64,000 nt of DNA, taken from the IMG/VR virus record IMGVR_UViG_3300042549_005813. One strand, given 5' to 3'. The stretch is from a virus. A program made the translations under genes and the position numbers. Each line of letters begins with the position of its first letter. Position 1 is the stretch's first letter. Under the pieces are notes generated by a model, which worked only from the letters and a program-made list of their open reading frames with translations, searched no databases and was not told the DNA's origin. Positions 1 to 64,000 of the stretch are shown here, piece after piece.

Positions 1-80
1 GCTACGGTCACTCAAACCTGGTACATCTAAAATTTTCAATAAAAAAATGTGAAATAAATAGAATGAAAAGGTTATAAAGA

Positions 81-746
81 ATGTCAACACAAGTCCCTCC
101 ATCAAGATTAGATTCGACCAAAGACTTTTCTTCTTTGGTTCCTTCTGCGTTCGCTCGTGCTAATGCTGCGTTCGCACAAGCAAATAATTCTACTGATACG
201 TGGGTAAGAGGTCAGGCTAATAACGCATACGATACAGCTAATGCTGCATTTCTGCAAGCGAACAATTCTACCGATTCATGGGTAAGAACACAAGCTAATA
301 ATTCTTTTAATAAAGCAAACTCAGCCGCAGAGTTTGCTAATGCATCCTTTTTGGTTGCCAACTCAGTATATGCTTGGGGCAACCACGCTACAGTTGGTTA
401 TGCAACAACAACTTATGTCGGTACAGCTGTTGCCAATCTAGTAAATTCTGCACCAAGCACATTAGATACATTAAATGAATTGGCAACCGCATTAGGTAAC
501 GATGCAAACTTCAGCACCACTATTACAACTACATTAGGTGTAACAAATTCATTTTCTAACGGTGCCTTTGTAACAGCCAACTCATCATACGCTGCACAAA
601 ATACCACGGCATCATTTGCAAATGGTTCATTCGTAACAGCCAATGCATCCTTTGACCGTGCTAATGCGGCCTTTCTACAAGCGAACACCAGCGGCGGAAC
701 AACAAGAGCTCAGTCTATGACTATGGGCATAATATTCGGAGGATAA
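81..746 (+). CDS. Tail-fibre/virion accessory protein with ANAAFxQAN repeats
   Basis: Ala/Asn-rich repeats; APSTLDTLNELATALGNDANF motif typical of tail-fibre proteins; ATAAATA late-promoter-like site upstream. Confidence 0.6.
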   Translation: MSTQVPPSRLDSTKDFSSLVPSAFARANAAFAQANNSTDTWVRGQANNAYDTANAAFLQANNSTDSWVRTQANNSFNKANSAAEFANASFLVANSVYAWGNHATVGYATTTYVGTAVANLVNSAPSTLDTLNELATALGNDANFSTTITTTLGVTNSFSNGAFVTANSSYAAQNTTASFANGSFVTANASFDRANAAFLQANTSGGTTRAQSMTMGIIFGG

Positions 747-747
747 C

Positions 748-1110
748 ATGGCAGCACCAAATTTATTAACAAGCACATCAGTAACGGGAAACGTTGCAGG
801 CCAAGCAATAATAACTTCGGCCACAGCAATCGTATCTAATGCGGCCTCTAGTGGTAAAGTATACAAAATTAATTCACTATACATTTCAAATGTAAATGGT
901 ACAGCAAGTGCTGATGTGACTGTTGATGTTTTTAAAGCTGGTGCAACAGCATATAAAATAGCTCATCTAATCACGGTGCCACCTAAATCAACATTAACTC
1001 CTATTGCAAAAGATATAACCATTTATCTGGAAGAAAATGACAGTTTAAGATTGACTGCCAGCGCTAATAGTTATCTACATGGTGTTTGTTCTTTTGAGGT
1101 TATCACCTGA
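748..1110 (+). CDS. Hypothetical virion-associated protein
   Basis: ORF with GGAGG SD; beta-rich; lies in structural region. Confidence 0.5.
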   Translation: MAAPNLLTSTSVTGNVAGQAIITSATAIVSNAASSGKVYKINSLYISNVNGTASADVTVDVFKAGATAYKIAHLITVPPKSTLTPIAKDITIYLEENDSLRLTASANSYLHGVCSFEVIT

Positions 1111-2258
1111 TGAGTAACAATTCTTTCAGAGGATTTGGTGCAATACCACAATCAGATTCTTGGTTGGCAAATCGACCAGGTATAACACCATTAGGTAGAC
1201 AATACACCGATTCATTGAATGGATATTGGCCAAGTGCAAATACATTTGGTGGTTTTGCACAGGCAACTTTATCTACAACTTATCGTTTACAGATTTATAA
1301 AAAAAAAGGTTTAACTAATACCTACGACAAGTTATTAAATCCAACATTTCCAGGTAGTGCTATATGGGGAATGGATTCAAGTCCAGATGGAAAATTTTTA
1401 GCTGCAGCTATTAATTCTACACCATACATTAGTATCTATAAAAGAGATGGTGAAACATTCACCTTATTAAGTAATCCAGCATCTTTACCAACAGGCGCTG
1501 GCAGAGATGTTGCATTTAGTCCTGATGGTAAATATTTGGCAGTCGGTCATGGTACAACTCCTTTTGTTACAATTTATAAAATAGATGGTGATACATTTAC
1601 AAAAATATCCTCACCATTTAATACTTTACCTGGAGGCACAACATTATCTGTTGCATTTAGTCATGATGGTAATTATTTGGCAGCTGGAATTGGTTCGTCA
1701 CCTTATGTGAATGTATGGAAAATCAATTCATCAACAGACAGTTTTACAAAACTAACTATACCTACTGCTGGATCAGGAGGAACTGTAAATAGTGTTGAAT
1801 TTAGTCCAGATTCATTACATTTAATATATGCAGGTGGATCAAGTCCAAGTTATGGTGGTTATTTAATCAATTCATCAACAGATACATTCACAGCATTAAC
1901 AATAATTGGATCGCCAGGAACCACAGGAAATCATGTTGCTTTTAGTCCTGATGGTGTTTATATGTCAGTCGGTGCATCTTCGGACCTTGCAATATTAAAA
2001 AGAAATAACGCTAATAATACATATAGTGTAATTACCAGTCAACCATCTTCAAAACCGGCAGGTGAAGTAAATGCTTCTGCATGGAGTTCAGATGGAAATT
2101 ATCTTTTAGTTTCTGGTGTTAATGAACCAGTAATTTTATACACCAGAACAGGTGATACATTTGCAAGAGCTGCAGCCAACACCATACAAGACTCCTCACA
2201 GGCTATAACATCTACGAGCGGAACTCAAGGTGGACTAGTTTGGTTCAATGCACCATAA
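1110..2258 (+). CDS. WD40-like beta-propeller protein (possible receptor-binding or tail accessory)
   Basis: Repeated VAFSPDGxYLA blades about 45 aa apart. Confidence 0.75.
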   Translation: MSNNSFRGFGAIPQSDSWLANRPGITPLGRQYTDSLNGYWPSANTFGGFAQATLSTTYRLQIYKKKGLTNTYDKLLNPTFPGSAIWGMDSSPDGKFLAAAINSTPYISIYKRDGETFTLLSNPASLPTGAGRDVAFSPDGKYLAVGHGTTPFVTIYKIDGDTFTKISSPFNTLPGGTTLSVAFSHDGNYLAAGIGSSPYVNVWKINSSTDSFTKLTIPTAGSGGTVNSVEFSPDSLHLIYAGGSSPSYGGYLINSSTDTFTALTIIGSPGTTGNHVAFSPDGVYMSVGASSDLAILKRNNANNTYSVITSQPSSKPAGEVNASAWSSDGNYLLVSGVNEPVILYTRTGDTFARAAANTIQDSSQAITSTSGTQGGLVWFNAP

Positions 2259-2328
2259 AACCAACAATAAATACTGTTAACACAACAAAGAAAATATAAA
2301 TGGCATTAACATAAATTACGGAGAAACA

Positions 2329-2691
2329 ATGGCACACTTTGCACAATTAGATGAAAATAAAATTGTAACAAAAGTTCTAGTAATAGAACAAGATGTAATT
2401 AATACAGGTTTATTTGGAGAACCAAGTTCTTTTGTACAAACAAGTTACAACACACATGGCGGTGTACACATATTAGGCGGAACACCGTTAAGAAAGAATT
2501 ATGCTGGTATAGGATATACTTATGATTCAGTCCGTGATGCATTTATACCACCTAAACCATACAATAGTTGGACATTGAATGAAACTACATGTTTATGGGA
2601 TGCACCAGTTGCAATGCCTACAGATGATAAACGTTATTCGTGGGACGAAGATACACTTTCTTGGGTGGAAGTTACGGTATCAGAAGCATAA
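2329..2691 (+). CDS. Conserved phage hypothetical protein (tail-associated)
   Basis: MAHFAQLDE...QTSYN...RKNYAGIGYTYD...DAFIPPKPY pattern common in aquatic phages; GGAG SD. Confidence 0.6.
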   Translation: MAHFAQLDENKIVTKVLVIEQDVINTGLFGEPSSFVQTSYNTHGGVHILGGTPLRKNYAGIGYTYDSVRDAFIPPKPYNSWTLNETTCLWDAPVAMPTDDKRYSWDEDTLSWVEVTVSEA

Positions 2692-2712
2692 ATATCCCTA
2701 TAGGGGGATATA

Positions 2713-3489
2713 ATGGCGAAAACAATCACAACAAGAACGGCATTCAAAGATTATTGCCTGCGTAGACTAGGGTTTCCTGTAATCGAAATCAACGTTGATG
2801 ACGACCAGGTAGAAGACCGTATTGATGATGCGTTGCAATACTGGCAAGATTATCATTTTGATGGTCTACAAAAAGTCTATTACATTAAAAAGATAGACCA
2901 GACAGACATTAACAACAAGTATTTGAACATAGCTCAAGCCACAGATTCCTCAAACAACGTTCTACAAATTGCTGGTATCACCAGAATATTTCCTATTTCA
3001 GATTCACATTCTCAAGTCAATATGTTTGATTTGAGATATCAACTCCGTTTGAATGAGTTGTATGACTTTACCTCCGCATCTTACATCAACTACACGTTGA
3101 CACTACAACACTTACGTATGTTGGAACAACTGTTCACTGGTGAAGTTCCTATTAGATTCCAAAGACACATGCAAAGATTGTATATTGATTGGGGTTGGGG
3201 TCGCAACGAAGCACCAATCGGTACAACAGTGATTGCAGAATGTTATGCGGTGATTGATCCTGATGTGTACACACAGGCGTGGAATGACCGTTGGTTGAAA
3301 GAATATGCAACAGCACTTATCAAACGTTCTTGGGGTAACAACCTTAAAAAGTTTGAAGGTATTCAATTGCCAGGTGGTGTCAAATTAAATGGTGACAAAA
3401 TCTATAGTGAAGCCAAGGAAGAAATTGATGCATTACATGCAGAAATTGGTGACAAGTATGGTGCACCACTAGAAATGTTCATGAACTAA
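2713..3489 (+). CDS. gp13: Neck protein gp13
   Basis: YCLRRLGFPVIEINVDDDQ and QLPGGVKLNG motifs; T4 synteny. Confidence 0.93.
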   Translation: MAKTITTRTAFKDYCLRRLGFPVIEINVDDDQVEDRIDDALQYWQDYHFDGLQKVYYIKKIDQTDINNKYLNIAQATDSSNNVLQIAGITRIFPISDSHSQVNMFDLRYQLRLNELYDFTSASYINYTLTLQHLRMLEQLFTGEVPIRFQRHMQRLYIDWGWGRNEAPIGTTVIAECYAVIDPDVYTQAWNDRWLKEYATALIKRSWGNNLKKFEGIQLPGGVKLNGDKIYSEAKEEIDALHAEIGDKYGAPLEMFMN

Positions 3490-3490
3490 T

Positions 3491-4372
3491 ATGGCAACCT
3501 CGGTTTATTTCAATAACTATAACTCTCTTGCTGAGCAGAGAGTAGTTGAAGACTTGATTGTTGAGTCAATCAAGATTATGGGTTTTGACGCCTACTATTT
3601 ACCTATTGAAAATGAAACCGATAGAGACATATTGTATGGTGAAGATCCAATTAAAAGATTCAGTGCAGCCTTTCCAATTGAATTCTACCTATCAAGTTCT
3701 ATGGAATATGGTGGCGAAAAAGAATTCTTTTCTAAATTTGGCCTTGAAATTAAGAACACTGTTAACATCATATTATCAAAACGTTCTTTTTCTCAACGTG
3801 TACCACAAGATATATTCACAAGACCAAGAGAAGGTGATTTGATTTATGTACCGTTCTTAAATGGTACTGGTGAGTTGTTTGAAATTAAATTTACAAACCA
3901 AACAAAAGACTTCTTCATGTTAGGACGTAAAATACCATTCTTCTATGAATTGGAACTAGAGAAATTCAAGTACTCACAAGAAGTTATCGACACTGGTGTG
4001 GAAGACATTGATGATGTAATGATTCAATCAAGTTACACACTAGACTTGACTACTGGTACTGGAACTGGAACATATGAAGCTAGAGAAGTTGTATTTCAGT
4101 CTACAGATAATACACAAGCAAATGCATGGGTTGTGGCTTTAGTACAAGAATGGATCAAACCAGATGACTCACTAAAGGTCACAAATATTGCAGGTGAATT
4201 CCGTGACAACGTTGCAATCATTGGTGCAACAAGTAATGCAAGATACTTTTTGGCATCTTATGATCCATTAAAAGATAGTACAAAAAATGAAAGTTATGAC
4301 AATTCTTACTTCTTTGATACTGCCAATAATATTATTGACTTCACTGAAACCAATCCGTTTGGAAAAATTTAA
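3491..4372 (+). CDS. gp14: Neck/head-closure protein gp14
   Basis: FSKFGLEI, RPREGDLIY and ETNPFG motifs; follows gp13. Confidence 0.92.
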   Translation: MATSVYFNNYNSLAEQRVVEDLIVESIKIMGFDAYYLPIENETDRDILYGEDPIKRFSAAFPIEFYLSSSMEYGGEKEFFSKFGLEIKNTVNIILSKRSFSQRVPQDIFTRPREGDLIYVPFLNGTGELFEIKFTNQTKDFFMLGRKIPFFYELELEKFKYSQEVIDTGVEDIDDVMIQSSYTLDLTTGTGTGTYEAREVVFQSTDNTQANAWVVALVQEWIKPDDSLKVTNIAGEFRDNVAIIGATSNARYFLASYDPLKDSTKNESYDNSYFFDTANNIIDFTETNPFGKI

Positions 4373-5388
4373 TGTCAACATATAATCGTGTCATAAGAAA
4401 ACTGGTTGTGGGATTTGGTAATCTATTTGATAGCATTACTTTGTATAGATTTAAACCAGACCTTACAGAATCGGAAAGATTTATTGTTCCTATTGCGTAT
4501 GCAAGTAAAGAACGTTATGTCATGCGCCTTGAAGAAGATTTGAATCTAGATAAAAAAGTTCAATTGACTTTACCTCGTATGTCATTTGAGATGGCCGGAT
4601 TATCATACGACTCAAGTAGAAAACAAAACACAAACATTAAAAATTTTTCAGGAACTCCACCATCAGGAGTACTTTCACAATACAATCCAGTACCATACAA
4701 TTTCGATTTTAATCTTTACATCTATGTACGTAACATAGAAGATGGTACACAAATCATTGAACACATTTTACCATTCTTTACACCAGATTATACGATTAAA
4801 TTAAACCTTATTCCTGAGATGGGAATTATTAAAGAAGTTCCTGTCATTTTAAATTCCACACAACATGAAATTACTTATGAAGGTGGTAGAGAAAATGAAA
4901 CTCGAATGATTGTTTGGACATTGAACTTCACAGTCAAAGGTTTTATATTTGGTAAGGTTACAGAGACTAGTGTTATCAATCGTGCCTTTGTTTCTGTTTA
5001 CAACTTAGTGTCACAAGAAGAAGTAATTGAATTTTACATGAACTTAGATTCTGGTTATGGAACATATAAAGTGGGTGAAAAAGTATATCAAGGTTATACT
5101 CCAGATGATGCATCAGCAACAGGCATGGTTGTTCAATTTACAGATAATGTATTGAGACTAAAAGAACTAACAGGAAACTTCGTGTCTGACAAACCTATAT
5201 ACGGGATTAACACATTGGCAAATTACAACTTTACATCATACAACTTGAACCCATTGAAATTCGTTGAAGTCGATTCGATTGGTAGAGTTAGTACAGATAT
5301 TGACTACATGTCAGTTGATAAAGAAGACGCTAAGGCTGATAACACATTGGGTGAAGTTACTACAATCAATAAAGCTGCAAATCAGTAA
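4372..5388 (+). CDS. gp15: Tail sheath stabiliser/terminator gp15
   Basis: LPRMSFEM, PVPYN and QIIEHILPFF motifs; synteny. Confidence 0.92.
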   Translation: MSTYNRVIRKLVVGFGNLFDSITLYRFKPDLTESERFIVPIAYASKERYVMRLEEDLNLDKKVQLTLPRMSFEMAGLSYDSSRKQNTNIKNFSGTPPSGVLSQYNPVPYNFDFNLYIYVRNIEDGTQIIEHILPFFTPDYTIKLNLIPEMGIIKEVPVILNSTQHEITYEGGRENETRMIVWTLNFTVKGFIFGKVTETSVINRAFVSVYNLVSQEEVIEFYMNLDSGYGTYKVGEKVYQGYTPDDASATGMVVQFTDNVLRLKELTGNFVSDKPIYGINTLANYNFTSYNLNPLKFVEVDSIGRVSTDIDYMSVDKEDAKADNTLGEVTTINKAANQ

Positions 5389-5406
5389 ACAAAACGAGAG
5401 AAATAA

Positions 5407-7149
5407 ATGGCTAAACAAACTATCAATATTGGTATTAGAGCAAATGATGGCAAAGGCGATTCATTAAGAACGGCTTTTACTAAAACAAATAACAACTTTA
5501 CTGAGTTGTATACTACAGTTTCTTTTAATTCCAATACATCAAATACATATTATGAAACCAACCAAGAGTTGGCACAGAATGCTTTCAACAAAGCAAACAC
5601 TGCTTCATTGGGTGATATTTTATTTGACAATACCACCATGTATAGTAATACAAAGGTTGAAATTGCTACTGACCCACATGAACATAGAGCTTGGGGTATG
5701 TTGTTTGGTCAAATAGATACACAAGCCAACAATGCATATGGCCATAGTGTCGCATTTGATTCTGCAAATAATATTGTAGTATCAATGACAACACAGAATG
5801 AAGTTACTGGTTTACCACAGGCAACAGTTATTAAATTTGATCCATATGGTTCAATATATTGGAGAAAATCTGTTCCTGCGGCCAACGTGGGTGGAACACT
5901 AGTAGCAAGTTATGGTGATTCAGTAACAGTTGACGGAAATAATAACATATACTTATTAACAAACATTCCAGATGATAGGTCAACCCGTGTTACAAAATTT
6001 AACTATCTAGGACAAAATGTCTGGAACACTTTAATTACAGATTCAATTGGTTCTAAAGATATCTGTGTTGACGATGAAGATTTTCCATATTATACTGGTG
6101 AACACAATTTAATTACGGGTCTTGATATTACAGGTGAATTGTATTTCACGTTTTATAATGCAGGCAATGCGGCAAACGCATCCGTTATTATTGCTTTACC
6201 AAATCGTGGTGGTTTATTAGTTGGGTCAGCAAACGGACAAGTGCATAAGTTTGATACAGAAGGTCTTTACATTAGAACAAGTAATGTCAACAAATATGGA
6301 AATACAATCATTGGTTTAAGTTATGATTCATCAAACAACTGGTATGCTGCAACAAATACAAACATATATATGTTTAGAGCAAACAATCAATTGGTTTGGG
6401 AAAAAGAAATAACTGGTGTAACATCACCAAAAATTAATTGGATTAAGTATAGTGATAATTATCTATATGTAAACGGAACAACCACAGACCCTAACGATAA
6501 AACTGGATTTATTAATTACAAAGTGCTTGCCGCCAATGGTTACCTTGCTTGGGCAAATTCACTTCAAGTTCCAGGCGCAGGTCAAAATATTAGACTTGGC
6601 CATAGACAGATGGACGTAAAAGGTGATTTTCTTGTTGGTACCGGATATGCATATCCAAACGGCAGTACAAAAGCAATTGCAATTACTTATGAATTACCAA
6701 TAGACGGAACTTTACCTGGTCTGTATGCATATTCAAGTTCAACCAAATGGGGCGACTTTACATATGTGACTGTACCATCTGCAGCAACCACCACAAGCAC
6801 AACAGTTGGTAGTGGAAACACAACAGTAACACTTGCTATTAATACAACATATTCATATACAATGAATGCTGTTACTTATCAGAATCCTAGTCCAGAAAAT
6901 GAACAGACAATTGATTATTTTAAAGAACAATGGGAATTTACAAGCAACGGAACAATTGTTATACCTTCTTCAGGATCAAGCACCGTAGCTTTAGATGTAA
7001 GTGGAAAATCTTTGGCAAATGTTGCAAGCATTCAATTTGCAAACAATACAATTCAAGTTGGTGCTTCTGTACCTTTGGCTAATCTAAAGGTACTGGTTGC
7101 AGCATCATCCGACTTCAATGACTTTAAGAGTAGAATCGCAGCATTATAA
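5407..7149 (+). CDS. Virion structural protein with gp9/gp10-like N-terminal motif and beta-propeller-like body
   Basis: N-terminal KQTINIG..ANDGKGDSLRTAF.K.N.NF.ELY motif shared by T4-type baseplate/fibre proteins. Confidence 0.6.
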   Translation: MAKQTINIGIRANDGKGDSLRTAFTKTNNNFTELYTTVSFNSNTSNTYYETNQELAQNAFNKANTASLGDILFDNTTMYSNTKVEIATDPHEHRAWGMLFGQIDTQANNAYGHSVAFDSANNIVVSMTTQNEVTGLPQATVIKFDPYGSIYWRKSVPAANVGGTLVASYGDSVTVDGNNNIYLLTNIPDDRSTRVTKFNYLGQNVWNTLITDSIGSKDICVDDEDFPYYTGEHNLITGLDITGELYFTFYNAGNAANASVIIALPNRGGLLVGSANGQVHKFDTEGLYIRTSNVNKYGNTIIGLSYDSSNNWYAATNTNIYMFRANNQLVWEKEITGVTSPKINWIKYSDNYLYVNGTTTDPNDKTGFINYKVLAANGYLAWANSLQVPGAGQNIRLGHRQMDVKGDFLVGTGYAYPNGSTKAIAITYELPIDGTLPGLYAYSSSTKWGDFTYVTVPSAATTTSTTVGSGNTTVTLAINTTYSYTMNAVTYQNPSPENEQTIDYFKEQWEFTSNGTIVIPSSGSSTVALDVSGKSLANVASIQFANNTIQVGASVPLANLKVLVAASSDFNDFKSRIAAL

Positions 7150-7163
7150 ACTAAGTTAAAAAT

Positions 7164-7577
7164 ATGAATACATTTGACAAAAACATGGAAAAATTATTTG
7201 ATGTAACACCGGTAGAACAGGAAATAAAACCTCTGTTACCGGTAGTTACTAAGACTGAAGAAGGTCCAGATTTAAAAACAGACTTACAAGATGCCTATGA
7301 ACAAACAAAGGACAATCTACAAGAGTTGATTGATAACGGCAAAGATGCAATGGAAGAACTAAGACACATTGCATCTGCTGGACAACATCCACGGGCATTT
7401 GAAGTCTATGCAACACTACTAAAGAATGTGGTTGATGCGAACAAAGAACTACTTGCGGTACAAAAACAAATGCGTACAATGGATGGTAAACAAAAAGAAG
7501 GTGATACCAAAATTGATAAAGCCATTTTCGTTGGTTCAACCGCTGAATTAAATAAACTTTTAAAAAGTAAAGAATGA
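7164..7577 (+). CDS. gp16: Terminase small subunit gp16
   Basis: HPRAFEV and IFVGSTAEL motifs; overlaps gp17 start. Confidence 0.9.
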   Translation: MNTFDKNMEKLFDVTPVEQEIKPLLPVVTKTEEGPDLKTDLQDAYEQTKDNLQELIDNGKDAMEELRHIASAGQHPRAFEVYATLLKNVVDANKELLAVQKQMRTMDGKQKEGDTKIDKAIFVGSTAELNKLLKSKE

Positions 7578-9271
7578 TTGATAATGTCGATTTAAAATTT
7601 GGTGAAGCATACCGAGATAATCCATTACTTAAAAAGGCCGGTGTTAAGGTAGAGTATACACAGGAACAGGTTGATGAATATATAAAATGTGCCAAAGACC
7701 CTGTTTATTTTGCAAAAAATTATATTAAGATTGTTAACGTTGATGAAGGCCTAATCAACTTTAAGATGTGGCCGTTCCAAGAAAAAATGTTAAAACTTTT
7801 CAAGGACAACCGGTTCGTTATCACTAAATGTCCTCGACAGGTTGGTAAAACTACAACCACCGTAGCGTATATGTTATGGGCAACCATATTTACAGACCAA
7901 CAAAACTGTGCAGTTCTTGCAAACAAAGGTGCTTTGGCTCGTGATATTTTGTCCAAATACCAACTTGCATATGAAAATTTGCCAATGTGGTTACAACAAG
8001 GTATCGTTACATGGAACAAAGGTAACGTAGAACTTGAAAATGGTTCCAAGATTGTTGCTGCATCCACTTCATCATCTGCAATTCGTGGAGGTTCTTTTAA
8101 CATTGTATTCTTGGATGAATTTGCTTTCGTACCAAACAATATTGCAGAAGAATTCTTCAACTCTGTTTACCCTGTAATTTCATCAGGTAAAAAGACAAAG
8201 ATTATTATTGTATCTACACCTAATGGTATGAATCTATTCTACAAGTTATGGATGGACTCAATTAATAAGAAAAATAATTATATTAATTTTGAAATACATT
8301 GGTCACAAGTACCTGGTCGAGATGAGAAGTGGAAAGAAGAAACAATTCGCAATACTTCTCAACGACAATTCTCACAAGAATTTGAAACTGAGTTTTTAGG
8401 TTCTTCAAACACTTTGGTTTCTGGTTACAAACTGCAACAGTTGGTATATACCGACCCAATTGCGAACCACGACCTGTTAAAAATATATGAACATCCGGTT
8501 AAAGAAGGTGTGAATGAATCTAAATCCGACCACCTGTATGCAATCACGGTCGATGTTTCAGAAGGTAGAAATCTTGATAGTTCAGCCTTCTCTGTAATTG
8601 ATATCTCACAGACACCATACAAACAAGTGGCAACCTATAAGAGTTCATCAATTACACCTATATTGTTTCCAACAGTCATCTATAATGCAGCGAGATATTA
8701 CAACGATGCATATGTTTTGGTGGAAATTAATAACAATCCCCAGGTAGCAGACTCATTACATTCAGATTTTGAATATGAAAACCTTTGGAAAATATTTACA
8801 GGCAATAAGAAACCGCAACAATTGTCGGCTGGGTTTGCCCGTGGCGTTCAAATGGGATTGAAAATGTCTCCTCAGGTCAAGGCAATTGGTTGTTCAAACC
8901 TTAAGACTTTGATTGAAGGTGACAAATTGTTGATTCAAGATTTTGATACATACTCCGAGTTGACCACTTTTATTCAGCAAAAGAATTCCTTTAGTGCAGA
9001 AGATGGTGCAAATGACGATATGGTCATGTCTCTGGTCATGTTTTCTTGGGTAACAACCCAACAATATTTTAAAGAGATTGTTAACCACGACATACGTAAA
9101 CAGATTCAGTTAGAAAATATGAATCAAATGGATGATGATGTTTTGCCAGCTCCAATCATCGAAGATGGTTTGGAACATGATTTTGAGATTATGGGTGGTG
9201 ACATGTGGGAAGTTGCAGACGGTGGAGAAACGTATGCAAAGTTTATGAGAAACAGATTGGAAAGGTTATAA
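7574..9271 (+). CDS. gp17: Terminase large subunit gp17
   Basis: Walker A PRQVGKTT, Walker B FLDEFAF, STPNG, C-terminal nuclease DDMVM. Confidence 0.97.
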   Translation: MIDNVDLKFGEAYRDNPLLKKAGVKVEYTQEQVDEYIKCAKDPVYFAKNYIKIVNVDEGLINFKMWPFQEKMLKLFKDNRFVITKCPRQVGKTTTTVAYMLWATIFTDQQNCAVLANKGALARDILSKYQLAYENLPMWLQQGIVTWNKGNVELENGSKIVAASTSSSAIRGGSFNIVFLDEFAFVPNNIAEEFFNSVYPVISSGKKTKIIIVSTPNGMNLFYKLWMDSINKKNNYINFEIHWSQVPGRDEKWKEETIRNTSQRQFSQEFETEFLGSSNTLVSGYKLQQLVYTDPIANHDLLKIYEHPVKEGVNESKSDHLYAITVDVSEGRNLDSSAFSVIDISQTPYKQVATYKSSSITPILFPTVIYNAARYYNDAYVLVEINNNPQVADSLHSDFEYENLWKIFTGNKKPQQLSAGFARGVQMGLKMSPQVKAIGCSNLKTLIEGDKLLIQDFDTYSELTTFIQQKNSFSAEDGANDDMVMSLVMFSWVTTQQYFKEIVNHDIRKQIQLENMNQMDDDVLPAPIIEDGLEHDFEIMGGDMWEVADGGETYAKFMRNRLERL

Positions 9272-9338
9272 AACCAGCCTTTCATAAATACTCTTATGGT
9301 ATTTTGCCAAAAGAACATAATAATTCAAGGAGAATAAA

Positions 9339-11030
9339 ATGGCATTTCAAATCTCTCCAGGCGTAACTGTAGCTGAAGTGGACGCAACAACAGTTGTACC
9401 CGCAGTTCAACAGACCGCTGGTGCATTTGCTGGAACCTTTCAATGGGGTCCAGCAGACAAGGTAAAACAGATAGATAGTGAAATAACACTCGCAAGCACA
9501 TATGGTAAACCTAATTCAGATTCAGCAGTATCATTCTTTACTGCTGCAAACTTTCTGTCTTATGGTAATAACTTAAGTGTTGTACGTGCAGTTGGTGCAT
9601 TAGCAAACAATGCAACCGATGGTAGTACATTAAATGTACAAATTAAAAACGAAGATGTTTTTGAATCTACTTATTTAAATACCAATAACGGTAATAGTTA
9701 CGGTCCATTTGCGGCCAGATATGCAGGTGTTTTAGGAAACTCTATCAATATTGCTGTTTGTGCAAACACACAAACATATAGCACATGGGCATACAAAAAT
9801 TATTTCACATCTGCACCAGGCACATCAGATTTTGCTGATTCTGTTAATGGTGTAAAAGATGAGATGCACATCGTTGTTATTGACCAAGATGGATTGTTTA
9901 CAGGTTCTGCCGGTGCAATCTTAGAAACATACGGTTTTGTTTCGGCTGCTTCTGATGCAGTTATCAACGGTGTTACAAACTACTATAAACAAGTTATTTT
10001 CAATAACTCAAAATATGTTTATGCAATGGATCCTGTTGATTATGCAACAACAAATGCTACATGGGGACAAACTGCTGCAGGCAGAACTTTTGCAAATCCA
10101 GCAACCAATCAATTAATTAGTTTAATTACAGGTTCTTCTGTTGCGCCAACTGATGGAAACTTACAAATATCTTACGATTTGTTTGCTAACAAAGAATCTA
10201 TTGACGTTTCCTTGGTACTAACAGGCGGACATTCAATTACAGTTCAACAATATGTTATCGACAACATTGCTGTTGGTCGTGCAGACTGTGTGGCTTTTAT
10301 TTCTCCGAGATATGCAGACGTAGTTAATAAAGCAGGCAGCGAAACAACTAATATTCAAGATTGGTTAACAACACTATCAAGAAGTTCTTCTTATGTTGTT
10401 GCTGATTCTGGATGGAAATACCAATTCGACAAATACAACAACACATATCGTTGGGTACCACTGAACGGTGATATTGCTGGATTGTGTGTGTACACAGATA
10501 ACATTCGTGACCCATGGTTCTCACCAGCTGGTTTCAACCGTGGCGCAATTAAGAACTGTATTAAGTTAGCATGGAATCCAAACAAGTCATTCCGTGATAC
10601 ATTGTATGCAGCAGGTGTTAATCCAGTTGTATCATTCCCAGGTCAAGGCACAGTATTGTTTGGTGACAAAACATTGTTAAATAAACCATCAGCATTTGAC
10701 CGTATTAACGTTCGCCGTTTGTTTATTACACTTGAAAAGGCAATTGCACAAGCTGCCAAGTTCTCAATGTTTGAATTGAATGATGAATTTACAAGAGCAC
10801 AATTTATTGCTCTAGTATCACCATTCTTGCGTGACATTCAAGGACGCCGTGGTTTGACAGACTTTAGAGTTGTTTGCGATTCAACAAACAACACACAACA
10901 AGTTATTGATAGCAACCAATTCGTTGGAGATATCTACCTTAAACCTGCACGTTCAGTAAACTACATTCAGTTGAACTTTATTGCTGTTGGTACTGGTGTT
11001 GACTTCGTAACAATCGTTGGCGCAGCTTAA
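9339..11030 (+). CDS. gp18: Tail sheath protein gp18
   Basis: SPGV start, FQWGP, WFSPAGFNRG, FDRINVRRLF. Confidence 0.97.
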   Translation: MAFQISPGVTVAEVDATTVVPAVQQTAGAFAGTFQWGPADKVKQIDSEITLASTYGKPNSDSAVSFFTAANFLSYGNNLSVVRAVGALANNATDGSTLNVQIKNEDVFESTYLNTNNGNSYGPFAARYAGVLGNSINIAVCANTQTYSTWAYKNYFTSAPGTSDFADSVNGVKDEMHIVVIDQDGLFTGSAGAILETYGFVSAASDAVINGVTNYYKQVIFNNSKYVYAMDPVDYATTNATWGQTAAGRTFANPATNQLISLITGSSVAPTDGNLQISYDLFANKESIDVSLVLTGGHSITVQQYVIDNIAVGRADCVAFISPRYADVVNKAGSETTNIQDWLTTLSRSSSYVVADSGWKYQFDKYNNTYRWVPLNGDIAGLCVYTDNIRDPWFSPAGFNRGAIKNCIKLAWNPNKSFRDTLYAAGVNPVVSFPGQGTVLFGDKTLLNKPSAFDRINVRRLFITLEKAIAQAAKFSMFELNDEFTRAQFIALVSPFLRDIQGRRGLTDFRVVCDSTNNTQQVIDSNQFVGDIYLKPARSVNYIQLNFIAVGTGVDFVTIVGAA

Positions 11031-11055
11031 TAAATAAACGATATAGGAGAAAACA

Positions 11056-11598
11056 ATGGCATTTAATGTATCAGAATTCAGAGCTAATATGATTGGAGAC
11101 GGAGCACGTCCTAATTTATTCTCTGTCTCTTTAATATTTCCATCAAACGTAACAAACTCAACAGCTGCTGGTCAGAAACTAACCTTTATGGCCAAAACAG
11201 CACAACTACCAGGTTCTTCAATTGGTACAGTTCCAGTATTTTACTTTGGACGTGAGATGAAATTTCCAGGTAACAGAACTTTTGCTGACTGGACATTGAC
11301 AATCATTAACGATGAAGATTTTGCAATCAGAAATTCTTTAGAAAACTGGATGAACTCTATCAATAGTCACTCAGGTAACGTAAGAAGCGGTGCAGCAAGA
11401 AATTCTAATGGTTATTCTGTTGATGCAAACGTTATTCAATATGGTAAAACAGGCAACGAATTGAAGAAATATAATTTCGTTGGTTTATTTCCATTAGATT
11501 TGGCACCAATCGACCTTGATTGGGGTTCAAATGACGCAATTGAAGAATTTACATGTACGTTTGCTTACCAATTCTGGGAAACAGACACAACATCTTGA
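11056..11598 (+). CDS. gp19: Tail tube protein gp19
   Basis: GARPNLF, GNRTFADWT and IEEFTCTF motifs. Confidence 0.95.
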   Translation: MAFNVSEFRANMIGDGARPNLFSVSLIFPSNVTNSTAAGQKLTFMAKTAQLPGSSIGTVPVFYFGREMKFPGNRTFADWTLTIINDEDFAIRNSLENWMNSINSHSGNVRSGAARNSNGYSVDANVIQYGKTGNELKKYNFVGLFPLDLAPIDLDWGSNDAIEEFTCTFAYQFWETDTTS

Positions 11599-11606
11599 TA
11601 TATAAC

Positions 11607-11638
11607 GGGAGGCCCAATAGGGTCTCCCATGTTTTTTT
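11607..11638 (+). terminator. Probable intrinsic terminator after gp19
   Basis: GGGAGGCCC-AATA-GGGTCTCCC hairpin followed by a T-run. Confidence 0.6.
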
Positions 11639-11661
11639 GATTTTATAATTACACACAAACT

Positions 11662-13407
11662 ATGGCAAACAACACAAATAAATTTTCACTGTTCGGTTTT
11701 ACAATTTCTCGCCAAAAGGATGAGGAAGATTCTACCGCACAACAATCATTTGCACCACCAACGCAAGACGATGGGGCATTAACTATTACATCTGCCGCTT
11801 ACTACGGCACTTATGTTGACCTTGACGGTACCGCAAAGAATGAAGTAGAACTAATCTCTCGTTACCGTGAAATGGCTATGCAACCTGAAATTGAATCTGC
11901 GATAGATGATATAGTTAATGAGGCTATTGTTCAAGATGATGATGGCAAAATAACACAAATTATTTTAGATGATTTAAAAGTTGCCGACAAAATTAAAAAG
12001 GCCATTAAAGAAGAATTCAATACCGTTTTGCGTATGTTGAGTTATCAGAACATGGCACAAGATATCTTCCGCCGTTACTATGTTGATGGTAGAATGTACT
12101 ATCACATCATTATTGACCGTGAGAAACCACAAGAAGGTATCAAAGAACTTCGTTACATCGACCCACGTAGATTACGTAAGGTTCGTGAGATGAAGAAACA
12201 AAAAGATGAAAGAACTGGTGCAGATGTTATGCAACCAGTGAATGAGTACTACATATACAACGACAAAGTTGTTAGTGGTAGTGCATCCAATTTTGGTCCT
12301 GTTGGTGTTCGCATTACAACAGACTCTATTATTTCGGTGGTATCGGGTCTTATGGACTCCCGCCGTGCGGTTGTTCTGAGTTATCTACATAAAGCAATTA
12401 AACCTCTTAATCAATTACGTATGATAGAGGATGCAACAGTTATCTACCGTATCTCAAGAGCACCAGAACGCCGTATCTTTTACATTGACGTTGGCAATTT
12501 ACCAAAATTAAAGGCCGAACAATACATGCGTGATATTATGGTCAAGTATAAAAATAAACTTGTCTATGATGCCAATACAGGTGAAGTACGTGATGACCGC
12601 AAGTTTATGTCCATGATGGAAGATTTCTGGTTACCACGCCGAGAAGGTGGCAAAGGTACAGAGATTACTACACTACCAGGTGGACAGAACCTAGGCGAGT
12701 TGGAAGACGTTAAATACTTCCAGAAGAAACTCTATGGTGCGTTGTGTGTTCCAATCTCTAGGTTAGAACCTAACCAAGGATTCTCACTTGGTCGTTCATC
12801 AGAGATTACTAGAGATGAATTAAAATTCTCTAAATTTGTAGACAGATTAAGAAGTAAATTTTCCGAAGTATTCAATCAAGCCTTACGTGTACAGTGTGTA
12901 CTGAAAGGCATTTGTACAGATGAAGAATGGGAATTGTTTAAAGAAGATATTCATTATGACTTCATTAAAGATAATAATTTCTCCGAATTAAAAGAAGCGG
13001 AATTAATGTCACAAAGATTAACGTTGTTACAATCGGTTGATCCATACACTGGTCGTTATTTCTCACAAAAATGGATTCAACAAAATGTGTTGCGTCTAAC
13101 AGATGATGAGATTACAGATATGGATAAAGAAATTGAAACAGAAAAAGAAATGGGTCTTGGATTGCCTGTTGCTGTAACAAATGATGTTGCACAACAACAG
13201 ATGTTAGGACAAGTCCAAACCGACCAAATGGTACAACAGGCACAATTGATGCCTGATCCTGCACCAGCTGGTGGTTCCAGTTCTGGTGGTGGTAGTTCAT
13301 CATCAAGTAGTAAACCAAAAAGTTCCAGTGGTTCGAAATCGGTTAAAGGTGACCTCAGCTTAGAAGAAGTTGAAACAACATTTACCAGATTGAAACGCAT
13401 TTTATAA
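11662..13407 (+). CDS. gp20: Portal protein gp20
   Basis: YRISRAPERRIFYIDVGNLP and EDFWLPRREGGKGTEI motifs. Confidence 0.97.
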   Translation: MANNTNKFSLFGFTISRQKDEEDSTAQQSFAPPTQDDGALTITSAAYYGTYVDLDGTAKNEVELISRYREMAMQPEIESAIDDIVNEAIVQDDDGKITQIILDDLKVADKIKKAIKEEFNTVLRMLSYQNMAQDIFRRYYVDGRMYYHIIIDREKPQEGIKELRYIDPRRLRKVREMKKQKDERTGADVMQPVNEYYIYNDKVVSGSASNFGPVGVRITTDSIISVVSGLMDSRRAVVLSYLHKAIKPLNQLRMIEDATVIYRISRAPERRIFYIDVGNLPKLKAEQYMRDIMVKYKNKLVYDANTGEVRDDRKFMSMMEDFWLPRREGGKGTEITTLPGGQNLGELEDVKYFQKKLYGALCVPISRLEPNQGFSLGRSSEITRDELKFSKFVDRLRSKFSEVFNQALRVQCVLKGICTDEEWELFKEDIHYDFIKDNNFSELKEAELMSQRLTLLQSVDPYTGRYFSQKWIQQNVLRLTDDEITDMDKEIETEKEMGLGLPVAVTNDVAQQQMLGQVQTDQMVQQAQLMPDPAPAGGSSSGGGSSSSSSKPKSSSGSKSVKGDLSLEEVETTFTRLKRIL

Positions 13408-13420
13408 TTAGGAGATAACA

Positions 13421-13633
13421 ATGGATAAAGCAAGAGAAATAGTAGACTACGCAGAAACAGATAACGCAATCGAAATGCGTAATGCATTATATTCTGCACT
13501 ACACGATAGAGTTAAAGCTCATATTGAAACACACAAGGTAGAAGTTGCAAAACAATTAATGAATCCAGATGATGCAACTGCTGAAGATGAGGTTGCACAT
13601 GCAGATGAACCTGCAACAACCGAAACTGAATAA
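13421..13633 (+). CDS. Small acidic prohead core protein (gp67 position)
   Basis: Acidic 70-aa ORF directly after portal; AGGAG SD. Confidence 0.6.
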   Translation: MDKAREIVDYAETDNAIEMRNALYSALHDRVKAHIETHKVEVAKQLMNPDDATAEDEVAHADEPATTETE

Positions 13634-13645
13634 TTTTGACACTGG

Positions 13646-13653
13646 TATAAATA
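13646..13653 (+). promoter_or_regulatory. T4-type late promoter TATAAATA
   Basis: Exact gp55 consensus in intergenic space. Also at 14857, 32184 and 57843; NATAAATA variants precede gp13, gp18 and the ORFs at 52795 and 63023. Confidence 0.75.
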
Positions 13654-13680
13654 TTATTCAAACAATAACAGGGATTTCAA

Positions 13681-14202
13681 ATGGCAAATTCATTTTCATA
13701 TCAAGTCATTAAAGACACAACAGAACATGCCGTTATTAAGTTAACAGGCAAGTTTGATGGTACTGGTCAAGAAGACAACAACAGAAGAATTACAGCTAAC
13801 TCATTGTATGGTGCATTAGATAGTTCAAAAGGAAATTTACTTTCATCGACCGCAAATACAGGCGCACTATCTTACTATGGTTTAGCTCTGAATCGTTTAT
13901 GGTATTCAGGTCCTAATAATGGTGATGTTAATTTATTTTGGCACGCCGATACTACCGCACCGATATTCATATTGAATGGTAATAGTGAGTTTGATGGCCA
14001 AGGTAACTGGGTAACAATACCAAACAACACAAAAGGAACAGCAAACTCCAAAGGTGATATAGGTATTCAAACTAGAGGCATGGTCGCAAACAATTCATAT
14101 ACATTAATATTAGAATTACGTAAAGACAACGAACACTATCAACGTGGTCAGTTTAACGATCCAGCTGCATTTAACTACGGTAGTTACGGCATAAGACCAT
14201 AA
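13681..14202 (+). CDS. Hypothetical structural protein
   Basis: ORF between prohead core gene and gp21, downstream of a late promoter. Confidence 0.55.
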   Translation: MANSFSYQVIKDTTEHAVIKLTGKFDGTGQEDNNRRITANSLYGALDSSKGNLLSSTANTGALSYYGLALNRLWYSGPNNGDVNLFWHADTTAPIFILNGNSEFDGQGNWVTIPNNTKGTANSKGDIGIQTRGMVANNSYTLILELRKDNEHYQRGQFNDPAAFNYGSYGIRP

Positions 14203-14210
14203 GGATTAAA

Positions 14211-14855
14211 ATGAAACTCATTAGAGAACTTACCGAATCGGTACAATACTTAACGGAAGAAAAAGATGGAAAGAAAACTCTTTTCATTGAAGGTCCGTTT
14301 CTAGTTGCAGAATCGGTTAACAAAAATAAACGCATGTATAGAGAAGAAACAATGCGTAATGAAGTTAACCGTTATAACGAAGAATACATTCAAAAAAATC
14401 GTGCCTTTGGTGAACTGGGACATCCAGACACCCCATCCATTAATCTTGACCGTGTATCACACTTAATTGTTGGTCTGCGTCAAGAAGGAAATGCTTGGAT
14501 AGGCAAAGCAAAAATTCTTGAAACCCCTATGGGTAACATTGCAAGAAACCTTATCGAAGGCGGCGCACAACTTGGTGTGTCATCTAGAGGTATGGGTTCT
14601 CTTAAAATGGAAAACGGCATCAATGTCGTTCAAGGAGACTTTCATCTGGCCACAGCGGCAGATATTGTAGCAGATCCTTCTGCACCTGGTGCTTTTGTAC
14701 AAGGTATTATGGAAGGTAAGGAGTGGATGTTGGTTAACGGTGTTTGGACCGAACAACATTACGATGAAGCTAAACAAGAGATTAAGCAAGCATCACGCAA
14801 AGAGATTGAAACTGTAAGTTTAAAAATCTTTGAAAACTTCCTTAAAAAACTTTAA
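14211..14855 (+). CDS. gp21: Prohead protease gp21
   Basis: GELGHP, GVSSRGMGS and DIVADPSAP motifs. Confidence 0.96.
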   Translation: MKLIRELTESVQYLTEEKDGKKTLFIEGPFLVAESVNKNKRMYREETMRNEVNRYNEEYIQKNRAFGELGHPDTPSINLDRVSHLIVGLRQEGNAWIGKAKILETPMGNIARNLIEGGAQLGVSSRGMGSLKMENGINVVQGDFHLATAADIVADPSAPGAFVQGIMEGKEWMLVNGVWTEQHYDEAKQEIKQASRKEIETVSLKIFENFLKKL

Positions 14856-14856
14856 A

Positions 14857-14864
14857 TATAAATA
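14857..14864 (+). promoter_or_regulatory. T4-type late promoter TATAAATA upstream of gp22/gp23
   Basis: Exact consensus. Confidence 0.75.
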
Positions 14865-14892
14865 TCCAATATAAATCAAGGAGATTCTCAAA

Positions 14893-16152
14893 ATGGGAAA
14901 ATTTAATCTGACAGACGCCGCTAAATCAATTCTTACAGAAGGTGCCAAAGAAACTTTTGATGCATCTGTAAGTCGTGGCCACAAAGACGCACCTTCAAAG
15001 TTACCTACATCTGTTGCTTATGGCACAAAAGATGTTGGCGAAGTTGCTGGCGAAATCAAAAAACAAGATGACCAAACTGGTGACTACACAAAAGGTACAC
15101 CAACAGCAACACCACCAGGCGCAACACCACCAGTTGGTTCAGAACCTGGTCAGAAGTTGTCCGGTCCTGCTGACTCACAAGGTTCTGAACACAAAGCTGT
15201 TCAAGCTGCAGCAACTGATTACAACGCAATTCGTGACCGTATCAAAGCTAAACTTGCACCACAAATGATGCAAGCAAATCCAGGTGCAACATTCCAATCT
15301 TATGCTGAAGAAAAAGTAGAAGCAGAAGAAGTTGTTGCAGAAGAAAAAGAAGGTCACGAAGATGCAGCAGAAGATAAAAAAATGATTAAGTCTATGATGA
15401 AGAAACAAAAAATGAAAGAACAAATGGACCAAGACGTAGGTGCATTGCTTTCAGGTGAAGACCTTTCAGAAGAATTCAAGACAAAAGCAACCACAATTTT
15501 TGAATCTGCCGTTATTGCTCGTTCACAATCCATCATGGAAGAAGTTGAAGAAGCATTGTACGAAGAATTTGAAGTGGCTGTTGAATCAGTTAAAGAAGAT
15601 TTGGCTAAGAAGTTGGATGACTACATCAACTACATGGCTGAAGAATGGTTCAAAGAAAACCAATTGGCAATCGAAAAAGGTCTACGTTCTGAAATCGTTG
15701 AAGATTTCATCCGTGGTCTAAAAGGTCTATTCGAAGAACACTACATTGACATTCCAGAAGAAAAAGTGGATGTTGTGGAAGAATTGACAACAAAGGTTGA
15801 ACAATTGGAAACTTCAGTCAACGAAGAAATTTCACGTAACGTTGAAATGAAGAAACAAATTAACGAATTTAAAAAGACAGAGGCTATACATACAGTATGT
15901 GAAGGCCTGACGCAGACACAAGTAGAAAAACTAAAATCACTCGCAGAGACTGTTGAGTTTACTACTGAAGAAGAATTTGGTCGCAAACTAGAAACCTTGG
16001 TAGATTCATACTTCCAACAAACAGTTAAAGCACCAGTTAGTTCTGCTCTACACGAAGCTGTAGAAGTTGAGGATGAGAAGAAGCCAGTGGCATCTGCTGA
16101 TCCTGCAATCGCTCAGTACGCACAAATCATCTCTAAATCATTGGCTAAATAA
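14893..16152 (+). CDS. gp22: Prohead scaffold protein gp22
   Basis: Acidic coiled coil; LSEEFKTKATTIFE and YINYMAEEW; lies between gp21 and gp23. Confidence 0.92.
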   Translation: MGKFNLTDAAKSILTEGAKETFDASVSRGHKDAPSKLPTSVAYGTKDVGEVAGEIKKQDDQTGDYTKGTPTATPPGATPPVGSEPGQKLSGPADSQGSEHKAVQAAATDYNAIRDRIKAKLAPQMMQANPGATFQSYAEEKVEAEEVVAEEKEGHEDAAEDKKMIKSMMKKQKMKEQMDQDVGALLSGEDLSEEFKTKATTIFESAVIARSQSIMEEVEEALYEEFEVAVESVKEDLAKKLDDYINYMAEEWFKENQLAIEKGLRSEIVEDFIRGLKGLFEEHYIDIPEEKVDVVEELTTKVEQLETSVNEEISRNVEMKKQINEFKKTEAIHTVCEGLTQTQVEKLKSLAETVEFTTEEEFGRKLETLVDSYFQQTVKAPVSSALHEAVEVEDEKKPVASADPAIAQYAQIISKSLAK

Positions 16153-16193
16153 ATAAACTTTACCAATAAAAGATACTAATAAGGAGAACATTA

Positions 16194-17540
16194 ATGTATC
16201 TAACCGAAGAACTACAAAAGAAATGGGCACCAGTCCTTGAACACGAAGGCCTAGAGTCCATCAAAGACCCATACAAGAAAGCTGTTACAGCACTTGTTTT
16301 GGAAAACCAACAACGTGAAATGGCTGCAGCATCACAACAGTTGAATGAAACTGCTGTGTCTTCTGCACCAACAAACGTTACAGGTTCTGGCATTTCTAAC
16401 TACGACCCAATCTTGATTAGTTTGGTTCGCCGTGCATTGCCTAACTTGATTGCTTATGATGTTGCAGGCGTTCAACCAATGACTGGACCTACTGGTCTAA
16501 TCTTTGCGATGCGTGCTCGTTACGACACACAATCTGGTTCACCAAACAACGCAAACGAAGCGTTCTTCAACGAAGCAAACACAGAGTTCTCTGGTGCATT
16601 GTCTACTTCTAATCCATACGGATTCCGTGGTAACAACGCAACAGATATCCGCACAAACCCTGTTGCAGATTTGACTGCTAACCACTACACAACTGGTATT
16701 GCATTTTCAACAGCAACTGCTGAAGCACTAGGTGCCGACACAGATAGTCCTTTCAAACAAATGGCATTCTCAATTGAGAAAGTTACTGTTACTGCACAAA
16801 GCCGTGCATTGAAAGCTGAATACTCACTAGAACTTGCACAAGACTTGAAAGCAATCCATGGTTTGGATGCTGAAACAGAATTGAGCAACATTCTTTCTAC
16901 TGAGATTCTTGCTGAAATCAACCGTGAAGTTATCCGTACTATCTACACATGTGCTGTTGCAGGCGCTCAGTATGGTACTACAACTCCTGGTTCTTTCGAC
17001 TTGGACACAGACTCTAACGGTCGTTGGTCTGTTGAACGTTTCAAAGGTTTGATTTTCCAAATCGAACGTGATGCTAACGTTATTGCAAAACAAACTCGTA
17101 GAGGTAAAGGCAACGTGATGATTGTATCATCTGATGTTGCTTCTGCTATGGCTATGGCTGGCGTGTTGCAATACACACCTAACCTAAACGCTGACCTACA
17201 AGTTGATGACACAGGCAATACATTTGCTGGTATGTTACACGGTCGTATCAAGGTCTATATTGACCCATACTTCGGTGGTTACACATCTAACCAAGAATTG
17301 GTGACAATCGGTTATAAGGGTTCTTCTCCTTATGACGCTGGTATTTTCTATTGCCCATACGTACCGTTGCAAATGGTTCGTGCAATTGACCAGTACACAT
17401 TCCAACCAAAGATTGGTTTCAAAACACGTTACGGCATGGTTGCAAACCCATTCGCAACTGGTTTGACAAGTGGCAATGGCGCATTGAACGCACGTTCAAA
17501 CGTTTACTACCGTATCTTCCAAGTTAAAAACTTGATGTAA
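16194..17540 (+). CDS. gp23: Major capsid protein gp23
   Basis: GVQPMTGPTGLIFAMR, ELAQDLKAIHGLDAE and FQPKIGFKTRYG. Confidence 0.98.
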   Translation: MYLTEELQKKWAPVLEHEGLESIKDPYKKAVTALVLENQQREMAAASQQLNETAVSSAPTNVTGSGISNYDPILISLVRRALPNLIAYDVAGVQPMTGPTGLIFAMRARYDTQSGSPNNANEAFFNEANTEFSGALSTSNPYGFRGNNATDIRTNPVADLTANHYTTGIAFSTATAEALGADTDSPFKQMAFSIEKVTVTAQSRALKAEYSLELAQDLKAIHGLDAETELSNILSTEILAEINREVIRTIYTCAVAGAQYGTTTPGSFDLDTDSNGRWSVERFKGLIFQIERDANVIAKQTRRGKGNVMIVSSDVASAMAMAGVLQYTPNLNADLQVDDTGNTFAGMLHGRIKVYIDPYFGGYTSNQELVTIGYKGSSPYDAGIFYCPYVPLQMVRAIDQYTFQPKIGFKTRYGMVANPFATGLTSGNGALNARSNVYYRIFQVKNLM

Positions 17541-17568
17541 GACCAGAGTCACCGCAGAGTGACACTTT

Positions 17569-17597
17569 AAAGACCACCTTCGGGTGGTCTTTTTTTT
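17569..17597 (+). terminator. Intrinsic terminator after gp23
   Basis: AAAGACCACC-TTCG-GGTGGTCTTT followed by T-run. Confidence 0.9.
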
Positions 17598-17626
17598 GGC
17601 TCCTAAATACTGATAGAGGAGATAAA

Positions 17627-18139
17627 ATGACAGCAATAAACAGAAGTCCTGAGAACACAAACCTATTACAGTCAACGAAGTTTTTATTAACGTTTGATAG
17701 AATTAGAACAACACAATATTTCTGCCAAACTGTTAATCTTCCTGGCGTGTCTTTGGGTGAAGTGAGCCGAACAACACCGTTCTTGGACATGTATTCACCT
17801 GGTACCAAATTATCATACGATCCATTGGTTGTAGAATTCATATTGGATGAAGAACTACAAGGATGGAAAAATCTATATGATTGGTTTTTGACAATGGCTG
17901 ATCCAGATGGATTTGAAGAACGTGGTGGTAGTAGAGAGTTGCAAACCAATAAACATTTCTCAGATGCCACATTAAGTATTCTAAGTGGACTAAACAATCC
18001 TTTACTTAGAATACACTACACCAATTTATTTCCTTTGAGTATTAGTGATATTAGATTTGACACCACACAATCTGCGGATACAATATTGACCGCAACGGCA
18101 ACATTTAGATATCAATCGTATACCTACTTGACAGTGTAA
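17627..18139 (+). CDS. gp3: Tail tube completion protein gp3
   Basis: YFCQTVNLPG, DEEL and SDATL motifs; follows gp23. Confidence 0.85.
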   Translation: MTAINRSPENTNLLQSTKFLLTFDRIRTTQYFCQTVNLPGVSLGEVSRTTPFLDMYSPGTKLSYDPLVVEFILDEELQGWKNLYDWFLTMADPDGFEERGGSRELQTNKHFSDATLSILSGLNNPLLRIHYTNLFPLSISDIRFDTTQSADTILTATATFRYQSYTYLTV

Positions 18140-18156
18140 TCATTTTGTGTTATAAT
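18128..18156 (+). promoter_or_regulatory. Sigma70 promoter for uvsY
   Basis: TTGACA-17-TATAAT. Confidence 0.85.
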
Positions 18157-18233
18157 GTTTTGAATAGATAAAACAACATTAAGTTGTTGATTTTGAAAGA
18201 GATTTTGTTATTTGAATAGATAGATGAATAGAT

Positions 18234-18668
18234 ATGGAAACACTTGAACAAATTTTAAAGATGTGGGAAAGCGATGCGGTTATAGACCAAACCGAGCCGT
18301 CTAAAGAATTATTAAACATTCCCAAATATCACAGCAAGTATCTTGGTATTTTAACCAAGCATAAGATTGCGTCCAAAAAAGCCCACTTTGATTATCTACG
18401 TATGCGTAAGGTCAAATGGGAATATTTTACTGGCAAAATGTCCGAAGAAGAATTGGAACAATATGGTTGGGATCCATTTCAATTTGCACTCAAATCGGAT
18501 ATCAACACCTACCTAGAAGCAGATAAAGACCTCATCAAGTTACTTGAAAAGAAAGTATACCATGAGGAAGTTACATCCGTGGTTGAATCAATTATGGCCG
18601 AACTTAAGCAAAGAACGTGGCAGTTAAGAGATTTTATATCCTGGGAAAAATTTATAGGTGGCCAATGA
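18234..18668 (+). CDS. uvsY: Recombination mediator UvsY
   Basis: IPKYHSKYL, YFTGK, YLEAD and RTWQLRDFISW. Confidence 0.88.
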   Translation: METLEQILKMWESDAVIDQTEPSKELLNIPKYHSKYLGILTKHKIASKKAHFDYLRMRKVKWEYFTGKMSEEELEQYGWDPFQFALKSDINTYLEADKDLIKLLEKKVYHEEVTSVVESIMAELKQRTWQLRDFISWEKFIGGQ

Positions 18669-18853
18669 ACAAAGACCATATATCCAGAAGATATACTAAA
18701 ATGCCTTGGGGTAAACATAAAGGTAGGTATATCAAAGACTTACCGGATTCTTACTTGGCATGGGCAACCAAACCAGGAAACTATGAGCAGAGAAGTTTGG
18801 TTATGTGGTTTCAAGAAGAACTAGATTATAGAAAAAAATATGGAAATAAGTGA
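18665..18853 (+). CDS. Small protein with MPWGKHKG motif (DUF3820-like)
   Basis: MPWGKHKG...LPDSYLAW; start moved to the ATG overlapping the uvsY stop. Confidence 0.65.
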   Translation: MNKDHISRRYTKMPWGKHKGRYIKDLPDSYLAWATKPGNYEQRSLVMWFQEELDYRKKYGNK

Positions 18854-20333
18854 ACACATCACAATAACCAAAGTAAACGAGGTTTACGGCAAAGTGGAAT
18901 GCGAACGCCACGTTGCACGGGAACTATCAGAGTACTTCACATTCTTTGTACCCGGTTATCAGTTCGTTCCAGCCTATCGGAATCGCATTTGGGATGGTAA
19001 GATTCGTCTATTCAATCTACAGACCAGTCAATTATATCTTGGACTAGTTCCATATCTTACAGAATTTTGTGATGAACGTGAATATGCCTACTCACATGAC
19101 CTAATTGAAGATGAATATTCTGTATATCATGCACATAAATTCTTTGATACTTTGAATCTACATTCACAAGGCAAACCAATTGGTGTCAGAGAACATCAAC
19201 AAAATGCGTTCATCGAAGCAATACAAAAACGTAGAACCTTGTTGTTGTCACCAACCGCATCGGGCAAGTCACTAATCATCTATTTGATTTGTCGCCAGTT
19301 GTTAGATTATCAAAATCTAAAAGGTCTTATTATTGTGCCAACCACCTCATTGGTTGAACAGTTGTATGGAGATTTTGGAGATTATGCAAGTGAATCTGGT
19401 TTTAAAAACTACATGCACGTACACAGAATCTACCAAGGTAAAGAAAAAACAACAGACAAAGCAATAACAATCTCCACATGGCAATCACTTTACAAGATGC
19501 CGCCAGAATACTTTCATCAATTTGATTACGTCATTGGTGACGAAGCCCATCTATTCAAAGCACAGTCTTTGACTTCCATATTAACATCATGTGTCAATGC
19601 CAAGTATCGTATTGGTCTTACTGGAACTCTGGATGGAACAAAGACACATAAGTTGGTACTAGAAGGTTTATTTGGACCAACTAAAAAAGTTGTAACAACC
19701 AAAGAGTTGATTGACAAAAAACAACTATCATCTTTTAACATAAAGTGTTTGGTACTAAAACACTCTGAGGAGATTTGTCAACAAATGAAAGACAAGTCTT
19801 ATCCAGATGAACTGAAGTACTTAATAGAATCTGAAAACCGTAATCGTTTCATCCGTAATTTGGCAGTAAGTTTAACCAAAAATACATTAGTGTTGTTTCA
19901 AATGAAGAAACACGGTAAAATACTGTACGAAATGATTAAAGAAAAGGCCGTTGGTCGTAAGGTATTTTTTGTTGATGGTGACGTTGAAACAGAAGTCAGA
20001 GAAGAAATACGTAGAATTATGGAATTAGAAAATGATGCAATTTTTCTGGCATCGTTTGGTACAACAAGTACTGGTACAAACATTAGAAATCTGCACAACA
20101 TTATATTCACATCACCATCTAAGTCTAGGGTTAGGAATCTACAGTCTATTGGCCGTGGTCTAAGGCAATCTGATGGCAAAGAGGTTGCAACTCTTTATGA
20201 TATTGCAGACGACCTTAGAATCAAAAAACACACAAACTTTACTCTGCAACATTTCGTTGAAAGAGTGAAGATATATAATGAAGAACAGTTCTCTTTTAAA
20301 ATTTACAATATAGGACTAAAAAATGGCAGTTAA
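18840..20333 (+). CDS. uvsW: DNA helicase UvsW
   Basis: SPTASGKS, DEAH, GLTGT and QSIGRGLR. Confidence 0.95.
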   Translation: MEISEHITITKVNEVYGKVECERHVARELSEYFTFFVPGYQFVPAYRNRIWDGKIRLFNLQTSQLYLGLVPYLTEFCDEREYAYSHDLIEDEYSVYHAHKFFDTLNLHSQGKPIGVREHQQNAFIEAIQKRRTLLLSPTASGKSLIIYLICRQLLDYQNLKGLIIVPTTSLVEQLYGDFGDYASESGFKNYMHVHRIYQGKEKTTDKAITISTWQSLYKMPPEYFHQFDYVIGDEAHLFKAQSLTSILTSCVNAKYRIGLTGTLDGTKTHKLVLEGLFGPTKKVVTTKELIDKKQLSSFNIKCLVLKHSEEICQQMKDKSYPDELKYLIESENRNRFIRNLAVSLTKNTLVLFQMKKHGKILYEMIKEKAVGRKVFFVDGDVETEVREEIRRIMELENDAIFLASFGTTSTGTNIRNLHNIIFTSPSKSRVRNLQSIGRGLRQSDGKEVATLYDIADDLRIKKHTNFTLQHFVERVKIYNEEQFSFKIYNIGLKNGS

Positions 20334-20673
20334 AATTTTACGATTTAAAGACGGTCTAGATGTAATCTGTGACTGCATTTTTGAAAAAGATAACAAAGTG
20401 GTGATTGACAATCCCATGTTGTTCGAGCTCAGAGGAACAAATCTTATGTTACAACACTGGTTACCGGTGTTCGTAATGAAAGGTGAGTCTGTTGAGGTTG
20501 GTATAGATAACATACTATGCACAATGGAACCAACCGATGATTTTGAAGAATATTATTCATCAGCTATCATTAAGTTGAAAGACTCTGAGAGGAAAGAAAG
20601 AGAAGTGGAACTCAACGATGAGGTACTAGCTGCTTTCGAAGAAAAGGAAATTGGTAAATCCTTAATACATTAA
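20323..20673 (+). CDS. Conserved hypothetical protein between uvsW and gp55
   Basis: ORF with AGGA SD; usual T4-like synteny. Confidence 0.6.
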   Translation: MAVKILRFKDGLDVICDCIFEKDNKVVIDNPMLFELRGTNLMLQHWLPVFVMKGESVEVGIDNILCTMEPTDDFEEYYSSAIIKLKDSERKEREVELNDEVLAAFEEKEIGKSLIH

Positions 20674-20694
20674 CATCATAGGGGAACACCGAGG

Positions 20695-20723
20695 ACTATA
20701 ACACATGTCAAGCCCCTTGTCAA
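20695..20723 (-). promoter_or_regulatory. Minus-strand sigma70 promoter pointing away from gp55
   Basis: Reverse complement reads TTGACA-17-TATAGT. Confidence 0.6.
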
Positions 20724-20745
20724 CAACTTTTTATGGTACATTTGA

Positions 20746-21291
20746 ATGAGTAAACAAAAACATTATATAAACAATCAAGACTTCCTAGCGGCACTGGTAG
20801 ATTATAAATCTAGATGTGCAGAAGCTGAGGCTGCCAACAAACCAAAGCCAAACATTCCAAATTACATTGGTGAATGCTGGATGAAAATTGCCGAAGGTCT
20901 ATCACACAAACCAAACTTCATTAACTATACGTACCGAGATGAAATGGTTTCGGATGGTATTGAGAATTGCTTAATGTACTTTGCAAACTTTGATCCAACA
21001 AAGTCTTCCAATCCATTTGCATACTTTACTCAAATCATTTACTTTGCCTTTCTAAGACGCATACAGAAAGAAAAGAAACAGTTGTATGTGAAGTATAAAG
21101 CCACAGAGATGTACGGTATTCTGGATGAATTTGAAATGTTGGAAGGTGAAGATGGTAGTACCAAACAATTTGAACTGTATGACAACATTGCAGAGTTTAT
21201 CGGAACATATGAGGATGCCAGAAAAGCAAAGAAAGCCGAAAAAGATGCGGCAAAGAAACCAAAAGGGCTTGAAAAATTTATTGAGGAGTGA
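20746..21291 (+). CDS. gp55: Late-transcription sigma factor gp55
   Basis: HYINN, NFINYTYRDEMVSDGIENC and NPFAYFTQI. Confidence 0.96.
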   Translation: MSKQKHYINNQDFLAALVDYKSRCAEAEAANKPKPNIPNYIGECWMKIAEGLSHKPNFINYTYRDEMVSDGIENCLMYFANFDPTKSSNPFAYFTQIIYFAFLRRIQKEKKQLYVKYKATEMYGILDEFEMLEGEDGSTKQFELYDNIAEFIGTYEDARKAKKAEKDAAKKPKGLEKFIEE

Positions 21292-21295
21292 TATA

Positions 21296-21757
21296 ATGAA
21301 AACTTATGGTGAATTTTTGCCAGGTTTAAAAGTTATTACACATCGTAAATTTAATGATGAACGTGGTAATTTCTGTGAACTTTGGAAAATAAATGATGAT
21401 GGTATGAGAGGTCAATTCAGACAACTCAATATTGCAACATCTGTTTATAATGTGTTACGTGGTATGCATAGACAAAATCAAACAAAAATTGTTATGCCAT
21501 TATATGGTAAAATATTCGATGTTGCATTAGAACCAGAAACTGGTAAATGGTTTGGCATTGAGTTGGATGAAAACACTGCTCTTTCTATACCACCAGAATA
21601 CGCACATGGTTACTTGGTTCTTTCAGACACATCAATTGTACAGTATGTTGTTGATGCACCATACAATAAATCAGAAGAAGAAAACTTCAAGTGGGATGGT
21701 TATAATATTGAATGGCCGATTAGTGGCACACCATTATTATCAGTAAAGGATTTATAA
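21296..21757 (+). CDS. rmlC: dTDP-4-dehydrorhamnose 3,5-epimerase-like cupin
   Basis: DERGNFCE, VLRGMH and IPPEYAHGY; start moved to the ATG after the GAGGAG SD. Confidence 0.85.
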   Translation: MKTYGEFLPGLKVITHRKFNDERGNFCELWKINDDGMRGQFRQLNIATSVYNVLRGMHRQNQTKIVMPLYGKIFDVALEPETGKWFGIELDENTALSIPPEYAHGYLVLSDTSIVQYVVDAPYNKSEEENFKWDGYNIEWPISGTPLLSVKDL

Positions 21758-22218
21758 TGAAAATAGGATTTAATTGTAGTACGCTGGATTTATTCCATGC
21801 GGGACATGTTACGATGTTAAAGATTGAAAAACAACACTGTGACCATTTGATTGTTGCAGTACAATCAGACCCGACTATTGATAGACCAGATACCAAAAAC
21901 AAACCAGTACAGTCTTTGTATGAAAGGTTTGTTCAAGTGTCTGGATGTAAATATGTTGATGAAGTATTGGTGTATGAAACAGAAGAAGATTTGGAAAACA
22001 TTTTCAAAACACAAACTATTCATATACGGTTTTTAGGTGATGAATACAAATCAAAACCCTTTACCGCAAAACAATACTGCCTTGATAACGGTATAGAGTT
22101 GTTCTTCCATGATAGACAACATCCATACAGTAGTTCTAAATTGAGACAAAGAGTATATAATGCTGAGGTTGAAAGATTGAAAAAATTAAACACGGAATAT
22201 GATGAATGTCAAAAGTAG
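21757..22218 (+). CDS. Glycerol-3-phosphate cytidylyltransferase-like (TagD family)
   Basis: DLFHAGH motif; YSSSKLR. Confidence 0.85.
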   Translation: MKIGFNCSTLDLFHAGHVTMLKIEKQHCDHLIVAVQSDPTIDRPDTKNKPVQSLYERFVQVSGCKYVDEVLVYETEEDLENIFKTQTIHIRFLGDEYKSKPFTAKQYCLDNGIELFFHDRQHPYSSSKLRQRVYNAEVERLKKLNTEYDECQK

Positions 22219-23276
22219 CAATAATTACAGACCAACATTTTGGTGCGAGAAATGATTCAACACTTTTTTTAGACTTCTATGAGAAGTTTTATAAAGACAC
22301 ATTCTTTCCAACTTTGACAAAAGAAAAGATTGATACTGTACTTATTCTTGGTGACACGTTTGACCGTAGAAAGTATATCAACTTCTTTTCGTTGAAACGT
22401 GCAAAGCAAATGTTCTTTGATCCATTGTTTGAAATGGGTATTCAAGTTCACATGTTGGCTGGTAATCATGATACTTATTTTAAGAACACTAACGATGTTA
22501 ACTCAGCCGATTTATTGTTAGGTGAATATGGTATCACCTTAAATGTTATTGACCATCCAACCGAAATATATGTTGGACCACATAAGATTTGTATGATGCC
22601 TTGGATATGTCCAGAGAATTATGAAGATTCTTTAAAGACATTAAAAGACACCGATGCAAAGTTTTGTATGGGTCATTTTGAAATTGCTGGTTTTGCCATG
22701 TATCGTGGTATGCCATCCGAAGGAGGGTTAGACCGTGGAATTTTTAGGAAGTTTAGTCACACTTTTAGTGGTCATTACCATCACAAATCTTCTAGTGATG
22801 ATATCTACTATTTGGGAAATCCGTATGAACTTACTTGGCAAGATTATAATGACAGTCGGGGTTTTCACTTGTTTGATTTGGATACTCACCAACTTGAGTT
22901 CATAGAAAATCCAAACAAGATGTTTCATCGTATCATTTATGATGATAAAGAACAATCAATCAAAGAAATTGATGGCAAAGATTTAAAACCATATACAAAT
23001 ACCTATGTTAAAGTGGTTGTAATCAATAAAAACAACCCATATTTGTTTGACAAGTTCATGAATAACCTGTATAATGTAAACCCAGCAGACATTACAATTG
23101 CTGAAGATTTTACAGAATTGGAAGATGGTGATGAAGTGATTGATGAAGCTGAAGATACAATCACTATATTAAACAAGTATGTTGATGGCATTACGGAAGA
23201 AAGTATTGACAACGACAGGTTAAAAACCTTATTAAAAGAACTCTACGTAGAGGCATTGAATACTGAACAAGCATGA
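22206..23276 (+). CDS. gp47: Recombination endonuclease gp47 (Mre11/SbcD-like)
   Basis: TDQHFG, GDTFD, GNHD and SGHYH. Confidence 0.95.
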   Translation: MSKVAIITDQHFGARNDSTLFLDFYEKFYKDTFFPTLTKEKIDTVLILGDTFDRRKYINFFSLKRAKQMFFDPLFEMGIQVHMLAGNHDTYFKNTNDVNSADLLLGEYGITLNVIDHPTEIYVGPHKICMMPWICPENYEDSLKTLKDTDAKFCMGHFEIAGFAMYRGMPSEGGLDRGIFRKFSHTFSGHYHHKSSSDDIYYLGNPYELTWQDYNDSRGFHLFDLDTHQLEFIENPNKMFHRIIYDDKEQSIKEIDGKDLKPYTNTYVKVVVINKNNPYLFDKFMNNLYNVNPADITIAEDFTELEDGDEVIDEAEDTITILNKYVDGITEESIDNDRLKTLLKELYVEALNTEQA

Positions 23277-24991
23277 TTTTATTCCAAAAGATTAAGTGGA
23301 AGAATTTTCTTTCCACTGGAGCTCATTTTACTGAGATTGATTTTACTAAGTCCAATAACACCTTGATTATCGGACACAATGGTGCAGGTAAATCCACAAT
23401 ACTGGATGCATTATGTTTTGGTTTATTTGGTAAACCTTTTCGTAAAATTAATAAACCACAGTTACTAAATTCTGTCAACGGTAAAGAGGCTGTTGTTGAA
23501 GTACATTTCAATATTGGCCAAAAGAAATATAAAATTATTCGTGGCATTAAACCAAATATATTTGAAATTTATTTGAATGATGTATTGTTGAACCAAGATG
23601 CAGCTGCAAAAGACTATCAAGAGATACTAGAGAATAATATTCTCAAATTAAATTACAAGTCTTTTACGCAGGTTGTCATTCTTGGTTCAGCATCCTTTGT
23701 TCCGTTTATGCAACTGTCGGCATCAGACCGCAGAGCAATCATTGAGGACCTATTAGACATTCAAATCTTTTCCTCAATGAACAATGTGATTAAAGAAAAG
23801 AATTCTGCCATCAAAGAAGAATTAAATAAATCAAAGTATGCCATATCTCTTACAGAAGAAAAGATAACCTTACAGAAACAAAACATCGAAGAACACAAAA
23901 AGAATAACCATACGGAAATTAATCGTAAACTGGAAGAAATCGAAAAATCAAAAGAACAACATAACAAATTGCAAAATGATATTGTGTTGATTAACAAACA
24001 CATTTCAGTATTGCAAAATAAAGTTGGTGATAAGAAAGTGAAACTTGACAAGAAAGCCAAGGGTCTATTTCAAATCAAAGGTAAGGTTCAGACTAATATT
24101 GACCGTAATCAAAAGGAGATTGACTTCTATGAAAACAACCACGATTGTCCAACATGTAAACAACCTATTACACCTGAGTGGAAAGGTTCTCAAGTACAAG
24201 AAAAGTCAGAGAAAATCACTACACAAAAAACTGGCCTATCTGAGATTGAACAGGAGTTAAACAAAGTAACTTCCGAAATAGAATCAATAACCGATATCAT
24301 TTCACATATCAGTTCCCACAATGGTGAAATTATTAAACACACCTCTACTATGTCAGCAATAAACAGTTACATATCTAAATTGAATAATGAGATTGATGAG
24401 TTGACCAAGAAACAAACTGGTACAGAAGGTGGTGACCAAAAATTAATCGAATTGAATGTTGCATTGAATGATTATAAAAAAGGTTATGAATCTTGTTTAA
24501 TAGAAAAACATTACCATGAATTTGCAGGCACTTTGTTGAAAGATGGTGGCATTAAGACACGGATCATCAAACAATACTTGCCAGTTATGAACAAGTTAGT
24601 TAACAAGTACCTGAAAGCCATGGACTTTTTTGTTAACTTTAACATCAATGAAAACTTTGAAGAAACAATTAAGAGTAGACACCGTGATGATTTCTCTTAT
24701 GCTAATTTTTCAGAAGGTGAAAAGATGCGTATTGATTTGGCATTATTATTTACTTGGCGACAAATTGCCAAACTAAAGAATAGTACCAATACAAATTTGT
24801 TGATACTTGATGAAGTGTTTGATTCCAGCCTCGACACCGTAGGCACTGAAGAATTTCTAAAGTTAATACAAGAAATGGGTGCAGATACAAACGTATTTGT
24901 TATCTCACATAAAGGCGACCAATTGTTCGATAAGTTCCGTTCGGTCATTAAATTTGAAAAGAAAAATAATTTTTCAAGGATTGCAAAATGA
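23273..24991 (+). CDS. gp46: Recombination ATPase gp46 (Rad50/SbcC-like)
   Basis: GHNGAGKST, CPTC zinc hook, FSEGE and LDEVFD. Confidence 0.96.
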   Translation: MILFQKIKWKNFLSTGAHFTEIDFTKSNNTLIIGHNGAGKSTILDALCFGLFGKPFRKINKPQLLNSVNGKEAVVEVHFNIGQKKYKIIRGIKPNIFEIYLNDVLLNQDAAAKDYQEILENNILKLNYKSFTQVVILGSASFVPFMQLSASDRRAIIEDLLDIQIFSSMNNVIKEKNSAIKEELNKSKYAISLTEEKITLQKQNIEEHKKNNHTEINRKLEEIEKSKEQHNKLQNDIVLINKHISVLQNKVGDKKVKLDKKAKGLFQIKGKVQTNIDRNQKEIDFYENNHDCPTCKQPITPEWKGSQVQEKSEKITTQKTGLSEIEQELNKVTSEIESITDIISHISSHNGEIIKHTSTMSAINSYISKLNNEIDELTKKQTGTEGGDQKLIELNVALNDYKKGYESCLIEKHYHEFAGTLLKDGGIKTRIIKQYLPVMNKLVNKYLKAMDFFVNFNINENFEETIKSRHRDDFSYANFSEGEKMRIDLALLFTWRQIAKLKNSTNTNLLILDEVFDSSLDTVGTEEFLKLIQEMGADTNVFVISHKGDQLFDKFRSVIKFEKKNNFSRIAK

Positions 24992-25593
24992 GTACAGAAG
25001 ATATTGTCTTATACGACACAGTAGAAGCGGTTAAGATTAAACCAACAGCAACACAAGTTGAAACATTTGATTTGGTACCACCAGACCATCCAGCTCTGTA
25101 CAAAGTTTTACCAGAGTTTGATTTTGAAAATGCACCAATCAATGCAAATAGTTTTGCATCAACATTGGTAGAAACTTGCAAGAAACAAAATGGTATTGGT
25201 TTATCTGCCAACCAATGTGGTTTCGAATATCGTGTTTTTGTTATGGGTGCCGGCGAAGAATATGTGGCATACTTTAATCCAAAAATACTTTCATCAAGTG
25301 GAGAAAAACACATGGAAGAAGGATGCCTTTCATTCCCTTTCCTAAATCTACACATTACTAGACCAGAAACCGTGGAAGTGGAGTACCAGGATTACAATGG
25401 TGAGAAACGTACCAAAACTTTTAATGGTATATCTGCAAGATGTTTTCTCCATGAGCTTGACCACATGAACGGGATAGTGTATACTAGCCGTGTAAAACCA
25501 CTTGCGTTACAGTATGGTTTAAAAAGACTAGAAAAAATTAGACGCAAGTATTTTAATCCTAAGAAAATGAATCAACTCACACAAAGAACTTAA
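24988..25593 (+). CDS. def: Peptide deformylase
   Basis: GIGLSANQ, EGCLS and HELDH. Confidence 0.93.
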   Translation: MSTEDIVLYDTVEAVKIKPTATQVETFDLVPPDHPALYKVLPEFDFENAPINANSFASTLVETCKKQNGIGLSANQCGFEYRVFVMGAGEEYVAYFNPKILSSSGEKHMEEGCLSFPFLNLHITRPETVEVEYQDYNGEKRTKTFNGISARCFLHELDHMNGIVYTSRVKPLALQYGLKRLEKIRRKYFNPKKMNQLTQRT

Positions 25594-26858
25594 TGGCCAC
25601 ACCTATAGATTATGTTGATGCTCAGTGGGAAAAATGGCAGGTACTAAATGAACCTGAACGTTTTGAACACATTGATACCGAGCAGCTAAAAGAAATATTG
25701 ATTAAGGACCTTACGTATGCCTCACAGATGGATGTACGTGAATATACCTTATATCAAAAATGGTTAGAGGTACATGAGAAGTATCCTACCAGAAACATCG
25801 GCACCTTGTTTGGTGAAGATATACAATTGGTAGATGTTACACAAAAGAAACTGGTTGAAAAGGTTAAGAAGAACTTTTGGATGCCAGAAGGTCCAGATGA
25901 TTATGAAAAATTGAAACCAAGACTGGTACTATCGAATGGAACTTTGGCAGAAACTTGGAATACAGTACGTACATTTTCTTCTACAATGAAGAACAACTCT
26001 AACATTGGTCGTAATCTTTATTACACCGTGGTTGATGAGAACACAGACAAGTATCTTGGTGTTATGTGTATATCGTCCGACTTCTTGGACTTGACTCCAA
26101 GAGACACCGCAATCGGTTGGCCTAGAGATGTTAAGACTCAACAAGGTATGATTAATCACACTGCCATCGGTTCTACAATTGTTCCGTTACAACCGCTTGG
26201 TTTCAATTACATGGGTGGCAAGCTGTTGGCATTGCTATGCCTTGCGGACACAGTACAAAAAGATTGGAAAAGACAATATGATGATGTTCTCGTTGGAGTC
26301 ACTACTACTTCTCTTTATGGCAATACTAAGTCTGGTGGTTTATCTCAGTATGATGGTTTGGATCACTGGAACAAAATGGGTTTCTCCAGTGGGTCGGTTG
26401 CCTTTGAACCATCCAGAAAAACCAGAGCGTTGATTTACAATTGGGTAAAAGAGAACTACACACGAAAATATTTTGAATGGTGGGAAGCCAAGAATCAAAA
26501 AGGTTTGCCACTTAAACGTGACCATAAAAATCGTACACTAAATTTTGCATATGGTAAGTTAGGTATTCCAAAAGAACTTATCCGTACCGAACATCAGAGA
26601 GGAATCTACTTCTCTCCTCTGTACAACAACACCAATGAATATCTTAGAAAAGAAATTGGTGATGAACAACTGGTCAAATCATTTGATACCAGTGAAGAAG
26701 CCTTGGTGCAAATTTGGAAAACCAAATATGCCAAAGGTCGTATATCAATGTTAAAGAAAAAGAATAATGTATCTTATGAATCATTGTTCTATGATGACTT
26801 GATATACCTGTCTTGGGAAGAAACCAAGACCAAATATTTGCCACAAGTTGGCAGATAA
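25593..26858 (+). CDS. DUF4338/DruA-like protein, copy 1
   Basis: VPLQPLGFNYMGGKLLA and TTTSLYG...SQY motifs, recalled as DruA/DUF4338-like; paralogue at 51666. Confidence 0.55.
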   Translation: MATPIDYVDAQWEKWQVLNEPERFEHIDTEQLKEILIKDLTYASQMDVREYTLYQKWLEVHEKYPTRNIGTLFGEDIQLVDVTQKKLVEKVKKNFWMPEGPDDYEKLKPRLVLSNGTLAETWNTVRTFSSTMKNNSNIGRNLYYTVVDENTDKYLGVMCISSDFLDLTPRDTAIGWPRDVKTQQGMINHTAIGSTIVPLQPLGFNYMGGKLLALLCLADTVQKDWKRQYDDVLVGVTTTSLYGNTKSGGLSQYDGLDHWNKMGFSSGSVAFEPSRKTRALIYNWVKENYTRKYFEWWEAKNQKGLPLKRDHKNRTLNFAYGKLGIPKELIRTEHQRGIYFSPLYNNTNEYLRKEIGDEQLVKSFDTSEEALVQIWKTKYAKGRISMLKKKNNVSYESLFYDDLIYLSWEETKTKYLPQVGR

Positions 26859-26879
26859 AAAAGTATACCACAAATATAC

Positions 26880-26908
26880 TTGACACACACACTAAGTAGT
26901 AGTATAAT
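26880..26908 (+). promoter_or_regulatory. Sigma70 promoter
   Basis: TTGACA-17-TATAAT. Confidence 0.85.
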
Positions 26909-26963
26909 GTAAATTCTTGCACACGCAAGTACTTTGTTTAACTTTGTCATTAGGAGATTTATC

Positions 26964-27233
26964 TTGACTAAACTATCCGCAAAAACCCGCATACTCAACT
27001 TTTTGAGCAAGACTGAGGGTTATAACACCCTTTCTACAGCACAAGCTCGTGCTCGTTTCGGAATCCAAAACGTTTCCGCACGTATTGATGAATTGCGCCA
27101 AGAAGGCCATGTCATCTACACTAACACCAAATCCCGTGGTGATGGTAGTAAGGTTTCTGTTTACCGCATGGGCAAACCAACCAAGTCTATGGTTCGTACC
27201 GCTATCAATGCAGGTTACAGCTTCAACGCCTAA
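26964..27233 (+). CDS. Small winged-helix DNA-binding protein
   Basis: ARFGIQNVSARIDELRQEGHVI HTH pattern; TTG start after AGGAG SD. Confidence 0.7.
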   Translation: MTKLSAKTRILNFLSKTEGYNTLSTAQARARFGIQNVSARIDELRQEGHVIYTNTKSRGDGSKVSVYRMGKPTKSMVRTAINAGYSFNA

Positions 27234-27245
27234 TTAGGTGAATAC

Positions 27246-27280
27246 GGGGAGACCACTTGATGTGGTACTCCCTTTTTTTT
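27246..27280 (+). terminator. Intrinsic terminator
   Basis: GGGAG-ACCAC...GTGGT-A-CTCCC hairpin plus T-run. Confidence 0.75.
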
Positions 27281-27295
27281 ATTTTTGGAGAGTAA

Positions 27296-28114
27296 ATGGA
27301 AATTTCAATTAAAAAAGAAGAATTAGCAAAGAAAAGTATTTTCGTTGCGACACCAATGTACGGCGGAATGAATCACGGACTCTATGCCAAAGCATGTCTC
27401 GATTTACAAGCCATCTGTATGCAGTATGGTGTCCAAGTGAAATTTTCATTTCTTTTCAATGAGTCTTTAATTACCCGTGCTAGAAATTATCTTGTTGATG
27501 AATTTCTGCATCGTTCTGATTGTACGCACATGTTGTTTATTGATGCTGACGTACACTTTAATCCACAAGATGTTATTGCTTTATTGGCACTAGATAAAGA
27601 TGTTATTGGTGGTCCTTATCCTAAGAAGGCCATCAAATGGTCATCTGTTAAGAAAGCTTTGACTAAAAATCCAGCCATGGAAGCAAGTGACTTAGAAAAA
27701 GTTACTGGCGATTATGTTTTTAATCCCGTAAAAGGCACAGACAAATTTAGTGTTTCCGATCCATTAGAAGTTTTGGAAATTGGTACCGGTTTTATGATGG
27801 TTAAACGTGAAGTGTTTCCTAAATTTGCAGAAGCATTTCCACATTTGCGTTATAAACCAGACCATGTTGGCCAAGCCAATTTTGATGGATCACGATACAT
27901 CCATGCATACTTTGATACATTGATTGATACTATAGATTCTCCAACTGGTGGTGGTTCAGACCGTTACTTGTCAGAAGACTACATGTTCTGTCAACTGTGG
28001 CGTAAAATTGGTGGTTCTATTTGGTTGTGTCCTTGGATGCGAGCAGACCACATTGGTACGTACCACTTTAAAGGTGATATGCCAGCTGTTGCGAATTACG
28101 TTGGAGAAATGTAA
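27296..28114 (+). CDS. GT-A fold glycosyltransferase-like protein
   Basis: ATPMYGG, ESLITRARN, FIDAD (DxD) and LSEDYMFC. Confidence 0.7.
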   Translation: MEISIKKEELAKKSIFVATPMYGGMNHGLYAKACLDLQAICMQYGVQVKFSFLFNESLITRARNYLVDEFLHRSDCTHMLFIDADVHFNPQDVIALLALDKDVIGGPYPKKAIKWSSVKKALTKNPAMEASDLEKVTGDYVFNPVKGTDKFSVSDPLEVLEIGTGFMMVKREVFPKFAEAFPHLRYKPDHVGQANFDGSRYIHAYFDTLIDTIDSPTGGGSDRYLSEDYMFCQLWRKIGGSIWLCPWMRADHIGTYHFKGDMPAVANYVGEM

Positions 28115-28776
28115 TGCTTGTTGGGTTACTTGGATTCATTGGTTCAGGTAAAGGTACTGCTGGCGACATACTTAAAGACCTTGGTTTTACTCCTGTGAGT
28201 TTTGCCAAAGGTGTTAAAGATGTTGCCGCAGAAATGTTTGGTTGGCCTCGGCATTTGTTAGAGGGTGATACTGAACAGTCTAGACAATGGCGTGAACAAC
28301 CAGATAAGTTTTGGTCGGAAGAATTTGGTCGTCAGTTCACACCAAGAATTGCATTACAGTTAATGGGTACAGAAGTTGGACGTGATGTATTTCACCAAGA
28401 CTTTTGGGTAATTAAACTCAAAAACTATATGCAGAAAAATCCAGACCAAAACTATGTAATAACTGATGTACGTTTTCAAAATGAAATTGATTTCGTACAT
28501 AAACAAAATGGTATCTTAATTGAGATACAACGTGGTGTAACACCACATTGGTATGAAATTGCTTCCAAAGCAAATCGTGGTGACTGGAAAGCGGAAGACT
28601 TTATGTTGAAACAATCTGGTGTACATGAATCTGAGTGGCGTTGGATTGGTGGTTACATCGACCATCAAATTGACAATACCAAATCCTTAGAAGATTTGAA
28701 AGTTAATATGATTAAATGCTTGACAACCTCTTATGGACCAAGTATAATGAGTGAATTGAAACAAGGAGTATCGTAA
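28114..28776 (+). CDS. Deoxynucleoside monophosphate kinase (gp1-like)
   Basis: GFIGSGKGT, LQLMGTEVGR, DVRFQNE and HESE. Confidence 0.9.
   Translation: MLVGLLGFIGSGKGTAGDILKDLGFTPVSFAKGVKDVAAEMFGWPRHLLEGDTEQSRQWREQPDKFWSEEFGRQFTPRIALQLMGTEVGRDVFHQDFWVIKLKNYMQKNPDQNYVITDVRFQNEIDFVHKQNGILIEIQRGVTPHWYEIASKANRGDWKAEDFMLKQSGVHESEWRWIGGYIDHQIDNTKSLEDLKVNMIKCLTTSYGPSIMSELKQGVS
28720..28748 (+). promoter_or_regulatory. Sigma70 promoter for gp45, embedded in the kinase 3' end
   Basis: TTGACA-17-TATAAT. Confidence 0.75.
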
Positions 28777-29453
28777 TGAAATTATCTAATGAGACCTTAA
28801 CGGTTCTTAAAAACTTTGCCAACATTAATCCTGGCATTGAGTTTAAGACAGGTAAGAAATTGACAACTATTTCCGCAACAAAGACTGTACTGGCCAAGGC
28901 CGGAGTTAAAGATGAATTCCCACAAGATTTCTGTATCTATGATTTGAACCAGTTTTTATCTGTACAATCATTATACAAAGATGGTGAAATTGACTTTGAT
29001 GACAAACATGTTATCTTCAAAGTTGGTCGTAAGAAACTAAACTATCGCAAGACTGCCAAGAGTATGATTGTAACTCCGCCAGATAAAGAATTGACGTTGC
29101 CTTCTGTTGATGTGTCCTTTACATTGAAAGAAGAAGAACTTGCTTCTATTCTAAAGACCGCAAGCATCCTACAATCACCTAACATTGCTATCATGTCTGA
29201 TGGTGAAAAGATTTCTATCACAACCTGTGATGCAAAAGACAACTCTGCACATACCGACTCAACAGAAATTGCTGATGGTAATGGTAAGAAGTTTAAGGCT
29301 TTGTTTTTGACAGAGAACTTTAAAATGATTTCTGGTTCTTATGAGGTACAAATCTCATCTAAAGGTTTGTCATACTTTAAAAATACTAAAGAAGATATGG
29401 AATACTGGATTGCTATTGAAGCAAAAGAGTCTGACCTATCGTTTGGAGAATAA
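28776..29453 (+). CDS. gp45: Sliding clamp gp45
   Basis: MKLSNETLTVLKNFANIN, IYDLNQFL and YWIAIE. Confidence 0.95.
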   Translation: MKLSNETLTVLKNFANINPGIEFKTGKKLTTISATKTVLAKAGVKDEFPQDFCIYDLNQFLSVQSLYKDGEIDFDDKHVIFKVGRKKLNYRKTAKSMIVTPPDKELTLPSVDVSFTLKEEELASILKTASILQSPNIAIMSDGEKISITTCDAKDNSAHTDSTEIADGNGKKFKALFLTENFKMISGSYEVQISSKGLSYFKNTKEDMEYWIAIEAKESDLSFGE

Positions 29454-29454
29454 T

Positions 29455-29637
29455 ATGATTTGGGTTACAGACGCAGCCAACGGCAACAAAGTTTCAATTA
29501 ATGAAAATTATATCGTAGCGGTATATACTATGATTGATGGTGAACTAAAAGGTAAAACAGGAATCAAACTCACAAACAGTGATATCATTGTTGAAGAAAG
29601 TGATTACGATGTTATTGCACTGATTGGATCCAATTAA
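29455..29637 (+). CDS. Hypothetical protein
   Basis: ATG after GGAG SD; fills the gap between genes. Confidence 0.55.
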   Translation: MIWVTDAANGNKVSINENYIVAVYTMIDGELKGKTGIKLTNSDIIVEESDYDVIALIGSN

Positions 29638-29912
29638 TGACTAAAGTAAATACATTGTTTGGTTCTTTTGACGAAGACCAACTTAAAAAACTCAAAGGTT
29701 ATATTGATGAAGTGGTACTGCATATGCAGAGAAACCAATCCAATAATGAGGCAATTAAAGATATTGTGGATATTACCAATGATGAATTGAAAATCCCTAA
29801 GAAGATTGTCAAACGTATGGCAAAAACACAATTCAAAAATTCATTCCAAACTGAAGTGGCAGAATCAAAAGAGTTTGAAGCTCTATTTGAAAGTATGAAC
29901 GAGGTAAAATGA
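29637..29912 (+). CDS. T4 DsbA-like dsDNA-binding protein
   Basis: About 90 aa, helical; IKDIVD...ELKIPKKIVKRMAK...F.....E...FE.L pattern. Confidence 0.6.
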   Translation: MTKVNTLFGSFDEDQLKKLKGYIDEVVLHMQRNQSNNEAIKDIVDITNDELKIPKKIVKRMAKTQFKNSFQTEVAESKEFEALFESMNEVK

Positions 29913-30109
29913 TGGGTGAAATTAGAACATGGACTGATAAGACTGAATACATTGCTGTATTGAATAAAGAAATTAGTGTATTGAAATCTAGATTCGATCC
30001 AAACCAAGAAGGCACTGGTCATTATAATACAGCAATAAGTGTTTTACAAAGTCGTGTTGAAGAACTTAAAAAAGATTTAAGTTGGCCTTTTCCACATGCA
30101 ACAGACTGA
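29909..30109 (+). CDS. Hypothetical protein
   Basis: ORF with GAGG SD; overlaps neighbours. Confidence 0.55.
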   Translation: MMGEIRTWTDKTEYIAVLNKEISVLKSRFDPNQEGTGHYNTAISVLQSRVEELKKDLSWPFPHATD

Positions 30110-30443
30110 AATTCAATTTTTCTTTCCGTTGATGGAGCAAACCAAACTGGATTTGGATTTTACTCCGTGTGAACAATGGATTGCAGAATGGCGAAATAAA
30201 CAATGGAGTCCTGTCACACTTGATGGCAGTTACTTGATTACTAGTGGTGGTACTGGTGTCACCAGTTGGATAGGTGCTACCAGTTCGCATCAAACCGAGT
30301 TTGTTATAAGACCCAGTGAAAAGAATGTTGGTAAGTGGGAAATCACAGACTCTATGTTTGTTTATAGACCCACTAAACCAAATGCCGTCATCAGATTTAT
30401 GGCCAAGTATCTTCTTGGCTTTAAATGGCACGATGAAATTTAA
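30096..30443 (+). CDS. Hypothetical protein
   Basis: ORF filling the operon before gp44. Confidence 0.5.
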   Translation: MQQTEIQFFFPLMEQTKLDLDFTPCEQWIAEWRNKQWSPVTLDGSYLITSGGTGVTSWIGATSSHQTEFVIRPSEKNVGKWEITDSMFVYRPTKPNAVIRFMAKYLLGFKWHDEI

Positions 30444-30463
30444 TTATATTATGGAGTATTTGA

Positions 30464-31396
30464 ATGTCACACATTTTATGGGTCGAGAAGTATCGTCCTA
30501 AGACCATCGAAGATTGTATTCTTCCTGATGGCATCAAGGCCACATTTCAGGAGTATGTAAACCGCAAAGAGATTCCCAATCTCTTGTTGGCTGGTTCTGC
30601 TGGTGTTGGTAAAACTACAATTGCAAAGGCTCTCTGTGAAGAAGTCGGTTGCGATTACATTATGATTAACGGTTCAGATGAATCGGGTATTGATGTTCTA
30701 CGGAACAAAATCAAGAACTACGCATCATCTATGTCCTTGTCAGGCGGCCGCAAGGTTGTTATTATTGACGAAGCAGACTATCTAAATCCAAATTCAACTC
30801 AACCTGCGCTGCGTGGTGCTATCGAGGAGTTCTCATCCAACTGTTCATTCATCTTCACATGTAACTTTAAGAACAGAATCATTGACCCGATTCATTCACG
30901 TTGTACCGTTATTGACTTTAAAATCAATGGCAGTAAACAAAAGATGGCTGCAGGATTCTTCAAACGTGTTGAATGGATTTTAGAGCAAGAAGATGTTACA
31001 TACGATAAGCAAGTGGTTGCTGCCGTTATCACCAAACATTTCCCTGATAATCGCCGTGTTCTAAATGAACTACAACGTTATAGTGTTAGTGGCACAATCG
31101 ACAAAGGCATCTTGGCCTCGGTTTCTGATGTACAGATGAGTGAACTGGTGTCTTCTATTATGAACAAGGACTTCGCTTCTTGTCGAAAATGGACTACAAA
31201 CAACCTCGACAACGATATCACCAGAATCTTTAGAAACATCTATGATTCATTATATGAGAAGTTGAAACCCAACTCTGTACCACAAATGGTACTAATTTTG
31301 GCTAAGTATCAATATCAGTCAGCCTTTGTTGCAGACCACGAAATCAATTTGATTGCCTGCCTTACAGAACTAATGGTTGAATGTGAATTCAAATGA
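30464..31396 (+). CDS. gp44: Clamp loader large subunit gp44
   Basis: WVEKYRP, GSAGVGKTT, IIDEAD and SRC. Confidence 0.96.
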   Translation: MSHILWVEKYRPKTIEDCILPDGIKATFQEYVNRKEIPNLLLAGSAGVGKTTIAKALCEEVGCDYIMINGSDESGIDVLRNKIKNYASSMSLSGGRKVVIIDEADYLNPNSTQPALRGAIEEFSSNCSFIFTCNFKNRIIDPIHSRCTVIDFKINGSKQKMAAGFFKRVEWILEQEDVTYDKQVVAAVITKHFPDNRRVLNELQRYSVSGTIDKGILASVSDVQMSELVSSIMNKDFASCRKWTTNNLDNDITRIFRNIYDSLYEKLKPNSVPQMVLILAKYQYQSAFVADHEINLIACLTELMVECEFK

Positions 31397-31782
31397 GTCC
31401 GTTCGACTATGCCGATTACATCCTGAGAAAGAAGGTGCCGGATGGTGAATTGGACTACAAAGATTATGCACCTTTCTTAATCAATAGGTCTCTCTCCAAC
31501 CACTTAGATTGTGTCTTGTATGTCAATGACATGAACTTGTGGCCAGGTATTGATAAAGACATGCAATACCAGTATCTTCTAAATAGTATCAGGCCTATGA
31601 AACGTAAATTCGTTCCATGGCAGAAGGCCGATTTTGATAAGGATATTGAGTGTGTGAAGACCTATTTTGGTTATTCTAATGCCAAGGCCAAAGAGGCCCT
31701 ACGTATTCTTACTGATGAACAAATCGCTGATATAAAAACAAAAATAGATACAGGCGGAGTGAAGAATAATGATAGACATTAA
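31393..31782 (+). CDS. gp62: Clamp loader small subunit gp62
   Basis: YAPFLINRSLS and YFGYSNAKAKEAL; follows gp44. Confidence 0.9.
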   Translation: MSPFDYADYILRKKVPDGELDYKDYAPFLINRSLSNHLDCVLYVNDMNLWPGIDKDMQYQYLLNSIRPMKRKFVPWQKADFDKDIECVKTYFGYSNAKAKEALRILTDEQIADIKTKIDTGGVKNNDRH

Positions 31783-32176
31783 AGATTTAGTTGAAGTGAC
31801 ATTGGATGACAAAGATGATTTTTTAAAGGTACGTGAGACACTGACCCGTATTGGTGTCGCCTCCAAGAAAGACCAAACATTATACCAATCTTGCCACATA
31901 CTCCACAAACGTGGTCAATACTACGTGGTACATTTCAAAGAACTATTTGCCTTAGATGGCAAAACAACAGACATTACCGAAAACGACCTATCACGCAGGA
32001 ATGCTATTGCAAACCTATTGGAAGATTGGGGCTTGGTAAAGTTAGTCAATAAAAAACAAACCGAGGTGCCACCACCTATTTTCTTGTCACAGATTAAAAT
32101 ATTGTCACACAAGGAAAAGAACGATTGGCAACTTACACCAAAGTATAATATTGGTAAAAAACCGAACGGTTCTTGA
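31769..32176 (+). CDS. regA: Translational repressor RegA
   Basis: FLKVRETLTRIG, LYQSCHILHK and HFKELFALDG. Confidence 0.96.
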   Translation: MIDIKDLVEVTLDDKDDFLKVRETLTRIGVASKKDQTLYQSCHILHKRGQYYVVHFKELFALDGKTTDITENDLSRRNAIANLLEDWGLVKLVNKKQTEVPPPIFLSQIKILSHKEKNDWQLTPKYNIGKKPNGS

Positions 32177-32201
32177 CAACTAGTATAAATACTGATATAA
32201 T
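32173..32201 (+). promoter_or_regulatory. Nested sigma70 and late promoter for hsp20
   Basis: TTGACA (32173)-17-TATAAT (32196) with TATAAATA (32184) inside the spacer. Confidence 0.8.
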
Positions 32202-32203
32202 GG

Positions 32204-32350
32204 TCCCATTCGGGATGGGAAAAAGGTGCTCCACCTACCTTAGGAGCGTATTAAAACGGACAGACGCACTGTCACTGGATAACGTAACCAGTACCTAACC
32301 GATACGCCTTCGGGGTATCAATTTTTTAATCTCGCTTTTAGGAGAAAACT
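32204..32350 (+). promoter_or_regulatory. Structured hsp20 5'UTR, ROSE-like RNA thermometer
   Basis: Five hairpins, then UCUCGCU pairing with SD AGGAGA with a bulged G. Confidence 0.6.
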
Positions 32351-32803
32351 ATGACAAATCTTATGAAAGATTTTTTCGGTTCTGACTTTGGTAAAATCCA
32401 ACCTTTCACTGTAGGTTTCAATGACACAATGGACCTCATGCGTGAAGCTGCAGCGGCTGCATCTAAAGCCGTATCTTATCCTCCATACAACATCAAACAG
32501 GTAAAAGAAAACAAGTACGTCATTGAAATGGCTGTTGCTGGTTTTGCTAAGTCTGACATTGAGATGACTTTGGAAGGAAATAAACTAGTAATCAAAGCTG
32601 CAACAAAAGACGCAGATGAAGAAGAATATTTGTACAAAGGCATTGCCAACCGTGCATTTGAACGTACCTTCACTCTCGCAGACAAAGTAGAAATTAAAGA
32701 TGCAGAATTGATGAATGGTATGTTGAAAATTTGGCTAGAAAACATGGTCAAAGCACAAGACGCCATTAAGAAAATTTCTATAAAGGAAACGGTAGAAAAA
32801 TGA
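32351..32803 (+). CDS. hsp20: Small heat-shock protein (IbpA/Hsp20 family)
   Basis: YPPYNI, IEMAVAGF, YLYKGIANRAFERTF and NGML. Confidence 0.95.
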   Translation: MTNLMKDFFGSDFGKIQPFTVGFNDTMDLMREAAAAASKAVSYPPYNIKQVKENKYVIEMAVAGFAKSDIEMTLEGNKLVIKAATKDADEEEYLYKGIANRAFERTFTLADKVEIKDAELMNGMLKIWLENMVKAQDAIKKISIKETVEK

Positions 32804-32955
32804 TTCAAATAATTACCTCTTTACTTAAACGTATAAGTGGTGATTATGGAAACAATTTAGAATCATATATCACCAGTAGAAATCCTCAAAATGAGGGCGA
32901 CATTGAGCGCTTCACCCGTGATTATCATTTTCATATAACTCAAAATAGGTACTAA
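32800..32955 (+). CDS. Small hypothetical protein (51 aa, possibly DUF3563-like)
   Basis: MIQIITSLLKRISGDYGNNLESYITSRNPQNEGDIERFTRDY...; ATGA overlap with hsp20 stop; not in the ORF track. Confidence 0.5.
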   Translation: MIQIITSLLKRISGDYGNNLESYITSRNPQNEGDIERFTRDYHFHITQNRY

Positions 32956-33047
32956 AATGAAAAAATTATTTACAAGTATACTTGAGGCCATAGAGGCTAT
33001 CAAACAACACAGGTCGGGACCCGGCCTTAAAGGTAGATAATTACCAC

Positions 33048-33084
33048 AAGGGGTCTTGACAGACCCCTTTTTTTATTGTATAAT
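33048..33084 (+). terminator. Terminator hairpin overlapping a sigma70 promoter
   Basis: AAGGGGTC-TTGACA-GACCCCTT plus T-run; TTGACA (33056)-17-TATAAT (33079). Confidence 0.8.
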
Positions 33085-33093
33085 TGAGACATT

Positions 33094-33276
33094 ATGAAAA
33101 CTGAAAAACAATACATCAAAAAAGTACGTGTAAAAACCACGTTGGAGAATTACTACGTTTGTTCACCAGAGACTAAAGAGATTGATGGGGTACAATTCGT
33201 TTACGTAATCAAAAACATTGGTATTAGGGAAACGCCTAAATTAATGCGGAAAGAATCATTAGAATATATCAAATAA
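33094..33276 (+). CDS. Hypothetical protein
   Basis: 60-aa ORF directly after promoter. Confidence 0.55.
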   Translation: MKTEKQYIKKVRVKTTLENYYVCSPETKEIDGVQFVYVIKNIGIRETPKLMRKESLEYIK

Positions 33277-33351
33277 GGGCCGATAGCTTAATGGTAAAGC
33301 AGTGAACTCATAATTCATTGAGTCTAGGTTCAATTCCTAGTCGGCCCACCA
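33277..33351 (+). tRNA. tRNA with CAT anticodon (Ile2 or Met)
   Basis: Cloverleaf, loop CT-CAT-AA, encoded CCA. Confidence 0.85.
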
Positions 33352-33369
33352 TTTTTATTAAGGAGTATC

Positions 33370-33819
33370 ATGTCTATTACAATTAAAAACCTTGAGGCTG
33401 CATTGGCTGGAGAAAGCCAAGCGCACATCAAGTATCGTTACTTTGCAAAGATTGCTATGGAAGAAGGTCATGAGGAAATTGCCAAACATTTTTGGCACAC
33501 CGCTGACCAAGAATTACTCCATGCATGGGGTCACCTTGAGTTGTTGATTGGTAAACCAACTACCAAAGAATGCCTTGAAATGGCCATCGAAGGTGAAACA
33601 TATGAGTTTACTACAATGTATCCTAATATGAAAAAGGATGCAGAGATAGAAGGTAACAAAGAAGCAGAACGTGAAGCTGCACACCAAATTGCAGAAAGTC
33701 ACACACATGCGGAAGAATTCCGTGCAGTTCTTGCTAAGGCAGAGAAGAAATTTGCAGCATTGGCTAAGATTGAGAAACGTCATGCAGCTGCATATCAACA
33801 AGTATTGGAGAAACTATAA
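33370..33819 (+). CDS. Rubrerythrin-like diiron protein
   Basis: NLEAALAGES, ExxH motifs and AIEGETYE. Confidence 0.9.
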   Translation: MSITIKNLEAALAGESQAHIKYRYFAKIAMEEGHEEIAKHFWHTADQELLHAWGHLELLIGKPTTKECLEMAIEGETYEFTTMYPNMKKDAEIEGNKEAEREAAHQIAESHTHAEEFRAVLAKAEKKFAALAKIEKRHAAAYQQVLEKL

Positions 33820-33947
33820 TGGATCATGTATGTGTGGTTTGTGGCCATGTCCACGATGATGAAAAAGAAGGCGCATGGGATACATTACCAGATGATTTCA
33901 CTTGTCCAGAATGTGATTGTGGTAAAGAAGACTACGAGGTCCTGTGA
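33819..33947 (+). CDS. Rubredoxin
   Basis: MDHVCVVCGH...WDTLPDDFTCPEC (two CxxC); 42 aa; not in the ORF track. Confidence 0.85.
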   Translation: MDHVCVVCGHVHDDEKEGAWDTLPDDFTCPECDCGKEDYEVL

Positions 33948-34417
33948 AAGATAAATTTCGTAATGCATATATGAAAGTGGCCGAGACATTTGCAGCATTG
34001 TCCTCGGCTCGTAGACTTCATGTTGGTGCTATTGTAGTAAAGGACGACCGCATCATAAGTATTGGTTATAATGGTATGCCTTCTGGTTGGGATAACAACT
34101 GTGAAGATAAAATCTATTGTGATGATGGTGATTGTTTAGAACAACAGTTACCAAAAGAATCAGATACATGGAAAAAATATAAACTTAAAACCAAACCAGA
34201 GGTGCTTCATGCGGAAACAAATGCAATCGCTAAGTTGGCAAAGTCTACCGAATCTGGTATGGGTGCTACTATGTTTATCACCCACGCTCCATGTTTGGAC
34301 TGTGCCAAACTTATCTACCAAAGTGGTATTAGCAGTGTTCTATATCGGAACTCTTATCGGAGTGATGATGGTATCCAATTCCTACAAAAAGCAGCCGTTT
34401 GGGTGGAAAAAATCTAA
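33944..34417 (+). CDS. dCMP deaminase
   Basis: GYNG, HAETNAI and PCLDC. Confidence 0.92.
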   Translation: MKDKFRNAYMKVAETFAALSSARRLHVGAIVVKDDRIISIGYNGMPSGWDNNCEDKIYCDDGDCLEQQLPKESDTWKKYKLKTKPEVLHAETNAIAKLAKSTESGMGATMFITHAPCLDCAKLIYQSGISSVLYRNSYRSDDGIQFLQKAAVWVEKI

Positions 34418-34461
34418 TACTCCTAAATAACTGAGGGTAATTGTGCCCTTAGGAGACCAGG

Positions 34462-34971
34462 ATGATTATTCGTGTGGTTAACTGTCCAGACAAAGATTTT
34501 AAGCCCTTTGTTGAAAGAGCAGCCCAATTCTTCGCTAAAGAATTGATACCAAATACACGAATAAGAAATAATTGTATAACAGAAATTAAATTTTGTACCA
34601 AAATAACTGAATATGGTTTTGCTAGTATTGAAGATTATAATACAAAAAAACTACCTAGACAATTCCTAATAGAAATTAATCCAAATATTGGATCCAGAAG
34701 AATACTGGAAACTTTGGCACATGAAATGGTTCATGTGAAACAATACATTGATGGTGAAACGAATGATGAGTTGACCCGATGGAGAGGTAAACGGGTTGAT
34801 CCAGACAAAATAGATTATTGGGTTCAGCCATGGGAGATAGATGCTTACGGCCGTGAACCAGGACTACTTACGAAGTTTGCTATATCTGAACACTTGTGGG
34901 AAACGTTCTCCGACTTTGTTGATCCATCCGGTCCAATAAATTATAATCCGATTGCATGGAAAAAAGAATAA
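34462..34971 (+). CDS. HExxH zinc metallopeptidase-like protein
   Basis: TLAHEMVHVKQ...PWEIDAY. Confidence 0.75.
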   Translation: MIIRVVNCPDKDFKPFVERAAQFFAKELIPNTRIRNNCITEIKFCTKITEYGFASIEDYNTKKLPRQFLIEINPNIGSRRILETLAHEMVHVKQYIDGETNDELTRWRGKRVDPDKIDYWVQPWEIDAYGREPGLLTKFAISEHLWETFSDFVDPSGPINYNPIAWKKE

Positions 34972-34975
34972 AAAT

Positions 34976-35509
34976 ATGTCGCATCCAACTCAACAAGAAT
35001 TTGTTAAAAAATTATCAAACGAATTTCCACAAAATTTTAACAACATAAAGATGCTGGAGGTTGGAAGTTTAAACATCAACGGTACAATGAGAACTCATTT
35101 TACAAATTGTGAATATGTTGGTGTTGATGTGGATGCGGGTAAAGATGTTGATTTGGTTTGCGAAGGCCAGCTTGTCGACCATGCAGATGGCACATATGAC
35201 ACCACAGGTTCTTGTAATTGTTTTGAACACAATCCACATTGGATAGAAACATTTCAAAACATGTATCGTATGACCAAAAAAGATGGATTAGTTTTTATCG
35301 TAGTACCAACAACAGGTTATCCTGAACATGGTACATCCAATAAAGCACCAAATGATAGTCCTTTAACCATTGCAAAAGGTTGGGAATATTACAGTAATCT
35401 TACAGAAGAAGATTTTCGTAAAAACTTTGATATGGATAGTATGTTTCATACCTACAAGTTTGAAACAAATAAGACTCCCGAATTATTTTTTTACGGATTT
35501 AAAAAATAA
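34976..35509 (+). CDS. Class I SAM-dependent methyltransferase
   Basis: LEVGS, YVGVD and CFEH motifs; start moved to ATG 34976. Confidence 0.8.
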   Translation: MSHPTQQEFVKKLSNEFPQNFNNIKMLEVGSLNINGTMRTHFTNCEYVGVDVDAGKDVDLVCEGQLVDHADGTYDTTGSCNCFEHNPHWIETFQNMYRMTKKDGLVFIVVPTTGYPEHGTSNKAPNDSPLTIAKGWEYYSNLTEEDFRKNFDMDSMFHTYKFETNKTPELFFYGFKK

Positions 35510-35522
35510 TTTTAAAAACCGC

Positions 35523-35551
35523 TTGCCAAGACATAAAAGTTCCTATATAAT
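35523..35551 (+). promoter_or_regulatory. Sigma70 promoter driving leaderless leader-peptide transcript
   Basis: TTGCCA-17-TATAAT; ATG begins 7 nt after the -10 box. Confidence 0.8.
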
Positions 35552-35557
35552 AACACT

Positions 35558-35668
35558 ATGACAAATTTTAAACACATATCCTTTACGTTACAGCCAGAGT
35601 ATCGCACAATTAATTGTGGTGATAGCTCATGGGCGCCGACTGGGTTTTGTGTAAAGAGAGAGAACTAA
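35558..35668 (+). CDS. Putative attenuator leader peptide containing all 20 amino acids (MTNFKHISFTLQPEYRTINCGDSSWAPTGFCVKREN)
   Basis: 36 codons, 30 distinct; starts at predicted +1; 3' end overlaps the antiterminator strand; not in the ORF track. Confidence 0.7.
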   Translation: MTNFKHISFTLQPEYRTINCGDSSWAPTGFCVKREN

Positions 35669-35736
35669 TACATAAGTTCTAAAAAAAGACTCCAAACACA
35701 AGACCCTAGACCTAAAAAATCTAGGGTTTTTTGTTT
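35642..35736 (+). terminator. Attenuator: antiterminator (35642-35652 with 35696-35706) versus intrinsic terminator (35700-35710 with 35720-35730, then U-tract)
   Basis: GGGTTTTGTGT pairs with ACACAAGACCC; AAGACCCTAGA pairs with TCTAGGGTTTT; the helices share 35700-35706. Confidence 0.75.
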
Positions 35737-35819
35737 GTTGTTTCAATACAACACAGTGGTTGCCAGGTCATCGAATCTGATATACAATACACACTGTTCT
35801 TTAAAAATTTGTCGTAGTT
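35736..35819 (+). promoter_or_regulatory. tRNA-operon promoter module 1: palindrome, sigma70 promoter, boxA-like
   Basis: TGTTGT-N6-ACAACA, TTGCCA-17-TACAAT, TGTTCTTTAAAAA. Confidence 0.7.
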
Positions 35820-35822
35820 TAT

Positions 35823-35896
35823 TGGGGTATAGCATAGTGGCAGTGCTGCGGACTTTGAATCCGTAGGTCCTTGTTCGATTCAAGGTACCCCAGCCA
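35823..35896 (+). tRNA. tRNA-Gln(TTG)
   Basis: Cloverleaf, CT-TTG-AA loop, CCA. Confidence 0.9.
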
Positions 35897-35969
35897 TATA
35901 AAAGCACATTGAGAGACATAGCCGGCGTAAGACCCGGAAGTATGGTGGTTATCCAGTGTGTTTCTATAT
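35896..35969 (+). ncRNA. Unidentified hairpin RNA
   Basis: 16-bp terminal stem with G-U pairs enclosing an inner CCGG/CCGG stem. Confidence 0.45.
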
Positions 35970-36061
35970 GGAAGATGATGCAGCGGGGTTGGTCCTGCGA
36001 CTGGCCTTGAAAACCAGGTTCTCAGAAATGGGATGGGGTTCGACTCCTCCGTCTTCCGCCA
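35970..36061 (+). tRNA. tRNA-Ser(TGA), 8/4 configuration
   Basis: 8-bp acceptor GGAAGATG/CGTCTTCC, 4-bp T-stem, long variable arm, G73, CCA. Confidence 0.8.
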
Positions 36062-36066
36062 AACAT

Positions 36067-36154
36067 AGAAGGTTGCCCGAGTGGTTAAGGGAGCAGTTTG
36101 CTAAACTGTCGTTGCGAAAGCGGCGCATCGGTTCGAATCCGATACCTTCTGCCA
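36067..36154 (+). tRNA. tRNA-Ser(GCT)
   Basis: Cloverleaf with long variable arm, CCA. Confidence 0.9.
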
Positions 36155-36160
36155 AAACAT

Positions 36161-36252
36161 GCCAGCGAGACTTGACAGTCAGAGAGTCCTTATAAGACTT
36201 TTAGCGCCAGATTAGCGTTCTTGAGAGGGTTTGATTCCCTCCGCTGGTACCA
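36161..36252 (+). tRNA. Atypical tRNA with TAT anticodon (Ile?) and long variable arm
   Basis: GCCAGCG/CGCTGGT acceptor, CT-TAT-AA loop, small D-arm, ACCA end. Confidence 0.65.
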
Positions 36253-36260
36253 AATGAAAG

Positions 36261-36476
36261 ATGATTATGTGGAAAATTAAAATTGAAAATGGAATAATAT
36301 TAAATGCAAGTCCAACATTGGAAGATGCAATGAATTTTGCAAAAGGTTACGGCAAGTTTGTAACCATCACCAATGACGAAATGGAATTTGTAGGTAAATT
36401 CGGTGTTGATACTATCAAGGACGGAAAGTGTCCTGATGGAGTTGATTACACTTGGATGAAACGAAGAAATATGTAG
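36261..36476 (+). CDS. Hypothetical protein inside tRNA array
   Basis: 71-aa ORF filling the gap between tRNAs. Confidence 0.55.
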   Translation: MIMWKIKIENGIILNASPTLEDAMNFAKGYGKFVTITNDEMEFVGKFGVDTIKDGKCPDGVDYTWMKRRNM

Positions 36477-36548
36477 GTGTGACCCGAAAGGCTAGGGAGC
36501 AGATTGCAAATCTGTTACATGCAGGTTCGATTCCTGTCACCTACTCCA
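36473..36548 (+). tRNA. tRNA-Cys(GCA)
   Basis: Cloverleaf, U73, CCA. Confidence 0.9.
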
Positions 36549-36552
36549 AACA

Positions 36553-36659
36553 TGTTGTAGAAATACAACAGTACTGGTTGACAATGATTCATGGTTGTGT
36601 TATACTTCATCTATGAATTGAGAAATCAATCAAACGTTCTTTAAAAATTTGTTGTAGTT
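36553..36659 (+). promoter_or_regulatory. tRNA-operon promoter module 2: palindrome, sigma70 promoter, boxB/boxA-like
   Basis: TGTTGTA-N4-TACAACA, TTGACA-17-TATACT, ATTGA-GAAA-TCAAT hairpin, CGTTCTTTAAAAA. Confidence 0.75.
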
Positions 36660-36662
36660 AAT

Positions 36663-36737
36663 GCTCCGTTCGTCTATCGGTTAGGACGCTGCCCTTTCAA
36701 GGCGGAAAGACCAGTTCGATTCTGGTACGGAGTACCA
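36663..36737 (+). tRNA. tRNA-Glu(TTC)
   Basis: Cloverleaf, CCA. Confidence 0.9.
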
Positions 36738-36859
36738 TTTGTTTTGTTGACGTAAGCGCTTGAGTAAACGTCAACTCTAACTAACTATGTATATAAACGG
36801 TAATGCTGCAGCTAAATCCGTTGAGCATAGCAAATAGTGCGTCAGCAAAACAAATGGTA
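36733..36859 (+). ncRNA. Unidentified RNA closed by a 21-bp stem
   Basis: 36733-36753 pairs with 36839-36859, including two G-U pairs. Confidence 0.5.
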
Positions 36860-36864
36860 GTTAT

Positions 36865-36938
36865 GGGGGTATAACTTAGTGGTAAAGTAGTAGGCTTTTA
36901 ACCTATTAACCAGAGTTCGATTCTCTGTACCCCTACCA
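36865..36938 (+). tRNA. tRNA-Lys(TTT)
   Basis: Cloverleaf, CCA. Confidence 0.9.
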
Positions 36939-36947
36939 AAAAAATTT

Positions 36948-37032
36948 GGAGACACGGCAAAGTGGGAGAGTTGCGGCAGACTGTAAATCTGTTCCTTCGG
37001 GTGAGTAGGTTCGAATCTTACTGTCTCCACCA
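36948..37032 (+). tRNA. tRNA-Tyr(GTA)
   Basis: Cloverleaf with variable arm, CCA. Confidence 0.9.
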
Positions 37033-37033
37033 A

Positions 37034-37220
37034 ATCCCGTTACTACTTTTCGTTAAAGTAGCGTTTGATTAGCGATAGAGATCCGGTGGCAGAAAACCGT
37101 TAGCGAGAGAAATCTCAGGCTCTGATAGGCAGTTCCCTCTGCACACAGACATTAGAATAAAAGGGATGGACAGAGTAACTTCTCAATTAAGGGCTTGTGT
37201 GGAAACAAGTAGCTTATCCT
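37034..37220 (+). ncRNA. Unidentified structured RNA (about 185 nt)
   Basis: No ORF; several hairpins and long-range complements between two tRNAs. Confidence 0.5.
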
Positions 37221-37225
37221 AATTT

Positions 37226-37300
37226 GGTCTTAAAGTGTTCATGGACGCACATCAGCCTGTCACGCTGAAAGAAGGGGATCGTTACCCCTTGGGACCGCCA
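37226..37300 (+). tRNA. tRNA-Asp(GTC)
   Basis: Cloverleaf, G73, CCA; atypical T-loop ATCGTTA. Confidence 0.85.
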
Positions 37301-37308
37301 AGTTTTAT

Positions 37309-37383
37309 TCCAGAGTAGCACAGCGGTAGTGCAGTTGACTGTTAATCAATTGGTCGTAGGTTCGATCCCTGCCTCTGGAGCCA
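37309..37383 (+). tRNA. tRNA-Asn(GTT)
   Basis: Cloverleaf, CCA. Confidence 0.9.
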
Positions 37384-37386
37384 ATA

Positions 37387-37597
37387 CGTTCCGCTTGGTT
37401 AGCGGATACTGTGACCCGCAGGATAAGAAGTGAGGTGACTCTCAAGGGTGGTACCACTCTTACCGAAGTGGCGCTGGCAATGCGAGAACGGTCCTGGTCG
37501 GGAAGCGGGTGGAGGTCGTGCGTGATGAAAGATTAATTGGAGTAAAATCTGACCAAATTTCTGATGCGATATAATTACCGCCGCAGGACGCAGAGCA
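37387..37597 (+). ncRNA. Unidentified GC-rich structured RNA (about 210 nt)
   Basis: GC-rich compared with the genome; nested helices; flanked by tRNAs. Confidence 0.55.
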
Positions 37598-37606
37598 TTT
37601 TATTTC

Positions 37607-37680
37607 GCCCTATTAGTATAATGGCATTACACCTGTTTTGTAATCAGGTTACGGCAGTTCGATTCTGTCATGGGGCACCA
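37607..37680 (+). tRNA. tRNA-Thr(TGT)
   Basis: Cloverleaf, CCA. Confidence 0.88.
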
Positions 37681-37686
37681 GTTTTT

Positions 37687-37762
37687 CTCTCTGAAGCGTT
37701 ATCAGGTTGCGTACACGGTTTGGGGCCGTGTGGTCAAGGTTCGAATCCTTGCAGGGAGACCA
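37687..37762 (+). tRNA. tRNA-Pro(TGG)
   Basis: Cloverleaf, CCA. Confidence 0.88.
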
Positions 37763-37770
37763 GTTTTTTT

Positions 37771-37845
37771 GGGGGCAGCAGTGGGCTGCGGCGTTCCCTT
37801 GCAAGGATCGTGACTAGAAGGATTCGATTTCCTCGGCCTCCACCA
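37771..37845 (+). tRNA. tRNA-Ala(TGC), atypical D- and T-arms
   Basis: G3-U70 pair, CT-TGC-AA loop, ACCA. Confidence 0.75.
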
Positions 37846-37849
37846 ATTA

Positions 37850-37924
37850 GGTTCAGTAGCATAGTGGCAGTGCAGCATCTTCATACGGTGCGTTGTGTGA
37901 GTTCGATTCTCACCTGAACCACCA
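37850..37924 (+). tRNA. tRNA-Met(CAT), elongator-type
   Basis: Cloverleaf, paired 1-72, CCA. Confidence 0.85.
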
Positions 37925-37930
37925 AATTAT

Positions 37931-38005
37931 GGGCGATTAGTAAAATGAATATTACACAAGGCTACGAACCTTGAAGTGGGAGTTTGATTCTCTCATCGCC
38001 CTCCA
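37931..38005 (+). tRNA. tRNA-Arg(ACG)
   Basis: Cloverleaf, CCA. Confidence 0.85.
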
Positions 38006-38009
38006 ATAT

Positions 38010-38084
38010 CCTCTTGTAGCTCAATGGTAGAGCATTCGGCTGATAACCGAAAGACCTAAGGTTCGATTCCTTTCGAGAGGACCA
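38010..38084 (+). tRNA. tRNA-Ile(GAT)
   Basis: Cloverleaf, CCA. Confidence 0.88.
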
Positions 38085-38088
38085 ATAT

Positions 38089-38162
38089 ATCTCGCTGGTG
38101 TAATGGCAGCACGATGGTCTCCAAAACCATTAGTCGGGGTTCGAGTCCCTGGCGGGATGCCA
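38089..38162 (+). tRNA. tRNA-Trp(CCA)
   Basis: Cloverleaf, G73, CCA. Confidence 0.9.
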
Positions 38163-38183
38163 ATTTTAAAAAAGGTGATTAAT

Positions 38184-38669
38184 ATGAAAAATTTCAATAT
38201 AGAAGAAGTCAGACAATACCTTGCAAATCAAGGTCCTGATACCAAGGTTTATCTTGGTGCCGACTCTGAAAGAATCAGGGTAAATGGTGTTTGGTATGCT
38301 GACTATGCTCTAGCAGTTGTAGTTCATATTGATGGCCGACATGGTTGTAAGATTTTCGGATATGTTCACCGTGAATTGGATTACGACCATAAGAAAAGTA
38401 AACCTGCTATGAGGTTGATGACTGAAGTTTATAAAGTTTCAGAATTGTTCCAATCATTAGCAGAAGTGTTGGAAGATTATCATGTTGAAGTTCATCTTGA
38501 TTTGAATAAAGATGATATTCATGGTAGTTCATGTGTTGTTCAGCAAGCGATTGGTTATATTAAAGGTACATGTAACATGACACCAATGGTTAAACCAGAT
38601 GCACCTGCTGCAAGTTTCTGTGCTGACAGATTGAAAAGAATTCTGGCAGAACAGGAAGAAATTCAGTAA
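38184..38669 (+). CDS. RNase H-like YkuK (DUF458) family protein
   Basis: YLGADS, RLMTEV, EVHLD and KPDAPAASFCAD; start moved to ATG after AAGGTG. Confidence 0.8.
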   Translation: MKNFNIEEVRQYLANQGPDTKVYLGADSERIRVNGVWYADYALAVVVHIDGRHGCKIFGYVHRELDYDHKKSKPAMRLMTEVYKVSELFQSLAEVLEDYHVEVHLDLNKDDIHGSSCVVQQAIGYIKGTCNMTPMVKPDAPAASFCADRLKRILAEQEEIQ

Positions 38670-38672
38670 TAT

Positions 38673-38747
38673 GGAGAAATTAGTTTAGTGGTAAAACCAC
38701 GGGTTGTGATTCCGTTATCACCAGTTCGATCCTGGTATTTCTCCCCA
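38673..38747 (+). tRNA. tRNA-His(GTG)
   Basis: Encoded G-1:C73 pair, CCA. Confidence 0.9.
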
Positions 38748-38752
38748 AATAT

Positions 38753-38827
38753 GCCCCGTTAGCTCAGTGGTAGAGCAGTGCTTTTACACGGCGAAGGTCG
38801 GCAGTTCGAAACTGTCACGGGGTACCA
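38753..38827 (+). tRNA. tRNA-Val(TAC)
   Basis: Cloverleaf, CCA. Confidence 0.88.
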
Positions 38828-38831
38828 ACAT

Positions 38832-38907
38832 GCCAATATAGCTCAGGTGGTAGAGCAGTAGACTGAAAATCTATGTGTCAGCGGTTCGACTCCGTTTATT
38901 GGCACCA
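38832..38907 (+). tRNA. tRNA-Phe(GAA)
   Basis: Cloverleaf, CCA. Confidence 0.9.
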
Positions 38908-38912
38908 ATAAT

Positions 38913-38989
38913 ACCCAAGTGACGGAATAGGTATACGTACTTGTCTCAAAAGCAAGGTGATGTGGGCTCGAATCCCACCTTGGGTACCA
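38913..38989 (+). tRNA. tRNA-Leu(CAA), short variable loop
   Basis: Leu-type D-arm, A73, CCA; variable region only about 5 nt. Confidence 0.85.
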
Positions 38990-38990
38990 T

Positions 38991-39064
38991 GCTCTTATAG
39001 GTAAATGGCATACCACATCCATGGTAAGGATGTATCCTAAGTTCGATTCTTAGTAGGAGCACCA
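38991..39064 (+). tRNA. tRNA-Thr(GGT)
   Basis: Cloverleaf, loop AT-GGT-AA, CCA. Confidence 0.85.
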
Positions 39065-39261
39065 ACTTGTTTTAATGTTGTTAAGATAAATTCTTTTTCT
39101 TGTGTGATATATAATTCATCATCTTCAAAAGTTTTTATCTTAGTATCATATGATGGAACAAATTCAGAATCAATACAGTAGTAACCATTAGGCTCATATG
39201 TTTGATGTGCATATAATCCGTAAAACATTTCTACTGTAGGTCTTTTTGAAGTTGGTATCAT
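39037..39261 (-). CDS. Hypothetical protein antisense to the tRNA array
   Basis: 74-aa ORF filling the inter-tRNA gap; ATAAATA immediately upstream on the minus strand. Confidence 0.45.
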   Translation of the reverse strand: MIPTSKRPTVEMFYGLYAHQTYEPNGYYCIDSEFVPSYDTKIKTFEDDELYITQEKEFILTTLKQVGAPTKNRT

Positions 39262-39274
39262 GTTAGTATTTATT

Positions 39275-39351
39275 GCCCCGGTGACGGAATTGGTATACGT
39301 GTTGGTCTTAGAAGCCAAATTTTAGGAGTTCGACTCTCCTCTGGGGCACCA
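39275..39351 (+). tRNA. tRNA-Leu(TAG), short variable loop
   Basis: Leu-type D-arm, A73, CCA; variable region about 5 nt. Confidence 0.85.
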
Positions 39352-39357
39352 AACATT

Positions 39358-39432
39358 CCGGCGTTAGTATAATGGATAATACAGCGGTCTTCTACACCGT
39401 GAATGTGGGTTCGATTCCTGCACGCCGGACCA
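39358..39432 (+). tRNA. tRNA-Arg(TCT)
   Basis: Cloverleaf, CCA. Confidence 0.88.
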
Positions 39433-39450
39433 TTTAATAAGGAGTTTATT

Positions 39451-40032
39451 ATGCCAAGCGTATTCTTAGTAAGTGACACACACTTTGGCCACGCTGGTGT
39501 GTGTAGATTTCTACGTGATGATGGTGTGACGAAGCTTAGGCCATGGGATAATCCTGATGAAATGGATGAAGAAATGGTGAAGCGATGGAACGAAACAGTC
39601 AGACCAAATGATAAAGTATATCATCTTGGTGATGTTGTTATCAACCGTAAAGCAATGAGTACTCTGTATAGACTTAACGGTGACAAGGTTCTAATTCGTG
39701 GTAACCACGATATTTTTCGTGATGAAGAATACAGACAACACTTCCGTGAACTACGTGCTTATCATGTAATGAACGGAATGATTCTGTCTCATATTCCCAT
39801 TCATGAGGAAAGTCTTGGTCGTTTCGGTGTAAACATTCATGGACACCTTCATGCAAATCGGGTAAAGATTGCTAAACATGCAAAAGCTAAGCCTGAAATT
39901 GATACTAGATATCATTGTGTTTGTGTTGAACAAACAGATTTTAGACCGATTCTTTTTGAAGATGTTATCAAAAGAATTAAAGAAGAAGGTGGTGAGGTCG
40001 GTTTCCGTAATGGAAACGGACCTACCATGTGA
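39451..40032 (+). CDS. Calcineurin-like metallophosphoesterase
   Basis: SDTHFGH, HLGD, GNHD and HGHLH; start after AAGGAG SD. Confidence 0.9.
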   Translation: MPSVFLVSDTHFGHAGVCRFLRDDGVTKLRPWDNPDEMDEEMVKRWNETVRPNDKVYHLGDVVINRKAMSTLYRLNGDKVLIRGNHDIFRDEEYRQHFRELRAYHVMNGMILSHIPIHEESLGRFGVNIHGHLHANRVKIAKHAKAKPEIDTRYHCVCVEQTDFRPILFEDVIKRIKEEGGEVGFRNGNGPTM

Positions 40033-40033
40033 T

Positions 40034-40117
40034 GCGAGTATGGGGGAATTGGTAGACCCAGCAGACTTAAAATCTGCCGCCTTGTGCGTACCGGTTCGAC
40101 TCCGGTTACTCGTACCA
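40034..40117 (+). tRNA. tRNA-Leu(TAA)
   Basis: Cloverleaf with variable arm, CCA. Confidence 0.9.
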
Positions 40118-40131
40118 AATTTGGAGGATTT

Positions 40132-42081
40132 ATGAGAATTTTAGCTATACATAGTGAACATGCAACACACGATTCTTCTTGTTGCATTTATGACGGTAAG
40201 AATATTACTTATTTTTTAGAAGAACGTTATAGTGGTGAAAAACATGATGACCGATTGCAAAACTGTTTTCATAACGTATTGAAAACCAATTTGACTTTTG
40301 ATAAAATTATTGTTGGTGGTTTTCATGCAATCTGCATCCATAACAACCACAATTATGATGAATCTTTGTTCAAGAAAATTACAAAAGTTATGCCAACAAT
40401 GGCAAAAAAAGCATTAGGTACACCAATGTTTTTTACTGGTGTGAATCCAGAAAATTTAGAAAACGAACTAGACGTTCCTATTAAACATAACTTACCAGAA
40501 GAATTAATTCAATTAGAAAATTATAAAAAAATTGAAGAAGGATGGGAAAAAACATCCGAAGATGTTAGATATTTTCTATTAAATTATTATAAAAAATACA
40601 AACAATTTCCTATAATTGAATATGATAGTAATCATCACCTCAATCATGCGGCTTTATCTTTTTATAATAGTGGTTTCGATGAAGCAATAGTATTTGTTGC
40701 CGATGGTGCAGGTGAAATTTCATTTGCAACCGCAGAAACTGGAAAATATTTGACTTATAAAGAATCGGAATCTTTATATGTTGCAAATTATAAAGACCCA
40801 ATTAAACCAATTTACAAAAATTACGGTTCATATTCAGGACATGACTATTCAAAAGAAATAGAACGTTTAAATAAACAATTACCTGATTGTGAAGTGCATT
40901 TCGGTAATTACATGGGTATAGGTTTATTGTATAGTGCAGGTGCGTTACAAATTGGTGAAACAGCTGATGAAGCGGGCAAGGCTATGGGTCTTTCTTCTTA
41001 CGGAACACCAACAGGAAATATCTATACCAAAAATGATTATTTTGTTGACTGTGATAAATTCGTGTGTGAATGCCATGATTTTATACCTTTGTTTGAGCCA
41101 CCAAATGGTTATCCATCCAATTTTAAATACAAAGCTGTTGAAGAAAAAAAAGGTCTTCAACGTGGTGGACCAGAATCATTAATACTGTTGCCTGATTTAC
41201 CAGTACAGAGATTGATATCTAAAACCAATTATAAGCCTTATGCGAATTTAGCTAAAGACTTACAATTACAAACACAAGATGTGGCTGTTAATTTAATTAA
41301 AAAAGCAATAGACAAAACTGGATTAAAGAAAGTTTGTATTTGCGGTGGTTATGGAATGAACATTTTAGCTAATTCATATTACACGGAAAAGTTTCCGGAT
41401 GTTGAATTCTACTTTGAACCATTATCTATTGATAGTGGCCTTTCCATTGGCATAGCAATGCGTCATTATCGTAAAGAAACTGGTGACACAAAGATTCGTC
41501 CACAGAAAAGTATTTCATTTCATGGATTTAAACATGATGTTACATCCTATAAAGGTGTTGATGCATCAGTGAATGATATTGCAAAATTACTTTACGATAA
41601 TAAATCTGTTGCAGTATATACTGGTCTGGCTGAAGCTGGCCAACGTGCATTAGGCAACCGTTCAATTTTGTTTAATGCTCTAAATGCTGATGCGAAGGAC
41701 ATTGTTAATAAAATTAAACGTAGAGAATGGTACAGACCATTTGCTGTTGTTGTACTAGAAGAAGATGCTGAGTTATATTTCGATATGGGTAGAACCAAAA
41801 AGAATTTGTTTATGACACAATCATTTGATGTTAAAACCGATTTAATTCCTGGTGTCACTCATGTAGATAACACATGTAGAGTACAGACCGTATCCGAAGG
41901 ATACTTGTATGACCTTTTGGTTGAATTTAAAAAACTTTCGGGTCATGGGATTCTTTTAAATACCAGTTTTAACCTTGCCGGCAAACCTTTGGTAGAAACA
42001 CCAAAGCAAGCCATAGAGACTTTAAATACCTCAGTATTAGATTATCTTTGGTTTGAGGAAACAGGACAATTAATTACCTAA
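40132..42081 (+). CDS. Carbamoyltransferase (CmcH/NodU family)
   Basis: HDSS, EERYS, HHLNHA, GKAMGLSSYG, RALGNRS, KRREWYRPFA and LNTSFN; start after GGAGG SD. Confidence 0.92.
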   Translation: MRILAIHSEHATHDSSCCIYDGKNITYFLEERYSGEKHDDRLQNCFHNVLKTNLTFDKIIVGGFHAICIHNNHNYDESLFKKITKVMPTMAKKALGTPMFFTGVNPENLENELDVPIKHNLPEELIQLENYKKIEEGWEKTSEDVRYFLLNYYKKYKQFPIIEYDSNHHLNHAALSFYNSGFDEAIVFVADGAGEISFATAETGKYLTYKESESLYVANYKDPIKPIYKNYGSYSGHDYSKEIERLNKQLPDCEVHFGNYMGIGLLYSAGALQIGETADEAGKAMGLSSYGTPTGNIYTKNDYFVDCDKFVCECHDFIPLFEPPNGYPSNFKYKAVEEKKGLQRGGPESLILLPDLPVQRLISKTNYKPYANLAKDLQLQTQDVAVNLIKKAIDKTGLKKVCICGGYGMNILANSYYTEKFPDVEFYFEPLSIDSGLSIGIAMRHYRKETGDTKIRPQKSISFHGFKHDVTSYKGVDASVNDIAKLLYDNKSVAVYTGLAEAGQRALGNRSILFNALNADAKDIVNKIKRREWYRPFAVVVLEEDAELYFDMGRTKKNLFMTQSFDVKTDLIPGVTHVDNTCRVQTVSEGYLYDLLVEFKKLSGHGILLNTSFNLAGKPLVETPKQAIETLNTSVLDYLWFEETGQLIT

Positions 42082-42090
42082 AAAATATGC

Positions 42091-42119
42091 TTGACAAGAC
42101 AATGTAAAGCCTATATAAT
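42091..42119 (+). promoter_or_regulatory. Sigma70 promoter for the Gly tRNAs and groES
   Basis: TTGACA-17-TATAAT. Confidence 0.85.
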
Positions 42120-42130
42120 ACACACATGAT

Positions 42131-42205
42131 GCGGGTATGGTGCTAGTGGTAACACAAGACCTTGCCAAGGTTTAGTTGAGGGTTCGATTCCCTCTACCCG
42201 CTCCA
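42131..42205 (+). tRNA. tRNA-Gly(GCC)
   Basis: Cloverleaf, U73, CCA. Confidence 0.9.
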
Positions 42206-42215
42206 GTATAGAATT

Positions 42216-42289
42216 GCAGGGTTAGTTTAATGGTAAAACTCCATCCTTCCAAGTTGGTGTCGTGGGTTCGATTCCCACACTCTGCTCCA
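42216..42289 (+). tRNA. tRNA-Gly(TCC)
   Basis: Cloverleaf, U73, CCA. Confidence 0.88.
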
Positions 42290-42295
42290 TTTAAT

Positions 42296-42362
42296 GCGGT
42301 TTGTAATAGTACGATATAAGGTACCCCCTTATGTTAACTGAGCAAAGCAGTAGACCGCTCCA
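42296..42362 (+). ncRNA. Minimal tRNA-Gly-like RNA
   Basis: GCGGTTT/AGACCGC-TCCA acceptor, anticodon-like stem, no canonical D- or T-loop. Confidence 0.55.
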
Positions 42363-42375
42363 TTTTGAGGACACT

Positions 42376-42621
42376 ATGAATATTAAACCCTTGCATGATA
42401 AAGTATTGATTGAACGTATTGAGAATGTCAAAGAGACCGCTTCAGGCATCATCCTAAAACATTCCGAAGATCCAGATAAAGCAAGAGTACTTGCAGTTGG
42501 TCCGGATGTTACAGAAGTCCAGGTCGGTGATGTGGTTCAACCAGACTGGGGCAAGGCCGCAGCAGTGCAAGATTATTTCGTGGTGAAGATTGAAGACATA
42601 GCTTACATCTACGGAGAGTAA
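42376..42621 (+). CDS. groES: Co-chaperonin GroES-like
   Basis: IKPLHDKVLI, TASGII, VLAVGP and VQVGD; start after GAGG SD. Confidence 0.9.
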   Translation: MNIKPLHDKVLIERIENVKETASGIILKHSEDPDKARVLAVGPDVTEVQVGDVVQPDWGKAAAVQDYFVVKIEDIAYIYGE

Positions 42622-42623
42622 AC

Positions 42624-42860
42624 ATGTCTGCTGGTGGTAAAGGTTCTAGTCCAAGGCCGTTTAGTGTTTCACAGGAAACATTTGGTAATAACTACGACAA
42701 TATTTTTAGAAAAAAATCACCAAAAGAATTAGAAGAAGATAAAATCGAACAAGAAGAATTTGATAGAATCTTAGAGGAAAATCTAGAACGTCAAAGACGG
42801 GAAAAGTCTTTAGATGCCATGGTGGCAGAAAATCAAAGATTAGGTTTATACGACAACTAA
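42624..42860 (+). CDS. Hypothetical protein
   Basis: GGKGSSPRP small phage protein; GGAG SD. Confidence 0.6.
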   Translation: MSAGGKGSSPRPFSVSQETFGNNYDNIFRKKSPKELEEDKIEQEEFDRILEENLERQRREKSLDAMVAENQRLGLYDN

Positions 42861-42863
42861 TAT

Positions 42864-42936
42864 AGCGGGTTGGTGAAATGGTATCACAGTGGGCTCATAA
42901 TCCTCAGTTCCGGTTCGACTCCGTGACCCGCAACCA
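42864..42936 (+). tRNA. tRNA-fMet(CAT), initiator-like
   Basis: 1-72 mismatch, GGG on the 5' side of the anticodon stem, CCA. Confidence 0.75.
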
Positions 42937-43710
42937 TTAATCCTTATACACTTCATATATAAATTCCGCTTCAGGAATTCTTGTCTTTGTATTCTTACTA
43001 CCCAATACAACAACCACTCTATCACCTTCACTTGTGTCTAATAGAATCGTGATACATCCACCAGATTCATTTATAAAACCAGTCTTACTGACTATTATAT
43101 TTTGATAGTGTCCTATCATTGGGTTTGTGTTACGAAAAACAAACCATTTCTTCTTTACTTTTATTTTTATTTCTAACTTGCGGCTAGCATAAACTATATT
43201 GCTGTATTCTGCCGCAGCTTTTGTCAACGTCACCAATTCTCTTGCGGTGCTAACATTTCTTTCGTCTAATCCTGTTGGTTCATAAACAATGGATTTTTCC
43301 ATTTGTAATTTTTTCAACTTATCATTCATAGCCTTGACACAGGCCGGCATACCACCAGGATAATGTTCACATAGTGTATATGCGGCTCTATTACTACTGT
43401 GTATCATGGTCATAGAAACCAAATTTGCTCGACTGACAACTTGGTTTTTTACTGGCAACCTGTCTCGTATTTTTGTAGTCATTGTCAACATCTGGCTCAT
43501 GTTAGGATTCGTATCCATCACAACCATGACAGTTAACAATTTTGTTATACTGGCAATAGGCCTAATCTTATCATAATCTTTACCACCTAATATAGTGCCA
43601 TTTAAATCCGACACAATCCAGGATTTGGCTGTGAAGAATTCTGCTTTGACTGGTGATTGACCAAGAAGTATGGTGAAAAATAACAGAGTAATAAAAATTC
43701 TATATAACAA
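42937..43710 (-). CDS. D-alanyl-D-alanine endo/carboxypeptidase (peptidase S11, PbpG-like)
   Basis: Signal peptide; SITK (SxxK), SSN (SxN) and KTG motifs. Confidence 0.9.
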   Translation of the reverse strand: MLYRIFITLLFFTILLGQSPVKAEFFTAKSWIVSDLNGTILGGKDYDKIRPIASITKLLTVMVVMDTNPNMSQMLTMTTKIRDRLPVKNQVVSRANLVSMTMIHSSNRAAYTLCEHYPGGMPACVKAMNDKLKKLQMEKSIVYEPTGLDERNVSTARELVTLTKAAAEYSNIVYASRKLEIKIKVKKKWFVFRNTNPMIGHYQNIIVSKTGFINESGGCITILLDTSEGDRVVVVLGSKNTKTRIPEAEFIYEVYKD

Positions 43711-43735
43711 TCGAAGGCTCCATATGGATTAAATA

Positions 43736-44017
43736 TCATGGTGCAGGTACTCTAGACTTACAAGCCCTAGCATTGTTTATAGAAGTTGTATGCACAAGTT
43801 TACTTCCTCTTTTTTGATTATTACATTTATATTCACAAACTTGTATTCCTTTTGGATCCGTAAAACTTCTTTCCAAATTACAATAAGCACCAGTATCTTC
43901 TGAAATGCTTTTTGTATATATGACAGCATCCGGCATCAAGTTTATATTGATGGTTGGATGTGTAATCATAAGTGTTGCACTAGTGGTTAATAAAGTGAAT
44001 AAGAGTTTATTTTTCAT
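43736..44017 (-). CDS. Small secreted Cys-containing hypothetical protein
   Basis: Hydrophobic N-terminus; four Cys. Confidence 0.5.
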   Translation of the reverse strand: MKNKLLFTLLTTSATLMITHPTININLMPDAVIYTKSISEDTGAYCNLERSFTDPKGIQVCEYKCNNQKRGSKLVHTTSINNARACKSRVPAP

Positions 44018-44790
44018 CTTCCTACGTATACCTTTGGTAGTGCTTCTAATTTACGTTGATATTCAGATTTGGGAATTAATCCGTCACCATATTGTGGATA
44101 CTTCTGTTGTCTATCATATGCTACCCACATAAACAAACCAGCCACAACAAAAATTATAATCATAACAGCAACGCCTGTAGCAAATTCATCTCTAATTTTT
44201 CTCATTCGTGCTGCACGGCGTTTTTCTAGTATTGCTTGTTCTTTCATTTGTTTGATGAGAAGAACCTTTTGTTCTTTACCCATCTCTTTCATCATTTCTT
44301 CCACTTCGGTATATAAAGCACCAAGTTCTGGAGGACTTTGATAAATCATCAACTCACGCAAATCAACTGACATTTGTTCTAACTGTTTACGCATAAGCAC
44401 ACGTTGTAAGGCACGTTTACCTAATGATGCATCTCCGGTATAGACTTGTGTCTTAGCATTTTTTTCTTCTTCTTCAAAAACAGCCATACACTTATAGAAG
44501 TTATCATAGTATGTGCCTAGATGTTCACCAATCTCTTGATAGATATTGGTAGTTTCTCCACCCTTTTTGTTTAGTTCAATTACACGATTTTTTTCCGAAA
44601 CGTAGGCATTTCTTTGTGCTACACTTGCAGGTTTTTCAGGTGGATGAAGCTTTTTGAACTGGTCGTCAAGATCCTTGAGGACGTCTTTGACTTCCCCAGC
44701 TGCACCTTTAATATCTTTGTATAGTTTACATCCGGCTTTGACTGCCGAAACCGCACCATTTGCGAGGGCAAAGAGTGTGAATGGATCCAT
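44014..44790 (-). CDS. Coiled-coil membrane-anchored hypothetical protein
   Basis: MDPFT start, helical body, C-terminal TM segment. Confidence 0.65.
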   Translation of the reverse strand: MDPFTLFALANGAVSAVKAGCKLYKDIKGAAGEVKDVLKDLDDQFKKLHPPEKPASVAQRNAYVSEKNRVIELNKKGGETTNIYQEIGEHLGTYYDNFYKCMAVFEEEEKNAKTQVYTGDASLGKRALQRVLMRKQLEQMSVDLRELMIYQSPPELGALYTEVEEMMKEMGKEQKVLLIKQMKEQAILEKRRAARMRKIRDEFATGVAVMIIIFVVAGLFMWVAYDRQQKYPQYGDGLIPKSEYQRKLEALPKVYVGR

Positions 44791-44813
44791 TTCTTTTTAT
44801 ACCATTTTTTTAC

Positions 44814-44842
44814 TTGACATTATAACAAAAAAATGATATAAT
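44814..44842 (+). promoter_or_regulatory. Sigma70 promoter for the gp43 operon
   Basis: TTGACA-17-TATAAT. Confidence 0.85.
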
Positions 44843-44886
44843 CTACGTTCAGGTCACACTATATAATTATTTAGGATAGGATTAAC

Positions 44887-45198
44887 ATGAAAATATATGC
44901 AATGAAATTAGTAACTGGTGAAGAACTTATTGGTGAAGTTGAAACGGAGAATGAAAATGAAATGGTGATTAAGAATCCATTAGGAATTGCCATTGTACGT
45001 GGTAAAGATGGTCAACCTAACGTAGGTTTTGCGCCATTTCCAATCCATGCAGAACAAAAATCAGACTCTACTATTGCCTTAAAGCGTGAACATATTGTAT
45101 ACTACTACGTTCCAGCAGAAGATTTTGTCAAAAACTATGACCAAATTTTCGGCACAGGCATTATTCTTCCAGGTCAACAACAAATCATTACAGGTTAA
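44887..45198 (+). CDS. Conserved hypothetical protein upstream of gp43
   Basis: KLVTGEELIG...IKNP pattern common in T4-like phages. Confidence 0.65.
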   Translation: MKIYAMKLVTGEELIGEVETENENEMVIKNPLGIAIVRGKDGQPNVGFAPFPIHAEQKSDSTIALKREHIVYYYVPAEDFVKNYDQIFGTGIILPGQQQIITG

Positions 45199-47753
45199 TG
45201 ACAACTTTTTATACAAACGTACAGGCACTTGGCGGCAAGATTCTTTATCGTGGCGTCAAAGATGGTAAAAGAATCAAACTGAAGATTGATTATGAACCAC
45301 AATTGTATCTTCCAGCCCGTAACGGTAAAGGTACCCATAAATCACTTGATGGCCTAGACCTTGTGCCAAAACGATTTGATGGCATTCGTGAAGCCAGAGA
45401 ATATGTGAAACAATATGATGGTCTTCCAGGTGCTCCAAAAATCTATGGTAACACAGGATATCAATACGCTTTCATTGCAGAACAACATTCTGAAATGGTT
45501 GATTGGGAACAAGATAAAGTAAGTGTTGCAATTATCGACATTGAGGTCGGTTCGGAAAATGGTTTTCCTGATCCATACCTTGCAAACGAACCTATCACCG
45601 CAATTGCAACGACCTTTCTGAATGGTCACACTTATGTGTTTGGTTGTGGTGATTTTCGTAATGATGATCCCGACAATATAACCTATCTGAAGTGTAAAGA
45701 TGAATACACTCTTTGCAGTAAATTCATTGAGTTTTGGTCCAGAATGTATCCAGATGTTATCACTGGCTGGAACACCAAGTTCTTTGATATACCATATCTT
45801 GTCAATCGTTTTCGTAAGATTCTTGGTGAAGATAAGGCCAAGATGTTATCTCCATGGAATTATATCAGTGAACGTAAAACCAATATCAATGGTCGTTTGT
45901 TGATTGCATACAGTTTTGTTGGTATCGAATCACTTGATTATATTGAGTTATACAAATGGTATGCGCCAGGTGGTAAGTCACAAGAATCCTATCGACTGGA
46001 TAATATTGCACAAGTAGAACTTGGTGAAGGCAAGATTTCATATGATGAATATGAGAACTTACATCAGCTGTATAGACTGAACTATCAAAAGTTTATTGAA
46101 TACAACATTAAAGACGTTGCGTTGATTATTAAACTAGAGGACAAGTTGAAGTTGATTGAGTTGGCCTTAACTCTTGCATATGATACCAAGTGTAACTATG
46201 AAGATGTATTTGCACAGACACGTATGTGGGATTCATTGACGTATTCTTATTTGTTAGGTAAAGGCATCATTGTTCCACCAAAAGAAACACAGGAGAAAGA
46301 TTCTGCGTTTGAAGGTGCATATGTTAAAGAACCACAAATTGGATTACACAATTGGGTTGCATCGTTTGACTTGAACAGTTTGTATCCACACTTGATGATG
46401 CAGTACAACATTTCACCTGAAACGTTAATTGAACCAGAAAACTATACTGATGAAATGCGTGGTGTTCTTTCACAAGGTGTTACTGTTGATAAAATGTTAA
46501 TGAAACAAATTGACACTTCGGAACTGGTTGATGTTACAATCACACCAAACGGTCAATTCTTCCGTACCGACATTCAAGGTTTCTTACCTAAGATGATGGT
46601 CGAAATGTATGATGACCGCAAGAAATTTAAAAAGATGATGTTGCAAGCGCAACAGGAGTATGAGAATGAAAAAGATGAACGAAAAAAATATGAAATCGAC
46701 AAACGAGTTGCCAGATACAACAACCTCCAGCTCGCAAAGAAAGTATCCCTTAACTCTGCCTACGGTGCTTTGGGAAGTCAGTATTTTAGGTTTTATGACC
46801 TACGCATGGCTTTGGGAGTCACTACGGCAGGCCAGCTTTCCATCAAATGGATTGAAGCGAAAATAAACCAATACATGAATAAACTTCTTGGTACAGATAA
46901 CGATTATGTAATCGCTTCTGATACCGATTCTATTTACCTGCGCCTCGGTGATTTAGTAAATAAAGTTTATGGTGTTGATGGTGTGGTTAAAATGCCTGCA
47001 CAAAAGATTATTGAATTTATGGATCGTGTTTGTGAAGATAAACTACAACCACATATTGATAAGTCTTACCAAGAGTTGGCTGATTATGTTCATGCATATG
47101 CACAAAAGATGCAGATGAAGCGTGAGGGTCTTTCTGACAAAGGTGTATGGACTGCCAAGAAACGTTATATTCTAAATGTATATAACAATGAAGGTGTGCA
47201 GTATGCTGAACCACATATGAAAGTGATGGGCTTGGAAATGATTAAATCATCCACACCATCTGCTATTCGTGAGAAGATGAAAGCTGCCATTAAGTTGATG
47301 ATGACTGGCACTGAACAACAAGTACAAGACTTTATTGCCGAGTTTAAGAAAGAGTTTAAAACATTACCAGCGGAAGAAATATCTTTTCCTCGGGGTTTGA
47401 ATGGGCTAAATACTTATTCCGATCCAGTAATGTTGTTCAAAAAAGGCACACCCATTCATGTTCGTGGTGCAATCGTATATAACCACCATCTAAAACAATT
47501 GGGATTGACTAAGAAGTACCCACTCATACAAGAAGGTGAAAAACTCAAATTTACCTATTTGAGAATGCCAAATCATTTTAAGAATGATGTGATTTCTTTT
47601 CCAGGTAGAATACCTAAAGAGTTTGAGCTTGACAACTACATTGATTATGATGTACAATTCGACAAAGCATTTCTGGAACCAATCAGTGTCATTTTAAGAT
47701 GCATGAAGTGGTCTGCGGAAAAAACTAATTCTTTAGAGGACTTTTTCGGATGA
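45198..47753 (+). CDS. gp43: Family B DNA polymerase gp43
   Basis: DIEV exonuclease, SFDLNSLYP, KVSLNSAYG and SDTDS. Confidence 0.98.
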   Translation: MTTFYTNVQALGGKILYRGVKDGKRIKLKIDYEPQLYLPARNGKGTHKSLDGLDLVPKRFDGIREAREYVKQYDGLPGAPKIYGNTGYQYAFIAEQHSEMVDWEQDKVSVAIIDIEVGSENGFPDPYLANEPITAIATTFLNGHTYVFGCGDFRNDDPDNITYLKCKDEYTLCSKFIEFWSRMYPDVITGWNTKFFDIPYLVNRFRKILGEDKAKMLSPWNYISERKTNINGRLLIAYSFVGIESLDYIELYKWYAPGGKSQESYRLDNIAQVELGEGKISYDEYENLHQLYRLNYQKFIEYNIKDVALIIKLEDKLKLIELALTLAYDTKCNYEDVFAQTRMWDSLTYSYLLGKGIIVPPKETQEKDSAFEGAYVKEPQIGLHNWVASFDLNSLYPHLMMQYNISPETLIEPENYTDEMRGVLSQGVTVDKMLMKQIDTSELVDVTITPNGQFFRTDIQGFLPKMMVEMYDDRKKFKKMMLQAQQEYENEKDERKKYEIDKRVARYNNLQLAKKVSLNSAYGALGSQYFRFYDLRMALGVTTAGQLSIKWIEAKINQYMNKLLGTDNDYVIASDTDSIYLRLGDLVNKVYGVDGVVKMPAQKIIEFMDRVCEDKLQPHIDKSYQELADYVHAYAQKMQMKREGLSDKGVWTAKKRYILNVYNNEGVQYAEPHMKVMGLEMIKSSTPSAIREKMKAAIKLMMTGTEQQVQDFIAEFKKEFKTLPAEEISFPRGLNGLNTYSDPVMLFKKGTPIHVRGAIVYNHHLKQLGLTKKYPLIQEGEKLKFTYLRMPNHFKNDVISFPGRIPKEFELDNYIDYDVQFDKAFLEPISVILRCMKWSAEKTNSLEDFFG

Positions 47754-48919
47754 TATTTTTAACCTTATTGACAGCATTAGGTTTATCTGGTGTTTCTGCA
47801 TACTATTCAGTTGTTGGTTTAGCACAAATTTTTCCTGGTTCGTTTTGGCCAATTGTTTTTATGGGTTCGGTTCTTGAAGCTTCGAAACTTGTAACAGTAT
47901 CATGGTTGTATAATAACTGGAAACAATGTCCTTTTCTTATTAAATCGTATTTGTCGATAGCAGTTATCATTTTAATGTTGATTACTTCAATGGGTATCTT
48001 TGGTTTTTTATCAAAGGCACACCTGGAACATTCAGCAGATAATGCACCACTTGTAGATAAGATTGCCTTGCTGGATGAGAAGATTAAAACGGAGAAGGAA
48101 AATGTCGAGGCAAACCGCAAGGCAATTAAACAGTATGATGAGGTTGTGGACCAAACTATGGGTCGCTCAACAGATGAAAAGGGTGCCGCTACGGCGCAAG
48201 CAATACGCCGTTCCCAACAGAAAGATAGGACTAGAATACTACAAGAAATTCAACAGTCGCAAAGCGTCATTGCCAAATACTCCGAGGAACGTGCGCCTCT
48301 ATCTACAGAGCTTAAAAAGGTTGAAGCGGATATCGGTCCAATCAAATACATTGCGGCCTTGGCGTATGGTTCAGAGACTACTGGTGATGTTATCGACAAA
48401 GCGGTAAGAATGGTAATCATGTTGATTATTGTTGTATTCGATCCATTAGCAATTCTATTGTTAATCGCATATAACATGTCGATGAAACAAAAAGAAGATG
48501 TTGAAGACTTTTTTGAACGTGCAAAAGAAAATGCAAAAAAATTGGATGAATATGCCAAACAAGTTGATGATGTAACACCTGAAGTTGTACACGTTGAAGA
48601 ACCGGTTGATCCTTATGCATACCTGAAACAACCATTCAAACACTTTGAGAATTTGAAACCGATGGTTGCACCAAGAGAAGAAACTGTAGAAATTAAAAAA
48701 GATAATATGATTGTGATTGATGATATAACTGGTGAAACTATACCACCAATTACACATGAAAAGGTAACAATTGAAACCCACAACACACGAAATTCTGTTA
48801 TGTATGAAGAACATCATGTACCAGTAGAAGAACCTGTGAAAAAATTGGAACCTAAGTATGATTATGATGAACCGTATTCTTTTAAGGAAAAAGAAGTTCG
48901 TGATGCTGGTAAATTTTAA
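47750..48919 (+). CDS. Multi-pass membrane coiled-coil hypothetical protein
   Basis: Several TM segments; GIFGFLSKAH and VFDPLA. Confidence 0.7.
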   Translation: MIFLTLLTALGLSGVSAYYSVVGLAQIFPGSFWPIVFMGSVLEASKLVTVSWLYNNWKQCPFLIKSYLSIAVIILMLITSMGIFGFLSKAHLEHSADNAPLVDKIALLDEKIKTEKENVEANRKAIKQYDEVVDQTMGRSTDEKGAATAQAIRRSQQKDRTRILQEIQQSQSVIAKYSEERAPLSTELKKVEADIGPIKYIAALAYGSETTGDVIDKAVRMVIMLIIVVFDPLAILLLIAYNMSMKQKEDVEDFFERAKENAKKLDEYAKQVDDVTPEVVHVEEPVDPYAYLKQPFKHFENLKPMVAPREETVEIKKDNMIVIDDITGETIPPITHEKVTIETHNTRNSVMYEEHHVPVEEPVKKLEPKYDYDEPYSFKEKEVRDAGKF

Positions 48920-48930
48920 AGGATGAAACA

Positions 48931-49998
48931 ATGAGTATATTAGACAAAATTAAAAAAAATAGCAGTATTAAAGATTCTGCTATCTTAGCTAAATCAAAAT
49001 TCTTTAATGCTAAAGATATGATTCCAACAGCAGTGCCAATTATTAACGTGGCACTTTCTGGTAAGTTAGATGGTGGTCTAACACCAGGTCTTACAATGTG
49101 GGCGGGTCCATCGAAACACTTTAAGACAGCGTTCAGTTTGTTGATGGCCAAGTCTTACTTGGACAAATATCCTGATGCAGCGTTACTATTCTACGATTCA
49201 GAGTTTGGTACTCCGCAGTCTTATTTTGATAGCTTTGGCATTGACACTGAACGAGTGCTTCACACTCCTCTTACAGATATCGAACAACTCAAGTTCGACA
49301 TAATGGCACAGTTGACACAATTAGAACGTGGTGATAAATTGATTATCGTCATTGATTCAATTGGTAACTTAGCATCTAAGAAAGAAGTTGAAGATGCTTT
49401 GGCGGAGAAATCAGTTGCTGATATGTCCCGAGCCAAACAAGTCAAGTCTTTGTTCCGTATGGTGACACCTCACCTATCATTGAAAGACATTCCAATGGTT
49501 GTTGTAAATCACACCTACATGGAAATTGGTATGTTCCCTAAAGCTATCGTTGGTGGTGGTACGGGTTCATATTACTCGGCTGACAATATTTTTATTATTG
49601 GCCGTCAACAAGAAAAAGATGGTACAGAAGTTACCGGTTACAATTTTATTATTAATGTGGAAAAATCTAGATATGTCAAAGAAAAATCTAAAATACCTGT
49701 CAGCGTATCTTTTGACGGTGGCATTAGCACTTGGTCTGGTTTACTTGACCTTGCTATTGAGTCCAAACATGTGGTTAAACCAAAGAATGGTTGGTATCAA
49801 CGTGTTGACTCAGATGGTGTGATTGAAGAAAAAAATTACCGTGAGAAGGACACCGACTCCAAAGACTTTTGGATGCCTATTCTGAAACAGAAATCTTTCC
49901 GTGATTTCATTGAGAACAAGTACCGTGTGGCATCCGGAGAAATTATGACAAGCAACATTGATGAAACATTTGATGTTGCAACCATGAATGGTGTATAA
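48931..49998 (+). CDS. uvsX: RecA-like recombinase UvsX
   Basis: AGPSKHFKT, YDSEFG and IDSIGNLAS. Confidence 0.95.
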   Translation: MSILDKIKKNSSIKDSAILAKSKFFNAKDMIPTAVPIINVALSGKLDGGLTPGLTMWAGPSKHFKTAFSLLMAKSYLDKYPDAALLFYDSEFGTPQSYFDSFGIDTERVLHTPLTDIEQLKFDIMAQLTQLERGDKLIIVIDSIGNLASKKEVEDALAEKSVADMSRAKQVKSLFRMVTPHLSLKDIPMVVVNHTYMEIGMFPKAIVGGGTGSYYSADNIFIIGRQQEKDGTEVTGYNFIINVEKSRYVKEKSKIPVSVSFDGGISTWSGLLDLAIESKHVVKPKNGWYQRVDSDGVIEEKNYREKDTDSKDFWMPILKQKSFRDFIENKYRVASGEIMTSNIDETFDVATMNGV

Positions 49999-50321
49999 TG
50001 ATTGAGGGAATAGATTACTGCTACATCTATCCAAAGGATGACAAAACAGCAGTCAACATTAAATTTTTGGAAGGTCCTTATAAAGATACCATATTTAAAT
50101 ATGGTAAAGTTAAATTTAAGGAAGAAAGTGAACAGGTCTATTTACTTTTTGCTTACGATGTGTTACAATCACCAGTAAAGACACCAGCCAAGCTGGAAAA
50201 AGATGATGACTTTAAAAACTACATTGGTGACTTATTGGTGGAAATAATGTCATCTAACATGGAACAGGAAGTAATTGATGAAACTGGAACAGACGATTCT
50301 AAAGAATCTAATTTACAATGA
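49998..50321 (+). CDS. Hypothetical protein (gp40 position)
   Basis: Lies between uvsX and gp41. Confidence 0.6.
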   Translation: MIEGIDYCYIYPKDDKTAVNIKFLEGPYKDTIFKYGKVKFKEESEQVYLLFAYDVLQSPVKTPAKLEKDDDFKNYIGDLLVEIMSSNMEQEVIDETGTDDSKESNLQ

Positions 50322-51669
50322 AGAATATTTACGCAAGGTTTTACCATTTCTAAAATCAGAATATTTTACAGACAGAAGCGACAAAACATTATACAATGAA
50401 ATTGCATCATTCACAGAAACTTACAATTCTACACCAACGGTTGAAGCACTTGTACTGGCCGTCAAAGAAAGGCGAAATCTCTCAGATGAGGAAGTGGAGA
50501 AGTGTGAATCTTATTTACAAGAGATTGAGAAAACTAAAGGTGAAGAATCCAAGGTTCAATGGCTTGTTGACAAGACCGAACAGTTTTGCCAAGAGAAGGC
50601 CATTTATAACGCTGTATTGGGGTCTATTTCAATCCTCGATGGCAAGGACAAAACAAATGACAAAGGTTCGATTCCCAAAATATTATCAGACGCCTTGGCG
50701 ATAAGTTTTGACAATTCTGTTGGCCACGATTATCTTGAAAACTCAGATGAACGATATGATTTCTACCATCGTAAAGAAGAACGAATCCCTTTTGACTTAG
50801 AGTTCTTTAACAAAATCACAAAAGGTGGATTACCTAATAAGACGCTTAATATTGCTCTTGCCGGAACTGGCGTAGGAAAAAGTTTGTTCATGTGCCATGT
50901 GGCTGCAGGCTGCATGGTGCAAGGCAAGAATGTTCTTTACATCACGATGGAAATGAGTGAAGAAAAGATTGCAGAACGTATTGATGCTAACTTATTGAAT
51001 GTCACGATTGATGACCTTGTGAGTTTACCGAAAGATTTGTATGATAAAAAGATTAATAAACTCCGTGAAAAGACTGTTGGTAAACTTATTATCAAAGAAT
51101 ATCCTACAGCCTCTGCGAGCAGCATACATTTTCGCACCTTACTCAATGAGCTCAATCTTAAAAAGTCTTTTGTACCCAATATTATTTTTATTGATTATCT
51201 TAATATTTGTTGTTCATCAAGAATCAAGGCCGGAGCAAACATCAACTCCTATACTTATGTTAAATCCATCGCAGAAGAATTGCGAGGTCTTGCCGTTGAG
51301 TTCGGAGTACCTATTGTTTCTGCAACACAAACAACAAGGGGTGGCTTTACTTCTTCCGATCCCGGACTCGAAGACACAAGTGAGTCTTTTGGTTTGCCCG
51401 CTACAGCAGACTTGATGTTTGCTCTTATTTCTTCCGAAGAATTAGAAGAAATGGGACAGATTATGGTAAAACAATTGAAGAATCGTTATAATGATCCAAC
51501 GCATTTCAAACGATTCACTCTAGGTATTGATAGGTCGAAAATGAGATTATATGATATTGAACAGTCTAGTCAAGACGGCATTACAGATTCTGGTCAAGAT
51601 AAACCACTCAACACATTTGGTAACAGAGAGAAAACACAGAAGAAATCATTTGATGGATTTAAAGTATGA
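50275..51669 (+). CDS. gp41: Replicative helicase gp41
   Basis: AGTGVGKS, IDYL, SATQTTR and KQLKNRY. Confidence 0.96.
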   Translation: MMKLEQTILKNLIYNEEYLRKVLPFLKSEYFTDRSDKTLYNEIASFTETYNSTPTVEALVLAVKERRNLSDEEVEKCESYLQEIEKTKGEESKVQWLVDKTEQFCQEKAIYNAVLGSISILDGKDKTNDKGSIPKILSDALAISFDNSVGHDYLENSDERYDFYHRKEERIPFDLEFFNKITKGGLPNKTLNIALAGTGVGKSLFMCHVAAGCMVQGKNVLYITMEMSEEKIAERIDANLLNVTIDDLVSLPKDLYDKKINKLREKTVGKLIIKEYPTASASSIHFRTLLNELNLKKSFVPNIIFIDYLNICCSSRIKAGANINSYTYVKSIAEELRGLAVEFGVPIVSATQTTRGGFTSSDPGLEDTSESFGLPATADLMFALISSEELEEMGQIMVKQLKNRYNDPTHFKRFTLGIDRSKMRLYDIEQSSQDGITDSGQDKPLNTFGNREKTQKKSFDGFKV

Positions 51670-52772
51670 AATTAGAATTTAATGATGCAGTTCATTGCGC
51701 CAAAGTGTTTGAAGATTACTTTGGTAGTTTTGACCGTATTGATGAGTATATGCGTGACCAGAAGTTGAATTCTCTGGCTGAATTACCATCGAATCCTTTG
51801 TTTCCTATTGAAGATGAGTTGTTCCAAGACTTCACAATGAATCCAAAAGATATGAATTTTGAGGTTGTCGAGATTGATAATGAAACTTGGACCAATCTAT
51901 TGAACATCACTTCATCTCATGTAAACATTCCGCCAGTTGGCCGCAATGTTAAACTGGCAGTGCGTGAAACCAATACAGGAAAGTACGTAGGATTCATCCG
52001 TCTTGGTTCACCTGTAATCAACTGTAAGCCACGTAATGATATGCTTGGTCAAGTGTTTACACAAAAACCTGAGTGGGGTAAACGATTCAATAATTCTGCA
52101 ATGATGGGTTTTGTTATTGTACCTGCACAACCATTTGGTTATAATTACCTTGGTGGTAAGTTGTTGGCTGCAATCTGCACTTCACATGAAGTACGTGAGA
52201 TTGTAAATGTAAAGTATGGAATGAACCTGTGTCTCTTTGAAACAACTTCTTTGTATGGTAGTTCAAAGACTGTATCGCAATATGATGGTATGAAACCATA
52301 TATCAGATATAAAGGTCTGACAGATTCCGATTTTCTTCCTATGATGCATGGTAAACCTTATTCTGACCTACGTGATTTCGTACAAGATAAAGTCGGACCT
52401 TTGGTTGAAGATGTTGCTTCTAGTAAGAAACTGAAAATCTCTATGAAGATTATTTCTCTCACTAAGGCTGCACTTAAAGGTACACCTGAAGGGGATACAT
52501 TCATAGCAACGATTGGGAAAGCAAAAGGGTTGACAGAGCAAAAAAGATATTACACCAGTGACTATGGCTTTAAAAACATGGTTGACTATGTAAACTGTAA
52601 GACGGACGTGCTTATTCCTGGTGAAAACTATGAAAAACACAATCTGGTAAACTTGATTGAATGGTGGCGAAATAAGGCTTGCAATCGGTATGAAACTCTG
52701 TATAATGAGAAACGGTTAAAAACCGAACTAGAGATTTGGACTTCCGGAAAGGAGATTCAAATCATAAGATAA
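51666..52772 (+). CDS. DUF4338/DruA-like protein, copy 2
   Basis: VPAQPFGYNYLGGKLLA and ETTSLYG...SQYDG, shared with the 25593 ORF. Confidence 0.55.
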   Translation: MKLEFNDAVHCAKVFEDYFGSFDRIDEYMRDQKLNSLAELPSNPLFPIEDELFQDFTMNPKDMNFEVVEIDNETWTNLLNITSSHVNIPPVGRNVKLAVRETNTGKYVGFIRLGSPVINCKPRNDMLGQVFTQKPEWGKRFNNSAMMGFVIVPAQPFGYNYLGGKLLAAICTSHEVREIVNVKYGMNLCLFETTSLYGSSKTVSQYDGMKPYIRYKGLTDSDFLPMMHGKPYSDLRDFVQDKVGPLVEDVASSKKLKISMKIISLTKAALKGTPEGDTFIATIGKAKGLTEQKRYYTSDYGFKNMVDYVNCKTDVLIPGENYEKHNLVNLIEWWRNKACNRYETLYNEKRLKTELEIWTSGKEIQIIR

Positions 52773-52794
52773 ATACTTTCTTTGAAGGTGTTAA

Positions 52795-53871
52795 ATGGCT
52801 TATACTTTTTTCCCAAAGACTGCAACGGAAATCAAGCAAACTCTAAAGGGTGACAAAGCAAAGATAGAAGATATAATCAATATCTTTGCTTATCTAAAAT
52901 CAAAATTTCCAAAAGTTGAAACTCCAATCAATGTTGATCCTGCATCAATTGCTAAGATTAATGTTACAAGAGATTTACAAACGGATATTGACCTTGCTAA
53001 AATAAAAAGAGAAGCAAAGGTAACTAAAATTACCATGAAATTTGGTTCTGGATCATCTGGCGGCCGAGGTGTACAGAATAAAGGTAATGCATATGAGGGA
53101 GAACTTGCTGATGCATTGAGACAATGGTGGAAAGGTGAAAAGATAACCGACACAAAATTACTTCAAGCAGTTGATGATATAGTTAAACTTCATAAACTGA
53201 ATAAATGTAAAAATCTAGAAGTTAAAGAGGTTGGTGAATTAAACAACAAAAGACCTTTTATATTCTCACCACAAGTTTTAATTTCATCTAAAATTCCTGT
53301 ACGTGATAACAATTTGGGGCCCGTTGTTACCGACATTACATTAATTTGTGATAAGAAAGAAATCTTCCTAAGTTTGAAAACCGGCGGCACTGTTACCTTT
53401 TTCAACTCAGGCATCCGTACAGTTCTTTCACCAGCAGAAATCAAATCTGGTAAAATTACAAATAAAGATGGTTTAAAAATTCTTAATATGTTTAATATCA
53501 ACGATGCATTGTTTTGTGATATCTACAATGGTAAATTAAAAAAAGGTTATGTTGAAGATGTTTGGAAAACAATGTCATCAAAACAGAAGAATGAATTGAA
53601 AAACTTTTTGATTTCTGGTGTTGGCCATGGTTATACTATCGTACATAAACTGACGGGTAAAACCGAAGTGTATGAAATTGATAAAGATTATATGACTTCA
53701 GCCGCTACACCAAACTCATGTAATGTATACTATGGTGGTAAATCTGGTACAGGTAAGCGTATTGACATGGAAATAGAAACGGGTCATTACATTCTTAAAC
53801 TAAACATACGTGATACACAAGGTGGTGATGGTTATCCTACCCGTATGATGTGTGACTACTCTTACAAATAA
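52795..53871 (+). CDS. Hypothetical protein, possibly PD-(D/E)xK nuclease fold
   Basis: GNAYE...TDITL...FLSLK pattern; ATAAATA upstream. Confidence 0.45.
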   Translation: MAYTFFPKTATEIKQTLKGDKAKIEDIINIFAYLKSKFPKVETPINVDPASIAKINVTRDLQTDIDLAKIKREAKVTKITMKFGSGSSGGRGVQNKGNAYEGELADALRQWWKGEKITDTKLLQAVDDIVKLHKLNKCKNLEVKEVGELNNKRPFIFSPQVLISSKIPVRDNNLGPVVTDITLICDKKEIFLSLKTGGTVTFFNSGIRTVLSPAEIKSGKITNKDGLKILNMFNINDALFCDIYNGKLKKGYVEDVWKTMSSKQKNELKNFLISGVGHGYTIVHKLTGKTEVYEIDKDYMTSAATPNSCNVYYGGKSGTGKRIDMEIETGHYILKLNIRDTQGGDGYPTRMMCDYSYK

Positions 53872-54173
53872 TGGCACTAACAGATTTTGATAAAATACTA
53901 AAACAGTATGAGGACACCGAAAATGATTTCGGGTTCTCTGCTATTTCAGAACAGGAATATAATTCCACAATTAAAGAGAGTGTACAGACCGTTGAGAATT
54001 ACAAAGTTAATTTGACAGAAACGGAAAGACGCTTGGCTGAACTTGAGAAGATGATTATCCCTTTCCTAAAGAAACTACATAGTACAGGAGATAAAGAATA
54101 TATCTACTGGCCTAATCGTAAACCAGCAATTGAAAAACAAATTGAGGCAATTTTAAAATTAACTAGAGGATGA
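53871..54173 (+). CDS. Conserved hypothetical protein
   Basis: DFGFS...KEYIYWPNR pattern. Confidence 0.6.
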   Translation: MALTDFDKILKQYEDTENDFGFSAISEQEYNSTIKESVQTVENYKVNLTETERRLAELEKMIIPFLKKLHSTGDKEYIYWPNRKPAIEKQIEAILKLTRG

Positions 54174-54179
54174 TAAATT

Positions 54180-54899
54180 ATGAAACCGTTAGTGACTGTG
54201 ATTACACCTACAACAGGTGCACCGTATCTACGACAAGCGATAGAGTCGGTTAAAAATCAAACTTATGATAACATTCAACACTTAGTTGTTGTAGATGGTC
54301 AACCAAAAGGTCGTGTTATTGCTAGAGAATATCCACATATTGACCTAATAGACCTCCCATACCCAACAGGAACCGACCGGTTCAACGGACACCGAATCTA
54401 TGGTGCATCAGTCTACCTTGCAAAAGGTGACCTGGTTTGTTTCTTGGATGAGGATAATTACTATGATACCACTCATATCGAATCTCTTGTGGATGTAATT
54501 CAAAGGGGTAATGATTGGGCTTTCTCATTACGCAAAATTGTAGACAAAGAAAGTAACTATGTTTGCCTTGATGACTGTGAATCATTGGGTAAATGGGAAT
54601 CTTGCATTGGTGACTACTTTGTTGACGTTGGATGTTTCTTTCTACCAAAGATGATTGCAATTCAAACAAGTCCAATTTGGTATCGCAAGGCAAGAGAACC
54701 TGGAGTACCAGAGGTTGATAGGATGTTGACTCATGTATTGAGAAACAACAATCTGAAATACGATACTAATGGTGATTACACCTTGAACTATCGTACAGGT
54801 AACACACAGTTATCAGTACAATCCGAATTCTTCTTACAAGGAAATAAGAAGATGCTTGAAAAATATAATGGAGATTTACCATGGACAAAAAAGACCTGA
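54180..54899 (+). CDS. Glycosyltransferase family 2
   Basis: VTVITPT, AIESVKNQTY, VVVDG and FLDED. Confidence 0.88.
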   Translation: MKPLVTVITPTTGAPYLRQAIESVKNQTYDNIQHLVVVDGQPKGRVIAREYPHIDLIDLPYPTGTDRFNGHRIYGASVYLAKGDLVCFLDEDNYYDTTHIESLVDVIQRGNDWAFSLRKIVDKESNYVCLDDCESLGKWESCIGDYFVDVGCFFLPKMIAIQTSPIWYRKAREPGVPEVDRMLTHVLRNNNLKYDTNGDYTLNYRTGNTQLSVQSEFFLQGNKKMLEKYNGDLPWTKKT

Positions 54900-55741
54900 T
54901 TATAGGTGCATTTAAAAACTATAACTACGAACAAGTCAAACCTTGGATCGAATCAATTAACGAATGTGGTTTTACCGGGGACAAAGTTCTAATTGCGATT
55001 GATTCATCAGAAGAAACAATCAACAAGATTAGACAAGCCGGATTCACTGCAATATCCGCACAATCCATGACAGGCGCAATGTTTCACATGGAACGATTTA
55101 TTCATATCTATGATTATCTGAAAAAACATAGTGGTCAATATCGTTATGTTGTAAGTACAGATGTACGTGATGTAATCTTCCAAAACGATCCAATGGAATA
55201 TTTGTCTCATATACTGACAGCAAATTCTGGTTATGATTTGATTGGTGTGTCTGAATGTATACTAGTTAAAAATGAACATTGGAATCGTGACAACATTTTA
55301 AAATGTTTTGGTACATATTTCTATGAAGAAGTTAAAGACTATGAAGTTTTAAATGTTGGTACGTTAGCTGGCAAGGCACATGTTGTTTCTGATTTGTGTG
55401 GTATGTTATACCAACTATCTTTGAATAGAGCCGATTGGGTTGCCGACCAAGCTGCATATAATGTTTTAATGGGTTGGTATCCATATGTTGATATAACATA
55501 CATCAGTGGTTTAAATGATGGATTCTGTTGTAACTTACATGTAACAAATAAACCAATTGAGAAAGACCAATTTGCACCATTCATTACAGAAAAACATCCA
55601 ATCTTTGAAGATGGTGTAATGAAAACTGGTGATGGTCAACCATACTACATTGTACACCAATATGACCGAGATCCAGAATTGAAGAAATTTTATCATGATA
55701 AGTATAAGGTTGAAGAATTAATTACTTTTAGGACAACATAA
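54881..55741 (+). CDS. Putative GT-A glycosyltransferase
   Basis: TDVRDVIFQ, DQAAYN and VHQYDR. Confidence 0.7.
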   Translation: MDKKDLIIGAFKNYNYEQVKPWIESINECGFTGDKVLIAIDSSEETINKIRQAGFTAISAQSMTGAMFHMERFIHIYDYLKKHSGQYRYVVSTDVRDVIFQNDPMEYLSHILTANSGYDLIGVSECILVKNEHWNRDNILKCFGTYFYEEVKDYEVLNVGTLAGKAHVVSDLCGMLYQLSLNRADWVADQAAYNVLMGWYPYVDITYISGLNDGFCCNLHVTNKPIEKDQFAPFITEKHPIFEDGVMKTGDGQPYYIVHQYDRDPELKKFYHDKYKVEELITFRTT

Positions 55742-56544
55742 TGATTACTATTGTTACTGCTTTTTATGACATTGGCCGTGGAGAATGGACACCAGACAAA
55801 GGCCTACCACATTATCTACAAAGAACTACTGATACATACATTGAACGTTTTTCACACATGGCTCAAATGGAAAATGAGATGGTTGTATTCTCTACACCAG
55901 ACATTATTGAGAAACTGAAACCTTTGCGTGGCGACAGACCAACAAAATTTGTTTCGTTTGATATTTTTAGTAAGTATGCAGACTTGATTAAAGATGTTAA
56001 TAACATTCAGAAAACTGATGCATTTCAAAATTTAATTATTCCAGAACAGCGAGCAAATCCAGAATATTGGAATGCACATTATGTGGTTGTTAACTTTCTC
56101 AAATCTATATTTGTCAATTTAGCAATCAAAAACAACATGGTTAGTAATGAATTAGTTTCTTGGTTGGATTTTGGTTATTGCCGCACGGCAGAGAAAGTAC
56201 CTACAAGCAAGAAGTGGTCTTATGATTTTGATGTTAATAAGATGCATCTATTCAATTATAAAGAATATGATGACAAACCTATACATGAAATCATTGCAAC
56301 AAACGATGTTTACATTCTTGGTGCAAAGATTGTTGGTGGTGTAACAGCATGGCCTAAATTCGAATCTGCGATGAAAGAATGTTTGATTGAATTGGGTACG
56401 AATGGTTTGATTGATGATGACCAAACACTTATGTTAATGTCATCAATCAAATATCCGGAATTATTTGAACTACATAAGATTCCAGACCACCAACTCGGAC
56501 TTGATCCGTTTGTTATTTTTAGTGACTTTAATAAAGAGGTATGA
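55741..56544 (+). CDS. HtrL/YibB family protein
   Basis: TIVTAFYDIGRG, WLDFGY and DDDQ. Confidence 0.8.
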   Translation: MITIVTAFYDIGRGEWTPDKGLPHYLQRTTDTYIERFSHMAQMENEMVVFSTPDIIEKLKPLRGDRPTKFVSFDIFSKYADLIKDVNNIQKTDAFQNLIIPEQRANPEYWNAHYVVVNFLKSIFVNLAIKNNMVSNELVSWLDFGYCRTAEKVPTSKKWSYDFDVNKMHLFNYKEYDDKPIHEIIATNDVYILGAKIVGGVTAWPKFESAMKECLIELGTNGLIDDDQTLMLMSSIKYPELFELHKIPDHQLGLDPFVIFSDFNKEV

Positions 56545-56545
56545 T

Positions 56546-57109
56546 ATGAGTGATATAATTAAATTTAATACTGCAACACAAGCATTTGGTGTTGAGCGTG
56601 GAGTAACCAAGTGTTCGGGTTATGGACTTGGTGAATTGACCAAAGGCATGAAAAAAGGTTTAGAGATTGGTTGTTCTGAGGCACACACCTCAAAGTTTCT
56701 ATTGGACACCAATCCAGAATTGACCTTATATTCAATTGATCCTTATGTTGCATACACGGACTGGAACGGTAATGTATTGAATGACCGAGAAGAATTCTTT
56801 CAACGGGTGACTAAAGAGATGGCGGTATATGGCCAACGATTTGTTTTGTTTAGAGATTTTTCGGACAATGTTGTTGACCGGTTCAACGATGGAGAATTTG
56901 ATTTCATCTTCATTGATGGATTACACACCTACGAACAATTAACAAAAGATTGTCATAACTACTATCCTAAAGTCAAAAAAGGTGGTATATTCTCTGGCCA
57001 TGACTATCAAACTATTCCTGGTGTCAATAAAGCCGTTGGCGAATTCGCACCAACTAAAACCGGCAAAGTTCTTACAACTGAATGTGATGTTTGGTACTGG
57101 TACAAATGA
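56546..57109 (+). CDS. Class I SAM-dependent methyltransferase (Methyltransf_24-like)
   Basis: LEIG, SIDPY, FIFIDGLHTYE and GHDY; start moved to ATG 56546. Confidence 0.85.
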   Translation: MSDIIKFNTATQAFGVERGVTKCSGYGLGELTKGMKKGLEIGCSEAHTSKFLLDTNPELTLYSIDPYVAYTDWNGNVLNDREEFFQRVTKEMAVYGQRFVLFRDFSDNVVDRFNDGEFDFIFIDGLHTYEQLTKDCHNYYPKVKKGGIFSGHDYQTIPGVNKAVGEFAPTKTGKVLTTECDVWYWYK

Positions 57110-57780
57110 AATCAATTTTTATCATAACATCTTGTTTGATACCTGCAATTGGTGTCTTTAGTCCAGAAGAACGTCTGAAACAAACACTAGAGACTGTTGA
57201 TTCTATTAGAAATAAATCTCCAGATTCATTCATCGTACTTTCCGATGTATCAATACAATCATTGACAGACCAGTATTCAGAACTTGTTTCTAAGGTTGAC
57301 TTATTCTTAAATTTGAATCAAGTTGATTTTTTACTACACTTTACCAAAAACGGAATGAAAAGCCAAGGTGAATGTGCGATGATGCATGTTGTATTAGACT
57401 ATCTAAAACAGAATTCGGAATTATTAGAAGGTGTTGACCGTATATTTAAAATAACTGGTCGTCTACAACTTGATGATGGTTTTGATATTAATCACTATGA
57501 TGGGTTGAATGGTAAATACGTATTCAAGGAACGCATACCAACATGGATGAGTGAACCCATTCACGGAGCAACTCATGTTTTCGATACTCGCCTTTGGTCT
57601 ATGTGTACGTCTTTGATTGATACTCATAAACAAGCCTTAGAAAAAGTGTTCCCTCTATTAGGTCCAATAGACTTGGAACACGCATATTTTGCCGTTTTAG
57701 ATAAAGAAAAAGTAGTAGAATTTGATAGAGTGTATTGCAGGGGCCAAGTGGCCTCAACGGGTGAGTGGAAATTTGATTGA
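57106..57780 (+). CDS. Hypothetical protein of glycosylation cluster
   Basis: ERLKQTLET and FKITGR motifs. Confidence 0.55.
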   Translation: MKSIFIITSCLIPAIGVFSPEERLKQTLETVDSIRNKSPDSFIVLSDVSIQSLTDQYSELVSKVDLFLNLNQVDFLLHFTKNGMKSQGECAMMHVVLDYLKQNSELLEGVDRIFKITGRLQLDDGFDINHYDGLNGKYVFKERIPTWMSEPIHGATHVFDTRLWSMCTSLIDTHKQALEKVFPLLGPIDLEHAYFAVLDKEKVVEFDRVYCRGQVASTGEWKFD

Positions 57781-57809
57781 TATAGAGTACTATATATCTA
57801 AGCCAAGAT

Positions 57810-57850
57810 TTGACAGATTTGTGAATCTGTGGTATAATCCATTATAAATA
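57810..57850 (+). promoter_or_regulatory. Tandem sigma70 and late promoters with a palindromic spacer
   Basis: TTGACA-17-TATAAT with ACAGATT-N4-AATCTGT; TATAAATA at 57843. Confidence 0.75.
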
Positions 57851-57894
57851 ACCCTACAGACAACCAAAGTGTGTTGTAATTCAATAGGTAGACA

Positions 57895-59097
57895 ATGTTA
57901 TCATTCAAAACTTTTTTAACAGAGCAAGAGGATCCTGAAGAAGGCGCCAGCCGTCAGATTAAACATTTGACGCATGTGGAAGACCGTCCTCTACAAAATG
58001 GTGAAAAAGGTGCGGCACATGCCATCAAATCATTGTCAGCTGCAGCAGAACACATTAAGGCTGGTAATAAATCATCCGAACTAACCACAAAATATGATGG
58101 TTCACCAGCACTTGTTTATGGTCATCATCCAAAGACTGGTAAATTCTTTGTTGCATCAAAGTCCGCTTTCAATAAGACACCAAAGATTAACTACACACCA
58201 AAAGATGTAGATATGAATCATGGTCACGCACCTGGTCTGGCCGCAAAGTTAAAAGATGCACTAACGCATTTACCCAAGATTGCACCTAAAAAAGGTGTAT
58301 ATCAAGGTGATATGATGTTTGGTACAGACAAGGAAGATAAGAAAACTGAAAAGGGTGGTGGTACATCGTTTCATCCTAATCCTTCTGGCCTAACATATAC
58401 TGCACACGGAACACACGAAGGTGGAGTTAAGAAGGCAAAAATTGGTGTTGTAACACACTTATCGTACCAAGGCAAAGATGCTGCAAGTCTAAATGCATCA
58501 CATGAAGTTGACCACGAAAACTTCAATAAACACTCTGATGTATTCTCTGTTGATCCAAGAATGGACACATCAAAGGTGCATTTCAGTCCAGAAGAACAAA
58601 AGAAATTCACTAAACATATTACTGCAGCTCAAGCAGTACATGATACACATGGCGGTGACATGTATGCTGGTACTAGTGAACACCATGGTGTTGGTGGTTC
58701 ATTAGAAACTTATATTAATCACACTGTACGTACAGGTGAAGAATCTAACCATAAAAACTTTAAGTCTTGGCTGGAAACAAACAAAAATAAAGCAATCGAC
58801 AAACTTAAAGTCGAAAAGAACAAGAAGGTCAAACAATCAGCTTTAAAAGATGAATTGGGTAAAGTTGAACGTAATAAAAAACATTACAACAATCTTTTCA
58901 AAATGCATGGTGAGTTACAGAAGGCTAAAGATACACTTATTGGTGTTATGAATCAACACCAAGAATTTCAACACACACACGGCGGAGAATCTGCGAATCC
59001 TGAAGGATATGTTTTTCATCACGGTAAAGAATCTGATAAGTTAGTTAACCGTGCGGAATTCTCTCGTAGAAATTTTGCTGGAATAAGAAACATATGA
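57895..59097 (+). CDS. Conserved T4-like protein with ligase-type KxDG motif; likely capsid-packaged
   Basis: HLTHVED, TKYDGSP, QGDMMF, PEGYV and KLVNRAEFS; N-terminus MLSFKTFLTE. Confidence 0.6.
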   Translation: MLSFKTFLTEQEDPEEGASRQIKHLTHVEDRPLQNGEKGAAHAIKSLSAAAEHIKAGNKSSELTTKYDGSPALVYGHHPKTGKFFVASKSAFNKTPKINYTPKDVDMNHGHAPGLAAKLKDALTHLPKIAPKKGVYQGDMMFGTDKEDKKTEKGGGTSFHPNPSGLTYTAHGTHEGGVKKAKIGVVTHLSYQGKDAASLNASHEVDHENFNKHSDVFSVDPRMDTSKVHFSPEEQKKFTKHITAAQAVHDTHGGDMYAGTSEHHGVGGSLETYINHTVRTGEESNHKNFKSWLETNKNKAIDKLKVEKNKKVKQSALKDELGKVERNKKHYNNLFKMHGELQKAKDTLIGVMNQHQEFQHTHGGESANPEGYVFHHGKESDKLVNRAEFSRRNFAGIRNI

Positions 59098-60875
59098 AAA
59101 AGTTTTTAGAAAAGTTACAAGAAGATGCACAGACCCACACACCTGTGGTGATGGCGTTTGGTCGAATGAATCCTCCAACTATTGGCCACGCTAAAGTGGT
59201 TGATAGAGTGAAACAACTTGCAAAAGACTACAAAGCACCACACCACATTATTGTGTCACATTCTATGGACACAAAGAAGAATCCATTAGACATTGCAAGT
59301 AAAATCAAACACGCAAAGAGATTCTTCCCTGACACAAACATTACCGGTTCAAGTAAAGAGAAACCAACATTTTTACAACATGCAGCTGCACTACATCAAG
59401 CAGGCCATGACCACTTGATAATGGTTGCAGGTTCAGACCGTATTCCAGAATATGAACAAAAATTAAATCAGTATAACGGAGAAGGTCCAGGTAAACTATT
59501 CAACTTTAAAAAGATAGAAGTTAAATCTGCTGGTCAACGTGACCCCGATGCAGAAGGTGCAGAAGGTATGTCTGCTTCCAAGATGCGTGACCATGCAAAG
59601 AGTGGTGATTTCAATTCGTTCAGACAAGGTGTTCCTGCACATGTTCCAGACAATCATGCTAGAGCATTGTTTCGTGATGTTCGTAAAGGTATGGGATTGA
59701 ATGAAGAATTCAATCGTGGACTATTTAAAGCAATCTTTGTGACTGGTGGACCAGGTTCAGGTAAAGACATTATTATACGTGAAGCAATTGCTGAAAATAA
59801 AGCAGTAGAATTGAATTCAGTGCAAGCATTTGACTTATTGATGGACAAACAAAAACTGTCCGAAAAAACAACCGACTATCGTAGAGAAGCTATTCGTAAC
59901 CGTGGTCCACTAATTATTAATGGACCTGCTGATGACCACACTAGAATAATTACTATTAGAGAAGAACTAGAAGAATTTGGTTATGAAACTGTTATGGTAT
60001 TTGTTGATACAACCAATGAAGCCAGTAAAGAACGTAATGAGAAGTTGACCAAGTCAATTTCAGAATCAATTAGATATGATAAGTGGCAATTAGCACAAAC
60101 TTCAAAAGAAGCATATCGTCAGAATTTTTCCAATTTTATAGATTTCAATAATAGTTCAACCTTCGAAGAAATTCAAGAAGACATTACTGACACTTACGGA
60201 AAAATAAATAGGTTCATCGAGGACAAAAATTACAATGAAATTGCGTTCTCTTGGTTGGAAAGTCGTGGTAAAATTAGTATCACATCATTATTTAAGGAAA
60301 ATGAAAATGTTAAGAAAAATTCTAGATTTTTTGAAAGTTACAAAACCAAGCGCACCAGTGGAAGTCCAACTCTCAACACCGGTACCGGTCCAAGAGCCGA
60401 AGGTCCAGGAAGTGAACTCCCAGATAATCGTGCAGGAGACATTAACGCCGACAACATCAAGTGGGATGGAAACAAAAAGCGAGGAAGTTACACCTTCAAA
60501 ACCTACAGTGAAGAAGGCCCCAGCCTCAAAGTCAGTCCAATCCCCAAAGAAGACAACTTCTCCAAGGACAAAGAAAAAGTAAAACGTAATCGTTTCAGAG
60601 ATTCACCAACTGTTAATCAACGTATGAGAAACATAACAACAGTTGGTCCAGAATTTGATACACGCCAACAGGGAACAGTATACCCTATGTCTGGTCTAGG
60701 CGATGTAACATATAGAGAACATGTAGATTTCAAAAACTTTAGAGAGTCGCATAATGATCCTGCCGATTCTGAAATGGGTGTTTACGGTGTATTGGGCGGT
60801 GCAACAAATAAAGAACCAATGGAAAATCCAAGAGATAAATTTGGTTCAAGTTCAATAAAGAAGAAAAAGAAATGA
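59094..60875 (+). CDS. HxGH-class nucleotidyltransferase fused to a P-loop kinase-like domain
   Basis: FGRMNPPTIGH, VAGSDR and MSASKMR, followed by GGPGSGKD. Confidence 0.8.
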   Translation: MKKFLEKLQEDAQTHTPVVMAFGRMNPPTIGHAKVVDRVKQLAKDYKAPHHIIVSHSMDTKKNPLDIASKIKHAKRFFPDTNITGSSKEKPTFLQHAAALHQAGHDHLIMVAGSDRIPEYEQKLNQYNGEGPGKLFNFKKIEVKSAGQRDPDAEGAEGMSASKMRDHAKSGDFNSFRQGVPAHVPDNHARALFRDVRKGMGLNEEFNRGLFKAIFVTGGPGSGKDIIIREAIAENKAVELNSVQAFDLLMDKQKLSEKTTDYRREAIRNRGPLIINGPADDHTRIITIREELEEFGYETVMVFVDTTNEASKERNEKLTKSISESIRYDKWQLAQTSKEAYRQNFSNFIDFNNSSTFEEIQEDITDTYGKINRFIEDKNYNEIAFSWLESRGKISITSLFKENENVKKNSRFFESYKTKRTSGSPTLNTGTGPRAEGPGSELPDNRAGDINADNIKWDGNKKRGSYTFKTYSEEGPSLKVSPIPKEDNFSKDKEKVKRNRFRDSPTVNQRMRNITTVGPEFDTRQQGTVYPMSGLGDVTYREHVDFKNFRESHNDPADSEMGVYGVLGGATNKEPMENPRDKFGSSSIKKKKK

Positions 60876-61084
60876 AAAAATTTACAGAGTTTGTAAGAGA
60901 ATCTACACCAGAAACATCACATTATGATGCTCAAGAAATCAAACGCCAAAAGGCTCACTTGATGTACAAAGCAAAAGAGTATGGTGACCAAGCACAAAAA
61001 GAAAAACAGTTCGGCCACGGCGGAGCAGCAGAAGCTAAAGGTGAGACTATGGTTGCAGCTGCAAAAAACATTAAAGGAGATTAA
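60872..61084 (+). CDS. Small putative internal head protein
   Basis: N-terminus MKKFTEFVRE resembles the T4 capsid-targeting sequence. Confidence 0.55.
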   Translation: MKKFTEFVRESTPETSHYDAQEIKRQKAHLMYKAKEYGDQAQKEKQFGHGGAAEAKGETMVAAAKNIKGD

Positions 61085-61085
61085 T

Positions 61086-61571
61086 ATGATAAACTTAAGA
61101 AAAAACGATGCACTTGCTGATGCGGTAAAAGAAATTTTACAACAAGAGGCACTAAAAGGCAATCAACATTTAATTGATAAAAACAAGAACAATAAAGTTG
61201 ATGCACATGATTTCAAAATTCTTCGTGGCGAAAAGAAAACCGTCAAAGAAGAAGAAACCGTTGAAGAAGGTCTTAAAGATATTGCCAAGAAAGCTTTCAA
61301 AGCTTTGACTGGTGGTTCAGATGAAGACCAACTTAAAGCACTACAGAAAAGAGCTGGTGCACCAGTTACTGGTAAAAAACCAGAACCAAAAAAAGAAGAA
61401 GTTGAAGTTTCAACACAGAAAACATTGAAGCAATTCAAAGAAAATGCATTTGACTGGAAAAAGAAACCAGAACCACAACCAAACGGCGGTTCAGGTGTCA
61501 AACAAGGTTCTCGTTACGGTGGTTCTAAACAAAAAGATAAACCAGAACAGGAAACAGACGAAAAAAAGTAA
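61086..61571 (+). CDS. Lys/Glu-rich putative head protein ending in a slippery site
   Basis: Start after AAGGAG SD; LKGNQHLIDKNKNNKVDAHDFKILR motif; ends GAA AAA AAG TAA. Confidence 0.7.
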   Translation: MINLRKNDALADAVKEILQQEALKGNQHLIDKNKNNKVDAHDFKILRGEKKTVKEEETVEEGLKDIAKKAFKALTGGSDEDQLKALQKRAGAPVTGKKPEPKKEEVEVSTQKTLKQFKENAFDWKKKPEPQPNGGSGVKQGSRYGGSKQKDKPEQETDEKK

Positions 61572-61717
61572 ATGAGGCAAAGGGACCAACCAGTCAAGAA
61601 GACGGACCTTTTGTCTCTAGTATTAATGATACACACGATTTAAAACCACTGAACCATGCAAGGTACTTGGCCAAAAAATCTTTAAATAGAGTTCAAAAAG
61701 AAATGATGAACAAATAA
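61562..61717 (+). other. Candidate -1 programmed ribosomal frameshift and 49-codon extension
   Basis: A_AAA_AAG heptamer, 11-bp stem 5 nt downstream, -1 frame open to 61717. Confidence 0.7.
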
Positions 61718-61726
61718 GGCACAATA

Positions 61727-62986
61727 ATGAGCAAAGCACAAACATTAAAATCTATAGTTAAAAGGGGGGGTGCAGAAAAGCCTTCTTTTGGAACTAATCC
61801 TTGGGATCCATGGTCCGCAAAAGCTAATATTGCGGAAGATGCTGCTTTGGATCAATATTTGACTTCTAGAGGTATCAATCCAAAACATGTTTCTAAAGAC
61901 CAAAAGGTTGCACATTCCAAGATGGGACAATTCATCAAATGGAAAAGAGACCACATGTCAGAAGCTGTAGATAGAAAAGATACAATTATCTTTGATATAC
62001 CTTTGTTGATTCGTGTATTAGAGTTTGCTCGTGAAGAATTAAAATCGGATGTACTTCTACATAAAATGGTAGAAAGACTGATTTCAATTCGTGGCAAGGG
62101 AACTTTGACCATGAATCAGTATGGTAAAATTATTAAAGAAGAAGCTGAATCTTTAGGTGAATCTTTTCCTGAATATGGTGAAAGAGCCAATAAACTTTTA
62201 AAAAGAAGTCATGAACTGTATGATAAATCTCGTTCAGAACCAGACGTTTCAAAGAAAAAAGAAATGGCTTCTAAGTCAACAAGAGCTCATGGTATTTTCA
62301 TGAAAGCCAAAGAAAAACACTTGAGTCGTCATCCTGAAGATGCAGAATCTTTACGAAACAAAACAATGTCTGGCGCAAGCAAAGATTATACAAGTGGCAA
62401 AAGATGGACTGGTGATTCTGTTGAACACTCAGATGATACGAATGTCATTTCTGAAATCAGTTCAGAAACATTGCAAAGTTATAAAGATAAAGCGATGAAG
62501 TCTTCTGATGATTTGGCTTCAAAAGGCCAATATAAAAAATCGAACGACCGTCTGTTGAATCACATGAAGGCCACAGGCAAACAAATTGACAAGACAACTG
62601 CTTCGATTAAAAAATCTTTAAATAAAGAAAATACACAAGACCCGATGGCCGCATCATCAATGCCTAATGACGGTGCAAATAGTCCCGATGATGTTGAACA
62701 ACCAAAGAATAAAAAGTTGATTCAAATGTCTAAGTCTGCTCGAATCATTAAATCCATCTATAAAAGGAAGGGAATGAAAGAGGAAATTTATGACCATGAA
62801 AAGGAAGACAAGTCTGTTGCAACTTATGGTAAAAAACCAAAAATGCAAAGTGTAAGTACTGATTTAGAAGAACCACAGGCCGCAGCGGTATTAACAGGCG
62901 GTACCACCTTGACTGGTGAAAAGAGAGATACCATCGAAATCGACCCTATGTTGAAGATGCGTAAACCAGTTTCTGGAAAAAGATAA
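61727..62986 (+). CDS. Charged hypothetical protein, possibly an internal head protein
   Basis: Repeated I/L/M-x-E sites resembling gp21 cleavage sites; DIPLLIRVLEFARE. Confidence 0.6.
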   Translation: MSKAQTLKSIVKRGGAEKPSFGTNPWDPWSAKANIAEDAALDQYLTSRGINPKHVSKDQKVAHSKMGQFIKWKRDHMSEAVDRKDTIIFDIPLLIRVLEFAREELKSDVLLHKMVERLISIRGKGTLTMNQYGKIIKEEAESLGESFPEYGERANKLLKRSHELYDKSRSEPDVSKKKEMASKSTRAHGIFMKAKEKHLSRHPEDAESLRNKTMSGASKDYTSGKRWTGDSVEHSDDTNVISEISSETLQSYKDKAMKSSDDLASKGQYKKSNDRLLNHMKATGKQIDKTTASIKKSLNKENTQDPMAASSMPNDGANSPDDVEQPKNKKLIQMSKSARIIKSIYKRKGMKEEIYDHEKEDKSVATYGKKPKMQSVSTDLEEPQAAAVLTGGTTLTGEKRDTIEIDPMLKMRKPVSGKR

Positions 62987-63022
62987 ATAGTAAATATAAC
63001 CCACGGTTAAAAGGAGAATAAC

Positions 63023-63892
63023 ATGTCATCTTGGGGAAATAACGATAACGCAGCTAATGCACCATATTGGGCTGTTGAGACAGTACAAACAACAAATGCG
63101 CCAGTTGCATCCGCACCAACAGCAGCAAACGTTGCACTGTTATATGGTAATACACAATTCCAGGCATATACACAAGGTATGACTGTTGGATTGTTCATGG
63201 TAGATGCTACAGAGACCACTGCTGGTGGTGATAATGTAGTGGATATCTCATTGTCAAATCAAGGTGCTGGATATGTTGAAGCACCTGGTGTTTCTATTGT
63301 AGCTAGTGCTGGTGCATATAGTGCAACTGCAACCGCTACTATTGCTGCTGGCCTGGTGAGTAATATTACAGTTGCAAACACAGGTGTTGGTTACACATCA
63401 ACTCCAGCAGTTACAATTCAAGTTCCAGTATTAACTGTTCCAACAGCTTCAGTAATTGCTGCTAATAACGTAGTAATGTATACTGCTCACGGTCAAGCAA
63501 ATAGTGCTGCTCTTGTTTTCAATTGGGGTGGTACTGCTAACATTGCTGGTTTAACAAATGCAAACACATATTATGTTGTACCCGTTGATGCAAACCGTTT
63601 CTCATTGGCAACAACTGCTGCAAATGCTGCAAACAACGTTGTTATTGATATCACATCTACCGGTGAAACAGGACAATTCTTTACGATTGTTGATGGTGTA
63701 CGTGCAACAGCAATTGCAAGTCGTGGTTTAAGTCAAAGTGTTAGTGGTGCAGAACACGCAACACACATTGGTTGGAACATAAAAACAGTTGGTTCCGGTG
63801 GCCGTGCAGGTCGTGTTCAATACGAAACGTTAGTTGCCATTTCCGAAGTTATAGGTGATGGTTCAGACGATATTTCTTTACCTGACGCTTAA
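63023..63892 (+). CDS. Virion structural protein
   Basis: Late-promoter-like site and AAGGAG SD; GAGY/GVGY repeats; GRAGRVQYETLVA. Confidence 0.6.
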   Translation: MSSWGNNDNAANAPYWAVETVQTTNAPVASAPTAANVALLYGNTQFQAYTQGMTVGLFMVDATETTAGGDNVVDISLSNQGAGYVEAPGVSIVASAGAYSATATATIAAGLVSNITVANTGVGYTSTPAVTIQVPVLTVPTASVIAANNVVMYTAHGQANSAALVFNWGGTANIAGLTNANTYYVVPVDANRFSLATTAANAANNVVIDITSTGETGQFFTIVDGVRATAIASRGLSQSVSGAEHATHIGWNIKTVGSGGRAGRVQYETLVAISEVIGDGSDDISLPDA

Positions 63893-63919
63893 TAAAAGGG
63901 GCTTCGGCCCCTCTATAAT

Positions 63920-64000
63920 ATGTTCGATGAATTGAATGAAGATAATTTTATGATGTATGCTGCAAAATGCTATACATCACCACATTGCATTATGTCGGAA
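63920..64000 (+). CDS. Conserved T4-like hypothetical protein (5' part, truncated by window)
   Basis: MFDELNEDNFMMYAAKCY..P.C. Confidence 0.55.
   Translation, partial: MFDELNEDNFMMYAAKCYTSPHCIMSE

Follow-up and report, generated by a model that had tools for sequence, protein, structure and literature searches.

A conserved leader ORF covering nearly all amino acids heads the tRNA array of freshwater T4-like phages and may be part of a ribosome-dependent attenuator

The stretch of viral DNA analyzed here (IMG/VR record IMGVR_UViG_3300042549_005813; 64,000 nucleotides, hereafter called the window) comes from an uncultured T4-like phage of fresh water. It has a GC content of about 37% and was found in lake-water metagenome runs. 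Its DNA polymerase shows 50% identity to the enzymes of Synechococcus myoviruses. Ahead of a tRNA array, the window carries a promoter, a short open reading frame (ORF), several RNA segments with alternative pairing partners, an intrinsic terminator and a second promoter:

35523-35551, plus strand: promoter P1 (TTGCCA-17-TATAAT), near-consensus sigma-70 type, agreeing with 11 of 12 consensus positions
35558-35668, plus strand: leader ORF of 36 codons with all 20 amino acids; its homologues show in-frame indels, ATG or GTG starts and synonymous variation
about 35571-35582, plus strand: region 1 (around codons 5-9), candidate anti-antiterminator pairing with region 2 in minimum-free-energy folds
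35594-35632, plus strand: central hairpin inside the ORF (codons 13-25), seen in the minimum-free-energy fold only
35642-35652, plus strand: region 2 (codons 29-32), putative antiterminator strand, which pairs and covaries with region 3
35661-35680, plus strand: small hairpin whose loop contains the stop codon, predicted in the minimum-free-energy fold
35693-35710, plus strand: region 3, 5' arm of the terminator (35696-35706 also pairs with region 2), supported by fold and covariation
35720-35740, plus strand: region 4, 3' arm of the terminator and T-tract, supported by fold and covariation
35760-35788, plus strand: second promoter P2 (TTGCCA-17-TACAAT), found by promoter scan, accompanied at 35795-35807 by a boxA-like element, TGTTCTTTAAAAA; most relatives keep both
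35823-42936, plus strand: tRNA array of 26 tRNAs called by ARAGORN, with tRNA-Gln first (35823-35896); the presumed regulated genes

Both promoters had been placed at these positions by an earlier, sequence-only reading of this DNA, and the scans for consensus elements recovered P1 as well as P2, the latter just past the terminator. That reading had further claimed that the tRNA region covers all 20 amino acids, which holds for 19 of them: Ala is absent from the ARAGORN tRNAs and is represented only by a cloverleaf-like candidate tRNA-Ala (UGC anticodon, G3:U70) at about 37770-37846, which ARAGORN missed. One more ARAGORN tRNA lies upstream of the array, at 33277. Rfam matched 26 of the 27 ARAGORN calls, missing the one at 36161-36252, and added a tRNA-Ser(UGA)-like sequence at 35970-36057.

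A recount of the leader ORF agrees with the earlier description of its unusual content: all 20 amino acids occur within 36 codons, 19 kinds are reached by codon 26, Val follows as codon 32, and 30 distinct codons are used. Clustered or tandem regulatory codons are absent from the leader, which contains no runs. Given the amino acid composition of the window's own proteome, the chance of finding all 20 kinds falls from 1.4e-3 in 36 residues to 2.2e-4 in 31 and 1.7e-5 in 27; that of at least 19 kinds in 26 codons is 3.7e-4. When the stop-free segments of 36 amino acids in all six frames of the window were examined, all 20 kinds were present at only 3 independent places among 31,603 segments. About one such ORF per 64 kb is nevertheless to be expected from exhaustive scanning, so that the window alone cannot settle whether the composition reflects chance or design.

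The leader has no match in Rfam (cmscan of 33000-43500 at E up to 1), Pfam, PHROGs or the ESM Atlas. In the same cmscan interval and at the same threshold, only tRNA-type matches and weak Plastid-ycf2 matches on tRNA genes were obtained, and no covariance model of a T-box riboswitch or of another Rfam cis-regulatory leader was matched. Searches of the region with blastn and megablast against 50,697 phage records returned only tRNA-level or unrelated matches, and tblastn of the peptide against cultured phages gave a single unconvincing match (E = 0.2); consequently, no cultured relative is available. Relatives were instead gathered via the neighboring methyltransferase gene, by peptide alignment, by an HMM search of 1.8 billion protein representatives, and from the genomic context of matches, a metagenome scan and a degenerate DNA pattern scan. 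The metagenome scan contributed 6 loci only, mostly of types already known. As the patterns used to find members demanded Tyr, Thr, Cys and Trp codons, the retention of these four residues is biased. The resulting family comprises 46 distinct peptides of 31-42 amino acids, all from uncultured freshwater (lake) T4-like phages. In three more distant relatives (L016-L018), no leader was found after the methyltransferase gene or ahead of the tRNAs contained in the locus.

Several features of the family indicate that the ORF is protein-coding. The reading frame is open in every member although the sequence is AT-rich, the lengths of indels are always divisible by 3, and every member has an ATG or GTG start about 12-14 codons before an invariant Tyr codon. 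Between the window and the group of 80% identity, 8 of 12 core substitutions fall in third positions (counted manually from the alignment). Synonymous alternatives occur at many codons (TGT/TGC, GGT/GGC, CAG/CAA, ACG/ACA), and the rare changes within the GAG-TAT-CGC-ACA block are all synonymous; the codons TAT, CGC, AAT and GAT never vary. The peptides share a conserved core in the order H-K-P, Q-P-E-Y-R-T, N-C-G/A-D and S-W, whereas variability is highest in the C-terminal 6-12 residues and the stop codon has no fixed position. As judged from these alignments, the leader ORF is coding and conserved and not a product of chance.

The RNA from 35558 to 35740 (183 nt) is at the same time predicted to fold stably, with -50.4 kcal/mol and z = -4.75 relative to shuffles. 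This stability and the nucleotide-invariant codons could be taken to indicate a non-coding structured RNA within which the ORF is fortuitous. Such an explanation receives hardly any credence here, as it is opposed by the frame that is open in every member, the in-frame indels, the starts accompanied by purine tracts, the third-position-biased variation and the lack of an Rfam match at E up to 1. The peptide might alternatively act as a sensor of the TnaC, SecM or ErmCL type, in which a small molecule or factor induces a nascent-peptide arrest that controls the terminator. Trp, Asp and Pro are indeed part of the conserved core and the ORF overlaps the switch, but the C-terminal part, which would occupy the peptidyl-transferase center at arrest, is precisely the variable one, no conserved C-terminal arrest motif was found in the leader family, and core residues are exchanged or relocated in diverged members. 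Arrest-based sensing is consequently considered very unlikely.

The -35 and -10 boxes of P1 are retained across the aligned relatives, with the L101 type lacking an obvious -35 box. Most members possess a leader of 30-33 nt with a Shine-Dalgarno-like purine tract of the AGRAAG type (AGAAAG, AGGAAG, AGAGAG) before the start codon. This leader is lost only in the subgroup of the window (peptides starting with M-T/K/N-N), in which the ATG follows the -10 box after 6 nt; in the window itself, the ATG begins at 35558, seven bases past the end of the box, and coincides with the predicted +1. In the L101 subgroup, only 3 nt separate the -10 box and the ATG. The message had been proposed to be leaderless. 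The 6-nt spacing fits this proposal for the window, whereas the 30-33-nt leader of most relatives does not, and leaderless initiation is best regarded as a derived feature of one subgroup rather than a family-wide property, because most relatives keep their leader. It is inferred from the spacing between the -10 box and the ATG, without a mapped transcription start.

The predicted fold of the 183-nt RNA consists of a helix between regions 1 and 2 (35572-35582 with 35642-35652), the central hairpin, the stop-codon hairpin and a 17-bp terminator hairpin with its T-tract. The terminator hairpin (35693-35737, followed by the T-tract) has a computed energy of -17.6 kcal/mol. A simple hairpin scan with a loop limit of 8 nt had listed this stem on the minus strand only, because the 9-nt loop of the plus-strand hairpin exceeds the limit. 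In the alignment of closer relatives, 99.5% of terminator stem cells are paired and 5 pairs are changed on both sides; 41 cells carry two-sided changes, compared to 14.2 +/- 2.5 after shuffling, a value reached in 0 of 500 shuffles.

The segment 35642-35652 can form 11 bp, including one G-U pair, with 35696-35706 (-17.8 kcal/mol). Since this helix uses the 5' arm of the terminator, it excludes the terminator, as had been described from the sequence. In the set of close relatives (A3), the region 2:3 helix is invariant, which makes that alignment uninformative with regard to covariation; covariation appeared only after diverged types were added, giving 20 types in total. In each of 20 combinations of region 2 and region 3 from all subfamilies, the two strands can form 10-13 bp (-12.1 to -18.7 kcal/mol), and 91.3% of the cells in the alignment of these diverse types are paired. 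Three pairs are changed on both sides (U-A to G-C in 3 types, G-C to A-U in 4 and U-A to C-G in 2), yielding 9 two-sided cells versus 2.7 +/- 1.2 after shuffling (0/500 shuffles). Sliding the partner strand by 1-3 columns as a control reduced pairing to 20-71%. The L078, L171, L172 and L191 types have a U-run in region 2 and an A-run in region 3 that each fall one base short of those in the other types. The nucleotides of region 2 are kept even where the peptide encoded there differs. When the 3' part of the ORF was set against the basal arm of the terminator, nearly all types ranked within the top 0-0.6% relative to 3000 random 15-mers of the window. Both helices of the switch, the terminator and its competitor, accordingly covary in the relatives.

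The evidence for the helix between regions 1 and 2 is of a different kind. It is present in the minimum-free-energy folds of 10 of 10 representative types, with duplex energies of -9.4 kcal/mol in the window and -6.3 to -15.7 kcal/mol in relatives, and 93.3% of its cells are paired. The changes observed in it (CAT/CAC/CGC, AAA/AAG) are one-sided and wobble-compatible; no two-sided change, and hence no covariation, was found among the aligned relatives. This predicted helix fits an attenuator model but is unproven. The AAGTTCT arm of the stop-codon hairpin is present in most relatives and deleted in the types with 31 amino acids. The central hairpin at 35594-35632 was rejected as a conserved structure because the variation in the alignment tracks codons, not pairs.

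The relation of this switch to the tRNA genes differs between members of the family. A tRNA gene (Gln or Ser) lies just downstream of the leader in every locus scanned for tRNAs. In most types, the window included, P2 and the boxA-like element are located between the terminator and this first tRNA, so that tRNA synthesis need not depend on the switch. P2 is absent from types with 31 amino acids (L185, L186, L079, L067, L078, L171 and L105); among the types of 31-32 amino acids that were checked, L172 is the exception that is not without P2. In the loci that were read (L065-type, L078 and L079), about 6-10 nt separate the T-tract from the beginning of the tRNA. Without P2, a transcript started at P1 can reach the array only by passing the terminator, as in the classical attenuator layout, and in these relatives the predicted switch can be the sole gate of the array. 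The sequence-only reading would have been refuted if all tRNA transcription started at the downstream promoter. In the types lacking P2, no such promoter is seen; in the window, a bypass of the switch remains possible.

These observations also bear on a simpler explanation, according to which the leader simply encodes a small protein between a promoter and a terminator of its own and precedes a tRNA array by coincidence, the pairing of regions 2 and 3 playing no part in regulation. Such a gene would be expected to show the strong promoter and terminator, the coding signature and the conserved peptide that are seen here, and in most genomes P2 supplies the tRNAs with a promoter of their own. 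However, compensatory changes maintain precisely the helix that is mutually exclusive with the terminator, no promoter separates the terminator from the first tRNA in the 31-amino-acid types, the extreme composition of the peptide is kept by relocation of residues, and the element heads a tRNA array wherever it was scanned for one. A chance neighbor of the tRNA genes is therefore judged quite unlikely.

Amino acid completeness was examined across the entire family. All 20 amino acids are present in 36 of the 46 peptides, 19 in 8 and 18 in 2, so the near-complete coverage noted for the window is kept by related short ORFs despite their divergence. Absences include Ala and Arg (L101/L125), Val (L183) and Leu (L042). 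The part of the ORF in which a stalled ribosome would leave region 2 accessible, here termed the sensing zone, was taken to extend up to the A-site codon whose P-site is 11 nt before region 2, a limit based on the known position of the ribosomal helicase. It comprises 24-30 codons and 17-20 kinds of amino acid, compared to an expected mean of about 14; for the 41 fully sequenced peptides, 17 kinds were counted in 4, 18 in 17, 19 in 17 and 20 in 3. Sole copies of His, Gln, Glu, Arg, Asn, Asp and Val relocate rather than vanish. For example, in the L079/L186, L172 and L096 types the only His has left the H-K-P site for a Y-H-T site, and in P0009/L078 it is found at Q-H-N-Y instead. L190 carries the Gln lost in the L003 type one codon further on, L172 has it at another site, and Glu, Asn, Asp, Arg and Val have moved in the P0009, L083, L096 and L101 types.

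A tree-aware test was based on a neighbor-joining tree on which 265 events were placed by parsimony. When the derived residues were shuffled among events, 13.9 +/- 5.7 complete peptides were obtained (maximum 29), and shuffling within columns gave 19.2 +/- 5.4 (maximum 33). The observed number of 36 was reached in 0 of 5000 shuffles under either null. Similarly, the mean number of kinds per peptide is 19.74, compared to 18.77 +/- 0.24 for events and 19.08 +/- 0.19 for columns. The tree and the events are derived from one short alignment, the search patterns favored four residues, and seven kinds are fixed by RNA strands in the family consensus; within these limits, the tests show that completeness is retained beyond phylogeny and site preferences. 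Codon and wobble-class diversity, given the peptide, are elevated as well (mean z of +1.5 and +1.9, respectively), but this excess is modest, could be explained by relaxed codon bias and is suggestive only.

Completeness might still be incidental to an attenuator that is coupled to translation in a more general manner, with a switch that reports only whether ribosomes translate, or with a peptide or terminated 180-nt RNA that acts in trans. In the family consensus, seven kinds of amino acid are dictated by RNA strands (region 1: H, K and P; region 2: G, F, C and V), codon runs are missing, the order of the core is conserved and, as described above, four of its codons are invariant. In support of a function in trans, contigs from four lake metatranscriptome runs cover the leader (e.g., 35597-35732 and 35448-35744), with separate contigs from 35749-35770 onward; these contigs, one of them with a loose end, show neither transcript ends, levels nor strand. 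Attenuator-derived sRNAs and functional leader peptides are documented (PMC7968998). Incidental completeness is opposed by the diverged P0009, L079, L096, L172 and L083 types, which rearrange the core yet stay complete, and by the tree-aware shuffles, none of which attained the observed value; a function of the peptide is not supported by any Pfam, PHROG or Atlas relative. On balance, this explanation is considered unlikely without being dismissed. The order of core residues is kept more strongly than the sensing of composition needs, and this unexplained order, together with the invariant codons, would be compatible with an additional role of the peptide or the terminated RNA.

The interpretation favored here, with moderate confidence and on the strength of comparative and computational evidence, is that 35523-35740 constitutes a ribosome-dependent leader-peptide attenuator which heads the phage tRNA array and samples nearly every aminoacyl-tRNA. 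The coupling itself, the direction of the response and the leaderless start are inferred. In this model, transcription from P1 would yield a short message, and its 36-codon ORF would be translated behind the advancing RNA polymerase. A ribosome stalled within approximately the first 26 codons would leave region 2 (35642-35652) free to pair with the emerging region 3 (35696-35706), the terminator would not form, and RNA polymerase would read through to the tRNA genes. With smooth decoding, or without translation of the ORF, region 2 would be hidden under the ribosome or paired with region 1; the terminator would then form from regions 3 and 4, and the transcript would end at about 35737. The stop codon is located 16-22 nt past region 2 in the longer types, where a terminating ribosome is consequently expected to leave region 2 uncovered, and within 4-5 nt of it in five fully sequenced types with 31 amino acids.

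With 17-20 amino acids in 24-30 codons and hardly any repeats, such a switch would report a shortage of nearly any aminoacyl-tRNA instead of responding to a single amino acid. The absence of codon runs implies low sensitivity to partial starvation, as only a near-complete loss of a tRNA should stall the ribosome at a single codon. The design consequently fits the near-complete loss of a tRNA species better than a graded limitation of amino acids. Two restrictions apply to the general sensor of tRNA depletion that had been proposed from the sequence. The ORF, the terminator, the region 2:3 helix and completeness are all conserved as that proposal would have it, but Val, and in many types Gly, occurs only in or after region 2; being encoded by the antiterminator strand itself, these residues are not sensed in the direction of read-through, and a stall at Val (often also Gly) in or after region 2 should favor termination. 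Moreover, Met occurs only as the start codon in the type of the window and in several others, so that sensing of literally every amino acid gives way to the 17-20 kinds of the sensing zone.

A more far-reaching version of the model is offered tentatively, as a possibility that cannot yet be called probable. In this version, selection would act on completeness itself: the leader would serve as a "pangram" test message that is decoded largely by the phage's own tRNAs, and the resulting feedback loop would hold the tRNA pool at a set point. It would at the same time act as an alarm against anticodon nucleases that calls up replacement tRNAs, and as the only gate of the array where P2 is missing.

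The favored attenuator model places the phage element among several known regulatory systems. The trpL, hisL, pheL, thrL, leuL, ilvL and pheST (pheM) attenuators likewise possess a short promoter-proximal ORF, segments pairing as 1:2, 2:3 and 3:4, and an intrinsic terminator, and in both cases the position of the ribosome on the ORF is expected to choose the fold. Like the phage element would, pheM-pheST controls a gene of the translation apparatus. However, amino-acid attenuators contain runs of one or a few regulatory codons, whereas the phage element presents 17-20 kinds about once each in its sensitive zone. Their downstream genes code for biosynthetic enzymes or synthetases (trp/phe-type) instead of tRNAs, and the phage element is further set apart by being phage-encoded, by its conserved peptide core and by its lack of an Rfam leader match. 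The absence of clustered regulatory codons and the presence of tRNA genes in a phage as the target thus distinguish it from the trp/his/phe-type attenuators that it otherwise would resemble in its mode of action.

Leaders responding to translation stress are also related in principle. In ermC-type, msrD, yxjB/tlrB and PA5471.1-mexXY leaders, a stalled ribosome relieves a downstream terminator (PMC10314930, PMC6851288, PMC13041342). The signal is, as proposed for the phage element, the state of translation and not one metabolite, but these leaders respond to drug-bound ribosomes or arrest motifs and control resistance genes, while the phage element has no evident arrest motif and a tRNA target. 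T-box riboswitches similarly link the supply of charged tRNA to the choice between terminator and antiterminator before genes of the translation apparatus. They bind uncharged tRNA directly, without an ORF, and are specific for one tRNA, unlike the phage element with its coding ORF and no T-box match. Finally, rnTrpL/peTrpL of Sinorhizobium illustrates that a leader RNA released by termination, and likewise the peptide encoded by it, may have functions in trans, which could explain the conserved core of the phage peptide; this system is Trp-specific and bacterial, and no trans function is known for the phage element. The earlier reading knew of no described equivalent, and a literature search likewise turned up neither leader-peptide control of tRNA genes nor a leader with all amino acids.

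To our knowledge, the regulation of phage tRNA genes is largely unknown. For the phage described here, it is probable that more tRNA is made when ribosomes decode slowly, albeit without experimental evidence of translation, of termination at 35737 or of regulated read-through. Since the promoter is of the sigma-70 type and the terminator is intrinsic, the 230-bp element should lend itself to tests in E. coli or cell-free systems, with no need for the uncultured host. If the model is correct, it would extend classical attenuation from one amino acid to an audit of the whole decoding capacity, and, if this logic holds, the element would provide synthetic biology with a compact natural sensor of tRNA supply. 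For phages, it would directly link the tRNA arrays to codon-usage mismatch and to tRNA-targeting defense.

Within the leader ORF, a 36-codon frame in the putative attenuator ahead of the tRNA array, the 12-nt block at 35597-35608 (GAGTATCGCACA) is nearly unchanged at the nucleotide level across 28 distinct ORF sequences. Only three synonymous changes occur in it, in the Glu and Thr codons, while its Tyr TAT and Arg CGC codons are constant. No pairing strand that would account for this near-invariance was found.

The surroundings of the leader contain the following features:

33056-33084 (+), consensus promoter matching 12/12 positions, upstream of the 60-codon ORF
33094-33276 (+), 60-codon ORF, its last base directly before tRNA-Met (33277)
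within 33370-33947 (+), Rubrerythrin gene (Pfam match) and an adjoining 42-aa ORF
35760-35812 and 36578-36650 (+), promoter module present twice, each time with boxA-like TGTTCTTTAAAAA behind it, ahead of tRNA genes
35970-36057 (+), tRNA-Ser with UGA anticodon and long arm, without ARAGORN call
36161-36252 (+), ‘tRNA-Ile(TAT)’ called by ARAGORN, 92 nt, long variable arm
37770-37846 (+), candidate tRNA-Ala, called neither by ARAGORN nor by Rfam

Between 33056 and 33351, no terminator separates the 60-codon ORF from tRNA-Met. The Rubrerythrin gene and the 42-aa ORF are flanked by tRNA-Met and a dCMP deaminase gene; the latter ORF contains CxxC motifs and, judged by eye from its sequence, appears rubredoxin-like.

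Near the array start, the tRNA-Ser is matched by Rfam only below threshold, as tRNA-Sec-like (35.3 bits), and tRNA-Ser(TGA) is called at the same place in relatives. The ‘tRNA-Ile(TAT)’, which has no match to the Rfam tRNA model at E up to 1, is kept in relatives, adjoining tRNA-Ser(GCT). In the candidate tRNA-Ala, the acceptor stem has 7 bp and includes G3:U70, the anticodon loop carries UGC, and both a T-arm and a CCA end are present, but the variable region is enlarged; this candidate folds into a cloverleaf, but shuffles do no worse in energy.

In two more distant relative loci, L016 and L017, the gene for the methyltransferase, an enzyme here 62% identical, is directly followed by a gene for an RNA polymerase omega/Rpb6-family protein of 72-77 aa (Pfam PF01192, E about 1e-10):

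L016:4543-4758, omega/Rpb6-family gene
L017:4555-4785, omega/Rpb6-family gene

An omega subunit carried by a phage is unusual. L017 also exhibits the promoter and boxA-like module at the head of its tRNA block (bases 51-198). Because this module is repeated before tRNA genes and recurs in L017, the sequences suggest that these tRNA operons may be subject to rrn-type antitermination.
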